A stretch of 64,000 nucleotides of DNA, from NCBI GenBank assembly GCA_963796055.1, contig CAWCKH010000004.1, positions 736,001 through 800,000 of the forward strand, in the 5' to 3' direction. Shown here piece by piece: positions 1 through 64,000 of the stretch. The stretch comes from an uncultured delta proteobacterium. GTDB lineage: Bacteria > Myxococcota > Myxococcia > Myxococcales > Myxococcaceae. Position 1 is the first letter of the stretch, and the number at the start of each line of letters is the position of its first letter. Made by a program: the position numbers and the translations under genes. The notes below the pieces were generated by a model. That model did no database searches, was not told where the DNA came from, and was given only the letters and a program-made list of their open reading frames with translations.

Positions 1-786
1 CGCCCGGGACAGACCGAGTCGCTGGACGGCCTGTCCTTCGAGCAGCTGGGTGAGCGGCTGGGCGAGTCCTTCGCCGATTCCGCGCACTTCCTCGGACGCG
101 CCGCCGAGCTGCAGCAGCAGGACGGAGCGGTGACCGGCGAGTGCTGGACGATGAGCGACGGGCGGGTGCTCGAGTGCGACGTCCTCCCGGTCATGGTGGA
201 GGGCCGGCGGAACGAGCAGCTGTGGCTGTGGCGGGACGTGACCGAACGCGCCCGCCCGCGAACCGTCGAGGGGCACGGGCACCCGCACGAGCCGAACCTG
301 TCGTACCTCGACGAGCTCACCGGGCTCTACAACCGCCGCGGCTTCCTGCGGTTCGCCCGGGCCCAGCTCGATGCCGCGGCGATGGCCCACCGCCCGATGC
401 TCCTCATCTTCGTGGACCTGGACGGCCTCAAGTACATCAACGATCGGCTGGGACACGCCGCCGGAGACCGGGCGCTGGTGGACACCAGCACGGTGCTCAA
501 GTCCACCTTCCGCGAGCGCGACGTGGTGGCACGCCTCGGCGGCGACGAATTCGTGGTGCTGGTGACCGACTCCTCCGCGGTCCGGGAGGCGGACCTCCTC
601 GCCCGTCTCGCCGGCCGGCTGGGGGCCCTGAACGCCCGCCCCGGCCGTGAGTTCCAGCTCGCGTTCAGCACCGGGGTGGCGGCGTTCGATCCGGCGGCGC
701 CGGAACCGCTGGAGGAGCTGCTCTCCGAGGCCGACAGCCGGATGTACCTCGACAAGCGCCGCCGCAAGGACGCCTCGGCGAACTGA
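1..786 (+). CDS. Sensor (PAS-like) diguanylate cyclase, 5'-truncated by the window edge
   Basis: Frame is open from base 1. PAS-like C-terminal 'WLWRDVTER', then DELTGLYNRR, DLDGLKYIND..GHAAGD and RLGGDEF; RxxD I-site (RERD) upstream of GGDEF. Confidence 0.92.
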   Translation, partial: RPGQTESLDGLSFEQLGERLGESFADSAHFLGRAAELQQQDGAVTGECWTMSDGRVLECDVLPVMVEGRRNEQLWLWRDVTERARPRTVEGHGHPHEPNLSYLDELTGLYNRRGFLRFARAQLDAAAMAHRPMLLIFVDLDGLKYINDRLGHAAGDRALVDTSTVLKSTFRERDVVARLGGDEFVVLVTDSSAVREADLLARLAGRLGALNARPGREFQLAFSTGVAAFDPAAPEPLEELLSEADSRMYLDKRRRKDASAN

Positions 787-806
787 CTCCGGCCCGGGGC
801 CGAGCG

Positions 807-3542
<2,736 letters not shown>

Positions 3543-3751
3543 GGCCGTGCACCCGGGGGTATGCCCGGGAGAACGACCGAGCGCAACGACCGCGCGCCCG
3601 ATGGCTTCCATGCGCGCGTCGCACGAGCCAGGACGCCGGGCGCCGGCGGAAGCCACGAGCGCCAGCAACCCCCGGGGGTGGTCTACGGACGACGGACGCT
3701 GCGCGGGCTGATTGACCGTGCCTGCTCGGCCGAGCAGTCTGAGCGCCCACC

Positions 3752-4036
3752 ATGGCCGCGTGCGAGCATGTCCTGACCCTCAAGCCGGTCCACCCTCACA
3801 CCACCAAGGGCTGCGAGGACTGCCTCAAGATGGGCGGGCGGTGGGTGCACCTTCGCCTGTGCCTGACCTGCGGCCACGTGGGCTGCTGCGACTCGAGCCC
3901 GAACCAGCACGCGACGAAGCACTTCCACGCCACCCAGCACCCGGTCGTCCAGTCGCTGGAGCCTGGAGAGGACTGGGGCTGGTGCTACATCGACGAGGTC
4001 GACTTCGAGGGCGACGAGCTGCCGCCGCGCGCCTGA
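3752..4036 (+). CDS. UBP-type zinc finger protein
   Basis: CEDC...[28 protein letters not shown]...[10 protein letters not shown], the typical stand-alone bacterial zf-UBP pattern. Confidence 0.9.
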
Positions 4037-4047
4037 AGAACAGAGGA

Positions 4048-4428
4048 ATGAACCAGACCCCTTCGCGGAGAGCCGTGTCCACCCGTGGGCGGCTCGGCGC
4101 GGTGCTCCTCGCGCTCACCGGGAGCGCCACCGGGTGCGCCACGGCCTCTCCCACGCCCGAGGCCCGGCGGGTCATACCCGTCAACGGCGTGCCCGGTCCC
4201 CGCTGCGAGAACCTCGGGACGGTCATCGGCCAGACCCAGGCTCGCAGATCCGAGGCCACCCAAGAGCAGCTCGTCTCCGAGGCCACGACGGACGCGCTGG
4301 AGAGAGCGGCGGCGCTGGGGGCGACACACATCTTTCTCTCGCCGGTGACGCTGCGGCATCAGGGCGGAGCACCGGCCTCGGCAACGCTCACCGGCGTCGC
4401 CTTCCGGTGCCCGCCCGCGGCTCCCTGA
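4048..4428 (+). CDS. Small lipoprotein, DUF4156-like
   Basis: GAGG RBS before ATG 4048; signal peptide ending ATGC; C.LG.V.G...AAALGATHI...GVAFRC pattern. Confidence 0.65.
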   Translation: MNQTPSRRAVSTRGRLGAVLLALTGSATGCATASPTPEARRVIPVNGVPGPRCENLGTVIGQTQARRSEATQEQLVSEATTDALERAAALGATHIFLSPVTLRHQGGAPASATLTGVAFRCPPAAP

Positions 4429-4467
4429 CCGGCGATCAGCCGGAGCTCGGTCAGAGGGTTCGGGGGT

Positions 4468-5394
4468 CTAGCGGGTTCCGTCGAGCGCGCGGAGCGCAGC
4501 GCGCGAAACCGCCTCGCGAGCCCAGGCGGGCTCGAGGACCTCGGCCTCGCCCCCGAAGGAGAGGACCCACTGGACCAGCCAGCCCTCCTCACCGGACACC
4601 TTGACCTCCACTCCGCCGTCGGTGAGCTCGCGGGCCTCGCCGCCGAAGCGCTCGCGGAGATACGGCGCCGCGCCGGCGGTGAAGCGGACCCGCACCTCGC
4701 CCCGCTCGGCCGGGTCCGGCACCCGCGCCGGGGGCATCGACCGCGGGGAGAAGGTCCGGTCCGTCCGCTGGATGCCGGTCATCCGGTCCAGCCGGAAGAG
4801 CCGCTCGGAGCCGCGGGCGAGGTCCCAGCCATACAGGTACCACTGCCCACGGTGGTTGAAGACCTCCGCCGGCTCGACCCGACGGTGCTCGGCGGCGGTG
4901 CTGCCCCGTCCGGCGTAGTCGAACTCGAGCTCCCGGCGCTCCTCCGCCGCACGGGTGAGGATGCCGAGCTCCTCGGAGGCGAGGGAGCGCGCGTTCACCG
5001 CGCTCCCCAGCTCCCGGTACATCTTCTTGGCCTGCGCCGGGAGCACCTTCTCCAGCTTGGCCAGCGCCGAGGCCAGCGCGCTCTGGGCGGCGGGACGGAG
5101 CAGCTCCGCGGCGGCGGCGAGCGCGGCCGCCTCCGGACCGGTCAGCCGGGGCGGTTTGCTGAAGCGCTGGTCGAGGTCCACCCAGACGCGGTCGTTCTCC
5201 ACGTGCAGATCGATGAAGTCGTCCGGCTGGAACGGGGGGCGCCCCACCATGGTGAGCAGCTCGAGATCGCGGAGCAGCTCCTCGCGGCTCACGCCGAGCT
5301 GACTGGCCAGCGCCTCCACCGTCACCCCGCGGTGACGGGCGACGTAGGGGACCACGAAGAGGAGGCGGCGAAGCCGCTCGTGGACGTCGCTCAC
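4468..5394 (-). CDS. pafC: HTH-WYL-WCX transcriptional regulator, PafC-like
   Basis: GTG start overlaps the upstream TGA (GTGA at 5394-5391). RLRRLLFVVPYV..GVTVEALASQLGVS..LLRDLELL..G.PP..PDDFIDL; WYL motif in 'GQWYLYGWD..RLFRLDRM'. Confidence 0.85.
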   Translation of the reverse strand: MSDVHERLRRLLFVVPYVARHRGVTVEALASQLGVSREELLRDLELLTMVGRPPFQPDDFIDLHVENDRVWVDLDQRFSKPPRLTGPEAAALAAAAELLRPAAQSALASALAKLEKVLPAQAKKMYRELGSAVNARSLASEELGILTRAAEERRELEFDYAGRGSTAAEHRRVEPAEVFNHRGQWYLYGWDLARGSERLFRLDRMTGIQRTDRTFSPRSMPPARVPDPAERGEVRVRFTAGAAPYLRERFGGEARELTDGGVEVKVSGEEGWLVQWVLSFGGEAEVLEPAWAREAVSRAALRALDGTR

Positions 5395-6392
5395 GCCTTG
5401 CCTCCGTGCCGCGCGGCCACCGCCTGGGCGAGCGCGCGGAAGCGGGCCCGCGCCGGCTCGGGCGAGAGCACCCGGGCCTGCGGCCACAGCGCGAGGACGT
5501 GCTTCAGCAGCGCATCCAGCAGGGTGACGGTGAGCACCACCTCGGTCCGGCCACCGCTCCGTTCCACGCGCCCGTCGGGGAAGTGCGCGCCCGCCTGGGC
5601 CGCCAACGGACCCTGGAGCTCGAGCCGCACCTCCACCGCCGGCTCGATGCCCCACTGCCAGGGGGCGTGCGGTACGTGGGCGTCGACGACGAAGTCCTTC
5701 GGCACCTCGAAGTCGTGCGTCCGGGGCTTGCTGCCGTTCATCTTCAGCTCCCGGATGCGGTGGACGTGGAAGGTGCGGAGGTCCTGCCGCATGTGGCAGT
5801 AGCCCACCAGCGACCAGACGCCCCGGCGGAGCACCAGCCCGTACGGGTCCACCTTCCGGGTCGACGGCTCGGGACGCTTGGGCGAGAGGTAGACGATCTC
5901 CACCCACTTCCGCGCGCTGGCCGCACCCCAGAGCACTTCCAGGAATTCGGGCACGGCGGCGGTCTCGCGCACCGCGCCCAGCTCCATCCGCACCCGCGGC
6001 CTGACCAGCTCGCCGCCGGCGAAGAAGGCGATCTTCCTCAGTGCGTGTTTGAGATCGTGCCTGCCGGGAAAGGCGCCGGAAGCCAGCGCGGCCGAGCCGG
6101 CGGCGTAGAGCACCGCCATCTCCTCGGGGGTGAAGCCGGGCTCGGGCAGGTAGTACGCGCTCCGGTCGAGGAGGTACCCGTCCTTGCGGTCCTCGTCGCC
6201 CTGGACGTAGGTGAGCGGGATGCCCAGCTCGAGGAGCTCGGCCTTGTCGCGCTCGAACTTCCGCTCGGTGGCCTCGTCGCTGCCGCTCCCGTAGTCCTCG
6301 GGGAAGCTCTCCTTGAGCTCGGCCCAGGAGACCGGCTCGTGCGCGTCGAGCAGCAGCGCCACGAGGTCCAGCAGGCGTTCGGTACGGTCCAT
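5391..6392 (-). CDS. pafB: HTH-WYL-WCX transcriptional regulator, PafB-like
   Basis: MDRTERLLDLVALLL..ATERKFERDKAELLELGIPL..GY..YYLPEPGFTPEE; VDPYGLVLRRGVWSLVGYC..RTFHVHRI. Confidence 0.85.
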   Translation of the reverse strand: MDRTERLLDLVALLLDAHEPVSWAELKESFPEDYGSGSDEATERKFERDKAELLELGIPLTYVQGDEDRKDGYLLDRSAYYLPEPGFTPEEMAVLYAAGSAALASGAFPGRHDLKHALRKIAFFAGGELVRPRVRMELGAVRETAAVPEFLEVLWGAASARKWVEIVYLSPKRPEPSTRKVDPYGLVLRRGVWSLVGYCHMRQDLRTFHVHRIRELKMNGSKPRTHDFEVPKDFVVDAHVPHAPWQWGIEPAVEVRLELQGPLAAQAGAHFPDGRVERSGGRTEVVLTVTLLDALLKHVLALWPQARVLSPEPARARFRALAQAVAARHGGKA

Positions 6393-6450
6393 GGCGACGC
6401 AGACCAGCATGTGGACGAAGAACCCTGGCCCGTCAAGGCTGGGGGACGGG

Positions 6451-6459
6451 TGGTAGCGT
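6451..6459 (+). promoter_or_regulatory. Candidate extended -10 element (TGnTAGCGT) for the aminotransferase, probably giving a near-leaderless mRNA
   Basis: TGGTAGCGT ends 8 nt before GTG 6468; no convincing Shine-Dalgarno in between. Confidence 0.35.
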
Positions 6460-6467
6460 CCGGGACC

Positions 6468-7649
6468 GTGCAGGCTTCGGGACGTGTGCGGGCGCTCCAG
6501 CCCACGGTGTTCTCCGAGTTCAGCGCGCTTGCGGCACGCTCGGGCGCGGTGAACCTCGGCCAGGGCTTTCCCGACTTCGATGGGCCGGAGGCGGTGCGGG
6601 AGGCGGCCGTGGCCGCGCTCCGCCGGGGCGAGAACCAGTACGCACCCGGACTCGGCGCGGTGCCGCTCCGGCAGGCGATCTCAGAGCATGCGCGGCGCTT
6701 CCTCGGGCTCACCATCGACCCCGAGACCGAGGTGGTCGTGACCTGCGGTGCGACCGAGGCAATCTTCGACGCGGTCCAGGGGCTGGTGGACCCCGGTGAC
6801 GAGGTGGTCGCCTTTCAGCCGGTGTACGACTCGTACGCGGCCAGCGTGGCCATGGCCGGTGGGGTGCTGCGGCCCGTCACCTTGCGGCCACCCGACGCCG
6901 CACACCCGCGCTGGTGGTTCGAGCCGTCCGAGCTCGAGGGGGCATTCGGGCCGCGCACCCGGGTGGTGCTCCTGAACACGCCGCACAACCCCACCGGCAA
7001 GGTATTCACCCTGCGGGAGCTGGAGCAGGTCGCGGGGCTGGCCCAGCGGTGGAACGCGGTCGCGGTGGTGGACGAGGTCTACGCACACCTCGTCTACGAC
7101 GGCGCCGGGCACCGCTCGCTGGCCGGACTGCCGGGGATGGCCGAGCGCACGCTCACCGTGAGCAGCGCGGCCAAGACGTTCGGCCTCACCGGGTGGAAGG
7201 TGGGCTGGGCGATGGGCCCGCGCGTGCTCCGGGACGCGGTGCTGCAGGCGCACCAGTACGTGACCTTCGCAGTGCCCACGCCGCTGCAGCACGCGGTCGC
7301 GGCGGCTCTGCGGCTCCCGGACGCGTACTTCCTGGAGCTGCAGGCCGACTACGCCCGACGGCGCGGGAAGCTCCTCCACGCGCTCGACGCGGCTGGCCTG
7401 GTGCCGTGGTCGCCCGAGGGTGCCTACTTCGCCTGCGTGGACGTGGCCGGCCGCGGCTTCACCGACGACGACGCGTTCTGCCGGGACCTCACCACCCGGG
7501 TGGGTGTGGCGGCGATCCCGCTGTCGGCGTTCTACGTGGACCGTTCGCGAGCGCCGTGCGTGGCCCGCTTCGCCTTCTGCAAGGCAGATGCGACGCTGGA
7601 CGAAGCCGCGCGGCGGCTACGGGCGGCCGAGCTCGGACCGCTCAGGTAA
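6468..7649 (+). CDS. PLP-dependent class I/II aminotransferase (YbdL/DapC-like)
   Basis: AVNLGQGFPDFDGP, NQYAPG.G, LNTPHNPTGKVF, DEVY, SAAKTFGLTGWKVGW (PLP lysine), RFAFCK. Confidence 0.92.
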   Translation: MQASGRVRALQPTVFSEFSALAARSGAVNLGQGFPDFDGPEAVREAAVAALRRGENQYAPGLGAVPLRQAISEHARRFLGLTIDPETEVVVTCGATEAIFDAVQGLVDPGDEVVAFQPVYDSYAASVAMAGGVLRPVTLRPPDAAHPRWWFEPSELEGAFGPRTRVVLLNTPHNPTGKVFTLRELEQVAGLAQRWNAVAVVDEVYAHLVYDGAGHRSLAGLPGMAERTLTVSSAAKTFGLTGWKVGWAMGPRVLRDAVLQAHQYVTFAVPTPLQHAVAAALRLPDAYFLELQADYARRRGKLLHALDAAGLVPWSPEGAYFACVDVAGRGFTDDDAFCRDLTTRVGVAAIPLSAFYVDRSRAPCVARFAFCKADATLDEAARRLRAAELGPLR

Positions 7650-8184
7650 CCGGGAACCGCTGCCAGGCCGCGAGGGCGTTGCCGAGGACGTGCATCCAGA
7701 AGGTGACCCGGGTGGACCCGGTGCGGAGCCGCGCCAGCCCGAGCAGGAGGCCGTCCACCAGGACCTGCGCCAGATCCAGCCCTCGGTACTGCCCGTGGGC
7801 GAGCGCGAAGACCAGCGCGGTGCCGACGACCGTCGGAACGGGTCCCACGCGCGGGAGGAGCACCTGGAAGAGGAGCCCGCGGAACACCAGCTCCTCGAGC
7901 AGCGGGGCCAGGACCACGATGCCCAGCACCCGGATCGCCAGCGCAGGACCGTGGTCCGTGAAATGGGGCGCCTCGGGGTGCCCGAGCGACCAGGAGACGA
8001 GCTCCCCGGCGGCGAGCCAGAGCGCCCAGAGGAGCAGCCACTGGACCATCACCCTCGGAGCCACCGGCTTCCAGGCCAGGCGCTCCCGGGCCGCAGGCCG
8101 CACCCGCGCGACGACCGTGAGGACCAGGAGCCCCACCGCGAACGGACCGACCCGGGTCAGGGATTCCTGGAGCTGGGAGCCCAT
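7642..8184 (-). CDS. CPBP (CAAX/Abi) family intramembrane glutamic endopeptidase
   Basis: Hydrophobic; APLLEELVFRG, FALAH and H..GN motifs. Confidence 0.88.
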   Translation of the reverse strand: MGSQLQESLTRVGPFAVGLLVLTVVARVRPAARERLAWKPVAPRVMVQWLLLWALWLAAGELVSWSLGHPEAPHFTDHGPALAIRVLGIVVLAPLLEELVFRGLLFQVLLPRVGPVPTVVGTALVFALAHGQYRGLDLAQVLVDGLLLGLARLRTGSTRVTFWMHVLGNALAAWQRFPVT

Positions 8185-8220
8185 CTCCGGCGCACCCTAG
8201 GCCGGAGCAGGCCCCGGACG

Positions 8221-8628
8221 TCAGCCGGATTCGGGCCGGAACTGGAGCGCCACGCCGTTCATGCAGAAGCGCTCGCCGGTCGGCTGTGGCCCATCCTCGA
8301 AGACGTGGCCGAGGTGGCCGCCGCAGCGGGCGCAGTGGACCTCGGTCCGGACCATCCCGTGGCTCTCGTCGGTCTCGGTCTCCACGGCGCCTGCGAGCGG
8401 GGCGGTGAAGCTCGGCCAGCCGGTCCCGCTCTCGAACTTGTCCTTCGAGGCGAAGAGCGCCTGTCCGCACCCCGCGCAGAGGAAGGTCCCGGGACGCTTC
8501 TCGCGGTTCAGCGGGCTGGTGAAGGCGCGCTCGGTGCCGTGCTGACGCAGGACTACAAACGCGGCGTGGGACAGCTGCTTCCTCCACTCGTCATCGCCGT
8601 GCTCCACCTCGAAGTGCTTCGGATTCAT
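8221..8628 (-). CDS. msrB: Peptide-methionine (R)-S-oxide reductase
   Basis: GTERAF, CAGC, KFESGTGWPSF, RTEVHCARCGGHLGHVFEDGP.PTGERFCMNG. Confidence 0.96.
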   Translation of the reverse strand: MNPKHFEVEHGDDEWRKQLSHAAFVVLRQHGTERAFTSPLNREKRPGTFLCAGCGQALFASKDKFESGTGWPSFTAPLAGAVETETDESHGMVRTEVHCARCGGHLGHVFEDGPQPTGERFCMNGVALQFRPESG

Positions 8629-8764
8629 CTCGTGTTGCCCTCCATGCCCCCTTCTACGCCCGAGATGGCCCTCGAGTTTCGGTGACGGTTCACGGCCGGT
8701 TCCTGCGCATCGCACGTCGAGGCCACCGCCCGGGGAACGGGGCGAACATCCGGAGGAAGGTCGA

Positions 8765-9067
8765 ATGCATGGAATGCCTGGAGTGCAACGGCTCGCGGCG
8801 GTGCTCGGGCTGTGCGGGCTCGCCCTGGGCTGCGGCTCGAAGCTGACCGGGACGTACACCAACGCCACCGGCATCGTGATGCTCGAGCTGAAGTCCGGCG
8901 GGAAGGCCACCATGGGCCTGGGCGGCGACACCAAGGACTGCACCTACACCGAGGACGGGAAACAGATTCACCTGAGCTGCGCCGGCGACAGGATCACCCT
9001 GCGGGTGAACGACGACGGCTCCCTGTTCGCTCCCGGATTCGTCGGGGTGATGAAGAAGTCCAAGTAG
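8765..9067 (+). CDS. Small lipoprotein, hypothetical
   Basis: GGAGGAAGG RBS; lipobox LALGC; GC3-rich codons. Confidence 0.7.
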   Translation: MHGMPGVQRLAAVLGLCGLALGCGSKLTGTYTNATGIVMLELKSGGKATMGLGGDTKDCTYTEDGKQIHLSCAGDRITLRVNDDGSLFAPGFVGVMKKSK

Positions 9068-9088
9068 CGAGACGCTCCCCGTCGACCG

Positions 9089-9437
9089 GTGCGCCGTGCG
9101 ATGCTCCTCGGCAGGGGGAGAACGTGTCACGGACATCGGCTGCTCACGGCGTCCCGCTTGCGGTCCTCCCCGGGGTATTCGGCGTACCTCGTTGACACCT
9201 CGACCGGCCGGGCAATCTCTGCTTGCTGCATCGCCGGCCCACTCTTCCCTGAGCCCGATGGCGGATTGCGGGCCAGCCTGCGATCCCAGCCTGCCTGTCC
9301 AGGTCCACGAGCTTCGCTCCCCCTACGGAGGGGGAAGCTGCCCCGAGCTTGCGGAGTACGGCGACGGCAGATGGATCTGCGAGGCGGTTTCCTTCGACGG
9401 GGGCATCCTCTGGACCAGCGGGTTCTGCCAGGATTGA
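9089..9437 (+). pseudogene. Frameshifted or degenerate paralog of the adjacent Cys-rich lipoprotein
   Basis: Pieces in two frames (GCSRRPAC; ACCIAGPLFPEPDGG; CGPACD..PYGGGSCPELAEYGDGRWIC..DGGILWTSGFCQD) align with 9484..9876; one shift is at TT 9266-9267. Confidence 0.6.
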
Positions 9438-9483
9438 AGCCATGAACTTGATGGTGAAGTCGCTGCCCGAGGGAACGGTGCCG

Positions 9484-9876
9484 ATGCGCCTCGGGCGTGC
9501 GACGCTGGTCCTCGGCGTCCTCGGCATCGCAACCGCCTGCTCGAGCAATCCACGCTGCACGGTCCCGGTCGGGACGCCAATCGACAGCCTCCCCGTGACC
9601 CAATTCGTCGGCCACAGCTATCTCACTTACGGAAGCGATGGGCGGATCGTCGGCACCGATTCTTGCTGCGCAGGAGGCCCTCGCTTCCCCTTCCCGGACG
9701 GCGGATGCGGCGAGGTCTGCGACGGTCAACTCCGAAGCGACGACTACCTTCTGGGGCTTCCCTACGGGACCGGCGCTTGCCCCGATGAGGCGGAGTACGG
9801 GAGCGGTGAGTACGAGTGCTTCGTCTGGACCCTGGACGGCGGGGTGGTCCTCTCGAGCGGTGTCTGCGTCGATTGA
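9484..9876 (+). CDS. Small Cys-rich lipoprotein, hypothetical
   Basis: Signal peptide with lipobox ATAC; 8 further Cys; ends ..DGGVVLSSGVCVD. Confidence 0.7.
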   Translation: MRLGRATLVLGVLGIATACSSNPRCTVPVGTPIDSLPVTQFVGHSYLTYGSDGRIVGTDSCCAGGPRFPFPDGGCGEVCDGQLRSDDYLLGLPYGTGACPDEAEYGSGEYECFVWTLDGGVVLSSGVCVD

Positions 9877-9891
9877 GGCGAACGGCGGCCG

Positions 9892-10659
9892 TCAGTCGGA
9901 GACCAGGAGCGAGAGCGCCTCGTGGACGGCCTCGGGGAAGACCTCGTGCTCGCCCGGGAGCTCGCGGAAGACCACCCGGTACCCGGCCGAGCGGAGCGCA
10001 GGGACGATGGCCCGGCTGGAGGAGGCGATGGGCACCAGCCCGTCCTGGAGGCCGTGGGCGACGAGGAAGCGCGGGTGCCCCACCCGGCCGGTGACCGCGA
10101 TGCCCGTCGGAGAGAAGGCGAACACCCAGCCGAAGAGGTCGCCATTCGACGTTCCGAGCGAGAGCGCCATCGTGGCCCCGGCCGAGAATCCGCCGAGCGC
10201 GATGTGGCCAGCGTCCACCGACACGCGGTGGAAGGTCTCGGCGAGCGCCGCGTCGAGGAAGCGGCGGTCCTCTCCGAAGTCGCCGAGCTGGTAGTCCCAG
10301 CTCCAGCCGCGGCTGTCCGGCATCAGCACCGCCACCCCGTGCTCCTCGGCGTCGCTCTTGACGGTCGGCCAGATGCGCCCCGCCGAGCCCCCCGCCCCGT
10401 GCAGCATGACCAGAAGGGCGACGGGGTGTGAGCGCGCGGTCACCGGGACGAAGAGGAGCCCGTCGCGCGCCGCCCCGAGGCCGAGATGTCGAAGCCCCGG
10501 TTCGGCCGGATGGAAACCTGGCTCCGGCCGGGCATGGAGTCGGACGGTCTCGGGAGCCGGTCCGGTCTCGATGCGGACGTTTGGAGGGGGGCCGCCCGCG
10601 CAGCCGGCCAGGACGAGGGCGAGGAGAGCGCTCCGGGGCGGCACGTCCGGCAGTTTCAC
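9892..10659 (-). CDS. Alpha/beta hydrolase (phospholipase/carboxylesterase) lipoprotein
   Basis: Lipobox LAGC; LHGAGG, GFSAG nucleophile elbow, HG..D, GEH. Start approximate. Confidence 0.85.
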   Translation of the reverse strand: MKLPDVPPRSALLALVLAGCAGGPPPNVRIETGPAPETVRLHARPEPGFHPAEPGLRHLGLGAARDGLLFVPVTARSHPVALLVMLHGAGGSAGRIWPTVKSDAEEHGVAVLMPDSRGWSWDYQLGDFGEDRRFLDAALAETFHRVSVDAGHIALGGFSAGATMALSLGTSNGDLFGWVFAFSPTGIAVTGRVGHPRFLVAHGLQDGLVPIASSSRAIVPALRSAGYRVVFRELPGEHEVFPEAVHEALSLLVSD

Positions 10660-10800
10660 CACGCCCGCGGGCCGCCGGGGGACGGCTGACGGATGCTGGT
10701 GGTCCATTCGCTGCCCCGGCCGGCTGATCGGACGAGCGGAGGGGCCGGGAAATGGCTAGATCGTCGACACGGGCAGCCCCCTGCCCCCGGGAGAGCGCAC

Positions 10801-12531
10801 CTGAAAGACCTGTCCGGGAACACCCTCGGCCTCAAGCCAAGCGAGCTGCAGCAACTCCGCAACACCTACCGCCGCCGGGTCTCCCCGCACGAGATCGTCA
10901 GCGCCGAGCTGGCCCGGCATCTCACCGAGCTCTCGCTGCAGACGAATCGCCAGCTCGGAGTGCTGCTGAACCGCAAGGGCGAGGTGGAACGGGTGGTGGT
11001 GGGGAACGCCCACAAGCTCGAGCTCCCGGACATCGGCCGAGCCCGCGCCGGTCAGGTACGCCTCCGCGGTCTGCGGCTGGTCCACACCCACCTCAAGTCC
11101 GAGCCTCTCACCCGGGACGACCTCACCGACCTCGCGCTGCTCCGGCTGGACCTGGTGGCCGCCGTCGGGGTCCGCCCGGACGGGCTTCCCGGGGTGCTTC
11201 ACTTCGCACACCTGGTCCCGGCGAACGGCGACGGGAGCTTCTGGCGGACGGAGACCTTGCCCTCGGTGCACGGACCGCAGCCGGACCTCGCGGCCACCCT
11301 CAGCGCGCTGGAGGACGAGCTGGCACAGGGGACCCTGTCACGCACCGTGTCCGGGCGCGAGCGGGCGATGCTGGTGGGCGTGTCGCTCGACGGCCAGCGC
11401 GGCCGCGCCGAGGCATCGCTCACCGAGCTTCGCGAGCTGGCCCGGACCGCCGGGGTGGAGGTCCTCGACTCGGTGCTGCAGATGCGGCGCGAACCCGACC
11501 CGCGCTACCTCATCGGCCGCGGCAAGCTGGAGGAGCTGAATCTCAAATCGATGCAGCTCGGAGCGGACCTCCTGGTCTTCGACCGCGACCTCAGCCCGTC
11601 GCAGAGCCGGCACATCGCGGAAGAGACCAGTCTCAAGGTCCTGGACCGCACCCAGCTCATCCTCGACATCTTCGCCCAGCGCGCGCAGAGCGCCGACGGC
11701 AAGCTTCAAGTGGAGCTGGCCCAGCTGAAGTACCTCCTCCCGCGGCTGGCCCAGAGCGACGACTCGCTCTCCCGCCTTGCGGGCGGGATCGGTGGGCGCG
11801 GCCCCGGTGAGACCAAGCTGGAGATCGATCGCCGGCGGGTGCGCGACCGCATCGCCCATCTCGAGCGGCGCATCGAGCACCTCTCGCGCGAGCGCCAGGT
11901 CCGTCGGGGCCGGCGTGAGCGCCGCGAGCTGCCGGTCGTCTCCATCGTCGGCTACACCAACGCCGGCAAGTCCACCCTGCTCAATGCGCTGACCCACAGC
12001 GAGGTGTTGACGGAGAACAAGCTGTTCGCCACCCTCGACCCGACCAGCAGGCGGCTCCGCTTCCCCGAGGAGCGTGAGGTGATCATCACCGACACGGTGG
12101 GCTTCATCCGGGACCTTCCGCCCGATCTGGTGGCCGCCTTCCGCGCCACGCTCGAGGAGCTGGACGACGCCTCGTTGCTCCTGCACGTGGTGGACGCCTC
12201 GGACCCGGCGCACGACGCCCAGGTCGAGGCGGTGGAGCAGATCCTCGGGACGCTGGGCCTGCTCTCCAAGCCCCGCATCCTGGTGTGGAACAAGGCGGAC
12301 CGGATCGACCCCGAGCTGGCCAGGACACTCGTCCGCACGCGCGGCGGGGTGGCGATCAGCGCGATCGGGGGTCAGGGGCTCGAGGTGCTGCTGCACAAGG
12401 CGGACCGGACGTTGTTCGCCGAGGGTGCTTCGGACGAGCTCGGTGCGCTGGTCGCTCCGTTGCGCCGCCCCGAGGCGGCCGAGAGCCCGGCCGAGCTCCC
12501 CCTGGCCGAGGCCGCCGCCGCCGGTCGCTGA
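10801..12531 (+). CDS. hflX: GTPase HflX, long form with N-terminal extension
   Basis: [52 protein letters not shown]. Probable CTG start at 10801 behind a GGGAG RBS. Confidence 0.95.
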
Positions 12532-12771
12532 GCGCTGGAGGCGCCCAACCGCTCTGCGAGACTCGATCGCGCACTGCGTCGCAACGTCCTGCACTGCAAG
12601 GGCGCGCTCGATCCAACCCGCCCCCGGACCGCGCAATTCTTGCACGTGGTGGGCGGAGCGGACGGGTTGGTTGCCTGCCGGTCGCGCGTTTTCCCTTTGC
12701 GCTCCAGCGTCAGGCGGCCGAGATTGCGGCGCTCGTCGAAGGCCAACCCCTCTCACGAGAGGCGGTCTCAC

Positions 12772-14403
12772 ATGACGTGGACCCAGAATTACGATCCGCT
12801 CGGGAACCTGTTCCTCTCGGCAGTGGTCGCTGCGCTTCCGGTCATCGTCCTCCTCGGGTCGCTGGCCTTCCTCCACGTGAAGGCCCACATCGCGGCGTTG
12901 CTCGGGCTCGCCACCGCGCTCCTGGTGGCCATCGTGGTCTTCCACATGCCGGCGGTGATGGCGGTGGCCGCCGCGGGGAACGGAGCGGCGTTCGGGCTCT
13001 TCCCGATCGGGTGGATCGTCCTCAATGCCATCTTCGTCTACGACATCTCGGTCGGGACCGGGCAGTTCGAGGTGGTGAAGCACACCATCGCCAACCTGGC
13101 CGCTGACCGGCGGATCCAGATCCTGCTGATCGGCTTCTCGTTCGGCGCCTTCATCGAGGGTGCGGCAGGGTTCGGCACCCCGGTCGCCATCTGCGCCGCG
13201 ATGCTCATCGGGCTGGGTTTCAAGCCGCTCGCCGCCGCAGGCCTCTCGCTCATCGGCAACACCGCCCCGGTGGCCTACGGCGCCCTTGGCACGCCGGTCA
13301 TCACCCTCGCCGCGGTCACCGGGCTGCCACTGGACAAGCTCAGTGCCATGGTCGGCAGGCAGCTGCCCTTCTTCTCGGTCATCGTGCCGTTCTGGCTCGT
13401 CTGGGCGATGGCCGGATTCGCCGGGATGGTCGAGATCTGGCCCGCCTGCCTGGTCGCGGGCCTCTTCTTCGCCATCCCCCAGTACATCGTCTCCAACCAC
13501 TTCGGCCCGGCACTGGTGGACATCATCGCGGCGATGGTCAGCATCGGCGCGACGTACGCGCTGCTCCGCTTCTGGCAGCCGAAGAAGATCTGGAGGTTCG
13601 AGGGCGAGGCGGACCACGTGGCCACGGCCGAGACGACGCCGACCACCGCCGCAGCCTGGCGCGCCTGGATGCCCTGGCTCATCCTCTCGGGGCTGGTGTT
13701 CGCCTGGGGCTACCCCGATATCAAGAATGCGCTGAACAAGGTCTCCATGCCTTCGGTGGAGGTGCCTTACCTCCACAACATGGTTCTGAAGTCCGAACCG
13801 ATCGTGCACAAGCCGACGCCCGAGGCGGCCAAGTACGTCTTCAACTGGGTGAGCGCCACCGGGACCGCGCTGCTGCTCACCGGCATCATCTCCGGGCTCA
13901 TGCTCGGGCTGAAGCCCAAGCAGCTGCTGCAGTACTACGTGCACACGCTCCGGCGCGTGCGCTTCTCTCTGCTCACCATCGCCGCGATGCTCGCCCTGGG
14001 GTTCACCACCCGGTACTCGGGCTCTGACGCGAGCATGGGACTGGCGTTCGCTGCCACCGGCAGCCTGTTCCCATTCTTCTCACCCATGCTCGGCTGGCTG
14101 GGCGTGGCGTTGACCGGCAGCGACACATCCTCCAACGTGCTCTTCGGCAATCTCCAAAAGGTCTCCGCCCAGCAGCTGGGGCTCAACCCGATCCTCACCT
14201 GCGCCGCGAACAGCTCAGGCGGAGTGATGGGAAAGATGATCGATGCCCAGAGCATCGTGGTCGCCGGCGTGGCGACCAAGCAGGAAGGCCACGAGGGGGA
14301 GATCCTGCGTTACGTCTTCTTTCACAGCCTGGCGCTGGCCGCCCTGGTGGGCGTCCTGGTCATGCTCCAGGCCTACGTCTTCCCGGGCATCATCCCCAAG
14401 TAA
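12772..14403 (+). CDS. lctP: L-lactate/glycolate permease (LctP/GlcA family)
   Basis: [64 protein letters not shown]. Confidence 0.93.
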
Positions 14404-14412
14404 GGAGCTCCC

Positions 14413-15975
14413 ATGGCCCTCAACGTCCTGACCTCCGCCCCCGAAGGCGCCGAGAAGGTTCTCTCGCGGGACGCGCTGGCCTTCCTCGAATCGCTGCACC
14501 GCCGCTTCGAGACGCGGCGTCAGGAGCTGCTCGCCGCGCGGGCCGAGCGCCAGAAGGCGTTCGACCGCGGTGAGAGCTTCGACTTCCTCCCCTCCACGAA
14601 GTCGATCCGAGGCGGGGACTGGAAGGTGGCCCCGACGCCCAAGGACCTGGAGCGCCGCCACGTGGAGATCACCGGACCCACCGAGCGGAAGATGATGATC
14701 AACGCCCTCAACTCGGGGGCGGACATCTTCATGGCCGACTTCGAGGACTCGCTCTCGCCGTCTTGGCGGAACGTGACAATCGGCCAGCAGAACTGCATCG
14801 ACGCCGTCCGGCGGACCATCGCGCTGGAGACGCCGGAGAAGAAGTACCGGCTGAACGACAAGACCGCGGTGCTCCTGGTGCGCCCGCGGGGCTGGCACCT
14901 TCCGGAGAAGCACGTCACTATCGACGGCACGCCGATCAGCGCCAGCCTCTTCGACTTCGGGCTCTACTTCTTCCACAACGCCCGGGAGCTCCTGGACCGC
15001 GGGACCGGTCCGTACTTCTACCTCCCGAAGCAGGAGAGCCACCTCGAGCCCCGGCTGTGGAACGAGGTGTTCGTCTTTGCTCAGGAGGCGCTGAAGATCC
15101 CGCGGGGCAGCATCCGGGCGACGATGCTGATCGAGACGCTTCCCGCGGCCTTCGAGATGGAGGAGTTCCTCTACGAGCTGCGCGAGCACGCCAGCGGACT
15201 GAACGCCGGCCGCTGGGACTACATGTTCTCCTTCATCAAGAAGTTCCGGAACCGGAAGGACAAGGTGCTCCCGGACCGGGCGCAGGTGACGATGACCGTC
15301 CCCTTCATGCGCGCCTACACCGAGCTGCTGGTCAAGTCGTGCCACACCCACGGCGCGCACGCGATGGGCGGGATGGCCCCCTTCATCCCCAGCCGGAAGA
15401 ACCCCGAGATCAACGAGAAGGCGCTGGCCAAGGTCCGGGAGGACAAGCTGCGCGAGGTGGGCGACGGCTTCGACGGAACCTGGGTGGCGCACCCCGACCT
15501 CGTGCCCACGGCGAAGGAGGTCTTCGACCAGAAGCTGGGGGCGAAGGACAACCAGAAGGATCGCCTGCGCTCCGAGGTGCAGGTGACCGCGGCCCAGCTC
15601 ACCGACCCCACCGTCCCCGGCGGGAAGATCACCGAGCCCGGATTCTGTCTGAACGTCGACGTGGCGCTCCAGTACATCAACTCCTGGCTCCTGGAGAACG
15701 GCGCCGCCGCCATCTACAACCTCATGGAGGACGCGGCGACGGCGGAGATCTCCCGCGCGCAGCTCTGGCAGTGGATCCACCGCGGGGCGAAGCTCGACGA
15801 CGGGCGCGCCGCGACCGAGGACCTGTACCGGACCACCCGCGAGGCCCAGGTCGCTCGCCTGACCGAGGGGGGGCCAGGGCGCTACAAGGAGGCGGCTGAG
15901 ATCCTGGACGGCCTAGTCCTCGCCCCGGAGTTCCCCGAGTTCCTCACCCTGCCCGCCTATCGCTATCTCGACTAG
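14413..15975 (+). CDS. aceB: Malate synthase A
   Basis: [67 protein letters not shown]. Confidence 0.96.
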
Positions 15976-15985
15976 GGTCGGGGCC

Positions 15986-17485
15986 ATGTCCTCGCCGTCG
16001 CTGGTCACCCCCGCACCGGCCGTCGAGCCGATCCCCGCTCCCCCGAGCGTGATCGACCGGCTGATCGCGGTGGTCGGCGAGCGCAATGTGATCCGCGAGC
16101 CGGTGGACCTGCGCACCTACGAGTGCGACGCGCTCACCAGCTTCCGCGCTGCCCCGAGCGTGGTGGTGCTCCCGGCGTCGACCGAGGAGGTCGCGGCGGC
16201 GGTGCGCATCGCGGTGGAGGCGGGGATGCCCATCGTCCCCCGCGGCGCCGGCACCGGGCTGTCGGGCGGAGCGCTCCCGGTCCCGGGCTGCATGCTGCTC
16301 GGGCTCTCGCGGATGAAGCGCATCCTGGAGGTGGACCTCGAGAACGGGTGGATCCGCGTCCAGCCGGGGGTCATCAACCTCGACGTGAGCAAGGAGATCT
16401 CCGCCTCCGGCTACTACTACGCACCGGATCCTTCCTCGCAGGGCGTGTGCACCATCGGCGGAAACGTGGCCGAGAACTCCGGAGGCGCGCACTGCCTCAA
16501 GTACGGCTTCACGGTGAACCACGTGCGCGGCGTCCGGCTGGTGACTGCTTCCGGCGAGGTGCTGGACATCGGCGGGCCGGTGCTGGACTCGCCGGGCTAC
16601 GACCTGCTCGGGGTGGTGGTGGGGAGCGAGGGCACGCTGGGGATCGTCACCGAGGTCGTGCTCCGCGTCCTCCGGAAGCCGGAGGCGACGCGGACGTTCT
16701 TCGCCACCTTCCCCTCCACCGACGAGGCGGGGGCCTGCGTCTCGGAGATCATCGGCACCGGCATCGTCCCCGCGGCGATCGAGATGATGGACCGGCTCGC
16801 CATCCAGGCGGCGGTCGCGGCGACGGGGGTCGACTGGCCGGACGTGGGCGCGGCGCTGCTGATGGACGTGGACGGCTGCGCGGCCGAAACCGAGCACACC
16901 GCGGAGGTGGCGGTGGCCATCGCCCGCCGCACCGGCGCCCTCGAGGTCCGGGTCCCGAAGAACGACGACGAGCGGATGCTGATGTGGAAGGGCCGGAAGA
17001 GCGCCTTCGCCGCGATGGGCCGGCTCGCGCCCAACTACATCGTGCAGGACGGGGTCATCCCCCGGAAGGACATCGCCCGGGTGCTGGCGGAGATCGCCCG
17101 CCTCTCCCAGGAGCAGGGACTCCGGGTGGCCAACGTCTTCCACGCCGGCGACGGGAACCTGCACCCGCTGGTGCTCTACGACGCCAAGGTGCCTGGCCAG
17201 GAGCACGCCGCCGAGGCGCTGGCCGGGGAGATTCTCCGGATCTGCATTCGCTACGGCGGCTCCATCACCGGCGAGCACGGCGTGGGAGCGGACAAGGCAC
17301 CCTTCATGGCGGAGATGTTCAGCGAGGCCGACCTGGACACCATGGCGAAGGTGCGCTGCGCGTTCGACCCCGGGACGACGTTCAATCCCAGCAAGGTGTT
17401 CCCCACCCCCCGGCTCTGCGGTGACCGGCCGGGGCCCTACCGCCCGCACGCCGCCGAGCTGGCGGGGCTCGCGGACCGGGGATGA
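15986..17485 (+). CDS. glcD: Glycolate oxidase FAD-linked subunit
   Basis: PRGAGTGLSGG, YAPDPSSQ..CTIGGNVAENSGGAHCLKYG, GSEGTLG, HAGDGNLHP, GEHGVG. Confidence 0.92.
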   Translation: MSSPSLVTPAPAVEPIPAPPSVIDRLIAVVGERNVIREPVDLRTYECDALTSFRAAPSVVVLPASTEEVAAAVRIAVEAGMPIVPRGAGTGLSGGALPVPGCMLLGLSRMKRILEVDLENGWIRVQPGVINLDVSKEISASGYYYAPDPSSQGVCTIGGNVAENSGGAHCLKYGFTVNHVRGVRLVTASGEVLDIGGPVLDSPGYDLLGVVVGSEGTLGIVTEVVLRVLRKPEATRTFFATFPSTDEAGACVSEIIGTGIVPAAIEMMDRLAIQAAVAATGVDWPDVGAALLMDVDGCAAETEHTAEVAVAIARRTGALEVRVPKNDDERMLMWKGRKSAFAAMGRLAPNYIVQDGVIPRKDIARVLAEIARLSQEQGLRVANVFHAGDGNLHPLVLYDAKVPGQEHAAEALAGEILRICIRYGGSITGEHGVGADKAPFMAEMFSEADLDTMAKVRCAFDPGTTFNPSKVFPTPRLCGDRPGPYRPHAAELAGLADRG

Positions 17486-18724
17486 GCGCCAGCGCCGCGA
17501 GCCTCGAGACGCTGGCCGCGGCCCGGCAGGAACGCCCGGCGACCCTGGCCGAGGCCGCCGAGGTGCTCCGGCGCGCGGATCGGGACGGGGAGCGGCTGCT
17601 CTTCCTCGGCGGCGGCACCGAGCTCTCGCTCGGCGCTCCACCGGTCGGGGTCGAGGTGGTGCTCGGCACCGAGCGGCTGGAGCGCATCGTCGAGCATGCG
17701 CCTCTCGATCAGATCGTCACGGTCGAGGCAGGCGTGCGGCTGGCGTCCCTTCAAGATTCTCCTCGTTCGCTCGGGCCAGATGCTCGCGCTGGATCCGCCC
17801 TGGGCGAGCCAGGCGACCCTGGGAGGGCTGGTGGCGACCAACGCCTTCGGGCCCCGGCGCACGCGGTACGGGAGCATCCGCGACCTCATCATCGGCATTT
17901 CCATCGTCCGGGCCGACGGTACGGAGGCGCGGAGCGGCGGGAAGGTGGTGAAGAACGTCGCCGGCTTCGACCTCCCGAAGCTCATGGTCGGCTCGCTCGG
18001 GACGCTCGGGTTCATCGCCACCGTCACCTTCCGGCTCCACCCGCGCCCCGAGACGGAGAGGACGGTGCTCTTCCCCGACCTGGACGCCGATGCAGTCCGG
18101 CGGGTGGTGCTCGCCATGCGAGAGGCGCAGCTCGAGCCGGGCGCGGGCGCGGCCCTGGTCCATGAGGGTGGCGACGACCTGGGGGTCCGGTTCGATGGGC
18201 GATTCGAGCTGGGCGTCCGCTTCGAGGGGTTTGAGGCGGGGGTGCGGCAGCAGGCGATGAAGCTCCTCGAGCTCGCCACGCGCCAGGGCTGGGGCGCGGA
18301 GTCGCTCGGCGCAGAGACCGCCCGAGCGTTCTGGGCGAGACACGACGACGCGCGCGAGTCCCCCGCCGGGTTCCGGGCCAAGCTGGCCGCGCAGCCGATG
18401 GATCTCGAGCGGGTGGCCAACGCCGCCATCGGCTCGCTCTTCACGGCGCTCGAGGTCCCTCGCTGCGTCTGTTACCCGCTGCTCGGGCTGGCCTTCGTCG
18501 CCGGAGAAGTCCGCGTGCCCGGCCAGGTGGCCGCCGCGGTGGCCGCCGCCCGCGAGGCGCTTCCCCAGGGGAGCGTGGTGCTCGAGGCGGCCGCGCTCGA
18601 GGTGCGGGCCGCGGTGGACGTGTGGGGACCGCGGCCGCCGGCGTTCGCGCTGATGGCCCAGGTGAAGCAGCGGCTGGACCCGGGAAGACGGCTCGCACCC
18701 GGGCGATTCGTGGGCGGACTCTAG
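17482..18724 (+). CDS. glcE: Glycolate oxidase FAD-binding subunit, with one extra base at about 17757
   Basis: The N-half (GGGT..VTVEAGV) and C-half (ATLGG..GPRR.RYG, SGGKVVKNVAGFDLPKL..DP.RRLAPGRF) join if one T of TT 17757-17758 is removed; span is 1243 = 3n+1. Confidence 0.85.
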
Positions 18725-18736
18725 GGAGCGCGGCAG

Positions 18737-20077
18737 ATGCCGGAGCGGGACCTGATCGAGGATTGCGTGCACTGCGGCTTCTGCCTGCCGCACTGCCCGA
18801 CCTACCAGAGCTGGAGCGAGGAGATGGACAGCCCCCGCGGGCGGATCGACCTGATGCGGGGGCTGCGGGACGGGAAGATCTCGATGACCCCGACTGTGGC
18901 CTCGCACTTCGACAGGTGCCTGGGCTGCCTGGCGTGCATGACCGCCTGCCCCTCGGGGGTGAAGTACGACGTCCTCATCGAGGAGACGCGGGCGAAGGTG
19001 GAGCGGACCCATCACCGCCCACTCCGCGAGCGCCTCTTCCGGTGGATGGTGTTCTCCACGTTCCCCTACCCCGCGCGGCTCCGGGTCGTCGGCGCGCTGT
19101 TCCTCCTGTACACGCGCAGCGGGCTGCGCTGGCTGGTGCGCAAGAGCGGCCTCCTCCGGCTGCTCCCGGTGAGCCTCCGGCAGATGGAGGCGATGAGCCC
19201 GGAGGTGGGGTGGAAGGAGCTGACCCGCGCGCTGCCCGAGCGGGTGCCCGCCGCCGGCCCGGCGCGGGCGCGGGTGGGCGTGGTCGCCGGCTGCGTGCAG
19301 CGGGTGTTCTTCCCCGGGGTGAACGACGCCACGCTGCGGGTGCTCGCTGCGGAGGGATGCGAGGTGCTCGTCCCTGCCGGGCAGGGCTGCTGCGGGGCGC
19401 TGTCGATGCACTCGGGCCGGGACGAGGAGTCGCTGCACTTCGCCCGGGCGCTGATGGAGCGCTTCGAGCGCACCCCGGTGGACGCAATCGTCATCAACTC
19501 CGCTGGCTGCGGCTCGCACCTCAAGGACTACGGCCGGCTGTTCCGGAGCGATCCCGCCTGGGCGGAGCGGGCGCGCGCCTTCTCGGCGAAGGTGAAGGAC
19601 GTGCACGAGTTCCTGGCCGCGCTCGGTCCGCCCCGGGCGGTGCGCCATCCCATCGCCGCGCGCGTCGCCTACCACGATGCCTGTCACCTGGCGCACGGAC
19701 AGCGGATCCGCAGCCAGCCCCGGATGCTGCTGCGGAGCATCCCCGGTCTAGAGGTGGTCGACGTGGCCGACGGCGAGCAGTGCTGCGGCAGCGCCGGGAC
19801 CTACAACCTCTTCCAGCCCGAGAGCGCGGACGAGGTCGGGGAGCGCAAGGTGGCGGCAGTCCTCCGGACCCGGGCCGAGCTGCTCGCCTCCGCCAATCCT
19901 GGCTGCACCCTGCACATCCAGCGGCTGCTCAGGGCGAGGGGGACCAATCTCCGCGCCGCGCACCCGGTGGAGATCCTCGATGCCTCCATCCGGGGCGTGG
20001 GGCTGCCCCCCGGAGAGCCGGACCAGAGGAAGGTTCCCCCGGCGCCTGCTCCGGCTCCGGCGACGCACACCGGCTGA
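18737..20077 (+). CDS. glcF: Glycolate oxidase iron-sulfur subunit
   Basis: CVHCGFCLPHCP and CLGCLACMTACP 4Fe-4S motifs; two CCG domains. Confidence 0.92.
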   Translation: MPERDLIEDCVHCGFCLPHCPTYQSWSEEMDSPRGRIDLMRGLRDGKISMTPTVASHFDRCLGCLACMTACPSGVKYDVLIEETRAKVERTHHRPLRERLFRWMVFSTFPYPARLRVVGALFLLYTRSGLRWLVRKSGLLRLLPVSLRQMEAMSPEVGWKELTRALPERVPAAGPARARVGVVAGCVQRVFFPGVNDATLRVLAAEGCEVLVPAGQGCCGALSMHSGRDEESLHFARALMERFERTPVDAIVINSAGCGSHLKDYGRLFRSDPAWAERARAFSAKVKDVHEFLAALGPPRAVRHPIAARVAYHDACHLAHGQRIRSQPRMLLRSIPGLEVVDVADGEQCCGSAGTYNLFQPESADEVGERKVAAVLRTRAELLASANPGCTLHIQRLLRARGTNLRAAHPVEILDASIRGVGLPPGEPDQRKVPPAPAPAPATHTG

Positions 20078-20603
20078 CGGCTGCCCCCGCGACGATCTGA
20101 TCCGCGGCGCGTACGTCAGTCACGCACCATCTCGAGGTCGAGCCTCGGCTCGCGTCATCGGCTACTGGGCGTGCACGGGGATCGTCGCGTGGGAAATGAC
20201 CGGCCCGAAGCCTTCCCGGAGAACTGCCGATCTAGGTCCCGCCCACCTCAACCCTGGCTCCCTGGTAGCCCGAACCGCGCTCGGACCGATGGTGATCGTC
20301 GCCGTCGAGCAGCACTTCCTAGAGCGCTGCGTCCGTGCCGAACCACCACTGCCGCGCGAGGTTCAGGCCCGCGGCCTGCCGGACGAGCCCCCTGAGCGCA
20401 TCGCTGGTCTACGGAGAAGACGACGCAGCGTGGAAAAGGAGCAAACCAGCCCCGAGGGACTCCCGCGCACCGTCTCCGGTCCTGGATTTCCGGCAAGGCC
20501 AGACGGTCTTGTCCACCAGTGCTGCGCCTCGGCACGGCCCGCGCCCGTGGCCCCTCCCGGCGAGCGCGAGCGGGTCTGCCCCCGACCCGTCGGTGGCCGG
20601 GTG

Positions 20604-21476
20604 CTACTTCGGGCAGGGCGTGACGGTGGTCACGGTGATGCGCCGGTTCTTCCGACGGATCTCGTCCATCGCCTTGGCGCCCAGCTTCTTCGCCTCCGGG
20701 CTCCCCGGAGCCGGCTCGGGTACCGCATTGCCCTGCGTCCCGACCCCGCTGATGTTCCGGAACTTCTTCTCCTCCACGCCGGCCTTGGTGACCAGGTACC
20801 TCTTCACCGCCTTGGCGCGTTCGATGCTGAGGGTGAGGTTCTTCGCCTCCGAGCCCTCGTTGGAGGTGTGGCCGGTGAGGTCCACCACCAGCTCGGGGCA
20901 GGCCTTCATGTACGCGGTGAGCTTGGCCAGGGTGGCCTTGCTCGTCGGGCGATCGAACAGGAACTTCGCCGTGCCCGGCTTGAAGTCGAGGTCGGTGAAG
21001 TCGACCTCCACGGGCCTCGCCATCGCCTCGACGTGCTTGCGGTACTGGTCGACGAGGCCGGCCACGGTCTTGGCGGAGTCGGCAAGTCCGCTGGAGAGCT
21101 GGTCGAACCTGCTCTTGGTGTCGTCGATCACCTTCTGCGCGTTGACCACCTTCCCGGTCTTCACCGCCTCGTCCCAGCTCCCCTTGGAGGTCGCCACCAG
21201 AGAGTCGAGGGCCTCGATGCCCTGGCCGTAACCGGCGAGGGCCTGGTCCAGCTTCGCCTTCAACGCCTTTCCGGCGGCGTCACTGTCGGCGACCGGCGGG
21301 AGCCCCTTCACCACCCCCTGCACCGTCTGGTACTGCTTCTTGAGCTCGGCGATCTTCGCCGTCATGGTCTGCGAGAGCTGATTCCAGGCCGCGGTCACCG
21401 GCCCGAGATCCTCGCTGCAGGCCACCCCGGCGACGAGACACAGGCTCGCCGCTACCCAGGAGACGTTGCGCTTCAT
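20604..21476 (-). CDS. Lipoprotein with an N-terminal helical/coiled-coil region and a C-terminal OmpA-like peptidoglycan-binding domain
   Basis: Lipobox GVAC; helical Lys/Ala-rich middle; GHTSNEG..NLTLSIERAKAV..YL..NRR. Confidence 0.85.
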   Translation of the reverse strand: MKRNVSWVAASLCLVAGVACSEDLGPVTAAWNQLSQTMTAKIAELKKQYQTVQGVVKGLPPVADSDAAGKALKAKLDQALAGYGQGIEALDSLVATSKGSWDEAVKTGKVVNAQKVIDDTKSRFDQLSSGLADSAKTVAGLVDQYRKHVEAMARPVEVDFTDLDFKPGTAKFLFDRPTSKATLAKLTAYMKACPELVVDLTGHTSNEGSEAKNLTLSIERAKAVKRYLVTKAGVEEKKFRNISGVGTQGNAVPEPAPGSPEAKKLGAKAMDEIRRKNRRITVTTVTPCPK

Positions 21477-21670
21477 CGGTTCAACCCCCTTCGCGCGCTG
21501 CGCGTCGCAGCGCGCCTTCAACGCGAGCGGGACCGCCAGTCAAGGCAAGAACGTCTGCCCTGTCCCTTCGGACAATCTCCCAGATCCGGGGCGCGGGCCG
21601 AGGCGGCGCAACGGCCCGCCTCGTCTGGAGGCAGGTCAGTTGCAGGTCGAGGAGAGATGTCGGTGAGGAC

Positions 21671-23167
21671 TCAGCCGCGGAGCCCGGGAATCTCGCCCGA
21701 GACTTCGCCGAGCGTGTTCCCGGAGTAGCCAGCGGCGCGCATCGCGGTGAGCAGCACCTGGGCGGGGTGCGCTCCCGTCGTCTTGAGATGCTGACCCGTC
21801 TTGAGCCCGCCGACCTTCCCCGCGACCAGGCAGGCCATGTTCTCGGTGCTGTGCGAGCTCCAGACCTTCCCGCTGCCGGGGTCGAAGCCGTGACCCCCCT
21901 CGAGCAGGAACACCATGGCGGTGTTGTCCATCATCGTACCGCCCGGCTCCGGGGTGGAGGCGAACTTCGAGACCAGCGAGGCGAAGTGCTTCACGTGCCA
22001 CGCCTGGCCCTTTGCCATCTGGGCGGTGGTGTCGTGTCCAGCGCCGAAGTGGCCCACCTCGTGGAGGTCACACCCCTGACTGGTCAGCGCGTACATGTTC
22101 ATGTGCGACTGGAACATGGTGAGCTGCAGCGACGCCACCCGGGTGAGGTCGCAGACCATCGCCATGTGGATGAGCCCGACGAACGTCTTGGCCCGGTCCT
22201 CCTCGTTGCTGTAGCCGAGGTTCTGGTCGTAGGTGGTGTTCCCGCTCCCGTCGACGCCCTGGTTGCCGCCCAGCGCGGGGTCCGGACCCGGGTCGGCGGG
22301 CTTGAGGCAGGTGCTGGTCTGGGGCGGTGGCGTCGCGGCCACCCGGACCTCCAGGTCGCGGATCTCGTCGAAGTGACGCTGGAGCCGTTGCTGGTCCGCC
22401 CGGCCGAGCTGAGGGAGGAGACGCGCGGTGCGCTGGTGCACCACGTCGAGCACGCTCCGGCGGGTTCGAAGCTGGAAGTCCATCGCCGCGGCCGTGGCCG
22501 GATCCACCCCGGGCGGCACGAAGTTCCCGAAGAGCTGGGTGAACGCCTGCCGCGGACTCACCTCGGCAGGGACGGGGACCACGTTCCCCGAGGAGTCCGT
22601 CTTGTAGGAGATGAGGTCGCGCCCGTACGGCGCCGAGACCGACAGGTACCAGGCCGCCTGCACCCGGTAGACCAGCGACTTGAACGTGTTGCCGGCGCCG
22701 ATCTGCGCCGCCATCAGCTGGTCCGAGGTGGGCCCGTAGACCCTCCCGTTCGAGGACGGTGACCGGACGCCACTGAGCAAGGGGCTGGCCGAGCTGACGT
22801 GGAAGTCATCGGCCCGTCCGCCCGCCGGGGGAGTCCCCCCGTTCTCGGCGGCGGTGGGGATGCGCATGCCCGAGACCACCGTCACCCAGGGCTGAACCCC
22901 GGCTGCTCCGAGGGGAGCCAGCGCGGTCTTGAGATCGTAGCTCGGGCCCACGGTGTCGGGAATGAACTGGCTCAACAGAGTGTCGTCGTCACCGCCCAGC
23001 GACTGACCGTCGAACACCACCAGGTAACGCTTGGGCGCAGCCGCGGTCTGTGCGCCGGCGCGACGAGCGTCGAGCATGCACTCGAGGAGCGGCAGGCCCA
23101 CGGCCACGCCGCCCGCGCCGCGGAGGAGGGTGCGTCTGGAGAGCCGGAGGGGCTTCTTCACGGACAC
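21671..23167 (-). CDS. DUF1552 domain protein with Tat signal
   Basis: SRRTLLRGAGGVAVGLPLLECM; RRSVLD..L...D..RL..H..IR.LE; MVCDLTRVASLQ. Confidence 0.85.
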   Translation of the reverse strand: MSVKKPLRLSRRTLLRGAGGVAVGLPLLECMLDARRAGAQTAAAPKRYLVVFDGQSLGGDDDTLLSQFIPDTVGPSYDLKTALAPLGAAGVQPWVTVVSGMRIPTAAENGGTPPAGGRADDFHVSSASPLLSGVRSPSSNGRVYGPTSDQLMAAQIGAGNTFKSLVYRVQAAWYLSVSAPYGRDLISYKTDSSGNVVPVPAEVSPRQAFTQLFGNFVPPGVDPATAAAMDFQLRTRRSVLDVVHQRTARLLPQLGRADQQRLQRHFDEIRDLEVRVAATPPPQTSTCLKPADPGPDPALGGNQGVDGSGNTTYDQNLGYSNEEDRAKTFVGLIHMAMVCDLTRVASLQLTMFQSHMNMYALTSQGCDLHEVGHFGAGHDTTAQMAKGQAWHVKHFASLVSKFASTPEPGGTMMDNTAMVFLLEGGHGFDPGSGKVWSSHSTENMACLVAGKVGGLKTGQHLKTTGAHPAQVLLTAMRAAGYSGNTLGEVSGEIPGLRG

Positions 23168-23171
23168 GGCG

Positions 23172-24782
23172 CTATTCCTCTCGACGGTAGGCGAAGCGGT
23201 CGTCGGACACGACGTCCAGCAGCAGCTGGTCGAACCGCCGCTGTCCGTCGTGGAAGGACCGGGTGAGCTGGGAGATGAGATCGCCGTCGTCGGCGGTCTC
23301 GTTCCGTCCCATGGCGAAGCGGAAGAGCTGGGTGGTGATGCAGCTCTCGAACCCGGGCGACTGGACCAGGAGGTCCGCCAGCCCGGCGGGCCCGTTGAAG
23401 CTCCCCACCCCGTCGAGCACGCCGTTGCCGCTGATCAGGCAGCTGGGCTCGCCGATGTCGTGGGTCCGGAACGCTCCGGCCGTGTCGTACGCCTCGAGAC
23501 CGAACCCCACCGGGTCGAGCCGCTTGTGGCAGGTGTTGCAGTTGCCGTTCGCCGAGTGGGCCGAGTACCGATCCACCTTGCAGTTGCTGGTGGGTGAGGT
23601 CGGCTTCTGGTCCACGTCGACGTTGGGGGGCGGCGGCTGGATGGTCTCGCAGAGCAGGCGGCTGCGGATGAAGATGCCGCGCTGGGTGGGGCTGGTGTCC
23701 CCGAACTTGGCTCCGGCCGAGAGCACCGCGCCCTGCGAGAGGATGCCCTTGCGCCCGGTGCCGGCGTACGAGACCCAGGCGTATCCGTTCGCGGGAGGAG
23801 TGACCGGGAGTCCGTAGTTCGTCACCAGCTGCGCGTTGACGTAGGTCTGGCTGGAGGTGAAGAGCTGGAAGTAGTCGGCCCGATCCTCGAACACGACCTT
23901 CTGGATGAGCGCCCCCGTCTCGGTGCGGAAGGCATTGGTGAGGTCCACCGGGTGCGGGAGCTGGTGGAACCCGAGCCAGAGCGCGTGGAACCGATCCACC
24001 CGTTCCCGGGCGCGGGCGTCGGCGAGGAGACGGACGGCCGCGGCCCGGATCTGCTCCTTGCTCTGCAGCTGCCCGGCGGCGGCGGCATCGAGCAGCCAGT
24101 CCGGGGGCGTGCTCCCCCAGAGGAAGTAGCTCAGCCTGGTCGCCACCTCGAACGCGGACAGCCGGAACGTTCCGGCCGGACCGGCGGCCGGGGTGCCCCG
24201 CTCGATCCGGTAGAGGAACTCGGGGTCCTGGAGCATCGCCTGGACCACCAGGCCGACCGCGATCTTGAAGTCGTTCTTCTCCACCGCGAACGACTGCAGC
24301 GAGGCGTACTCGGCGACCTCGGCATCGCTGAGCGGACGCCGGAGCGCACGCCTACCAAAGGATTCAATGAACCGCTTCAGGCAGGCCGCATCGCCCGCTC
24401 CGGTGGGCGTGCAGGGGAGAACCGACTGCAGACGCTGCGGATCGCCGATCAGCCGCTGCGCCACGTCGGTGGCGACCTGCTCCGCCGCATTGATGAGCGA
24501 TTGCGAGGCGAGCTGGGTGAGATAGTTGTTGTCGAAGGGATCGTGCGCGTCCTCGGGCAGGAGGCCGAAGCCTTCGCCGGAGGTGTCGCCCACCAGGTCC
24601 CGGAGGGTGTTGTCGTACTCGTCGCGGGAGAGCCGGTGCGCCCCGGTGGGCCCCATCTTCAGTGAAGTGGCCGAAGCCGTGCCGCCGCCAGGCCCGCCTC
24701 CGGCGCCGACGATCTTCCCCTCACACCCGACGAGCAGGGTGAGAGCAGCAACCACCCAGCGTCGACCGCGCACCCCGTGCAT
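23172..24782 (-). CDS. DUF1592/DUF1588/DUF1595/DUF1587 (PSD/PSCyt) lipoprotein
   Basis: Lipobox LVGC; HRLSRDEYDNTLRDL, FGRRALRRPL, ATRLSYFLWGSTP, TSPTQRG, CNTCH..DPVGFGLEAYD. Confidence 0.87.
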   Translation of the reverse strand: MHGVRGRRWVVAALTLLVGCEGKIVGAGGGPGGGTASATSLKMGPTGAHRLSRDEYDNTLRDLVGDTSGEGFGLLPEDAHDPFDNNYLTQLASQSLINAAEQVATDVAQRLIGDPQRLQSVLPCTPTGAGDAACLKRFIESFGRRALRRPLSDAEVAEYASLQSFAVEKNDFKIAVGLVVQAMLQDPEFLYRIERGTPAAGPAGTFRLSAFEVATRLSYFLWGSTPPDWLLDAAAAGQLQSKEQIRAAAVRLLADARARERVDRFHALWLGFHQLPHPVDLTNAFRTETGALIQKVVFEDRADYFQLFTSSQTYVNAQLVTNYGLPVTPPANGYAWVSYAGTGRKGILSQGAVLSAGAKFGDTSPTQRGIFIRSRLLCETIQPPPPNVDVDQKPTSPTSNCKVDRYSAHSANGNCNTCHKRLDPVGFGLEAYDTAGAFRTHDIGEPSCLISGNGVLDGVGSFNGPAGLADLLVQSPGFESCITTQLFRFAMGRNETADDGDLISQLTRSFHDGQRRFDQLLLDVVSDDRFAYRREE

Positions 24783-24903
24783 GCGCGCGAACGGTCTTCA
24801 ATTCCCGGACCACCCGGTTTCTCTGGTGTTCTCGGAGGAGCGAGCGCGGGTGCGCACCCCGGCGATGGGGACTGCACCCGACACTCGCGGGGTGCTGACC
24901 CCC

Positions 24904-25254
24904 TCAGGGATCGACGACCAGCGTGCCGGTCATGTCCTCGTGCCCGTCGCCGCAGAACACGTCGCAGGCAAAGGGGAACTTCCCGGCCTTCTCCGCGGTC
25001 ACCTCGACCCGGGCGGTTCCACCGGGAGGAACGTCGGCGCGGATGCCCAGCTCGGGGAGCTTGAACCCGTGCCTCCGGTCCAGCGAGGTGAGCTCGAGCA
25101 CCACGTGCTCGCCCCGCTTGAGGTGGACCTCCGACGGCGAATACTCGAACTTCTTGGCGGTGATCTTGATCACCCGTGGGGCAGGCGCCTCGCCCGCCGC
25201 GGAGCCGAGCACCACCAGCAACCCCAGGGGCAGGGCGGTGAACGCCCCCCTCAC
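24904..25254 (-). CDS. Secreted CuA-type cupredoxin (COX2-like soluble domain)
   Basis: GTG overlaps the upstream stop; signal peptide; 'D..HGF' plus CDVFCGDGHEDM (Cx3Cx3Hx2M). Confidence 0.85.
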   Translation of the reverse strand: MRGAFTALPLGLLVVLGSAAGEAPAPRVIKITAKKFEYSPSEVHLKRGEHVVLELTSLDRRHGFKLPELGIRADVPPGGTARVEVTAEKAGKFPFACDVFCGDGHEDMTGTLVVDP

Positions 25255-26147
25255 ACCCGGCCTCCGCGCACGTCGTACTCCTCGAGGGTGAGTGCCCGGC
25301 CGCGGTCCTTGACCTCGACCTCGCGGAAGCCGAGTCCCTTGGCAGGGTGCTGCGGATCCCAGGCCACGGGGGCCTTCTTCGGCACGCTTCCCGGCGCGGG
25401 GAGAGGGAAGATCAACGACTTCGCCGAGTGATGGGCGATGTTTCCCGTGGTCCGGTGGTTCTCCTGATGGATGTGGCCGTAGAAGACCGTCAGGTGCCGG
25501 TACGGCTCGAGCGCCGAGAGCACCTTGGCGCTGTCGGCGGTGGCCCAGTCCCACTGGGGGTAGAGGTCGAAGAGAGGCCGGTGGGCGAGCACGACAATCG
25601 GCGCGTCCTTGTCGAGCTTCCCCAGCTCCGACTTCAGCCAGTCGATCTGGGTGTCGCCCACCGCCCCGGTGGGGTCTGACACGTTGTCCAGAGCGATGAA
25701 GTGCACGCCCTTGTGAACAAAGCTCTGGTGCAGGACTCCGAAGTGCTCCTGGTAGGCCTGCCCCTTGTCGAGGGAAGCGTCGTGCTCCCCCGGAAGGAAA
25801 TAGACCTTGGGGACCCGGAGCTCGGCGACGATGGCCTTGAACTCGGCCATCCGCTTCCGGCGAAGTGCGTCGTCATCCGTGGTGTGGGTCAGGTCGCCGG
25901 TGAAGACCACGAAATCGGGCTTCTCCCTGGAGGCGTTGACCGCCGCCACTGCCTCCTTGAGGGTGCGGTCCGCTTCTGGATTCGGGGGTCCGCTGAAGCC
26001 CCAGTGCGAGTCGGAGAGCTGCAGGAACATGAAGTCCTGCGCTGGCTGGCCCTTGCTGGCCGCGAGGGAGAACCCCGGAAGTCCTGATCCGAGGACGACT
26101 CCGCCCAGGCCGAGCAGCTTCATCAGCTCCCGTCGATCGAATTGCAT
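25251..26147 (-). CDS. Tat-exported calcineurin-like metallophosphoesterase (CpdA/GpdQ-like)
   Basis: DRRELMK twin-arginine signal; DSH, GDLT, GEHD, H.P and GHIH motifs; GGAG RBS. Confidence 0.9.
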   Translation of the reverse strand: MQFDRRELMKLLGLGGVVLGSGLPGFSLAASKGQPAQDFMFLQLSDSHWGFSGPPNPEADRTLKEAVAAVNASREKPDFVVFTGDLTHTTDDDALRRKRMAEFKAIVAELRVPKVYFLPGEHDASLDKGQAYQEHFGVLHQSFVHKGVHFIALDNVSDPTGAVGDTQIDWLKSELGKLDKDAPIVVLAHRPLFDLYPQWDWATADSAKVLSALEPYRHLTVFYGHIHQENHRTTGNIAHHSAKSLIFPLPAPGSVPKKAPVAWDPQHPAKGLGFREVEVKDRGRALTLEEYDVRGGRV

Positions 26148-26186
26148 CTCTTGCTCCTCTTGCGGTGGAAACCCATGTGCCCCCCA

Positions 26187-26251
26187 GACTCCGGGTGGGG
26201 GGCCGGCTATTCCATCGGGGCCGATGGAATGGATTTCCGGCTCGCAGAGTC
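26187..26251. promoter_or_regulatory. Back-to-back ECF sigma promoters (GGAAT-N16/17-GAGTC on each strand)
   Basis: Plus strand: GGAAT 26226-26230 and GAGTC 26247-26251. Minus strand: GGAAT 26213-26209 and GAGTC 26191-26187. The -35 boxes form the ends of the palindrome ATTCCATCGG-GG-CCGATGGAAT. Confidence 0.65.
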
Positions 26252-26260
26252 CTGGCGATC

Positions 26261-26779
26261 GTGGACGACGATTCTCGAGAGTTCGAGCGGTTCGCCCGGC
26301 CCCACGCCGCCGCGGCACTCCGCCTGGCGCGGACGCTGGTCCGCAACGAGGCCGATGCCCAGGACGTGCTCCAGGACTCGTTCCTCCGGGCCCTCCGCCA
26401 TTTCCGTGGCTTCTCCGGGGACAGCCCGCGGGCCTGGCTCCTGTCCATCGTCCGCAACGTCAGCTTCACCCTGTGGAGGAAGCGCGAGCGGGACGACGTG
26501 GGTGAGGTCGAGCCGGCGCTGGAGGCCGAGCCGGACCCGGGCCCCTCGCCCGAGGCGAGGCTGCTGGAGGCGTGCGACGCCGAGCAAGTCCATGCGGCGC
26601 TGGACCGGCTGCCGGGCCTCCACAGAGAGGTGCTGGTGCTGAGAGAGATGGAGGAGTGCAGCTACCGGGAGATCGCCGACATCCTCGGCGTGCCAATCGG
26701 GACGGTGATGTCGAGGCTGTCGCGCGCTCGTGCGCAGCTGGTGAAGGAGCTGGTGGGCGACCCGAGGAGCAAGAACTGA
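26261..26779 (+). CDS. ECF RNA polymerase sigma factor
   Basis: DAQDVLQDSFLRA, RAWLLSIVRN, SYREIADILGVPIGTVMSRLSRAR. Confidence 0.93.
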   Translation: MDDDSREFERFARPHAAAALRLARTLVRNEADAQDVLQDSFLRALRHFRGFSGDSPRAWLLSIVRNVSFTLWRKRERDDVGEVEPALEAEPDPGPSPEARLLEACDAEQVHAALDRLPGLHREVLVLREMEECSYREIADILGVPIGTVMSRLSRARAQLVKELVGDPRSKN

Positions 26780-27501
26780 TGAGTCCCTTCGACGAACATC
26801 CGCGTGGCGCGCTTCACGCTTACCTCGACGGGGAGCTCTCGCTGGAGGGCTCGCTGGAGGTGGAGCACCACCTCGAGGAGTGCGACGCCTGCCGCCGCGA
26901 GCTGGAGACCTTCCGGGCGCTCCGGCGGTTGCTCCAGTCGGCGAAGCGCGCGGCGCCCGAGGCAGAGTCGGCCCTGGTCAAGGTGACCCGCCGCGTCCAG
27001 GTGCGACGGCGGCGAGTCTTCGCTGCCGGCGGGTTCGCGGCCATGGCGGCCGCGGCGGTGCTGGCGCTGGTGCTGTTGCCCGGCCAGAACCTTGGCATGG
27101 CGAACGAGGTCGCGGCGGTGCACGCCCGGGCGCTGGACGCCGGCCGGACGGTGGAGCTCTCCTCGAACGACCCCGCGGCCATCGAGCGCTGGCTCTCCAG
27201 CCGGCTCCCCCAGGCCGTCCCGCCGACGGCCGGAGGGGACGGGTTCGCGCTGCGCGGGGCGCGCGTCGACTCGCTCGAGGGCCGGCAGGTGGCGGCGGTG
27301 GTGTACCAGGTGCGAAGCCATCTGGTGGACGTGTTCGCCTGGCCCTCGGCAGAGCGCGACATGGAGCCCCGCCCCCTGGTGGCAGGACGGTGGACGGTCT
27401 GCCGCTGGGCGCACCGGGGGGTGGCGTACTGGATGGTCTCCGACGCCGGAACCGAGGACCTCAAGGCGCTCGCCGCGCTGATCAAGGAACAGCGCACGTG
27501 A
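26779..27501 (+). CDS. Transmembrane zinc-binding anti-sigma factor (zf-HC2/ZAS)
   Basis: AYLDGEL..HLEECDAC; one TM helix; periplasmic LRGARVD..GR.VAAVVY domain. Confidence 0.9.
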   Translation: MSPFDEHPRGALHAYLDGELSLEGSLEVEHHLEECDACRRELETFRALRRLLQSAKRAAPEAESALVKVTRRVQVRRRRVFAAGGFAAMAAAAVLALVLLPGQNLGMANEVAAVHARALDAGRTVELSSNDPAAIERWLSSRLPQAVPPTAGGDGFALRGARVDSLEGRQVAAVVYQVRSHLVDVFAWPSAERDMEPRPLVAGRWTVCRWAHRGVAYWMVSDAGTEDLKALAALIKEQRT

Positions 27502-28010
27502 CCGGACGGCGGCTCGGGCTGCGCCTGCTGCTCTTCGGAGTGGGCGCAGCAGGGCTCGCCTGGGCCGCGGTGGCCCTCGGGGCGGTGAACCCGTCGGCCA
27601 CCACCCGGCCCTCGAAGCTCGAAAAGGCCGTGGCCCGCCTGGCGCTCGATGCCGCGGTGCGGGCCCGCGCTCCCCGCGGAAAGACGGCCCCGTCGGACGC
27701 GTCCAGCGTGGAGCGGGGACGCGAGGCCTACCGCGCCCATTGCCTGGTCTGCCACGGCGTCCCCGGCGGGGAGCAGTCGAGCATCGCCGCGGGCCTGAAC
27801 CCGCCAGTGCCCGACCTGGCCGAGCCCGAGACCCAGGCGCGCACCGACGGTGAGATCTACTTCCTCGTCTCCGGCGGCGTGCGGCTCACCGGGATGCCGG
27901 GCTTCGAGCGCTCGCTTCCGGAGAAGCTTCGCTGGGACGTGGTGGCCTTTCTCCGGGCGCTGCCGAAGCTCGGCGACCCGGAGCTGAAGGCCCTGTCCGA
28001 GCGAGGCTGA
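27498..28010 (+). CDS. Mono-haem c-type cytochrome
   Basis: Signal/TM segment; CLVCH; DGEIY..G.RLTGMP; GTG overlaps the anti-sigma stop. Confidence 0.88.
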   Translation: MTGRRLGLRLLLFGVGAAGLAWAAVALGAVNPSATTRPSKLEKAVARLALDAAVRARAPRGKTAPSDASSVERGREAYRAHCLVCHGVPGGEQSSIAAGLNPPVPDLAEPETQARTDGEIYFLVSGGVRLTGMPGFERSLPEKLRWDVVAFLRALPKLGDPELKALSERG

Positions 28011-28046
28011 CCGGCGCGCGCCGTCCCGCTCGCCCCCACGGCGGTG

Positions 28047-29096
28047 TCAGGCCGCGCGCGCGTCCTCGATAGCCCTGGTGATGATGGCGTCGGTGAACGC
28101 TGCGTCGGCCGGGCGCGACTCGCTGACCACTGCCGCGCTGCCGCGGACGCGGCGGCTGTAGAGGCTGAGCGAGGGGTCGAGCAGGAAGCGGAACAGGAGC
28201 GCCGTCCACGAGCGGTGGTGGACCAGCCCGTCGTAGAACTCGGGGGCCATGGCCTTCAGCCGCGGCAGCCGCGACCAGGGCACCATCATCAGGTCGTGGT
28301 GCTCGTTGTGGTACCCGACGTTGAACGCCAGCAGGTTCAGGCGGCCGTAATAGGAGAAGGTCTCCTGCCCGGCCGTGCCGCTGGTGAGGTAGTGCTCCTG
28401 GATCCACCGCGCGCCCACCGGGTGGAGCCCGATGGCGAAGATGCTGGAGAGCGTGAGGTAGAGCACTGCCTTCCAGCCCGCCACCGCCCAGAGCGCGGCG
28501 ATGAAGCCGAGCTGCACCGCCACGTTCGCCAGGTACCAGCGATCCAGCATCCGCACTCGCCTCAGCCGCGGCACCCGCAGGCTCTGCCAGGCGAAGAAGG
28601 TGAGCAGCCAGAGCGCCTTTCCCAGCGTGCTGTTGCCCACCAGGCGCGCCTCGAGCGGGGAGGCCAGGTCCGCGTCCAGCTCCGGGTCACCCTGGAAGCG
28701 GTGGTGGAGCAGGTGGAACTTCCGGAAGGAGATGGCCGCCGGGAAGATGATGGGGAGGTTGGCGAGGATCTGCAGCCAGGCGTTCCAGCGCGTCTTGCGG
28801 AACACCAGATTGTGGGTGCAGTCGTGGATCAGCGTCCACAGCGCGTGGTCCGCCAGCGCGCCGACCAGGTACGCGGCCGGCAACAGGACCCACCACGGCT
28901 GTCCGCGCACGAGCCAGGCGATGGCGACCTGGAAGGCGACGATGGCCACCACCCAGAAAGCGGTGCTGCGGTCACGCCCGAACAGCGAGCGCACCTCGGG
29001 GTGCGCGGCCAGGAGCTCCCGGGTCCGCGCGAGGTGCGGCTCCGGGTAGTCCACCACGTCCCAGGCGAGTGCCGGCCCCGACATGAGCCGGCTCAT
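28047..29096 (-). CDS. Membrane fatty-acid desaturase, sphingolipid delta-4 desaturase (DEGS)-like
   Basis: N-terminal EPH..R..LL..HPEV..L.G; His boxes HDCTH, HLLHH, HNEHH; GLHPVGARWIQEHY, ETFSYYG.LN. Confidence 0.85.
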   Translation of the reverse strand: MSRLMSGPALAWDVVDYPEPHLARTRELLAAHPEVRSLFGRDRSTAFWVVAIVAFQVAIAWLVRGQPWWVLLPAAYLVGALADHALWTLIHDCTHNLVFRKTRWNAWLQILANLPIIFPAAISFRKFHLLHHRFQGDPELDADLASPLEARLVGNSTLGKALWLLTFFAWQSLRVPRLRRVRMLDRWYLANVAVQLGFIAALWAVAGWKAVLYLTLSSIFAIGLHPVGARWIQEHYLTSGTAGQETFSYYGRLNLLAFNVGYHNEHHDLMMVPWSRLPRLKAMAPEFYDGLVHHRSWTALLFRFLLDPSLSLYSRRVRGSAAVVSESRPADAAFTDAIITRAIEDARAA

Positions 29097-29146
29097 ACCA
29101 CGTCGGCCCGGGCGCGGCTGCCGGCCGGCCGACCCCGAGCCCTCCG

Positions 29147-29806
29147 CTACTCGGTCGAGGGGGGGCGGGCGAGCAGCAGCTTCCCGCAGCTCGGGTTGAT
29201 GCTGGCGTTCGCGCAATAGACGGCGTCGACGGTCCCGTTCAGCGTCCCCCCCGTTCCGCCATCGAAGGTGAGGTTGCTGTAGGTCGCCTTGAGGTGGGTT
29301 CCGGTCGTGGTACCCATCTGGGTGATGGTGATGGTTCCCCCGGTGGGCACGTGCGCCTCACCGCCTCCGTTGCAGTCAGTCGGCAGGGCGAAGGCTCCGT
29401 CCCACCACAGGCCTGCGCTCGGAACGCCCGAGGTGAGGCTGAACCAGTCATAGTTGCCAGCTACGACGTTCGCTGGAGGGATCGTGAGGTTCACGACCGC
29501 GACCCCGAGCACGGTCACCGTGCCACCCGGAAACGTGGTTCCACCCAGGAGCGTGCAGAGGTTCGCCTGGTCGGAGGCGATGATCGCCATGATCGAGGAG
29601 TTCGGATTGCCGAAGACCGCGTCCTTGACGGTGAGCGAGTGGCCGTTCACGGTTCCGGAAAAGCTCCCCGTCCCCGGGGGCGGTCCGGAGTCTGGCGTGC
29701 CGCCGTCGGTCCCCGCGGGCGGTCCGGAGTCTGGCGTGCCGTTGTTGTTGTTGTCACTGCTCCCGCACGCACAGGCGAGCAGGCCCAGCACCATCCAGTG
29801 CCTCAT
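29147..29806 (-). CDS. Lipoprotein, hypothetical, with PDSG/DGG linker repeats
   Basis: Lipobox ACAC; 25-nt direct repeat at 29678-29702 and 29717-29741; GGGAGG RBS. Confidence 0.75.
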   Translation of the reverse strand: MRHWMVLGLLACACGSSDNNNNGTPDSGPPAGTDGGTPDSGPPPGTGSFSGTVNGHSLTVKDAVFGNPNSSIMAIIASDQANLCTLLGGTTFPGGTVTVLGVAVVNLTIPPANVVAGNYDWFSLTSGVPSAGLWWDGAFALPTDCNGGGEAHVPTGGTITITQMGTTTGTHLKATYSNLTFDGGTGGTLNGTVDAVYCANASINPSCGKLLLARPPSTE

Positions 29807-29835
29807 GTTCCCCTCCCAGCGTGTCGGAGGACGAC

Positions 29836-30834
29836 TCAGTCCTCGCGCTTCGGAGCCCGCGTCATCAGCTCCACCACCGCCCGGCGCGGGCTCTTCCCCT
29901 CGTACATGATGGCATGGACCTGGTCGCAGATGGGGAGCTCCACGCCGACTTTCCGCGACAGGTCGCGGGCGCTCCGGGCGGTCTTCACCCCTTCGGCGAC
30001 CTGCGTCATCCCGGCCAGGATCTCCGGCAGCGAACGCCCCTGGCCGAGCTCGATGCCCACCCGCCGGTTGCGGGACAGGTCGCCGGTGCAGGTGAGCACC
30101 AGGTCCCCCAGCCCGGATAGCCCCATCAGGGTCAGGGGATTGGCGCCCATGGCCACCGCGATGCGGCTGATCTCCGCCAGCCCACGGGTGATCAGCGCGC
30201 TGCGGGCGTTCATACCGAAGCCCAGGCCGTCGGAGATGCCGGCAGCGATGGCGATGACGTTCTTCAGGGCCCCGCCCATCTCCACCCCGATGACGTCCAC
30301 GGAGGTGTACGTCCGGAACGACTCGGTCTGCAGCGCCGCCTGGATCCTCTGGGCGACCTTCTCGAAGTGGGAGGCAATGGTCACCACCGTGGGCATGCCC
30401 GCCGCCATCTCCTTGGCGAACGAGGGGCCGGAGAGGATGGCGATGGAGGGGTGGTACTGCTCAGGGAGGCAATCCTCGAGCAGCTGGGTCATCGTCATCA
30501 GGGTCTCGTTCTCGATCCCCTTGGCGACGGTGAGCAGCGGGACGTGCTCGGGCAGATGCGGAAGGGCCTTCTTCACCACCTCGCGCGTGGCGTGCGAGGG
30601 CGTGGCGAAGACCACCAGCTCGGCTCCGGAGAGCGCCTCTTCCAGCGAAAGCGTGGCGCGGACCCGCGGCGAGACGGCGATGCCCGGGAGATAGGCCCGG
30701 TTCTCGCGGGCGCCGTTGATGGAGTCGACGACCGAGGACTCACGCGCCCAGGCCAGGACGTCGTCGCACCGGCTGGCGAGGGTGTTGGCCAGCGCCGTCC
30801 CGAAGGCTCCGAGGCCGATGACCGAGGCACGCAT
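29836..30834 (-). CDS. gpsA: NAD(P)H-dependent glycerol-3-phosphate dehydrogenase
   Basis: GLGAFGTALA, KGIE, SGPSFA, GGALKNVIAIAAG, GLGDLVLTC..SRNR, AEGVKT. Confidence 0.96.
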   Translation of the reverse strand: MRASVIGLGAFGTALANTLASRCDDVLAWARESSVVDSINGARENRAYLPGIAVSPRVRATLSLEEALSGAELVVFATPSHATREVVKKALPHLPEHVPLLTVAKGIENETLMTMTQLLEDCLPEQYHPSIAILSGPSFAKEMAAGMPTVVTIASHFEKVAQRIQAALQTESFRTYTSVDVIGVEMGGALKNVIAIAAGISDGLGFGMNARSALITRGLAEISRIAVAMGANPLTLMGLSGLGDLVLTCTGDLSRNRRVGIELGQGRSLPEILAGMTQVAEGVKTARSARDLSRKVGVELPICDQVHAIMYEGKSPRRAVVELMTRAPKRED

Positions 30835-30909
30835 GACAGGCCGCTCCCGTGGGAAGAGGCCCGGCACTCTACGTCATCACCACGGGCGTTTCCCCTGGCC
30901 GGAGCCCAC

Positions 30910-33111
30910 TCACGGAGGCGCGGGCATCATGTTCTCGAACAGGTACGTCTCGTCGTTGTAGTCGTAGTTGGAGAAGAAGTCCTGGGGACGTCCGGGCGTC
31001 GCAGACCGGTGCATGTCCACGCTGACGAGCCACGCATTCGGGACCACGTTGCCACTTGCGTCCTTCAGCGGCCAGAACCTCATCCGGTGTCCACACACCT
31101 GCCCGGGCTTGCAGCCAGGATCGATGTCCAGGGGCCCGAGCAGCGACTCGTCGCTGAACTCGGCCTCGATGTGGAACCCGAACTGCTTGTCTTTCGGATC
31201 GAAGGAGCCTGCGGCGGGCAGCCCCGGGTCTGTCGCCGGCTGGGGCACGTTCCTGTACTTTCGCGGAAGGAGCCGCTGGATGTCCTCCACGGCCCCGTCC
31301 AGGATTTTACTGTCGTCCGAGGCCCCTGTCCTGCCCTTCGGGAACCAGAACGCAAAGCTCCCGTAAGATTTGGCGTTCGGATCACCGCAGTCGAAGCCAC
31401 TGTGGAACGCGTTCAGCAATCTCGCGGTGACCGGCCTCGAGGGATCGGCCTTGACCCAGTAAGCGCTGAGCACTTCCTCGCCGACCGCGATGCGCTGCTC
31501 TCCCACGTCGATCAGCTGCTGCTTGGTCCCGACCACGGTCATGTAGCCGTACAGGCCGTTGACGACCTCGTCCAGGTCCGGCTCGGTGGAGATCTGAGGG
31601 AAGAACGTGTTCTGCGGCACATCCTGCCGGAACCCGGCCAGTGCGACGGTCCGCGTCGCTGCGGTCGGGTCGTCGGAGTGGATGGTGAGGGTCCCGTTGT
31701 GGACCCGGCCATCGGTGGCGACGAAATTCACCGTGATGTCCAGCGACACGCCCGGCGCCAGCGCCGCGGGCAGTGGGGTGGACGGCGTGGCGGTGAACGC
31801 GTCCGACATGTCGACCGAGCTGACCGTCACCGTTCCTCCGGAGAGATTCCGGATCGTCAATGTCCCGGTGTCCTTCACGACGAGCGGTCCCCAGCAGGGG
31901 GCGATGGTGGTGATGACGCTGAACACCATCCGGTCGTTCGAAGGCACTCCGTCCTGGTTGATGAGCTTGAGCGCACCTCCTCCCGAGCCGGCCGGTACGA
32001 CGTTCCGGACGATGTACACGACGTCGTTGTAGTCCGGCCCCACGGAGACCGGCGCCTCCTCGGTGGTCACGATGTACGCGTGCGGATCGAGCGATCCGTC
32101 GGGGTTCTTGTACGGATACACCCGGACGTGGTGCTTGCCGCCGCTGCCCGGGTCCCAGGTGTTCAGCGCGTCTTCCTGGTACACGACGTACTGCCCGATG
32201 CCCTGTTTCGGGGTCTCCCAGAAGGGCCACTCGTCCCAGAAGCCGAAGGCGTTCGAGCCCGGGTCGAAGCTGAGCGCGCCCCCGTTCTCGACCGGGGGAT
32301 CCAGCGCGAACGCGTTGGCCTGGGCGATGCGGAAGAGCTCGGTCCGTGACGCGTTGCCCGAGACGTACCAGCCGTTGATGCTCACCGGCTCCCAGGTCGG
32401 CCCATAGGAGGCGAGCAGCTGCAACGTGACCGGGCCGTCGCCCGCCTTCACGAAGGACTGGATACCGATCTCGTCACCGGCGATGGGGACAGGCGGGAGG
32501 TCCTTCTTGCTCGGGTCCGGATTCCCGGCGTTCACCGGGATGTTGTGCACGTCGAAGATCCACTGGAGCGACGGCTCGTTACTCGCCGGAATGGCGAGCC
32601 CACCCAGCGGGACGTTCGTGGTCCCGCCCGAGCTGGCGGCGTCGAGCGACGCCTGCGAGACCCCGGCCGTCCCGTTGAAGCTCACGGTCAGAGTGACCGA
32701 GGCGCCCGCGGCGAGGTCCATCGGAACGGTCGCGCCCGAGACCGAGAAGGCCCCCGCTCCGTTGCCCGAGACGTGCAGGCTCTGCAAGCTCACCGTGCTC
32801 CCGCTCGTGTTCTGCAGGGTGAGCTGGGCCGTCTTGGCCGCGCCCGGCGTGGTGCCGATCACGATCCGATCCGGATTCGCGCTCAACGGCGACGCGGTCG
32901 GCCCGCCATCGGGCGTGCCGCCATCGGGCGTGCCGCCATCGGGCGTGCCACCGTCCGGGACGCACGATGCTCCCGTGCAGCCCCCGTCCCCCGGCCCTCC
33001 GTCGGGCGGCGGATTGTTTCCACCGTCACCGCCCGTGCCTCCACCGGTGTCGCCGCAGCTCACCGCCAGCCCGAGGGCCACCACCACACCCACCATCCAC
33101 GCCCGCTTCAT
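30910..33111 (-). CDS. Large lipoprotein with Ig-like (ASH/choice-of-anchor-D-like) domains and beta-rich domains
   Basis: Lipobox AVSC; PDGG linker; two 'LT..N..G..V.V.S..F..L..G.S..ITV.F..G.L' Ig-like units; repeated DYND motif. Confidence 0.7.
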   Translation of the reverse strand: MKRAWMVGVVVALGLAVSCGDTGGGTGGDGGNNPPPDGGPGDGGCTGASCVPDGGTPDGGTPDGGTPDGGPTASPLSANPDRIVIGTTPGAAKTAQLTLQNTSGSTVSLQSLHVSGNGAGAFSVSGATVPMDLAAGASVTLTVSFNGTAGVSQASLDAASSGGTTNVPLGGLAIPASNEPSLQWIFDVHNIPVNAGNPDPSKKDLPPVPIAGDEIGIQSFVKAGDGPVTLQLLASYGPTWEPVSINGWYVSGNASRTELFRIAQANAFALDPPVENGGALSFDPGSNAFGFWDEWPFWETPKQGIGQYVVYQEDALNTWDPGSGGKHHVRVYPYKNPDGSLDPHAYIVTTEEAPVSVGPDYNDVVYIVRNVVPAGSGGGALKLINQDGVPSNDRMVFSVITTIAPCWGPLVVKDTGTLTIRNLSGGTVTVSSVDMSDAFTATPSTPLPAALAPGVSLDITVNFVATDGRVHNGTLTIHSDDPTAATRTVALAGFRQDVPQNTFFPQISTEPDLDEVVNGLYGYMTVVGTKQQLIDVGEQRIAVGEEVLSAYWVKADPSRPVTARLLNAFHSGFDCGDPNAKSYGSFAFWFPKGRTGASDDSKILDGAVEDIQRLLPRKYRNVPQPATDPGLPAAGSFDPKDKQFGFHIEAEFSDESLLGPLDIDPGCKPGQVCGHRMRFWPLKDASGNVVPNAWLVSVDMHRSATPGRPQDFFSNYDYNDETYLFENMMPAPP
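32903..32959. repeat. 15-nt tandem repeat (3 perfect units plus 1 degenerate) encoding (T/V)PDGG
   Basis: CCGCCATCGGGCGTG x3. Confidence 0.9.
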
Positions 33112-35078
33112 GGCGACCCTCCGTCAGCCGTTCCCCCGTCCGGTCGGAGCAAGATGATCGCCCCCCCGTCCGCGCCACCTTGCACCAGCTGCGCCACGTA
33201 CAGATTCCCCGTGTTCACGTCCTCGGCGATGTCCACCGGATCGCTGAGACCCGAAGCCACCTGGAGGACCCCGGTCCGGTCGATCGGCCCTCCATCCGGA
33301 GGAATGGGCAACGCGAGAATGTCGTCTCCCGCACTGTACTCGACGACGAACAGGTACCCCTTCAGCGCTCCGCCGAACGCCGGGCCCTTGCTCTCCAGCG
33401 CTCCGTCCGGCGAGCGGTTCCGGCTGAAGTCGTAGATCGAGCCCTTCCAGTTGATGTCCGGGAGCGTGCCCACCGGGTATCCGACGCCCCCGTCGAAGGG
33501 AACGACCTCGTCGGGGTCGATTCCGGCGGTCGGGTTGCCGCCGTTCAGAACGTACTGGCCCCGGGTGGGATTCGGATGGCCGTAGTAGCCGCCCTTCACC
33601 ACGTCGAAGAGGAAGTCGTCCTGGGTGGGGATGCTGAATAGCGGCGGAACCGCGGGCAGCACGCCGGGCGGAGTGCCGGGGGTGTTCGCGCCGGCCGCCG
33701 TCCCGTTTCCGGGGGCGTAGAGGTGGCCGTTGCTGTGCCAGACCAGGTCATAAGCATTGCGGATGCCCTCGCCGTAGAGCGTGACCGGCGCGCCCGGCGC
33801 GCGTGGGTCGTAGATGCCGCCATCCCACGGGGGCAGCGGGGGCCCGAGGACCGGAGGGGGGCCCGCGTCGTCTCCGCCGTCCACCCCGCCATCCACCCCG
33901 CCATCCACCCCGCCATCCGGAGGAAACTCGGGCGGCGGGGGCGGCTGGGTCTGCACGTTGATGGGCTCCGTCAGGAGGGTCAGGTCGATGCGCAAGAGGG
34001 CCGAGGACAGGAGACGCTCGCTGCGGTTGTACCAGGTGGGGTCCTGCGCTCCCGAGCCGGTGGTGCTCCCCTGGGTGACGTAGAGCGCTCCGTCCGGCCC
34101 GAAGGCGAGGCTGTTCGTCATGTGGTCCTTCGCCGAGCGGGGAAGGCCACTGACCATGTCCACCCAGGTGGCGACGAAGCCGGGCTGGAGCGGATCGATC
34201 GTCACCTTCGTGACCGTCCCGGTCCAGTCCGGCGCAGGCTGGATGTAGACCGGCGCGTTGGTGGTGACCCAGAAGACGTTCGGGTCGTCGGGCTGGAAGA
34301 CGATGCCGATCAGCGTCCGCCCCGCGAGATCGGCCCACTGCTCCTCGTTGATGAGCGACCCGTCCGGAGCCACGGTCCAGCGGCGCACGATGCCGAGCAG
34401 GTCCGTGCCGTAGAGCCTTCCGTCCGGCCCGAAGACCAGGCTGTCGATGGGCGTCCCGTTCCACACTGGCGGGTCGGTGACGTCGTAGTGGTAGCGCGGG
34501 TCGATCTTGAGGTTGGTGAAGTCGCCGGTGGAGAAGCTGCTGGTGAAGGGGATGAAGGAGTGGCCGCCCTGGTCCGTCACGCGGTCCGAGAGCTGGAAGA
34601 CATAGCCGGTGAGCGCGCCGAGGACTATGCGCGGCTGGAGCACGATCGCGTCACCGCCGCCGGTGGTGTTCACCGTGGCCTCGATCGGCATCAGGTCCGA
34701 GGCCCGGAGCAGCCGGACGTTGTCCGAGGTGAGGGTGGTCTCGTCCACGCCCTGCCCGACGTTGGGCAGGTTCACGTCGACCTTCACCGCGGTGTCACGA
34801 CCCACGAAGGTGTAGCCGTCCGGCGGGTCGATGGCCCGGACCGAGGGGTGCAGCTCTACCGGTCCGGAGTCCGGGATGCCGGAGTCGACCTCTCCTCCGT
34901 CCCCGCCGTCCGTCCCGCCGTCGGGACAGGTCACCAGGAAGCCGCACTCGACGCCGCCGTCGGGCTGCGTCCCGCCATCGGGCCCCCCGCCGCTCACCCC
35001 GTCGCTGCAGGCGACCGCCCCGACGAGGGCCGTCACCGCCGCCGCCGCCGCCACCCACCACCGCACAGCACTCCTCAT
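33108..35078 (-). CDS. Lipoprotein with an Ig-like (Big_5-type) domain and a glucose/sorbosone-dehydrogenase-like beta-propeller
   Basis: Lipobox AVAC; FGPDGRLY and AFGPDGALYV blades; GIRNAYDLVW, GGYYGHP; ATG of the next gene overlaps its stop. Confidence 0.75.
   Translation of the reverse strand: MRSAVRWWVAAAAAVTALVGAVACSDGVSGGGPDGGTQPDGGVECGFLVTCPDGGTDGGDGGEVDSGIPDSGPVELHPSVRAIDPPDGYTFVGRDTAVKVDVNLPNVGQGVDETTLTSDNVRLLRASDLMPIEATVNTTGGGDAIVLQPRIVLGALTGYVFQLSDRVTDQGGHSFIPFTSSFSTGDFTNLKIDPRYHYDVTDPPVWNGTPIDSLVFGPDGRLYGTDLLGIVRRWTVAPDGSLINEEQWADLAGRTLIGIVFQPDDPNVFWVTTNAPVYIQPAPDWTGTVTKVTIDPLQPGFVATWVDMVSGLPRSAKDHMTNSLAFGPDGALYVTQGSTTGSGAQDPTWYNRSERLLSSALLRIDLTLLTEPINVQTQPPPPPEFPPDGGVDGGVDGGVDGGDDAGPPPVLGPPLPPWDGGIYDPRAPGAPVTLYGEGIRNAYDLVWHSNGHLYAPGNGTAAGANTPGTPPGVLPAVPPLFSIPTQDDFLFDVVKGGYYGHPNPTRGQYVLNGGNPTAGIDPDEVVPFDGGVGYPVGTLPDINWKGSIYDFSRNRSPDGALESKGPAFGGALKGYLFVVEYSAGDDILALPIPPDGGPIDRTGVLQVASGLSDPVDIAEDVNTGNLYVAQLVQGGADGGAIILLRPDGGTADGGSP
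33874..33918. repeat. 12-nt tandem repeat encoding (V)DGG
   Basis: CCGCC(A/G)TCCACC, about 3.7 copies. Confidence 0.85.
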
Positions 35079-35237
35079 GTCTGTCGTTGTCCGTCCCGCC
35101 TGCGCGCAGGCGTAGCTGCCGGCCAGGCTCCCAGGTGAAATGCGCCGCAACTTGGGGTTGGTAAGGGGGCCCGGGAACCCCCGATTGTCCGCGGTCTGTT
35201 CACCCCTGGCGGGGCAGACGCGACCCGAGGGCGATTA

Positions 35238-36776
35238 ATGTCGGGGCAGGCCATGCCCCGGTCGGTCCCCATCGAGCTGCTGAGCTTCCGGCGCACCTTC
35301 GCCCTGCTGATGGTGCTGGTGGCGGTGCCGTCGGCGGGGCTCACCGGGCTGGGGGTGGTGGCGATCCTCAACGAGCGCGCGGCGGTGGAGAAGCGCCTGG
35401 CCCTGGTGTGGCAGGACCGGCTCGACACCCTGAGCACCCGGTTCCGCCAGGCGCTGGAGGCGAGCACCGTGACCCAGGTCGACGGCGGCCTCAGGGTCAC
35501 GGCGCCCTCGGGCCAGCTTCTGTCGGGCGCGGGGTTCCGGCTGTCCCGCGACGTGCTCGAATCACCGGACTCCGACCTGGTGGCCGCGCTCACCCCGCTC
35601 CGGAGCCAGCTGGCGTTCCTCCCCGAGCGACCCAGCTTCCAGAGCATTGCCGGGCCCCAGGGGCCGTTGCTGATCGTGGCCCTCCGGACGCCCGACGGCG
35701 TGCTGGGAGCGCAGCTCTCGCAGGCTGCGCTGGAGCAGCTCCTCGCGAGCAGCGCCCAGGACCTGAAGGGCAAGGGCGAGCAGGTCCGCTTCGAGCTCAC
35801 CGCGGTGCAGCCGGCCCGACCGGGGCTGGTGGGCAAGTTCGTGGGCGGAGTGCCCGGGGCGAAGAACGCGCTGGAGGTGAGCCCGCTCGCCGAGCGGCCA
35901 CTGCCTCCGCCCCTTCAAGAATTCCAGCTGCGCGCCATGCCCGAGGCGGGCGATCCAGTCGCGTTCGCCTCGTTGCGCAACCGGCTGGTCTACGCCGGGC
36001 TGCTCGGTGCGTTCTACGCCACCCTGGTGGTGGGGGTGATCTACACCGCGCGCGCTCTCTATCTCCAGGCCCGGCTGTCCCGCCTGAAGACAGACTTCGT
36101 GAGCCTGGTGAGCCACGAGCTGCGTACCCCGCTCACCTCCATCCGGATGTTCATCGAGACCCTGGCGCTCGGCCGGGTGAAGGAGCCCCAGCAGACGCAG
36201 GAGGTGCTGGAGCTGCTCCAGAAGGAGACCGAGCGGCTCTCGGCGATGATCGAGCGGGTGCTCGACTGGGCGCGACTCGAGTCCGGGCGGCAGCGCTACC
36301 GCAAGGAGCGCCTCACCCCGAGGGAGATCATCGACGCCTCGCTCGACGCCTTCCGCGCGCAGCGGCTGGACAGCCAGGTCCAGCTCCGCTGCGAGGTGCC
36401 CGAGGCGCTCCCGGCGCTGGAGGGGGACCGCGAGGCGCTGGCGGGCGCGCTGCTCAATCTCCTCCACAACGCCTACAAGTACTCGGGCGCCGAGAAGCGC
36501 ATCGAGCTGCGGGCCGAGGTGCGGAACGGGGGGGTGGACATCCAGGTCGAGGACCACGGAGTGGGCATCGCCAAGCGTGACCGGAAGCGGGTGTTCGATC
36601 GCTTCTACCGGGTGGACAATCTCCTGACCCGCCAGACCGAGGGCTCGGGGCTCGGCCTCTCCATCAGCCGGCGCATCGTCGAGGCCCACGGGGGCAGGCT
36701 CACGCTGACCAGCGAGCTGGGCAAGGGCAGCACCTTCACCATCCACCTCCCGGCGGCGAAGGAGGCGCGGGCGTGA
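35238..36776 (+). CDS. Membrane sensor histidine kinase
   Basis: Two TM helices; VSHELRTPL H-box, NLLHNAYKYS, D.G.GI, FDRFYR, GSGLGLSI. Alternative start at ATG 35253. Confidence 0.94.
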   Translation: MSGQAMPRSVPIELLSFRRTFALLMVLVAVPSAGLTGLGVVAILNERAAVEKRLALVWQDRLDTLSTRFRQALEASTVTQVDGGLRVTAPSGQLLSGAGFRLSRDVLESPDSDLVAALTPLRSQLAFLPERPSFQSIAGPQGPLLIVALRTPDGVLGAQLSQAALEQLLASSAQDLKGKGEQVRFELTAVQPARPGLVGKFVGGVPGAKNALEVSPLAERPLPPPLQEFQLRAMPEAGDPVAFASLRNRLVYAGLLGAFYATLVVGVIYTARALYLQARLSRLKTDFVSLVSHELRTPLTSIRMFIETLALGRVKEPQQTQEVLELLQKETERLSAMIERVLDWARLESGRQRYRKERLTPREIIDASLDAFRAQRLDSQVQLRCEVPEALPALEGDREALAGALLNLLHNAYKYSGAEKRIELRAEVRNGGVDIQVEDHGVGIAKRDRKRVFDRFYRVDNLLTRQTEGSGLGLSISRRIVEAHGGRLTLTSELGKGSTFTIHLPAAKEARA

Positions 36777-37468
36777 GCCAGGAGAAGCCGCGCGTGCTGG
36801 TGGTGGAGGACGACCTCTCCATCCTCACCGGCGTGTCGATGAACCTCCGCTTCGAGGGCTACGAGGTGCTCCAGGCCCAGGACGGGGCGCGGGGCCTGGA
36901 GATGGCGGTCCGCGAGGCGCCGGACCTCATCGTGCTCGATCTGATGATGCCCCGGCTCAACGGCTACGAGGTGCTTCGCGAGCTGCGGTCGCGCGGGGTC
37001 CGCACCCCGGTGCTGGTCCTCTCGGCGAAGGGCATGGAGCGCGACAAGGTGCTGGGCCTCGACCTGGGGGCGGACGACTACGTGGTGAAGCCGTTCGGAG
37101 TCGCCGAGCTGGTGGCCCGGGTGAAGGCGGTGCTCCGGCGGCGCTGGGGTGACGACGGCGAGGTGGTGCGCTTCGGGGACGTGGCGGTGAGCCTGGGCAC
37201 CCGGCAGGTGACGCGGGCCGAGGCCCCGGTGGACCTGACGGCGCAGGAGTTCAAGCTGCTGGCGCACCTGGTCTCGAATCCCGGACGGACCTTCTCCCGG
37301 GAGGAGCTGCTCACCGGCGCCTGGGGCATCGACTACGACGGAACCCCGCGGACAGTGGACACTTTCGTTCGCCAGCTCCGGCAGAAGCTCGAGCCCGATC
37401 CGGAGGCGCCCCGCTACATCCTGACCGCGCGGGGCCTGGGCTACCGGTTCCAGCGCCACCCAGGCTGA
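36773..37468 (+). CDS. OmpR-family response regulator
   Basis: VEDD, DLMMP, GADDYVVKPF, winged helix RTVDTFVRQLRQKLE..RGLGY. Confidence 0.95.
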   Translation: MSQEKPRVLVVEDDLSILTGVSMNLRFEGYEVLQAQDGARGLEMAVREAPDLIVLDLMMPRLNGYEVLRELRSRGVRTPVLVLSAKGMERDKVLGLDLGADDYVVKPFGVAELVARVKAVLRRRWGDDGEVVRFGDVAVSLGTRQVTRAEAPVDLTAQEFKLLAHLVSNPGRTFSREELLTGAWGIDYDGTPRTVDTFVRQLRQKLEPDPEAPRYILTARGLGYRFQRHPG

Positions 37469-37630
37469 CGCCACCGCGGGGCGGCAGGGAAGATCCGCCC
37501 TCCGCGACCGACTCTCCCTGGGGACATGAGACCGGACCTCGCACTCCACACGGATGCCTTGACCGTCGTTCGAGCACGGTGGCACCGTCACACCATTCCG
37601 GCGCCGTCGAAGTCCCGCAGTCCAACGACA

Positions 37631-38143
37631 GTGGATCCCACCTTGCGGGCGGCCGTCGTCGCGCTCCGGCCCGTCCTGCTCGTCCTGGCGCGGCGGATGT
37701 GTGCGTCCGAGGCAGATGCCGCCGACGTGGTGCACGACGCCCTGGAGAGCGCGCTGCAGGCGGGCGACCGGCTGAAGGCCGTGGAAAATCTACAGGCCTG
37801 GCTGGTGACCATCCTGCACCGACGGATGATCGACCTGTTCCGCAAGCGTGAGCGCGAGCAGCTGGGCGATCCGCCCGAGGCGCCGGCGACGACGCAGGAG
37901 ATGCCGGCGGTGGACGCGCCGCGGTGGATGGAGATCGACGGCGCGCAGCTCCGGGCGGCGGTGGAGCGGCTTGAGCCCGAGTTCCGCGAGGTGTTCACCC
38001 TGCACGCCTTCGAGCGCCGCTCGTACCGGGACATCGCCGCCGCGCTCGACATTCCACAGAACACGGTCGGAACGCGCCTTCTCCGGGCGCGCCGGAAGCT
38101 CCGGGTGCTGCTGCTGGGCGGCCCGGGGGAGGTGGGGACATGA
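37631..38143 (+). CDS. ECF RNA polymerase sigma factor
   Basis: DAADVVHDALESA, AWLVTIL, SYRDIAAALDIPQNTVGTRLLRAR. Start approximate. Confidence 0.9.
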   Translation: MDPTLRAAVVALRPVLLVLARRMCASEADAADVVHDALESALQAGDRLKAVENLQAWLVTILHRRMIDLFRKREREQLGDPPEAPATTQEMPAVDAPRWMEIDGAQLRAAVERLEPEFREVFTLHAFERRSYRDIAAALDIPQNTVGTRLLRARRKLRVLLLGGPGEVGT

Positions 38144-41031
38144 CGCCCGAGGACCACAGCGGGGGCCCCGTGCACTGCGACCAGCTGGGGCCGTTCGTGG
38201 ACGGCGAGCTGGACGCGCAGGAGGCGGTGGCGTTCCGCCGGCACCTCCTGGTGTGCGCTCGGTGCCAGCAGGAAATGCACGGGCTGATGCAGCTGTCCGC
38301 CCTGGCCGAGCAGGCGCGGGAGCAGCGTCCGGTGGCGCAGCCCGACCTCGCGCCGGTTCTGGTGGCCGCGGCGGACCGGCGCGCCCGACCGCGCCGCGCG
38401 GCATGGGTGGGCGTGGTGGGCGCGGTGGCGCTTGCGGCGGCGGTGGTGCTGGCGCTCCGGGTCAACGCCTCCCGATCCGATCTCCCCACCCTGCTCGCCT
38501 CTCTCGATGCACGCCGGACCTCGGGGTGGCCGAGCTATGCCGGGCCCCGCGAGTACCGCCCGTACGTGGTCCAGCGTGGGACCGCTGCCTCCGCGCCCCT
38601 CAAGGGGCTGGCCCGGCTCGAGGAGGAGGGCAACTGGCAGGCGCTCGGGACGGCCGCGCTGGTACGGGGCGAGTACGCGCAAGCGCTGAGCTACCTCCAG
38701 CGCGCGCCGCGGAACGTCGCCGCGCTCAACGACCTCGGCCTCGCGCTGATGGACAGCGGAAAGCTCGAGGCGGCGCTCGAGGCCTACGACCAGGCGCGAG
38801 AGCTGGACCCGACCTTCGCGCCGGTGGAGTTCAATCGCGCTCTGGCGCTGGAGCGGCTGGGGCTGCCGCGCGCCGGGCTCGACACGATTCGCGAGGCGAG
38901 CCTTCGCGCGAAAGGGGGCTGGAAGGACGAGGCGGTCCGGATCGCATCCTCCCTGCAGTCCACGGTGGATGCGCGGACAGCCGAGTCCGCGCGGGTGGAG
39001 CAGGCCAGGGAGGCGATGCTCGAGGGACGGATGCCCGAGCCGACGCTGGTCCGGGCCGTCCCGGGGATCTTCCGTTCCCAGTTTTACGTCGCGCTGGCGC
39101 TCGCCCCGGATCGGGCCGCCGTGGAACAGCTCCTTCCCCTGGCCCGGGAGCTGGACGGGAGCTCCGGAACCGGGCGCCTCCAGCGCTGGGTGGCGGACAC
39201 CGCCGCCAGGGCCTCTTCCCGGCGCGCGCAGCTTGCCGTGCGTCTGCGGCCGCTCGTCACCCGCTCCACGCTCGAGCAGCGGCAGCCGCTCGCGGCCGAG
39301 GCCCGCGCCGCCGGGCAGGAGGACCAGCTGCTCTTCGTCCTCTCCCGCGATTTCTTCTCCCGGGAGGAGAACCCGGCGTACGCCGAGCTGGTGCAGCGCC
39401 TGCACGACCCTTACTGGGACGTGCGCCTGGTGGAGTACCACGCCTGGGTGGAGCGGAAGAGCGGGCGGCTGAGCGCGTCGGAGCGGTTCGCCCGGAGCGT
39501 GATCGACGGCCCGTGTCGTGACCCCACGCTCTCCGCGGTCTGCGCCGACACCGCGCTGGGGCTCGCCCTCACCTACGCCCATGCCGGCCGCCCAGCCGAT
39601 GCGCAGCGGGCCTTCGAGACCCTCCGCGGCCTCGCGGTGCGCGCCCCGCATCCACGGAGGGACTACGGTGTCTTGCTCCTCGCCGGCGCGAACAGCGCGG
39701 ATGCCGACCGGGTGGGGCTGGCCCGCGGCGAGTTCGACGAGGCCGCCCATCTGCCCAGCGAGACCTGCGAAGAAGCCCAGTACGGCCACATCTCGCTCGC
39801 TCAGGCGTACCTTCGCCGCGGAGATGCGGTGAGCACCCGGGCGGTGCTCGAGGCGGCCCCGCGCTGCGAGGAGGGGAACCGCCTGGAGCAAGCGGAGGTG
39901 CGGACCGATCTGGCGGTCCTCACCACCACGTCCCAGGACCGGGCGGCTGCCGTCGAGCGGATCCGGAAGGCCTCGGCGGCAGCCACGACGCCGGTCGACC
40001 GGCTGGTGCTGGACGCGCTCCGGCTGATGCTCGACGCAGAGGACGGTCGGCCGGACACGCGGGCGCGTCTTGCCGAGCTCCAGCGCGGGTCGAGGGACGT
40101 CGCCGGCGCGGAGGACCAGGTGGCGCGGGCCGGGCGGACCGTGGCGCTCCAGCTGATCCGCGAGTCCCGGTACCAGGATGCGCTCGAGGTCGCCGCGACG
40201 ATGCTCGACACCGCCGCCCCGGACCGCTGCGCCCTGGCGGTCGTGGCCGATGCTCGGCGGGTGGGGCTGGTGTGGACCACCCCGGACAGCGGCGTCCACG
40301 GCCAGGTCCGCCTCCGTTCGGACCCGGGGGCTCCTGGGGGCGATCCCACCTGCGCCGCCGTCACCGTCCTCGCCCCCACGGGGCTGCTCGATCTCGCTCG
40401 CTGGCTCCCCGCCGACCAGGCCTGGAGCCTCCGGGTGGGGCCGTCCCGGCCGGAGGGTCCGATGCGGTTCCAGGATCGGCTCCTGGTGCGCGGGGCGCTG
40501 GCCCCCGCGGACCTCGACCTGCCCCCGCTGAGCCGGGAGAGTGCCGTCCGCGCGGGTTGGAAGGTCGTGGAGGGGGCCGACGCCACTCCGTCGCGGGTGC
40601 TGGAGCAGCTGGAGAGCGCCGACCTGGTCGACTTCGAGGTGCACGGGCTGGTGGACGCCTCGGCTCCGGACGGGGCCGTCCTCGTGCTCAGTCCGGATTC
40701 GCAGGGCAACTATGCGATCTCGGCGACGGACATCCGGCAGCTGCGGCTCGCGCGCGGACCAGTGGTTCTCCTCGGGGCCTGCCGCTCCGCGACCGGCTCG
40801 CACTACAGGGATGTCACGTGGACCCTGCCCCAGGCCTTTGTTCGCGCCGGGGCTCGCGCCGTGTACGCCTCCGTGGCAGAGTTGCCCGACGATCGCGTCG
40901 GCGACTTCCTCGCCGGCGTCGCCCGGCGGCTGGAACGGGGGGTTGCACCGAGCGTGGCGCTCCGCGACGAGCGGGTCGAGTGGTTGCGGCGGGGCGAGGG
41001 CTGGGCACGGGACGTCGTGCTGTTCGACTAG
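38140..41031 (+). CDS. zf-HC2 anti-sigma domain, TM helix, TPR repeats and CHAT (caspase-like) domain
   Basis: FVDGEL..HLLVCARC; TM segment; TPR (ALNDLG.AL..YDQA..FNRALALE); CHAT dyad EVHG (His 40642) and LGACRS (Cys 40780); AF..AGARAVYAS. Confidence 0.87.
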   Translation: MTPEDHSGGPVHCDQLGPFVDGELDAQEAVAFRRHLLVCARCQQEMHGLMQLSALAEQAREQRPVAQPDLAPVLVAAADRRARPRRAAWVGVVGAVALAAAVVLALRVNASRSDLPTLLASLDARRTSGWPSYAGPREYRPYVVQRGTAASAPLKGLARLEEEGNWQALGTAALVRGEYAQALSYLQRAPRNVAALNDLGLALMDSGKLEAALEAYDQARELDPTFAPVEFNRALALERLGLPRAGLDTIREASLRAKGGWKDEAVRIASSLQSTVDARTAESARVEQAREAMLEGRMPEPTLVRAVPGIFRSQFYVALALAPDRAAVEQLLPLARELDGSSGTGRLQRWVADTAARASSRRAQLAVRLRPLVTRSTLEQRQPLAAEARAAGQEDQLLFVLSRDFFSREENPAYAELVQRLHDPYWDVRLVEYHAWVERKSGRLSASERFARSVIDGPCRDPTLSAVCADTALGLALTYAHAGRPADAQRAFETLRGLAVRAPHPRRDYGVLLLAGANSADADRVGLARGEFDEAAHLPSETCEEAQYGHISLAQAYLRRGDAVSTRAVLEAAPRCEEGNRLEQAEVRTDLAVLTTTSQDRAAAVERIRKASAAATTPVDRLVLDALRLMLDAEDGRPDTRARLAELQRGSRDVAGAEDQVARAGRTVALQLIRESRYQDALEVAATMLDTAAPDRCALAVVADARRVGLVWTTPDSGVHGQVRLRSDPGAPGGDPTCAAVTVLAPTGLLDLARWLPADQAWSLRVGPSRPEGPMRFQDRLLVRGALAPADLDLPPLSRESAVRAGWKVVEGADATPSRVLEQLESADLVDFEVHGLVDASAPDGAVLVLSPDSQGNYAISATDIRQLRLARGPVVLLGACRSATGSHYRDVTWTLPQAFVRAGARAVYASVAELPDDRVGDFLAGVARRLERGVAPSVALRDERVEWLRRGEGWARDVVLFD

Positions 41032-41041
41032 GGGGAAGCCG

Positions 41042-41826
41042 ATGAGAACGCATCGCTGGATCTTCGCAGTCCCGGTGGTCTGCGCGCTGACGGCCTGCCA
41101 GCACTGGGACTGGCATCAGCCGCCGCGGGGCGTGCCGGAGCAAGACGACTGCAAGCAGTACTCGGTGAAGGAGTCGATCTCGTTCTACGAGCAGTTCCTT
41201 CCGCCGCGCGGCTACTACCAGGTCTACGCCCTCGCGGAGCCGCCCGACGAGACGACGGAACCAACAAGGCTGCCCTACTCCTTCATCGTCTTCCGGGTCC
41301 GGGATGCGCGCTTCCCCGATCGGAAGGACCCGGTCGTCGAGCGCATCATCGGCCCCGTTCGCACCAAGGAGGAGTGGACGGACCTGTTCTCGGTCTTCCG
41401 CCGCTACGCCTCGTCCCCCCCGCCGGGTACTACTGCTGGCAGAACGACTGCCGGGGGAAGTACAGCCCGGCAGGTGATCCGGATCCCCGCGATCCCTACC
41501 CGCCGGAGATCCCCGACCACGCGGGGATCACGGTGCCCAGCGGACTCGGGACCACCCCCGTTCCACAAGGTGCCTATGGCCTTCGCGGTGGTCCAGCGCG
41601 GAGTCAGGGGACCGGAGGATCCGGTTTCGAGCCCGGGACCGGGGGAGCCGGATGCAACTTCGTCCCCCGCGACAAGACCGTGCTCACCGCCGAGCTTCTC
41701 GAGAAGCTCCGGGCGAGCGCCAGCCGGGTGGGCCAGGCGCTGGAGGACGTCCCGGAGGTGCCCGGTTGGCAGAAGCCTCCGCCGGTGCCTGAAGACAAGT
41801 CTGCGCAGCCGCCTGGAAGCAAGTGA
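41042..41826 (+). CDS. Cys/Pro-rich lipoprotein, hypothetical; one base missing in the C7 run 41415-41421
   Basis: GGGGGA RBS; lipobox LTAC; the GC3-rich frame switches at the C7 run into YYCWQNDC..; span is 785 = 3n-1. Confidence 0.65.
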
Positions 41827-42772
41827 GTCGCGCCACGGGCTCGCCGCGCTGGCGCTCGCGGGGGCGCTCGTTCTCCTGGGCTGCACTCCTCGCCCGTGGC
41901 CCGGGGAGCGAAGGGGTCGGCTTCCCGATCTCGCTCCCCCGGCGCTGATCGCCCGGGAGCCATCCTCGGGCCACGCAGGTCTGCTCGCGGTCACCTCCGG
42001 AGAGGGGCGGCCGCAGCGCTGGACGCGGGCGGGCGCGTGGAGTCGCGGGTCGACGAGGGGAATCGCCGCGCGGATCCAGGTGACCCGACCGGCGGTGGTC
42101 GGGGAGGAGCACTCCCTCGTCGAGGTGGAGGCGCAGCTCGGCAGCGTCGCACGCCACGCCGTGGAGATCGGGATCCGGACCTCCCGCCTGGAGTACGGCG
42201 ACTCCGATCCGCACCTCTTCGTCTTCGCCTGGGTCGCCGGGCGCCGGACCTGCTACGACCGATGCGGCTGGCAGGGGGTGCCCGCCGGCGCTCGCCCGGG
42301 CGAGGACCTCGCCGGACGGATCGGGACGGAGGTCACGCTGGGCCTCGTGCTGCACGAGGGCGCGTGGTGGGCATGGATGGACTCGGAGTGGCTGGGGGCC
42401 TTTCCGCTCGACGTCTGGAACGGCGCCTTCTCCGAAGCGGATGGGCTCCAGTGGTTCGGCGAGGTATTTGCTCCCGACGCCAGGCCTCGCTCGGAGATGG
42501 GCACCGGCCTCGCTGCCACCGTACCGGGCGCGGCGACGCTCCGCGGACTGTGTCACGTGCCGTGGGATCGCTGGGCCTGCGTCGAGGAGGAGCGAACGCA
42601 GCTGCGTGCTGACGCGCCGTCGCGCTATGGCGCGGCGCTCTGGGACGACGGGACTCTGACCTACGGCGGCCCGCAGAAGCCGCCGGCGGTCACACCGCGT
42701 CCACCACCTTCGTCAGCCAGCGCAGGAACGCCTCCGGCGACAGGAAGGTCAGCGCCATCTCGCCCACGTTGA
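41823..42772 (+). CDS. Neprosin-family (DUF239) glutamic prolyl endopeptidase-like lipoprotein; probable missing G at 41837-41839
   Basis: HSLVE, VEIG (Glu 42164), YGD..PHLFVFAW...TCYD.CG, WW....WLG.FP..W, QWFGEV (Glu 42461), MGTG, YGGP. GTG 41823 plus one G gives MSRATGLAALALAGALVLLGC. Confidence 0.72.
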
Positions 42773-43196
42773 TGCGGGTCGCCCCGCCGAGCGTCGCCGG
42801 AATGTTGGGCTGGACCGGAACGCCGTCGACCAGCGTGCCGTTGCGGCTGGCGGCGTCCACCACGTTCCAGCGGGCAATCTGCGTCGGGTCGGGGGTGAAG
42901 TAGGCGTGGAAGCGAGACACGCTGGCGTGGGGGAAGACCAGGTCGTTGTGCTCGGCGCGGCCGACGGTCACCCCGGCGCCGAACGGGTTCGCCCGGCCCT
43001 GGACCTTCTTCACCAGGAACACCACCGGGTTCTCGCGCGAGGGCGCGTGCTCGGGCGGCCTGGTCACCCAGTGCGCATCCGACAGCTCGCCTTCCCAGAC
43101 GACGAGCGGCGTCTCCAGCGCGCCCTGGAGGCCACCCTCGTCATCCACCAGACGGCGGACCCAGTCGGTGAGTGGGGCGCTGGAGGGAAGTTCCAT
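42690..43196 (-). CDS. FHA domain protein
   Basis: VTVGR..HNDLV....SVSRFHA..VD..SRNGT.VDG. Confidence 0.88.
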   Translation of the reverse strand: MELPSSAPLTDWVRRLVDDEGGLQGALETPLVVWEGELSDAHWVTRPPEHAPSRENPVVFLVKKVQGRANPFGAGVTVGRAEHNDLVFPHASVSRFHAYFTPDPTQIARWNVVDAASRNGTLVDGVPVQPNIPATLGGATRINVGEMALTFLSPEAFLRWLTKVVDAV

Positions 43197-43275
43197 GACC
43201 TCTCGAGTCCGGAAGGATTCCGCACGCCACGGTGTAGGTTCAAGTTTCCGTCCGGTGGAGATATGTGGGCATCGC

Positions 43276-43512
43276 ATGTACCGGCGATACACCGTGCACC
43301 GTGACGGAGACCTCCTGGTGGAGGACCTGGGTCCGGACGGCAGGCCCCTCGACCCCGAGCCGGTGCCCCCCGAGGACCGGCTGCCGGTGGAGCTGATCCT
43401 GCTCGGGCCGGACACGGTGGACGCGCGCGCACAGCTGCTGGACCTGCTCGAGCTGGCGTTCGAGATGGAGTCCACCCCCGAGGGAGAGCGCCCGGCACCG
43501 AAGCCACGCTGA
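43276..43512 (+). CDS. Small acidic hypothetical protein
   Basis: 78-aa ORF with strong GC3 bias that fills the gap between opposite-strand genes. Confidence 0.55.
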   Translation: MYRRYTVHRDGDLLVEDLGPDGRPLDPEPVPPEDRLPVELILLGPDTVDARAQLLDLLELAFEMESTPEGERPAPKPR

Positions 43513-43527
43513 GCGCAGACGTCCAGC

Positions 43528-44241
43528 TCAGCGGGAGGGCACCGGCGCACGCGCCTGGGCCACCACCACCATCCGGTCCGCGCCCGGCTCCCAGGGTCGG
43601 CCCTCGAAGTCGCGGTCGCGGCTGAGCGGCTCGAGCCCGGCAGCACCGAGGGCGTGGTCCACCTCCCCGGCGCTGAAGTGACGCAGCAGCAGCCGGTGGA
43701 TGTCGCCGTGCCCCTGGCGGGTGCGCCGGCTGTGGAGATGCGGGGTGAACACCGCGCGCTCGGGCTGCACGCCCTCGTGCGGGTCCACATCGTCGGGAAC
43801 GAGCCAGCGCGGCGGAGGCAGCGACAGGTCGAAGGCGAAGCTCGCCCCGGGCAGGAGGTGCTCGCGGGCGGTGAGGAAGAGCGCCTCGAGGTCGCTCCGC
43901 GTCGCCACCAGCGCCACCGCGTCGCGCGGGGCGAACACCGCGGCGAACCGCTGCGTGAGGCGAAGCGAGCGCAGGTCGGCGCGGAGCAGCTGCATCCGTC
44001 CCTGCCACTCGGGGGGAAGACCGCTCCGCGTCTCCTCGGCCCGGGCGAGCATGCGCGGGCTCGGCTCCGCGCCGGTCACCGGAACGCCACGCCGCACCAG
44101 CGCCTCGGCGAGCCGACCGTCGGCCACGCCCAGCACCAGCACCGGGCCGCCGGCCTCGGGGAGAAGCGACGCGTAGCGCGCCACCTCGCCCCGCGCTCCG
44201 CCCACCACCGTGAACGATCTCCGCCGCTCTCCACGCGCCAT
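43528..44241 (-). CDS. Class I SAM-dependent methyltransferase (motif I degenerate)
   Basis: PVLVLGVADGRL, GAEPSPRML, ADLRSL, HLLPGASFAFD. Confidence 0.78.
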   Translation of the reverse strand: MARGERRRSFTVVGGARGEVARYASLLPEAGGPVLVLGVADGRLAEALVRRGVPVTGAEPSPRMLARAEETRSGLPPEWQGRMQLLRADLRSLRLTQRFAAVFAPRDAVALVATRSDLEALFLTAREHLLPGASFAFDLSLPPPRWLVPDDVDPHEGVQPERAVFTPHLHSRRTRQGHGDIHRLLLRHFSAGEVDHALGAAGLEPLSRDRDFEGRPWEPGADRMVVVAQARAPVPSR

Positions 44242-44381
44242 GTGTGCCACACAATCCCGCAGGCACCGGAGTACCACACCACCGGCCGGTCGTTGTGCGC
44301 GAGGGTGTGCCTTCCGCGCTCCACAAGTCGGGACGGACCTTTCGTTGCGTGCCGAACTCCGTAGAATGGTGGCCCCCCGCG

Positions 44382-45742
<1,361 letters not shown>

Positions 45743-45746
<4 letters not shown>

Positions 45747-47995
45747 GCCGCCGCCGCTCAGCGTTGCTCGCGGGGAGCTTCGCGCTCCTCGCGCTGGTGG
45801 CCGGAATCGCCTGGCAGACCCAGCTGCGCCGGCCCGAGCCTCGGCTCACCGAGGTGGGCCCGCGGGTGGTGAGCAACCAGACCAGCCAGCCACTGTCGCT
45901 CTACGGCCAGAACCTCCGCAGCGGCATGAGGCTGCGGCTGTCGGCCCCCTTCGATCGCACGGTGCCGTTGACGGTGGTGGATCCGGGGCACGCCTACGTC
46001 CGGCTTCCGGCGGACCTCACCCTCCCACCCGAGACCCCGCAGGTGACGGTGGTGCTCTCGGTGGAGGGCCAGCGGGCGCGGTCCGAGGTGGGGCTCACGG
46101 TGGTGAACGACGCCGCCTTCGCCGACTGGACCTTGCTGGTCCGCGCCGGCGACCTGCTGTGGGCCGCCTCGACCACCACCGACGCGCTGGCGCTGATCGA
46201 TCCGCTGAAGGGCGAGGTCACCCACTTCCCCGGAGGTGACGGACCCTCGGCCCTGGCGGGGTGGACCGAGCCCGACGGCGAGCAACGGCTGGCGGTGGCG
46301 CACGCCTGGGCACCCGAGCTGTGGATCCTCGACGCCCGCACCGGCGCCGTCCTTCGCACGCTCGCCGCGCCGGCCTACGCGACCGGGGTGGTGGTGGACG
46401 CGCGCCGGCGTCTGGCCATCGTCGCCGAGACGGCGGAGAACACGGTGCGGGCGCTCTCGCTCGAGGACGGCCGCGAGCGCTGGCGCAGCGAGGTGCTGCC
46501 CGATCCGAAGCCGCTTGCCCTGGCCGGGGACCTGGTGGTGGTGGGTAGCCAGGGCAGCGGCGAGCTGCAGACCCTGGCGCTGGACGACGGCCGGGCCACC
46601 GACTCCATCGGCCCCAGGCCGGGCACGCCCATCGTCGGCGGTCACACCGAGCCGCACGCGCGTGACGTGATGGGCGGCAAGGCGCCGCGCTCGCTGTTCT
46701 GGTCCACCCGGCTGGGGAAGCTCTTCGTCACCAGCATCGGTCCCAACATCGGCCCCAACCCCCAGCGGATGGAGGTCTCGATGAACGGCGGAGTGGGGGT
46801 GGTGGACCTCGGCACGCACCGCTTCGAGCGACATCTGGGCTTCGGCGCGGGGGTGACCGAGGGCCTGGCGCTGGACGACGATCAGGGCCGGCTCTACGTG
46901 GCGGACATCGGGCTGGGGCTGGTGCGCGCGGTGAACGCCGCGGCGCTGGCCTCCAGTGAAAGTCAGGCACGACAGGCGGAGCTGTGGAGGCTGCCCATCC
47001 TGCCTCCCCCCGATTTCCCGCTCGCCCGCGCGGCGGCGGACTACGGGGTGAACGGCCGGGCGGGCGTGGAGCTGCACTCCGGCCCCCGGGCCCTCGCGCT
47101 CTCCGCGACCGGCACCGTGCTGTACGTGCTGGACCGGTTCACCGCCACGGTGGCGATCGTCGACGGGGTGCGCACCGCGCAGCCACGGGTGGAGCGGCAA
47201 ATCACGCTCCAGCCCGGCATCGGGGCACGGGAGCGGCGGCTCGGGCAGGTGCTGTACTTCACCGACATGGGCCAGAGCGGGATGAGCTGCGACGCCTGCC
47301 ACCTCGAAGGGCACGACGAGGGCATCCTCTTCGAGAAGACCCACCCGCTGCGCATCTACCGGAGCCCCACGGTGCGCGGCACCCGCGAGACCCCGCCCTA
47401 CTTCACCCCGGCGAGCACGTTCAGCCTGGCCGAGACCTCGCGGATGGTGGGCGACCGGAACCGGTACATGAACCCGACGCTCACCGAGTCCGAGGTTCGC
47501 CAGCTCACCCTGTTCAGCGCGACGGTGACCAACCTCCCCAACCCCTACCGTGGCCCCGACGGGGCGCCGCCCGCCTCGCTCGCCCTGCCCGGAGGAGGGA
47601 CCGGCCGGCCGGCGGAGGGGAGGCGGCTCTTCGACGGCAAGGCGGACTGCGTCCGTTGCCATCCGCCCCCGCTCTTCACCACCGATCAGGAGCTGTCGAC
47701 CCGCGGCCACTTCATCGACGTGGGCACTCCGCGGGCGTTTCCGCTGCGAACCGGAGATCAGGAGATGGTCTTCCGGGGTGTGGGCGTGCCCTCGCTGGTC
47801 GGAGGCTGGGACGTGTTCCCCATGCTGACCACCGGGCTGGCGGGCTTCCGCGAGGAGAACGGCCGGGCGGTGGTCGCCGACCGCGTGCCGCTGCGGGCGA
47901 TGATCGACCGGTACTCCGCCCCGCCGCACGGGAACGCCGCGGCGCTCGACGCGCAGCAGAGGGCTGACCTGCTCGCCTATCTCCTGACGCTCTGA
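45743..47995 (+). CDS. mtsA: MtsA-like protein: N-terminal anchor, YncE-type beta-propeller and di-haem cytochrome c
   Basis: GTG overlaps the EBP stop; propeller blades (GPSALA, GPRALALS); CDACH at about 47288 and CVRCH at about 47648; position at the head of the mts-like locus. Confidence 0.7.
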
Positions 47996-48170
47996 GACCT
48001 GCGCGCCAGCGTCCCCGTGGTGGAGGGTGCCGAGCACCGTGATCTGGCTGCCGAGCCGGGCCCGGGTGTGGAGCCGAGACCCGGACCGGGCGCCACAGCC
48101 CACGGACGCCCACCGCAGGCCCGTTCACCAACTCCACGCATTCCCGACGTTTCGCTGCTCCAGCGCGCGC

Positions 48171-48186
48171 TGGATCGCCAGTTGCT
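48171..48186 (+). promoter_or_regulatory. Sigma54 (-24/-12) promoter of mtsC copy 1
   Basis: TGGATCG-CCAG-TTGCT, exact GG-N10-GC spacing, 37 nt before ATG 48224. Confidence 0.75.
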
Positions 48187-48223
48187 AGCGACGACGAGCA
48201 AACGGCGCATCTGGAGACTTCGC

Positions 48224-49535
48224 ATGACCCGAGCTCTTGGAACGGTGGTGGTCGGCCTGGCCCTGCTCTGGGCCGTGCCATCACTCGCGCAGAACGCTGA
48301 CAACCCGGAATGTCTCGGCACCCAGTGCGGCGCGCCCAAGGAGGAGGGCGGCGGCTGCGGCTGCGGGTGTGGCTGCGGCTGCTCGGTGTGGGTGAGCTAC
48401 ACCGACGACGGCAAGACGCTGTCCTACACCGACGACGCCGACGGTGACGGCAAGTCCGACGGCTTCGACAACTGCCCCTTCGTCGCCAACCGCGACCAGG
48501 CCGACGGCGACGGTGACGGCGTGGGCAATGCCTGCGACAACTGCTCCAGCGTTGCCAATCCCGACCAGCGCGACACCGACGGCGATGGCAAGGGTGACGC
48601 CTGCGATGACGACAGCGACGGCGACGGCATCCTCAACGCCCAGGACAACTGCCCCAACATTCCCAACGCCGACCAGCTCGACACCGACCAGGATGGCAAG
48701 GGCGACGCCTGTGACGAGGACGACGACAACGACGGCGTCGCCGACGCGGCGGACCACTGCCCCCGCTACCACGATGCCAGCAACCCCGCCCACCATCGCC
48801 GGCGTGCAGTGCGTGGTGGACTCCGACAATGACGGCGTCGACGATGCCCGCGACAACTGCCCCACCGTGGCCAACGTCGACCAGAAGGACACCGACAACG
48901 ACGGCATCGGTGACGCCTGCGACAAGGACATCGACAACGACGGCGTGCTGAATGCCCAGGACAACTGCGTCAAGGACGCCAACGCCGACCAGCGCGACGA
49001 CGACGGCGACGGCGTGGGCGACGTCTGCGACCCGAGGTACTGCGTGGTCGTCGACCCGTCCAACCCCAACGCCTGCCTCGACCCCAACGCCGCCTTCGCG
49101 GTGAGCGCCGGTGGCAGCATCACCCTCAAGCGGGGTGAGGCCCTGCGGCTGCCGCTGTTCGCCAACCGCAACAACGTGGGCATCAGCTACAGCTGGACCG
49201 TCAGCGCGCGGCCCTCCGGCTCTTCGGCCGCGGTCCAGAACCCCATCGGCGTGGCCAGCGTCAGCCGTCACTGGAGCTACGCGTACCCGGACGCGGTGGG
49301 CAAGCCCATCTTCACCCCCGACGCCGAGGGCGAGTTCACCCTGCAGCTGACCGCGAAGATGGTGACCCCGGATGCGCGTTACCCCGGGGTGAGCCAGTCC
49401 ACTGCGGCGCTGACGGTGAAGGTCCAGCCGAGTGCCTCGGCCAGCGGCGGCTGCACCGCGCTGCCCTTGGGCGCTCCGGGCGTGGGTCTGGCCCTCGCCG
49501 CCCTCGGCCTCCTCGTCCGCCGCCGCCGTTCATGA
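48224..49535 (+). CDS. mtsC: Thrombospondin type-3 repeat MYXO-CTERM protein (MtsC-like), copy 1; one extra C at 48784-48787
   Basis: Signal peptide; GC-repeat tract; DNC....N.DQ.D.D.DG.GDACD repeats; GGC-TM-RRRR tail; span is 1312 = 3n+1 versus 1311 for copy 2. Confidence 0.8.
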
Positions 49536-49610
49536 GCAGCACGACTCCGGAGATCCGCCGGGACAACTGACTCCCCTTTCGCGCCGCGTCCCGGCGGCCT
49601 CCGAAGTCGA

Positions 49611-49652
49611 CCCGCCACGGTGAGTCCCCCGCTCCCCGTGGCGGGTTTTTTT
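49611..49652 (+). terminator. Rho-independent terminator after mtsC copy 1
   Basis: Stem CCCGCCACGG / CCGTGGCGGG followed by T7. Confidence 0.88.
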
Positions 49653-49777
49653 CTTCGGGGTTCGACGTGGGCGGCTGTCGCACCGAAGCGCACGAGGGCG
49701 ACGGGAAGATGATGGTGGAAAAATCCACGGGCGATCGGTGGAGCCACATCGCGGGTACACTCCGCGGTCTCCCACGC

Positions 49778-51367
49778 ATGCGCAGGCTCCTCGCTCTCGT
49801 TCTCCTCGCCTCGACCGTTGCCTGCACCGACGCCGGCGTGTACGCCCTGCAGGGAAGCGGAATCCCCGGACCGGATCGCACCGCGTTCGAGGGAGACGTC
49901 TGCGTGCCACTGGCCGCCGGCGACACCTTCCCGGTGAAGGTGCTCTTCGTGGTCGAAGGCGGGAACACCGTCCCGGTCTCGACGGTGGGGGCGATCGTCA
50001 CCAGCATCCAGAACGCGGCCCAGCGCTCGGGCACCAACGTGAAGTTCGCGCTCGCCGCGTACCACGTCACCGCCCAGGGGCTGCAGGGCAGCTTCGTGGA
50101 CGGGGTGCAGATGCTGGGGCAGCTGACGAACTACCCCGCCTTCCAGCAGGTGGGGCCGGTGAGCATGCGCAGCGCGCTCAAGCTCGCCAAGAGCATCCTC
50201 TCCGGCGACATGCAGACCGCCTGCCGGGGCTCGGTGAACCGCACCCGGTACCTGGTGATCATGATCCAGACCTCGGCGGACACCAGCTGCGACTACCCCG
50301 CGCTCAACGCCGGGCTGAGCACCGCCTGTACCGTGCTGCCCACCTCGCTGGATTGCTCCAAGTGCGAGCTCACCGAGGTGACCGGGGAGATCAAGGCGCT
50401 CGAGCAGCAGTACGGCGCGGGCCAGGTCTCGGTCCAGCCGATCTACGTCTTCGACACCCCGCCCGGGCCGGATCAGGCGGTGATCGATCAGGACACCGTC
50501 ATCTCCACCTCCGGAGGAGGGACCACTCCCCGGACCGCCAACGACCAGACGCTGGACGCGGTGCTGGGAGGAATCAGCTTCGCCTCGGTGCAGCGCGAGC
50601 TCTCCATCAAGCGCTTCTTCGCCTTCAACCGGAACGCGCTGGCCCGCGGTGGCCAGCAGCTGGTCGACTCCGACGGAGACGGGCTGGCCGACGACGAGGA
50701 GAAGACCATCGGCACCGACCCGCTGAACCCGGACACCGACGGCGACGGGCTGGGGGACGGGCTGGAACGCGCCGCGGGGCTCGATCCGCTGAAGGACGAC
50801 ATCACCGGCGTCATCCAGTGCAACCCCTTCCTCGACGACGACGCCGACCTCCTCAACGAGTGCGAGGAGCGGGTCATCGGCACCGATCCCTGCGTGGCCG
50901 ACAGCGACGGCGATGGGCTCAGCGACTTCGTCGAGGTGATGTCCCGCACCAATCCCCTCACCCCCGAGGACCTCATCGACACCGATCGCGACGGCGCCTC
51001 CAACGCCGACGAGGTCACCAGCCACACCGATCCGTTGAGCAACGACGGCGAGTACCGGGCGGACCGGGGATACGTCGTCCAGGTGAGCGACGCGGAGCCC
51101 ACCGTGGATGGCCGCGCCTGCTACCACGTGCGCGCGACCAACGTCTCGCTGGTGGCCACCCAGGCCCGGCCCGACGCGCTCGGCAACATCATCCCCGCCG
51201 GCACCAACGACATCATCCTGTACTTCCAGTCGGGCCGGTCCAACGACCCGCACGGCGTCGGCATCGCCGAGACGTTCGAGCAGCGGGTGGTCTTCTCGCC
51301 GCCCAACAACAAGAACCCGGGGGGGACGATCGGTCTGTCCCCCGAGGCCTTCGTGGTCGGACGATGA
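49778..51367 (+). CDS. mtsB: VWA-like plus Ca-binding (TSP3-like) lipoprotein, MtsB-like
   Basis: Lipobox TVAC; FPVKVLFVV first VWA strand with degenerate MIDAS (EGGNT); DSDGDGL.D.EE..GTDP..DTDGDG repeats. Confidence 0.7.
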   Translation: MRRLLALVLLASTVACTDAGVYALQGSGIPGPDRTAFEGDVCVPLAAGDTFPVKVLFVVEGGNTVPVSTVGAIVTSIQNAAQRSGTNVKFALAAYHVTAQGLQGSFVDGVQMLGQLTNYPAFQQVGPVSMRSALKLAKSILSGDMQTACRGSVNRTRYLVIMIQTSADTSCDYPALNAGLSTACTVLPTSLDCSKCELTEVTGEIKALEQQYGAGQVSVQPIYVFDTPPGPDQAVIDQDTVISTSGGGTTPRTANDQTLDAVLGGISFASVQRELSIKRFFAFNRNALARGGQQLVDSDGDGLADDEEKTIGTDPLNPDTDGDGLGDGLERAAGLDPLKDDITGVIQCNPFLDDDADLLNECEERVIGTDPCVADSDGDGLSDFVEVMSRTNPLTPEDLIDTDRDGASNADEVTSHTDPLSNDGEYRADRGYVVQVSDAEPTVDGRACYHVRATNVSLVATQARPDALGNIIPAGTNDIILYFQSGRSNDPHGVGIAETFEQRVVFSPPNNKNPGGTIGLSPEAFVVGR

Positions 51368-51505
51368 CCCCGCTGATCCACCGGATCCGGAAGGGGACCA
51401 CACCCCACAGCCCCAGAGGGGGGCCGACCCCACAACCACATGGTCCGGAGTGGAACCTCTCGCACAAGTCGCCGGATCACAGCGGTTTTTTGAGACCCGG
51501 ACGAG

Positions 51506-51521
51506 CGGCGCGCCTTTTGCT
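51506..51521 (+). promoter_or_regulatory. Sigma54 (-24/-12) promoter of mtsC copy 2 and probably mtsDEF
   Basis: CGGCGCG-CCTT-TTGCT, exact GG-N10-GC spacing, 37 nt before ATG 51559. Confidence 0.75.
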
Positions 51522-51558
51522 CTCTCGCTCCCTCGCTCCTGCGGAAGGGATTGGAACC

Positions 51559-52869
51559 ATGAAGAACTCACGACTGATCGGATCGCTGGTGGTCGGCCTC
51601 ACGCTCGCGTGGGCCGTGCCGGCGTTGGCGCAGAACAGTGACAACCCCGAATGTCTCGGCACCGAGTGCGGCGCGCCCAAGGAAGAGGGCGGCGGCTGTG
51701 GCTGCGGCTGCGGTTGCTCGGTGTGGGTGAGCTACACCGACGACGGCAAGACGCTGTCCTACACCGACGACGCCGATGGTGATGGCAAGTCCGACGGCTT
51801 CGACAACTGCCCCTTCGTCGCCAACCGCGACCAGGCCGACGGCGACGGTGACGGCGTGGGCAATGCCTGCGACAACTGCTCCAGCGTTGCCAATCCCGAC
51901 CAGCGCGACACCGACGGCGATGGCAAGGGTGACGCCTGCGATGACGACAGCGACGGCGACGGCATCCTCAACGCCCAGGACAACTGCCCCAACATTCCCA
52001 ACGCCGACCAGCTCGACACCGACCAGGATGGCAAGGGCGATGCCTGTGACGAGGACGACGACAACGACGGCGTCGCCGACGCGGCGGACCACTGCCCCCG
52101 CTACCACGATGCCAGCAACCCCCCCACCGTCGCCGGCGTGCAGTGCGTGGTGGACTCCGACAATGACGGCGTCGACGATGCCCGCGACAACTGCCCCACC
52201 GTGGCCAACGTCGACCAGAAGGACACCGACAACGACGGCATCGGTGACGCCTGCGACAAGGACATCGACAACGACGGCGTGCTGAATGCCCAGGACAACT
52301 GCGTCAAGGACGCCAACGCCGACCAGCGCGACGACGACGGCGACGGCGTGGGCGACGTCTGCGACCCGAAGTACTGCGTGGTTGTCGACCCGTCCAACCC
52401 CAACGCCTGCCTCGACCCCAACGCCGCCTTCGCGGTGAGCGCCGGTGGCAGCATCACCCTCAAGCGGGGTGAGGCCCTGCGGCTGCCGCTGTTCGCCAAC
52501 CGCAACAACGTGGGCATCAGCTACAGCTGGACCGTCAGCACGCGGCCCTCCGGCTCTTCAGCCGCGGTCCAGAACCCCATCGGCGTGGCCAGCGTCAGCC
52601 GTCACTGGAGCTACGCGTACCCCGACGCGGTGGGCAAGCCGACCTTCACTCCGGATTCGGATGGCGACTTCACCCTGCAGCTGACCGCGAAGATGGTGAC
52701 CCCGGATGCGCGTTACCCCGGGGTGAGCCAGTCCACCGCGGCGCTGACGGTGAAGGTCCAGCCGAGTGCCTCGGCCAGCGGCGGCTGCACCGCGCTGCCC
52801 CTGGGCGCTCCGGGCGTGGGTCTGGCCCTCGCCGCCCTCGGTCTCCTCGTCCGCCGTCGCCGGCAGTAA
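51559..52869 (+). CDS. mtsC: Thrombospondin type-3 repeat MYXO-CTERM protein (MtsC-like), copy 2, intact
   Basis: Signal peptide, [26 protein letters not shown]3 repeats, [15 protein letters not shown] tail. Confidence 0.85.
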   Translation: MKNSRLIGSLVVGLTLAWAVPALAQNSDNPECLGTECGAPKEEGGGCGCGCGCSVWVSYTDDGKTLSYTDDADGDGKSDGFDNCPFVANRDQADGDGDGVGNACDNCSSVANPDQRDTDGDGKGDACDDDSDGDGILNAQDNCPNIPNADQLDTDQDGKGDACDEDDDNDGVADAADHCPRYHDASNPPTVAGVQCVVDSDNDGVDDARDNCPTVANVDQKDTDNDGIGDACDKDIDNDGVLNAQDNCVKDANADQRDDDGDGVGDVCDPKYCVVVDPSNPNACLDPNAAFAVSAGGSITLKRGEALRLPLFANRNNVGISYSWTVSTRPSGSSAAVQNPIGVASVSRHWSYAYPDAVGKPTFTPDSDGDFTLQLTAKMVTPDARYPGVSQSTAALTVKVQPSASASGGCTALPLGAPGVGLALAALGLLVRRRRQ

Positions 52870-52919
52870 GCCGGCTCCGGCCCCCGGGGGTTTCAGGTCA
52901 ACCCAGCGATCCGACGAAC

Positions 52920-54863
52920 GTGAACTCGAAATCCCCGTTGTTCCTCACCACGGCGAGCGCCCTGCTCGCCGTGGTGTTGTCGTCCTGTAGCGGCGCCGCG
53001 CTGGAGAAGAAGGCGACGCAGGTCAACGCGCTCGACAATCACCTGTCGGTGCGCGGCCGGGTGTGCACCGATCCTCCGGACCCCAACGGCTTCCCCGTGA
53101 AGGTGGTGATGCTGGTCGACCAGTCCGGGTCGATGTGCATCAGCGACCCGCCGGGCAGCCAAGGCGCCGCCGGGCTGTGCGAGCAGTTCGCGACCGCGGT
53201 GGGCATCCAGACCCCGGCGCGGGTCCGCGCGCTCCAGGCGCTGACCCAGCAGTTCGCGGCCCAGCCCAACGTCCAGGTGAGCATCGTCCCCTGGGACACC
53301 AACGTGAAGAACGTCTGGCCACCGGTGGCGACCGGTCAGCGCTTCGCCCGGCCCATCGGGATCGACACCTACCTCCAGAACCTCCAGGCCCAGCTGGGCA
53401 AGGGCACCGACTTCCAGGGAGCGCTGTCCTACGCCTACGGGGTCATCGCCTCGGACATCGCGGACACCAACACCAACAACCCGCAGCTGTTGCCCCGGAC
53501 GCGCTACGTGGTGGTGCTGCTCACCGACGGAACGCCGTATCCCCGCTGCTCGGCGAACGACAACCTCAGCCAGTACGCCGACCCCACCCACCCCGAGCTG
53601 ATCTGGGCGGACTCGCTGCCCGACTTCTGCAACCTGACCGACGCCGCAGGCACCGATGCGATCAACGGCTTCGTCCCCGGGACCGACCGCAACCAGAACT
53701 ACCAGATCTTCAGCTACGTCGATCAGCTGATGCAGCTGAAGCCCGCGTACAACGTGGGCGACATCCGGCTGCACACCGTGCTGCTCTTCAGCGATCAGGG
53801 CATCGCCACCTGCAATTCGATCGGGCTGCTCTGCCAGGACATCTACGGCGTGTATCCCAACACCGCTCCGGCGGATTACCCGATGGCTGCTCACCAGGTG
53901 GCCACCTGGCTGCTCCAGCAGATGGCGGCCCGGGGGAACGGCGTGTTCCAGGAGTTCCGGAACAACGACATCCAGAACCTCGGCCTGGGCGCGCTGGACT
54001 ACACCTCGCTGGCCAGCAAGAACGTGGTCAAGTCGCTCATCGTCCGCTCCCTGCGCAGCATCCCCGACGGGAACGGCCGGGCTGTGGACAGCGACGGCGA
54101 CGGGCTGAAGGACGACCAGGACCAGCCCTTCGTCAACGGCAGCAACCAGTTCATCGGCGACTCCGACGGCGACTGCTTCGACGACCACTTCGAGGTCATC
54201 CACTCCGACCTGGGCTTCACCGCCAGCAAGAAGGACGTCCGGGGCTGCGATCCGGCCTCGCCGCTGACCCGGAACTGCGTGTGCCGGGACACCGACGGTG
54301 ACGGGCTGAGCCAGTTCGCCGAGACCTACCTCAAGACCCGCGCCGCGCTGGTCGACTCGGACGGCGACGGGCTGCCCGACGGGCTGGAGGCGGTCTACGG
54401 GCTGGATCCGCTGAGCCGCAACTACAACGTCGACACCGACAACGATGGCATCGCCGACGACGAGGAGATCCGCGCCGGCACCGACCCCACCCGACCTGAC
54501 CGCAACCTGTACGACCTCGCCGCCGTGCAGTACACCACCTCGGCCGAGGTGCAGACCGACGGCAGCGTCTGCTACGACTACGTGGTGAGCAACCTCGAGC
54601 TGGTGACCCCGCCGAACGGCGTGGGCGCCGCCCAGGCGGGATACAATCTCTTCAAGGTGTGGTTCGCCGAGGCCCCGGAGAGCGCGGTGTCGTCCGACTA
54701 CGGAGTGTGGAAGGCCGCCTGCGCCTGGGCCCAGTACGACGCATCCGGCATCCGCGTGCCGGCGGGGCCTGACATCCAGGTGGACAACGCCGCCTTCCTC
54801 CCGCCCAACCTCCTGATCAGCGATCCGGACTACCTGACTCGCTGCGTGGGGACCCCACCGTGA
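52920..54863 (+). CDS. mtsD: VWA plus TSP3-like lipoprotein, MtsD-like
   Basis: Lipobox LSSC; MIDAS DQSGS..GT..LTDG; DSDGDG repeats. Confidence 0.78.
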   Translation: MNSKSPLFLTTASALLAVVLSSCSGAALEKKATQVNALDNHLSVRGRVCTDPPDPNGFPVKVVMLVDQSGSMCISDPPGSQGAAGLCEQFATAVGIQTPARVRALQALTQQFAAQPNVQVSIVPWDTNVKNVWPPVATGQRFARPIGIDTYLQNLQAQLGKGTDFQGALSYAYGVIASDIADTNTNNPQLLPRTRYVVVLLTDGTPYPRCSANDNLSQYADPTHPELIWADSLPDFCNLTDAAGTDAINGFVPGTDRNQNYQIFSYVDQLMQLKPAYNVGDIRLHTVLLFSDQGIATCNSIGLLCQDIYGVYPNTAPADYPMAAHQVATWLLQQMAARGNGVFQEFRNNDIQNLGLGALDYTSLASKNVVKSLIVRSLRSIPDGNGRAVDSDGDGLKDDQDQPFVNGSNQFIGDSDGDCFDDHFEVIHSDLGFTASKKDVRGCDPASPLTRNCVCRDTDGDGLSQFAETYLKTRAALVDSDGDGLPDGLEAVYGLDPLSRNYNVDTDNDGIADDEEIRAGTDPTRPDRNLYDLAAVQYTTSAEVQTDGSVCYDYVVSNLELVTPPNGVGAAQAGYNLFKVWFAEAPESAVSSDYGVWKAACAWAQYDASGIRVPAGPDIQVDNAAFLPPNLLISDPDYLTRCVGTPP

Positions 54864-56668
54864 TCTCCCAGCGGGCGCGGCTGGTCGCCGCGGCCCTGGC
54901 GGGGATGCTCGGCCTCGGGGTCGCCTGCACGCAAAGTTACCTCTACGACGAACGCCGGCGGGACCAGCTGCCGACGGACCGGACCATCACCCTCGAGGGT
55001 CGCTTCTGCACTCTGGGGACCAACGACGTGGTCCGGCCGATCAAAATCCTCTTCGCCTTCGACGCCTCGCAGTCGATGCGGGTGAGCGATCCCAACGGCA
55101 CCCGGGCCTTCGCGGTGGTGCAGCTGCTCAACTCGCTGCCTCGCGACCCGAACATCGAGTTCAGCGTGATGCTCTTCGCCGGGAGCACCACCGCCTCGCT
55201 CACCAAGAGCGGGCTGGCGGAGTTCGAGCCGCTGCTCTCCTACACCCCGGCGGACTTCACCGCGCTCGAGGACCAGATCCTCAACTTCACCAACCCCAAC
55301 GCCAACCGCGACTCGACCGACTTCATCAAGGCGCTGTCGGAGATCTACGCCATCCTCAGCACCGACATCACCGCCAACCGCAACGCGGCGGTGGGCGCGC
55401 AGACCGACGCCCGGCCGCGGTACATCGTCATCTTCCTCTCCGACGGTCATCCCACCTTCAACCAGGACGACGAGCTCTTCCAGGGCGATGCGGTGAAGCG
55501 GATCCGCCAGCTGCGAATCCTGGTGGACGACGTGATCTTCAACACCGTCCACGTCTTCGCCCCGGTACAGCCGGTGTCCAGCATCTGCGACGTGACCGGC
55601 GACGCCGGCTGCCCGCTGCTGATCGTCAACCAGGACGCCGAGCGGCTGGAGAAGATGGCCACTCTCGGCGGAGGCAACTTCCGCGACTTCCGGAACAACG
55701 AGCAGGTCAACTTCCTCAACTTCAACATCGGGCAGACCCGGCGGGCGTACGTGCTCAAGGAGTTCGTCGCCTCCAACATGTCCGCCCCGGCCGACTCGCC
55801 GCCGGATGCCGGGGACAGCGACCGCGACGGGCTGACCGACGACGACGAGCTCGCGCTCGGGACGGACCCCAACAACCCCGACACCGATGGCGACGGCTTC
55901 GGCGACGGGGTCGAGGTCCACTTCTCCAAGCTGGGGGCGAGCTTCAACCCCCTGGGCTTCATGCTCCCCGACGGCGGCGGGCTCGATCCCGGCTGCCCGC
56001 CGGCGCTCCGCGGCGTGGACAGCGACTGCGACGGCATCAACGATTGCGACGAGCAGATCATCGGCACCAACTCGACGCTGATCGACTCGGACAGCGACGG
56101 CATGCCGGACAGCATCGAGTGGCAGCTGCAGACGCAGCCCTCGGCGCAGGACCTGGACGAGGACCCGGACAACGACGGCCTCTCCAACCGCAACGAGGTG
56201 CGGCTGCACACCAACCCCCTGCTGGCCGACACCGAGACGCTGGGCGTGAACGGCTACCGCTACGTGCTGGAGGAGGACGGCCCGGTCGACGACCAGGGCC
56301 GCCAGTGCTACCGCTTCCGGGTGGAGAACGTGTCGCTGGCGCCCACCGTGGCCTTCCGGCCCGATGGGGGCGTGGCGCTGCCGGACGGCGGCCAGCTCTT
56401 CCGGCCCGACGGGGGGCTGGTCTTCCCTGACGGAGGCATCGGGTACGGTCCGGGGTTCAACGAGATCCAGCTCTCCATCGCCATGCTCCCGGCCGACGAC
56501 CCCGCGGGCCGCACCATCCTCCGCACCTACCACACCACCGCCGCGCGCTATCCGGTGGGGGGGATCAAGCAGACGGTGGACGGCGTCATCCGCGTCGAGC
56601 CCACCGACTTCATTCCCACCTGCTACGTGCCGCCCACCGTGGACGGCGGCGTCGACGGAGGCCCCTGA
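54860..56668 (+). CDS. mtsE: VWA plus TSP3-like lipoprotein, MtsE-like
   Basis: Lipobox GVAC; MIDAS DASQS..T..LSDG; DSDRDGL/DTDGDG repeats; PDGG repeats near the C-terminus. Confidence 0.75.
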   Translation: MISQRARLVAAALAGMLGLGVACTQSYLYDERRRDQLPTDRTITLEGRFCTLGTNDVVRPIKILFAFDASQSMRVSDPNGTRAFAVVQLLNSLPRDPNIEFSVMLFAGSTTASLTKSGLAEFEPLLSYTPADFTALEDQILNFTNPNANRDSTDFIKALSEIYAILSTDITANRNAAVGAQTDARPRYIVIFLSDGHPTFNQDDELFQGDAVKRIRQLRILVDDVIFNTVHVFAPVQPVSSICDVTGDAGCPLLIVNQDAERLEKMATLGGGNFRDFRNNEQVNFLNFNIGQTRRAYVLKEFVASNMSAPADSPPDAGDSDRDGLTDDDELALGTDPNNPDTDGDGFGDGVEVHFSKLGASFNPLGFMLPDGGGLDPGCPPALRGVDSDCDGINDCDEQIIGTNSTLIDSDSDGMPDSIEWQLQTQPSAQDLDEDPDNDGLSNRNEVRLHTNPLLADTETLGVNGYRYVLEEDGPVDDQGRQCYRFRVENVSLAPTVAFRPDGGVALPDGGQLFRPDGGLVFPDGGIGYGPGFNEIQLSIAMLPADDPAGRTILRTYHTTAARYPVGGIKQTVDGVIRVEPTDFIPTCYVPPTVDGGVDGGP

Positions 56669-56702
56669 GCGCTCCGGTGCCCCGGGCTTGCGAGGAGGAT
56701 CG

Positions 56703-58994
56703 ATGAGCCGTGCCGTTCCCGGCGCCCGGACGCTCTGGGCCCCGAGCTTCGTGGCTGGTCTGCTGCTGGTGGCGGCCGCCGCCGGCTGCTTCAAGGGCGA
56801 GGTGGGCGGGGCGCCCGAACCGCCGATCACCCATCCGGACCTGAACTGCAACACCGCGCAGGATGCGGCGGCGAACGCCGAGTGCCGGCTTCAGCTGGGC
56901 ACCGAGACCCAGGAGTACATCCAGCAGCCGGGGGACAAGGACTGGTGGGTGGTCAACGTGGGGACGTTGCCCCCGCGGGCCATCGTCCACGTGGTGGCCG
57001 GCTACAAGCCCGGAGCCGGGCAGGACGCGGGCAACTTCAACACCGCGGTCAACTTCCAGATCAACGTGCTCGACTCGGTCAACGGAGCGGTGTCGAGCAG
57101 CCTCGCCTCCGGGGCGGACCCGCACGGTTCCAACCCGCCCACCATGCTGGACCTGACCTTCCGCTACAGCAAGGGCAGCAACGACCTGTACATCCTGGTG
57201 CAGGACGACACCGGCAAGAAGTACGACAACCTCTCGCCTTACACGATCCGCGTGGAGGTGGTGCCCGATCCGGACTCCAACGAGCCCAACGAGACACCGG
57301 CGACCGCCACCCCCATCCCTCTGACCGCCGGGCAGGGAAGCGGGGGCGGGTTCATCGCCACGCCGGGTGACCTCGACTACTTCTCGATCGCCTCGCCCAA
57401 CCCGAACTCGGTGATGTGGATCCGCGTCGGGCAGGATCCGGCGTTCCCCTCGCCCCCGCCGCACCGCTACCGGCTGGAGTACTTTCTTCGAGATCCCGCA
57501 GGGACGGTGGTGGCCACCGACTCGTCCTCCGCCGGCTCGCTGGTCAGCCAGGCGCTGGTACAGATCGGCACCGCGCGGCTGCTCAAGTCCACGGGGACCT
57601 ACACGCTCGAGGTGCGCGGGTACGTCGATCCCAACAACCAGACCGTCATCCCGCCGGGGGACCTCAACTTCAAATACAAGGTGGAGATCATCATCGTCCC
57701 CCTTCAAGACCCGCCGGAGCCCAATGACACCATCGACGATGCCAAGGCCAAGCCCACCCCGGACCTGACCCTGGCCGGCGGGGGATCGTCCGGCACCATC
57801 TCCGGGCGGATAAGCTTCGTGCCCGATCCGGACTACTACCGGGTACGGCTCGGCGGCGCCTCGGCCGCACCCCATCTACTGCACTTCAAGGTGACGCCCT
57901 CGGCCGCGCCGGCCCGGTTCCCGCCGGTGCCGGGCATCAAGGATCGGCTGCTGCAGATCTCCACCGAGGTTCCCGCGGGCTCGCAGAGCGAGTGCGCCGC
58001 CGGTGACGCCGGGGTGTGCATCATCAGCGCGCCCCAGAGCAACTACAACTATCCGATCGCCACCAACCTCTGTCAGGCGCCCACGCCGCAGTGCCTGCAG
58101 GCGACACGGTACGAGAACCACGACGCGACACCGAAGTTCCCGAACCTCGCCAACTTCGAGGGCGTCCTCCAGGTCCCGCCGCACGCTGCGAACCAGGATT
58201 ACTTCCTCCTCTTCGAGGACGAGGGCACCAACTGGGCGGACGACACCGACTACACCATCCTCGTCGAGTGGCTGAACGAGCCCGAGCCTGCCCTGGAGGC
58301 CATCCCCGAGGCGCAGCGCCCCGCCACCATGGCCGCCGGAGCGGGCGCGACCCCGCTCAGCGGGTACCTGAGCTACGGAATCGGGGCCACCGACACCAGC
58401 CTGGGCATCGCGCCGATCACCGACGTGAAGGACTACGACGGCCGGGGCGACGACGTGGACACCTTCGCGGTGGCCGTGCCGGTGGGCGCGGTGGCCGACG
58501 CCCGCCTGTTCTTCCAGTGGCGCATCCCCTCGGCGACGTTGAACGGGGCCCCGTACGACCTGGGCATCCGCCTCGGCTTCTGCGTCCCGGACGGCGGGGT
58601 GGACTGCGCCACCGTGCAGACGCGCACCCAGAACGGCGGGAGCCAGCTGGGGCTGATCTACGAGACCGACCCGGTGACCTCGTGGTGGAACTTCGCACCT
58701 CAGGTCACTCCGCTCGAGCCGGCCTACGACCGCTCGTACTCGGGCGTCATGCCCACCGGCAACGTGCTCACCGTGCTCCGCGACTACGCCTGCGGCTGCC
58801 TGGAGCAACGGCTGGTCCCCGCCTCGGGGACGGCGACGATGTTCGTCTCGGTGTTCCCCATCAACCGCCAGACCTGGGACACCACGGTGCCCTACACGGT
58901 GGAGACGGGCTTCGGGACCTACCCGTACAGCTTCACCGCCAACGGCGGGGCGACGGTCAGCTGCCCCGCAGTCTGCAACTTCACCAAGAACTAG
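56703..58994 (+). CDS. mtsF: Large lipoprotein with PPC-like repeats, MtsF-like
   Basis: GAGGAGG RBS; lipobox AAGC; EPN(E/D)T..A and G.I....D.DY(F/Y) repeats. Confidence 0.7.
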   Translation: MSRAVPGARTLWAPSFVAGLLLVAAAAGCFKGEVGGAPEPPITHPDLNCNTAQDAAANAECRLQLGTETQEYIQQPGDKDWWVVNVGTLPPRAIVHVVAGYKPGAGQDAGNFNTAVNFQINVLDSVNGAVSSSLASGADPHGSNPPTMLDLTFRYSKGSNDLYILVQDDTGKKYDNLSPYTIRVEVVPDPDSNEPNETPATATPIPLTAGQGSGGGFIATPGDLDYFSIASPNPNSVMWIRVGQDPAFPSPPPHRYRLEYFLRDPAGTVVATDSSSAGSLVSQALVQIGTARLLKSTGTYTLEVRGYVDPNNQTVIPPGDLNFKYKVEIIIVPLQDPPEPNDTIDDAKAKPTPDLTLAGGGSSGTISGRISFVPDPDYYRVRLGGASAAPHLLHFKVTPSAAPARFPPVPGIKDRLLQISTEVPAGSQSECAAGDAGVCIISAPQSNYNYPIATNLCQAPTPQCLQATRYENHDATPKFPNLANFEGVLQVPPHAANQDYFLLFEDEGTNWADDTDYTILVEWLNEPEPALEAIPEAQRPATMAAGAGATPLSGYLSYGIGATDTSLGIAPITDVKDYDGRGDDVDTFAVAVPVGAVADARLFFQWRIPSATLNGAPYDLGIRLGFCVPDGGVDCATVQTRTQNGGSQLGLIYETDPVTSWWNFAPQVTPLEPAYDRSYSGVMPTGNVLTVLRDYACGCLEQRLVPASGTATMFVSVFPINRQTWDTTVPYTVETGFGTYPYSFTANGGATVSCPAVCNFTKN

Positions 58995-59025
58995 GCCCGC
59001 CCGGTCGAAAACGGCGAGGAGAGCT

Positions 59026-59472
59026 TCAGGGAGCGACCGCCGGACCGCAGCTCACGTCCACCGTCTTGACGGGCTTGTTCTCGGCGTTGGAGTTGATGGT
59101 CAGTGTCCCGGTGATGGTCTCGCCCACGGCGGTGGGCTTGCAGGTCATGTAGATGAACGCCGTCTGGTTGGATTTCACCGTGTTGCTCTGGGTGCCGTCC
59201 GACGCCTGGATCAACGTGGTGTTCCCCAGCGTCCACCCTGGCTGGGCGTCCAGCGCATATACGCTCACCACCAGGTCCTGCTGACCCTTGTTGGTGACCT
59301 GCAGGGTCTGATTGTGCTGCTGGCCTGCGAAGATCGCCTGGTCCACGATAGAGTCGCGGTCGGTGACGATCTGCGGCTTCGGCGGCAGATCGGCGGAGCC
59401 CGAGTCACCACCGCAAGCAATTCCTGCGGCGCCGATCAGCACCGCGCAAGAGACGAGAAGACGCTTGATCAT
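59026..59472 (-). CDS. Small lipoprotein with a single Ig-like (ASH-like) domain
   Basis: Lipobox GIAC; TLQVTNKGQQDLVV..GTLTINSNA; TAGACT (-10-like) 7 nt before the ATG. Confidence 0.72.
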   Translation of the reverse strand: MIKRLLVSCAVLIGAAGIACGGDSGSADLPPKPQIVTDRDSIVDQAIFAGQQHNQTLQVTNKGQQDLVVSVYALDAQPGWTLGNTTLIQASDGTQSNTVKSNQTAFIYMTCKPTAVGETITGTLTINSNAENKPVKTVDVSCGPAVAP

Positions 59473-59980
59473 GAAAAGAAGTCTACCGGCCCAGGCCAGC
59501 CCCTTCCAGAGACGAACCGCGCTCGTCGCGGGGCTGCTGGTGTGGCTTTGTGGGTGTAGCAGCGGTCGCGATGACTTCATTGGTGCGCGGGTGAAGGACA
59601 GCTGCAACGGGAGCTGGCCGGTGTGCAACCAGACCGCGAGCTGCTTCATCGGCGACCAGAGCTACATCGAGGGGCGCTTCCCCGGACAGGGGAAGATCAT
59701 CGTCCGGCTCGAGGAGCCGAGCGAGGTGAAGGTCAGCTTCTACTTCGACGACATCTCGGCGGTGGGCACCCTGACCTCCATCGTCTGGTACGAGACCGGG
59801 TGCAAGGCCAGCTCACGCGAGGACGTGGAGGGGAAGACCGTGGCCACCGAGTCGAACTCCACCGGGGTCTTCGAGCGGAGCAAGAATCTTCTCGAGAAGG
59901 ATGAGCACCTCATCTCCTTCAAGAGCGACCTCGAGGCGACCTACCTCATGAAGGTGGAGATCACCCCGACGGTTTTCTAG
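59471..59980 (+). CDS. Lipoprotein, hypothetical
   Basis: Lipobox LCGC; strong GC3 bias downstream; the only in-frame ATG before the lipobox is 59471. Confidence 0.7.
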   Translation: MKRSLPAQASPFQRRTALVAGLLVWLCGCSSGRDDFIGARVKDSCNGSWPVCNQTASCFIGDQSYIEGRFPGQGKIIVRLEEPSEVKVSFYFDDISAVGTLTSIVWYETGCKASSREDVEGKTVATESNSTGVFERSKNLLEKDEHLISFKSDLEATYLMKVEITPTVF

Positions 59981-59984
59981 ATCT

Positions 59985-61646
59985 TCAGATCTTTCCTGAT
60001 TTCACCCGCTGCACCAGCCGGTCCGCCACCCGGTAGGCGTTGGCCATGATGGTGAGGGTGTTGGGGTTGCCGCCGCTGGTGGGCATGAAGCTGCCGTCCA
60101 CCACGTAGAGGTTGGGGACGCTGTGGGCGCGGCAGTCCCGGTCCAGGACGCTGGTGGCCGGGTCATTTCCGAAGCGGCAGGTGCCGTGCTGGAGGATGGT
60201 GGTCTCGCCGGCCTCGGTGACCCGCCACACCGCCTCCGGCTCCATCGCCTTCAGCAGATCCTCGCCGCGATCGATGAGGTAGCGGGTGACCGGGAGGTCT
60301 GCGGGGTGTCGATCGATGGTGATCGCCGCCACCGGCAGGCCGTACCGGTCCAGCACCGAGTCCTCCACGGTCACGTAGGTCCCGGCGGTGGGCAGCCACT
60401 CGGCGTAGGTCTCGAACTGCAGCACCTTGCTGTCGCGGAACACGCGGAACCGCTCCTTCAGCTCCTTGCCGAAGACCCCCTTGCCCCCCTGGGCGAGCAC
60501 GATGCCCTGGCTGATCGGAGCCGGGTGCTCCCAGAGAAAGCCGATCGCCCCGCCCTTCCTGCTCCCCAGCTTCGCCGAGGCTGGGAGGACGTAGTGGTCC
60601 GAGATGCTGCGCTGGACGAAGGGCGCCGGATCGTCCAGCCAGGGCCAGCTCTGCTTGCGCCTGGAGATGCGGAACGAGGCCCGGGACCTCCCGAATCCGC
60701 TGAACGTCAGATTCTTTCCCACCAGCCCGCTGTCGTTGGCCAGGCCCCTCGGCCAGCGGGCCGAGCGGGAGTTGAGGAGCAGCCGCGCGCTCTCCACCGC
60801 GGTGCAGGAGACGACCACGATCTTCGCCGGCTGTTCCTGAAGCACGCCGCCTTCGTCCAGGTACACCACGCTGCGGGCCCGACCGTCCGGCCCGACCTCC
60901 ACGCTGCGCGCCATGCACCCGGTCCGGAGCTCCACCTTGCCGGTGGCCAGCGCCAGGGGGATGAGCGCCGAGTGGGTGCTGGACTTCGCGCCCACCTCGC
61001 ACCCATAGCTTCCGCAGAAGGTGCAGTAGATGCACCCGGCGCGCCCCCGGTAGGGACGGCTGTTGATCGCCCGTGCGGTGGGGTACGGGTGGACGCCGAT
61101 CTTCTTCCCCGCCCGGTCGATCTCCCGGGCGATGGGGTGCTCGTCGAGCGGCGGCAGGGGGTACGGCTTCCTCCGCGGCTCGGCCCAGGGATGCGCGGTC
61201 ACCACGCCGGAGACGCCGATCTCCTCCTCCACCTGCTCGTAGTAGGGGAGCAGATCCTGGTAGCCGATGGGCCAGTCCACCACCGTCGAGCCGGCGGGCG
61301 CACCGAGCATCGACTTCATCCGGAAGTCCACCGGCTTGAGGCGGTAGAAGAACCCGCTCATGTGCACCGTGCCCCCGCCCACGCAGTTGGCGGTCCAGGC
61401 GTGGTTGGTGCGCGAGTACTTCCCGGTCTGCCCGGTCCGCCACAGGTGCGGCTCGTCCCACGGCAGGGGCATGAAGAAGTTGCGCCGGCTGATGGCGATC
61501 TCGTCGTGGGTGAAGTCGGCCTCGCTGTAGCGCGGGCCTTTCTCCAGGAGCACCACCCGGTAGCCCGCGCGCCCCAGCTGCAGCGCCATCGGAGCGCCAC
61601 CTGCACCGCTGCCCACCACCACCACGTCCACCTCGGAGAGCGCCAT
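59985..61646 (-). CDS. GMC-family flavoprotein oxidoreductase (catalytic subunit)
   Basis: VVVGSGAGG FAD motif, VGGGT, CIYCTFCGSYGC Fe-S-type motif, HGTCRFG, NLYVVDGSFMP...NPNTLT. Confidence 0.93.
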   Translation of the reverse strand: MALSEVDVVVVGSGAGGAPMALQLGRAGYRVVLLEKGPRYSEADFTHDEIAISRRNFFMPLPWDEPHLWRTGQTGKYSRTNHAWTANCVGGGTVHMSGFFYRLKPVDFRMKSMLGAPAGSTVVDWPIGYQDLLPYYEQVEEEIGVSGVVTAHPWAEPRRKPYPLPPLDEHPIAREIDRAGKKIGVHPYPTARAINSRPYRGRAGCIYCTFCGSYGCEVGAKSSTHSALIPLALATGKVELRTGCMARSVEVGPDGRARSVVYLDEGGVLQEQPAKIVVVSCTAVESARLLLNSRSARWPRGLANDSGLVGKNLTFSGFGRSRASFRISRRKQSWPWLDDPAPFVQRSISDHYVLPASAKLGSRKGGAIGFLWEHPAPISQGIVLAQGGKGVFGKELKERFRVFRDSKVLQFETYAEWLPTAGTYVTVEDSVLDRYGLPVAAITIDRHPADLPVTRYLIDRGEDLLKAMEPEAVWRVTEAGETTILQHGTCRFGNDPATSVLDRDCRAHSVPNLYVVDGSFMPTSGGNPNTLTIMANAYRVADRLVQRVKSGKI

Positions 61647-61652
61647 CGGCGG

Positions 61653-62288
61653 TCAGCCTTTCCGGGCCTGGCAGCCGTGGTGGTGCCCGGAGGGATCGGC
61701 GCAGCCCTGCCGGGCGTGGCCGAAACCAATCAGCTCCCAGCCACGCCCGCCCCTGTTGCCTCCGTGCGTCGGATCTCCGAACAGCCCTTCCATGGTCAGC
61801 CCGATGAGCACCGTCCAGTAGTGCTGCTCGCCCGAGCCGCCCGGCGAGTCCTTGAACTCGGTGAGCAGCGCGTCCTGCTCGGCGGGGGCGAGCGCGGCGA
61901 AGGGTTTCCGGTGCCGGGTCTGCGCCCGGCGCATCAATGCCTCGGTGCCGCGGACGAAGTCGTCGCGCACGTGGGCGAGCGTGGGCGTGGAGAGCGCCCG
62001 GTCGATGTACTCGGGCACCCCGAGGTCGATGGCGCCGGGCTCCTCGTCCCGGGGGCAGATCCGTTCCACCGCGGCGGCCACGGTGTCGTACTCGTCGTTG
62101 GTCAGCGAGCGGTGCGAGGTCTCGACCACCGGCCCGACCGTGGTCTCGGATTTCTTCGGCTCTGACGGCTTGCACGCCGCGTAGAGCAGCGCGGTCCCGG
62201 ACATGAAGCCCAGGTGCTCGATGAAGTGACGCCGGGTGATGTCCTCCGGACCGGTGTCCTCGGACGTGGGTGGAAGTGTCTCCGACAT
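61653..62288 (-). CDS. Gluconate 2-dehydrogenase subunit 3-family (Tat escort) protein
   Basis: TRRHFI twin-arginine signal; RICP..PGA..GVPEYIDRAL; EGLFGDPTHGGN..GWELIGF. Confidence 0.9.
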   Translation of the reverse strand: MSETLPPTSEDTGPEDITRRHFIEHLGFMSGTALLYAACKPSEPKKSETTVGPVVETSHRSLTNDEYDTVAAAVERICPRDEEPGAIDLGVPEYIDRALSTPTLAHVRDDFVRGTEALMRRAQTRHRKPFAALAPAEQDALLTEFKDSPGGSGEQHYWTVLIGLTMEGLFGDPTHGGNRGGRGWELIGFGHARQGCADPSGHHHGCQARKG

Positions 62289-62402
62289 GCGGAGGAGTGT
62301 CCCCCGGAAAATCGACGGCTCGCAAGACGATGCGCCTGCGGGCGATGCACATCGCTCGGGTAGAATGCGAGCTCGGATCCGGGGGTGAAAGTGAAGGAAG
62401 GG

Positions 62403-63884
62403 ATGCGTCCCACATCGATGGCGCTGGCGATCGGCGCCATGGCCGGACTCGCGCTCGCCGGCTGCGGCCGGAATCTCGGCGAGCTGATCTACAATGACAG
62501 CTTGCTGTGCGGTGACCAGACCCAGGCCTGCGCGCCGGACGGCGGGCGGTTCGACATCCACATCGTCGATCGCACCACCCTCGAGGTGGCCAATCCCTCC
62601 CTCCCCACCTTCGACATGGTGGCCAAGCCCGGAACCACCACCGTCGGCTTCGCCTACGTGCTGAAGAGCCCGCGGCAGGACTCGGGAGTGATCGCCATGT
62701 ACCCCGACGCCGGCCTCGTCGACTACGACATCATGTTCCAGGAGTACGACGTCGACGCCGGCGTGGGCTCGGGCGCGCAGCGGGTGCAGACGGTGCAGCG
62801 CTTCTTCGGGGTCACCGTGGCCTACCAGGCCAACGGTTCGCCCGCGGTGGCATACCTCGGTGGACCGCCCGACTTCACCGCTGCCTTCTGGTACCAGAAC
62901 GACGCCGCGGTCTCGTACTACACCGGCGGACGGTGGGTGGAGCAGGTGGCGGCGACCGACTCGTCGCCGCCCGCCTCCGGCTCGGCGCCGAGCGACAACG
63001 GCGACGTCGTCGGCTTCTACCCGGCCCTGATCTTCGAGGGAAACAACGCGGTGCTCGCCTACCGCGACGGCCACTTCGGCAGCTCCGCCGGCACCGGTGA
63101 CTGGAACGCGGCGGATCTGGAGATGGCCATCGGCGGCCCCACGAGCTGGACGCCGGTCGCCCTGCTCCAGGCGGGGAACTCCAAGGGCGCGGGCCGAGGC
63201 GGTTACGGCGCGCACAACCGCATCATCTACGGCGCCCAGACGCTGAGCTCCGGGCTCCGCGGAGCAGCGGTGGTCTCGGATCGCGCGGGGACCGCGCCCG
63301 ACACCTTCGGCGCCGACATCGAGTTCTCCGAGCAGCAGAGCGACGGCACCTGGAAGAGCTGCGGGGCGCTACAGCCGTTGACCAGCGTGGACACCCCGAG
63401 CATCCTGGGGGCCAACGGCGCGGCGATCCTCCCCAATACCCAGGCCGGTCCGTCCATCGACTACCGGGACAACTTCGGCTACGCGGTGGCGGTCACCAAC
63501 CGGAGCGTGAACGGCGCCTTCTTCACCGCCTGCGCGGCGAACAGCGACTGTACCCAGCCCGGGAACTGGGACACCCTCGACCCGGTGTTCCAGCGCGGCA
63601 GCGGCGGCTGGTACGCCGCGGCGGCGATCTCGCCCGACGGCGACCCCTCGGTCGCGTATTACATCTGCTCCAGCCAGCCCAACCGCAACGAGGGCAACTG
63701 CACCGGGGACGACTACCTGGCGGTGGCCAACCGCGGCCTGAGCCAGGTGTGGAGCGACCACGAGGTGGTGGTGGACACCGGTCCGGTGTTCCAGACCCGC
63801 ATGGTCTTCATCGGAAACCGCCGGGTCATCGGCTACCGCAACGGCGCCAGCGGCGTGCTGCAGCTCGCGGTCGAGAAGCCATGA
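62403..63884 (+). CDS. Lipoprotein, probably beta-propeller, hypothetical
   Basis: Lipobox LAGC; repeated 'P.VAY / LAY.D / VAYY' blades; TAGAAT at 62361-62366. Confidence 0.75.
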   Translation: MRPTSMALAIGAMAGLALAGCGRNLGELIYNDSLLCGDQTQACAPDGGRFDIHIVDRTTLEVANPSLPTFDMVAKPGTTTVGFAYVLKSPRQDSGVIAMYPDAGLVDYDIMFQEYDVDAGVGSGAQRVQTVQRFFGVTVAYQANGSPAVAYLGGPPDFTAAFWYQNDAAVSYYTGGRWVEQVAATDSSPPASGSAPSDNGDVVGFYPALIFEGNNAVLAYRDGHFGSSAGTGDWNAADLEMAIGGPTSWTPVALLQAGNSKGAGRGGYGAHNRIIYGAQTLSSGLRGAAVVSDRAGTAPDTFGADIEFSEQQSDGTWKSCGALQPLTSVDTPSILGANGAAILPNTQAGPSIDYRDNFGYAVAVTNRSVNGAFFTACAANSDCTQPGNWDTLDPVFQRGSGGWYAAAAISPDGDPSVAYYICSSQPNRNEGNCTGDDYLAVANRGLSQVWSDHEVVVDTGPVFQTRMVFIGNRRVIGYRNGASGVLQLAVEKP

Positions 63885-64000
63885 CCCGGGCGTCACTGAT
63901 CCTCGTTGCCGCGCTGGCGGTGGCCGCCGCCATGGCCTGCGGCAAGGGAGACAACTCGCTCGACGGGAGCCTCTCCGAGGTCTTCGACCTGGACGTCTCC
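63881..64000 (+). CDS. Lipoprotein, 3'-truncated by the window edge
   Basis: ATG overlaps the previous stop; MTRASLILVAALAVAAAMACG lipobox; not in the ORF track. Confidence 0.7.
   Translation, partial: MTRASLILVAALAVAAAMACGKGDNSLDGSLSEVFDLDVS

What the first reader, a model, noticed from the sequence alone, without database searches (positions are those of the whole stretch)
37631..42772. Candidate two-protease signalling operon: ECF sigma, zf-HC2-TM-TPR-CHAT, lipoprotein, neprosin-like peptidase
Seen: four tightly coupled genes (ATGA overlap, a 10-nt gap with RBS, GTGA overlap). The 963-aa protein has an N-terminal zinc anti-sigma finger, one TM helix, TPRs and a CHAT domain with an intact His-Gly/Ala-Cys dyad. 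The last gene keeps both glutamates typical of neprosin (VEIG, WFGEV). Known: CHAT domains are caspase-like proteases often gated by TPR ligands, neprosins are glutamic post-proline endopeptidases, and ECF plus zf-CHAT pairs occur in myxobacteria. Inference: with the anti-sigma finger inside, the CHAT domain lies outside the cytoplasm. The Pro/Asp-rich lipoprotein could be the ligand or substrate of either protease, making a surface proteolytic relay that releases the sigma factor. I know of no description of this four-gene combination.
Basis: partly seen in the sequence, partly recalled or inferred. Interest (0 to 1): 0.78.

Follow-up and report, generated by a model that had tools for sequence, protein, structure and literature searches.

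The report
Caspase-like sigma switch with hidden partner
This soil myxobacterium carries a known type of gene switch (a sigma factor held by a membrane inhibitor with a caspase-like protease domain), followed by a small lipoprotein of a kind found next to most such switches and likely to be their overlooked regulator, and by a plant-type glutamic protease gene kept across this genus that probably acts as an accessory rather than as the trigger.

Summary
The first two genes are a DdvS/DdvA-type pair: the 963-aa protein matches M. xanthus DdvA end to end (PDB 8ROT, E 4e-41), with CHCC zinc finger, one TM helix and His835/Cys881. That architecture, and a following unknown gene plus peptidase, is published. 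Corrections: the sigma gene likely starts at 37526; gene 3 has a one-base frameshift (likely an assembly error); the GTGA start is out of frame with the neprosin gene. New here: (1) a small exported Pro-loop protein follows 39 of 56 zinc-finger DdvA-like genes and 10 of 12 sigma-less ones, so it likely regulates the TPR-CHAT domain, as MucB guards MucA; (2) the neprosin-like gene is in 11 of 12 relatives in the genus but is one of five peptidase types seen at this position, and many loci have none, so it is probably accessory; two residues essential in plant neprosin differ, so proline specificity is unsupported; (3) a conserved promoter also precedes a second, orphan ECF sigma, and no CRISPR or CBASS markers were found. 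This scan reported split sigma/anti-sigma/TPR-CHAT modules on other DNA; a neprosin-linked one was not retrieved. Binding and cleavage are untested.

The parts
37487..37512 (+). ECF-type promoter motif GGGAAGAT-N14-CGAC, likely the autoregulatory promoter of this sigma factor
   Evidence: Upstream of the sigma gene in 12 of 13 genus genomes (pattern derived from these sites); 33 matches against 4 for the reversed control; GGGAAGA(T/A) also precedes 11 of 52 DdvS-like sigma genes outside the genus
37526..38143 (+).
   Evidence: Pfam r2 and r4_2; start context conserved in 8 of 8 genus loci; 37% identical over 155 aa to the sigma of a ddvA-type CBASS locus
38140..41031 (+). DdvA-like anti-sigma factor, 963 aa: zinc finger, TM helix, linker, TPR scaffold, CHAT domain
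   Evidence: Full-length match to DdvA, PDB 8ROT, residues 12-962, E 3.7e-41; Pfam
38176..38265 (+). CHCC zinc anti-sigma domain (C13, H35, C39, C42), same spacing as DdvA C6/H28/C32/C35
38401..38460 (+). Single predicted transmembrane helix (residues 88-107), positive-inside, so TPR-CHAT is predicted extracytoplasmic
   Evidence: DdvA cryo-EM topology
38575..38577 (+). Arg146 in the linker (R-G), candidate CHAT self-cleavage site
   Evidence: Arg in 62 of 68 aligned DdvA-like proteins, mostly followed by Gly/Ser/Ala; aligns to DdvA V129-P140, the segment nearest the dyad; DdvA itself has Met at this column
40642..40782 (+). CHAT catalytic dyad His835 (40642-40644) and Cys881 (40780-40782)
   Evidence: Invariant in 71 of 71 aligned homologues
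41042..41826 (+). Gene 3: lipoprotein (lipobox Cys19), about 260 aa in relatives, small beta-sheet/helix core with a disordered Pro/Asp-rich loop; split by a one-base frameshift in this assembly
   Evidence: Intact in relatives; P0024 is 78% and 96% identical to the two halves; Cys19 invariant in 41 of 41; AlphaFold model of P0024; no Pfam or NCBIfam family for the homologues scanned
41415..41421 (+). C7 homopolymer where the frame of gene 3 slips; likely assembly error
   Evidence: GC3 frame switch; 11 frameshift-like breaks in 256 orthologue comparisons across this assembly; no read data cover the site
41825..42772 (+). Gene 4: neprosin-like glutamic peptidase with its own lipobox (Cys codon 41882) and no pro-domain; start codon unresolved (in-frame CTG at 41789, 41801, 41813); Glu dyad at 42164 and 42461; overlaps the convergent FHA gene by 83 nt
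   Evidence: Pfam PF03080; alignment to PDB 7ZVB; dyad in 9 of 9; dN/dS 0.13-0.19 against 4 close relatives

Best explanation
The locus is a DdvS/DdvA-type sigma/anti-sigma operon with two added exported genes, in which the gene 3 lipoprotein likely binds the anti-sigma's predicted periplasmic TPR-CHAT domain and keeps it from cutting its own linker, while the neprosin-like protein is probably an accessory feedback protease rather than the trigger. Steps: (1) shown by sequence: the zinc finger, TM helix, TPR-CHAT and dyad match DdvA. (2) From the DdvA literature: the finger holds the sigma factor, and RseP cuts the TM stub once the outer domain is gone; this genome has RseP. (3) Inferred: an envelope or foreign-protein signal displaces the lipoprotein, the CHAT of one protomer cuts the other's linker near Arg146, RseP finishes, and the sigma is freed. 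(4) Inferred from the shared promoter: the sigma amplifies its own operon and switches on a second, orphan ECF sigma 45 kb away and possibly a membrane Ser/Thr kinase. (5) Inferred by analogy with algU-mucA-mucB-mucD: newly made lipoprotein and neprosin-like protease damp the response, the protease by clearing inducing proteins.
For: DdvA homology and dyad; RseP orthologue above the TIGR00054 cut-off. A 140-290-aa exported protein directly follows 39 of 56 zinc-finger DdvA-like genes. It also follows 10 of 12 sigma-less TM-TPR-CHAT genes, which fall at several places in the tree, so it travels with the protease domain, not with the sigma. Reverse test: a profile of such proteins from other genera found 75 matches in 51 of 201 genomes; of 21 matches fetched, 20 have a DdvA-like gene directly upstream or fused. 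Two genomes encode an anti-sigma with this domain fused in place of TPR-CHAT. The unknown gene between ddvA-type genes and the C25 peptidase also matches this profile, weakly. AlphaFold models of the two subfamilies give the same order, three strands, helix, Pro loop, helix, and share 11 weak structural neighbours. A Pro cluster lies in the second half of 39 of 56 such proteins against 16 of 128 control lipoproteins. Fourth gene variable or absent. MucB/MucD precedent (PMC3815931).
Against: Homology between the genus-type lipoprotein and the other small proteins is only suggested: profile-profile 48%, 26 columns (reversed control 0.2%); a second comparison aligned only the signal peptides; the other-genera profile found 0 of 12 in this genus. 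7 of 56 loci have no small ORF and 6 have only a tiny Pro-rich ORF with no signal peptide. The versions at C25 loci lack an evident signal peptide. In M. xanthus, DdvA still repressed when MXAN_7287-7284 was deleted (PMC6061681), which argues against an essential inhibitor if that deletion removed the homologue. DdvA autoproteolysis itself is unproven. Genomic coupling cannot tell guard from activator. Loci are related, so the counts overstate independence. In this strain gene 3 is frameshifted as assembled and gene 4 has no canonical start.
Confidence: 0.42

Rival explanations
1. The gene 3 lipoprotein is the activating ligand or sensor: when mislocalised or unfolded it presents its Pro-rich loop to the TPR cleft and switches the CHAT on.
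For: Same genomic coupling as the best explanation. The conserved Pro-rich loop is predicted disordered and survives as tiny Pro-rich ORFs in one clade. The DdvA authors expect a protein ligand, possibly a host periplasmic one. DdvA still represses without MXAN_7287-7284.
Against: An activator in the operon it induces gives runaway positive feedback; co-transcribed periplasmic partners in the algU/rpoE type are negative regulators. The tiny ORFs lack signal peptides.
Confidence: 0.2
2. Genes 3 and 4 are simply outputs of the sigma factor, with no physical link to the anti-sigma.
For: One promoter, tight spacing, both exported; the small proteins are very divergent and match no family.
Against: The small gene stays with 10 of 12 TPR-CHAT genes that have no sigma, is almost never found away from a DdvA-like gene, and is fused to an anti-sigma in two genomes.
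Confidence: 0.17
3. One reading: the neprosin-like enzyme acts first, cutting the Pro-rich lipoprotein or the linker, perhaps at low pH, and so unleashes CHAT and RseP.
For: Gene kept at this position in 11 of 12 relatives in the genus and under purifying selection; both proteins are lipoproteins; peptidases were recruited to this position in five clades; plant neprosin is acid-activated.
Against: 22 of 51 loci outside the genus have no fourth gene on the same strand. 9 of 9 inspected myxococcal neprosins outside the genus and 64 of 64 distant metagenomic ones are not near a DdvA-like gene. Gln173 and Trp175 are not kept. The start codon is weak or non-canonical in many relatives.
Confidence: 0.13
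4. The frameshift is real, so this strain makes a 576-aa lipoprotein-neprosin fusion or has a decaying 3' half of the operon.
For: The fused frame is open and would give the neprosin a start codon and signal peptide that it otherwise lacks; no reads cover the site.
Against: The middle 135 codons have GC3 in the other frame; a near-identical intact gene exists (P0024); the neprosin frame is open far upstream by chance in relatives too; the assembly has about 1 break per 25-30 kb of coding DNA; no longer fused homologues were found (weak evidence).
Confidence: 0.08

Closest known systems
DdvS/DdvA of Myxococcus xanthus (PMC11506125, PMC6061681; PDB 8ROT, 8RW5, 8RLZ)
   Same: ECF sigma coupled to a CHCC zinc finger-TM-TPR-CHAT anti-sigma of the same length and dyad; short CHAT (Pfam match from position 123 of 289); followed by an unknown protein and a peptidase; RseP and a CarD-sized CarD_TRCF_RID gene are in the genome.
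   Different: A separate clade from the C25/CBASS-linked DdvA type, so a paralogue. Promoter GGGAAGAT-N14-CGAC rather than GTAA-N16-CGT (one chance-level match in the window, not at this locus). No RAMP, Cas1 or SMODS match in the genome. Third gene is a lipoprotein; fourth is a neprosin-like lipoprotein rather than a C25 peptidase.
algU-mucA-mucB-mucC-mucD of Pseudomonas and rpoE-rseABC (PMC3815931)
   Same: Gene order and proposed logic: sigma, membrane anti-sigma, periplasmic guard, co-encoded protease acting as a damper; release through RseP/MucP.
   Different: No homology to MucB or MucD was seen (no Pfam hit for the small proteins); here the site-1 protease would be built into the anti-sigma. 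An analogy, not membership.
Neprosin, glutamic peptidase of Nepenthes (PMC9343461; PDB 7ZVB; PF03080)
   Same: Catalytic-domain profile over 3-214 of 214 and both catalytic glutamates.
   Different: No Neprosin_AP pro-domain; lipoprotein anchor; Gln173 is Glu and Trp175 is Ser/Glu, a pattern shared by most bacterial homologues (Glu in 74 of 80); activity, pH range and specificity untested.
Craspase Csx29/Csx30/CASP-sigma and SAVED-CHAT/PCaspase/PCi (bioRxiv 10.1101/2023.06.23.546230)
   Same: A caspase-like protease linked to sigma-factor release; PCi is a small co-encoded protein that is both inhibitor and substrate of its caspase.
   Different: Those systems are cytoplasmic and nucleotide- or RNA-gated; PCi has a predicted CI-2 fold and no reported homologues, unlike the fold predicted here.

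Membership tests
DdvA-like anti-sigma / DdvS-like ECF pair | ECF sigma (regions 2 and 4 only) encoded directly upstream and coupled | tested here: met
DdvA-like anti-sigma / DdvS-like ECF pair | N-terminal CHCC or HHCC zinc anti-sigma domain | tested here: met
   C13/H35/C39/C42, DdvA spacing; also matches PDB 8RLZ, E 5e-7
DdvA-like anti-sigma / DdvS-like ECF pair | Single TM helix with a roughly 850-900-residue TPR-CHAT domain outside | tested here: met
   Hydropathy and charge bias; full-length alignment to 8ROT; topology predicted, not measured
DdvA-like anti-sigma / DdvS-like ECF pair | His-Cys CHAT dyad | tested here: met
   H835/C881, 71 of 71
DdvA-like anti-sigma / DdvS-like ECF pair | Dimerisation, sigma binding and RseP-dependent turnover | not testable with these tools
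   RseP gene present; a two-protomer model exceeds the size limit
DdvS/DdvA orthologue controlling a CBASS-CRISPR island | GTAA-N16-CGT promoter at the operon | tested here: not met
DdvS/DdvA orthologue controlling a CBASS-CRISPR island | Flanking CBASS or type III-B CRISPR-Cas genes | tested here: not met
   Neighbours are a two-component pair and an FHA gene; no RAMP, Cas1 or SMODS in a 98.5% complete genome; the DncV-like search had no positive control
Neprosin family (PF03080) | Catalytic-domain profile above the curated cut-off | tested here: met
   45.8 bits against 22
Neprosin family (PF03080) | Glu188/Glu297 dyad | tested here: met
   16 of 16 and 15 of 16 (one contig truncated) in genus-type metagenome loci
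Plant-type neprosin prolyl endopeptidase | Gln173 and Trp175 oxyanion residues, essential by mutagenesis | tested here: not met
   Glu and Ser/Glu
Plant-type neprosin prolyl endopeptidase | Neprosin_AP pro-domain | tested here: not met
   No PF14365 hit at E 0.1; only about 45 residues between lipobox and catalytic domain
Plant-type neprosin prolyl endopeptidase | Acid-activated post-proline cleavage | not testable with these tools
   needs an enzyme assay
MucB/RseB-type guard protein | Sequence or fold homology to MucB/RseB | tested here: inconclusive
   No Pfam hit for homologues; not listed in fold searches, best Z 4.6
MucB/RseB-type guard protein | Binds the anti-sigma periplasmic domain and lowers its proteolysis | not testable with these tools
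   inferred from gene coupling only; needs pull-down and reporter assays

The most novel reading that the evidence does not exclude
The small Pro-loop lipoprotein family is the missing control element of all DdvA-type sensors, and in this genus a three-protease chain of three catalytic classes runs the switch: an acid-activated neprosin-like glutamic protease cuts the lipoprotein, the freed caspase-like CHAT cuts the anti-sigma linker at Arg146, RseP releases the sigma factor, and that sigma starts a second ECF cascade.
Probability: 0.13. Interest if true: 0.82.

Novelty: new variant of a known kind. Interest (0 to 1): 0.5.

Why it matters
The signal that activates DdvA-type sensors is an open question: the 2024 structure paper could not trigger CHAT self-cleavage and expects a protein ligand, possibly from the host. 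This locus and its relatives name a concrete candidate, a small exported protein that follows most DdvA-like genes and stays even when the sigma factor is lost. They also give a candidate cut site (Arg146) and a promoter for a reporter, so the question can be tested with deletions in cultured myxobacteria. The neprosin-like gene gives a bacterial member of that family a genomic context and an altered active site. [quoted passage not shown]

Tried and rejected
Complex prediction of anti-sigma residues 200-963 with the mature lipoprotein homologue P0024: no answer, score 0.00, neither support nor evidence against; the dimer could not be modelled. Fold searches of the two small-protein models: no match with E at or below 0.001 in PDB for the first, best Z 4.6 and 5.8 to RNase H-like/sugar-kinase-type arrangements, read as a common topology only. 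ESM Atlas gave no result for two stored homologues. Reads over the C7 run: no contig covers 41412-41561; no RNA holder listed. Longer fused forms of gene 3: none among 7991 candidates, weak evidence. Programmed frameshift or read-through joining genes 3 and 4: rejected, because the frame offset is 0, +1 or +2 in different relatives and each gene 4 has its own hydrophobic leader. Idea that the small proteins are PCi homologues: dropped after reading the preprint passages. DdvS promoter GTAA-N16-CGT: one match in the window, 0.84 expected. Sigma-70 promoter and terminator scans: nothing above chance. Search for the C25-type locus in five Myxococcus-sized genomes found none; 1 of 10 further C25 candidates was DdvA-linked. 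The dN/dS value for the CHAT part came from an out-of-frame slice and was discarded; gene 3 values were 0.35-0.72, less clear than for the neprosin. Literature searches with no hit: neprosin + bacteria + sigma factor, TPR-CHAT + lipoprotein + sigma, CHAT domain + myxobacteria + lipoprotein + inhibitor; the ECF reclassification paper has no CHAT or DdvS mention in its main text (its supplements not read). The library lacks most subscription papers.

Full report
Observation. Pfam confirms all domain calls above cut-off: ECF sigma; zf-HC2, TPR and CHAT in the 963-aa ORF 38140-41031; Neprosin in the ORF ending at 42772. The anti-sigma has one TM helix (residues 88-107) with 5 basic residues before and 1 after it. 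As assembled, ATG 41042 opens one 576-aa ORF that runs into the neprosin; GC3 moves to another frame from about 41420 to 41826 and back. In all 6 relatives that share the motif, gene 3 reads through it in one frame. The window has a C7 run at 41415-41421 that is one base short. A database protein, P0024, is intact and 78% and 96% identical to the two halves. This assembly shows 11 frameshift-like breaks, at 9 places, in 256 orthologue comparisons, so an assembly error is likely (my estimate 85-90%); no contig of the four runs covers the site. The GTG of the 'GTGA overlap' is out of frame with the neprosin, whose frame has only CTG/ACG candidates before its lipobox. Short-read contigs confirm 41775-42002 base for base. 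Starts in relatives are ATG, GTG, TTG, CTG or unclear.

What the core is. The anti-sigma aligns over residues 12-962 to M. xanthus DdvA (PDB 8ROT, E 3.7e-41). From PMC11506125 (parts 1, 2, 3 and 5 of 10, passages, and passages of supplementary Table S7): DdvA is a dimeric TM anti-sigma with a periplasmic TPR-CHAT in a resting state; RseP degrades it once that domain is removed; self-cleavage of the linker V129-P140 is proposed but unproven; the trigger is unknown; and the operon is ddvS, ddvA, an unknown protein and a putative C25 peptidase. His835 and Cys881 are invariant in 71 of 71 homologues. Arg146, in the aligned linker, is kept in 62 of 68 and mostly followed by a small residue. Other linker arginines (125, 140) are as conserved, and DdvA has Met at that column, so it is a candidate site only. 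This lead came from earlier scan notes and was re-tested here. The genome has RseP. DdvA-like genes occur in 111 of 201 family genomes (the tally includes one unpublished genome). The neprosin-linked proteins form one clade (support 1.0), apart from the C25/CBASS-linked clade (midpoint-rooted FastTree on 430 C-terminal residues of a subset of loci, close duplicates left out).

Promoter and targets. The sigma start is likely ATG 37526, preceded by GGGAAGAT-N14-CGAC at 37487-37512. The pattern gave 33 matches in 13 genus genomes against 4 for its reversed control. It precedes this sigma in 12 genomes (circular, since the pattern was built from these sites), an unrelated orphan ECF sigma in 9 and a Ser/Thr kinase in 2 (30 of the 33 matches were inspected as loci). 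The same -35 sequence precedes 11 of 52 DdvS-like sigma genes outside the genus, which suggests it is read by this sigma rather than by the orphan. The DdvS motif GTAA-N16-CGT (PMC6061681, passages) is absent here. No RAMP, Cas1 or SMODS match was found in this 98.5% complete genome, so the predicted output is a sigma cascade, not a defence island.

Gene 3. It is a lipoprotein (Cys19 invariant in 41 of 41) of no catalogued family. In a survey of 79 DdvA-like loci (5 duplicate records dropped), 39 of 56 zinc-finger-bearing genes are followed at once by a 140-290-aa predicted exported protein. One more is of the same family but missed by my crude signal test, 3 are shorter exported proteins, 6 are tiny Pro-rich ORFs without a signal, and 7 have none. 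Of 12 long sigma-less TM-TPR-CHAT genes, 10 keep such a neighbour. A profile of these proteins from other genera found 75 matches in 51 of 201 genomes (tally includes the unpublished genome). I fetched 20 regions holding 21 matches that were not among my listed DdvA loci; 20 of the 21 had a DdvA-like gene directly upstream or fused, and the exception matched by signal peptide only. The other matches were not counted. Two genomes of one genus fuse this domain to an anti-sigma in place of TPR-CHAT. At three further ddvA-type loci the gene before the C25-like gene matches the profile weakly (the C25 call for one of them rests on the genome search), so DdvA's 'unknown protein' is likely a relative, though apparently without a signal peptide. 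Whether the genus-type lipoprotein is homologous to these is suggested, not shown: 48% profile-profile over 26 columns (control 0.2%), only signal peptides aligned in a second comparison, no cross-hit, but the same predicted element order (mean pLDDT 66 and 72), 11 shared weak structural neighbours and a Pro cluster in 39 of 56 against 16 of 128 control lipoproteins.

Gene 4. It is found in 11 of 12 relatives in the genus and is contiguous with the anti-sigma and lipoprotein genes in 8. Of 80 metagenomic loci, the 16 genus-type ones show the lipoprotein upstream in 14 and the anti-sigma in 11 (the rest are cut short; some duplicate the MAGs); none of the other 64 does. Nine of the 10 myxococcal neprosins outside the genus were inspected and stand alone. 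dN/dS is 0.13-0.19. Both glutamates are kept, but Gln173 and Trp175, essential in the plant enzyme (PMC9343461 sections 12 and 14), are Glu and Ser/Glu, and the pro-domain is missing, so it probably works like a glutamic peptidase of unknown specificity. Bacterial neprosin-domain proteins are on record but few (bioRxiv 2022.02.22.481544, one passage). Elsewhere the same slot holds C25, trypsin, C39 or M24 peptidases, and 22 of 51 loci outside the genus have the next gene on the other strand. Not all downstream genes were scanned.

Mechanism. The arrangement parallels algU-mucA-mucB-mucD, where MucB protects the anti-sigma and MucD is thought to clear inducing proteins (PMC3815931, passages). 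I therefore read gene 3 as a likely guard of the TPR-CHAT domain and gene 4 as an accessory damper (0.42). Rivals: gene 3 as activating ligand (0.20), plain outputs (0.17), neprosin-first relay (0.13), real frameshift (0.08). Against the guard model, DdvA still repressed in a strain lacking MXAN_7287-7284, though it is unclear whether that deletion removed the homologue. PCi, a small caspase inhibitor and substrate (bioRxiv 2023.06.23.546230, passages; supplements closed), is a functional precedent but not a homologue.

Verdict. The core is known; the variant is new in its fourth gene and predicted regulon, and the family survey points to an overlooked third component of DdvA-type sensors. Three full-text searches found no description of these combinations, and 'neprosin' and 'lipoprotein' do not occur in the DdvA paper's supplements. 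Earlier scan notes describe split versions on other genomes; none was retrieved for this region or for the neprosin link. Interest 0.5.

Noticed in passing
G000:C4:728787-729453 (L247), 7 kb before the window: Orphan ECF sigma (194 aa, no adjacent anti-sigma) with a near-perfect copy of the operon's promoter motif, conserved in 9 genus genomes; likely second tier of a sigma cascade.
   Followed up: partly
G000:C4:834341-837122 (L248): 907-aa Ser/Thr kinase with a hydrophobic segment and a long C-terminal region, with the same promoter motif upstream; also in one relative (L271).
   Followed up: partly
L167-L246 (metagenome loci): Bacterial neprosin-like proteins carry Glu at the Gln173 position (74 of 80) and Ala, Ser or Glu at Trp175, i.e. 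a three-glutamate site unlike the plant enzyme; the 64 distant loci were not annotated further.
   Followed up: partly
L307:3444-4685 and L313:3155-4396: 413-aa natural fusion of zinc finger, TM, linker and first TPRs to the small partner domain, with no CHAT, next to an ECF sigma, in two genomes of one genus.
   Followed up: partly
L141, L146, L147, L149, L150, L152, L154, L155, L157: One DdvA-like clade has only 60-96-aa Pro-rich ORFs without signal peptide (or none called) after the anti-sigma, usually followed by an M24 lipoprotein peptidase; some have a second CHAT gene just upstream of the sigma.
   Followed up: partly
L143, L151, L153, L156, L161-L166, L305, L306, L316, L319: Sigma-less, zinc-finger-less membrane-anchored TPR-CHAT genes that keep the dyad, mostly the linker Arg, and the small partner: a stand-alone protease/partner pair of unknown role.
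   Followed up: partly
window 37526-37640: The N-terminal extension of the sigma gene is conserved at DNA level with codons unusual for a high-GC genome, which hints at an overlapping regulatory element.
   Followed up: no
window 35238-37468: Histidine kinase (35238-36776) and OmpR-type regulator directly upstream on the same strand; the regulator gene is upstream of the sigma in all 7 genus loci where covered; read-through into the operon is possible.
   Followed up: partly
window 42690-43196 (-): Convergent FHA-domain gene overlaps the neprosin gene's 3' end by 83 nt; the overlap is kept in most relatives.
   Followed up: no
window 17486-18724 and 48245-49535: Other apparently broken frames in the window: one near 17750, and one copy of a duplicated Asp-rich repeat gene (intact copy 51559-52869); they fit assembly indel errors.
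   Followed up: partly
window 26261-27501: A second ECF sigma / zinc anti-sigma pair, without CHAT.
   Followed up: no
G000:C4:112962, 2022909, 2923736 and C7:43780; C4:705484, 1813462-1824757: Four further large CHAT proteins and four large C25 (gingipain-like) proteins in this genome; C25 proteins occur in 11 of 12 relatives in the genus.
   Followed up: no
L050, L068, L074, L076, L077, L159, L160: In the Corallococcus clade the fourth gene is a lipoprotein with tandem NGLSF-type repeats rather than a peptidase.
   Followed up: no
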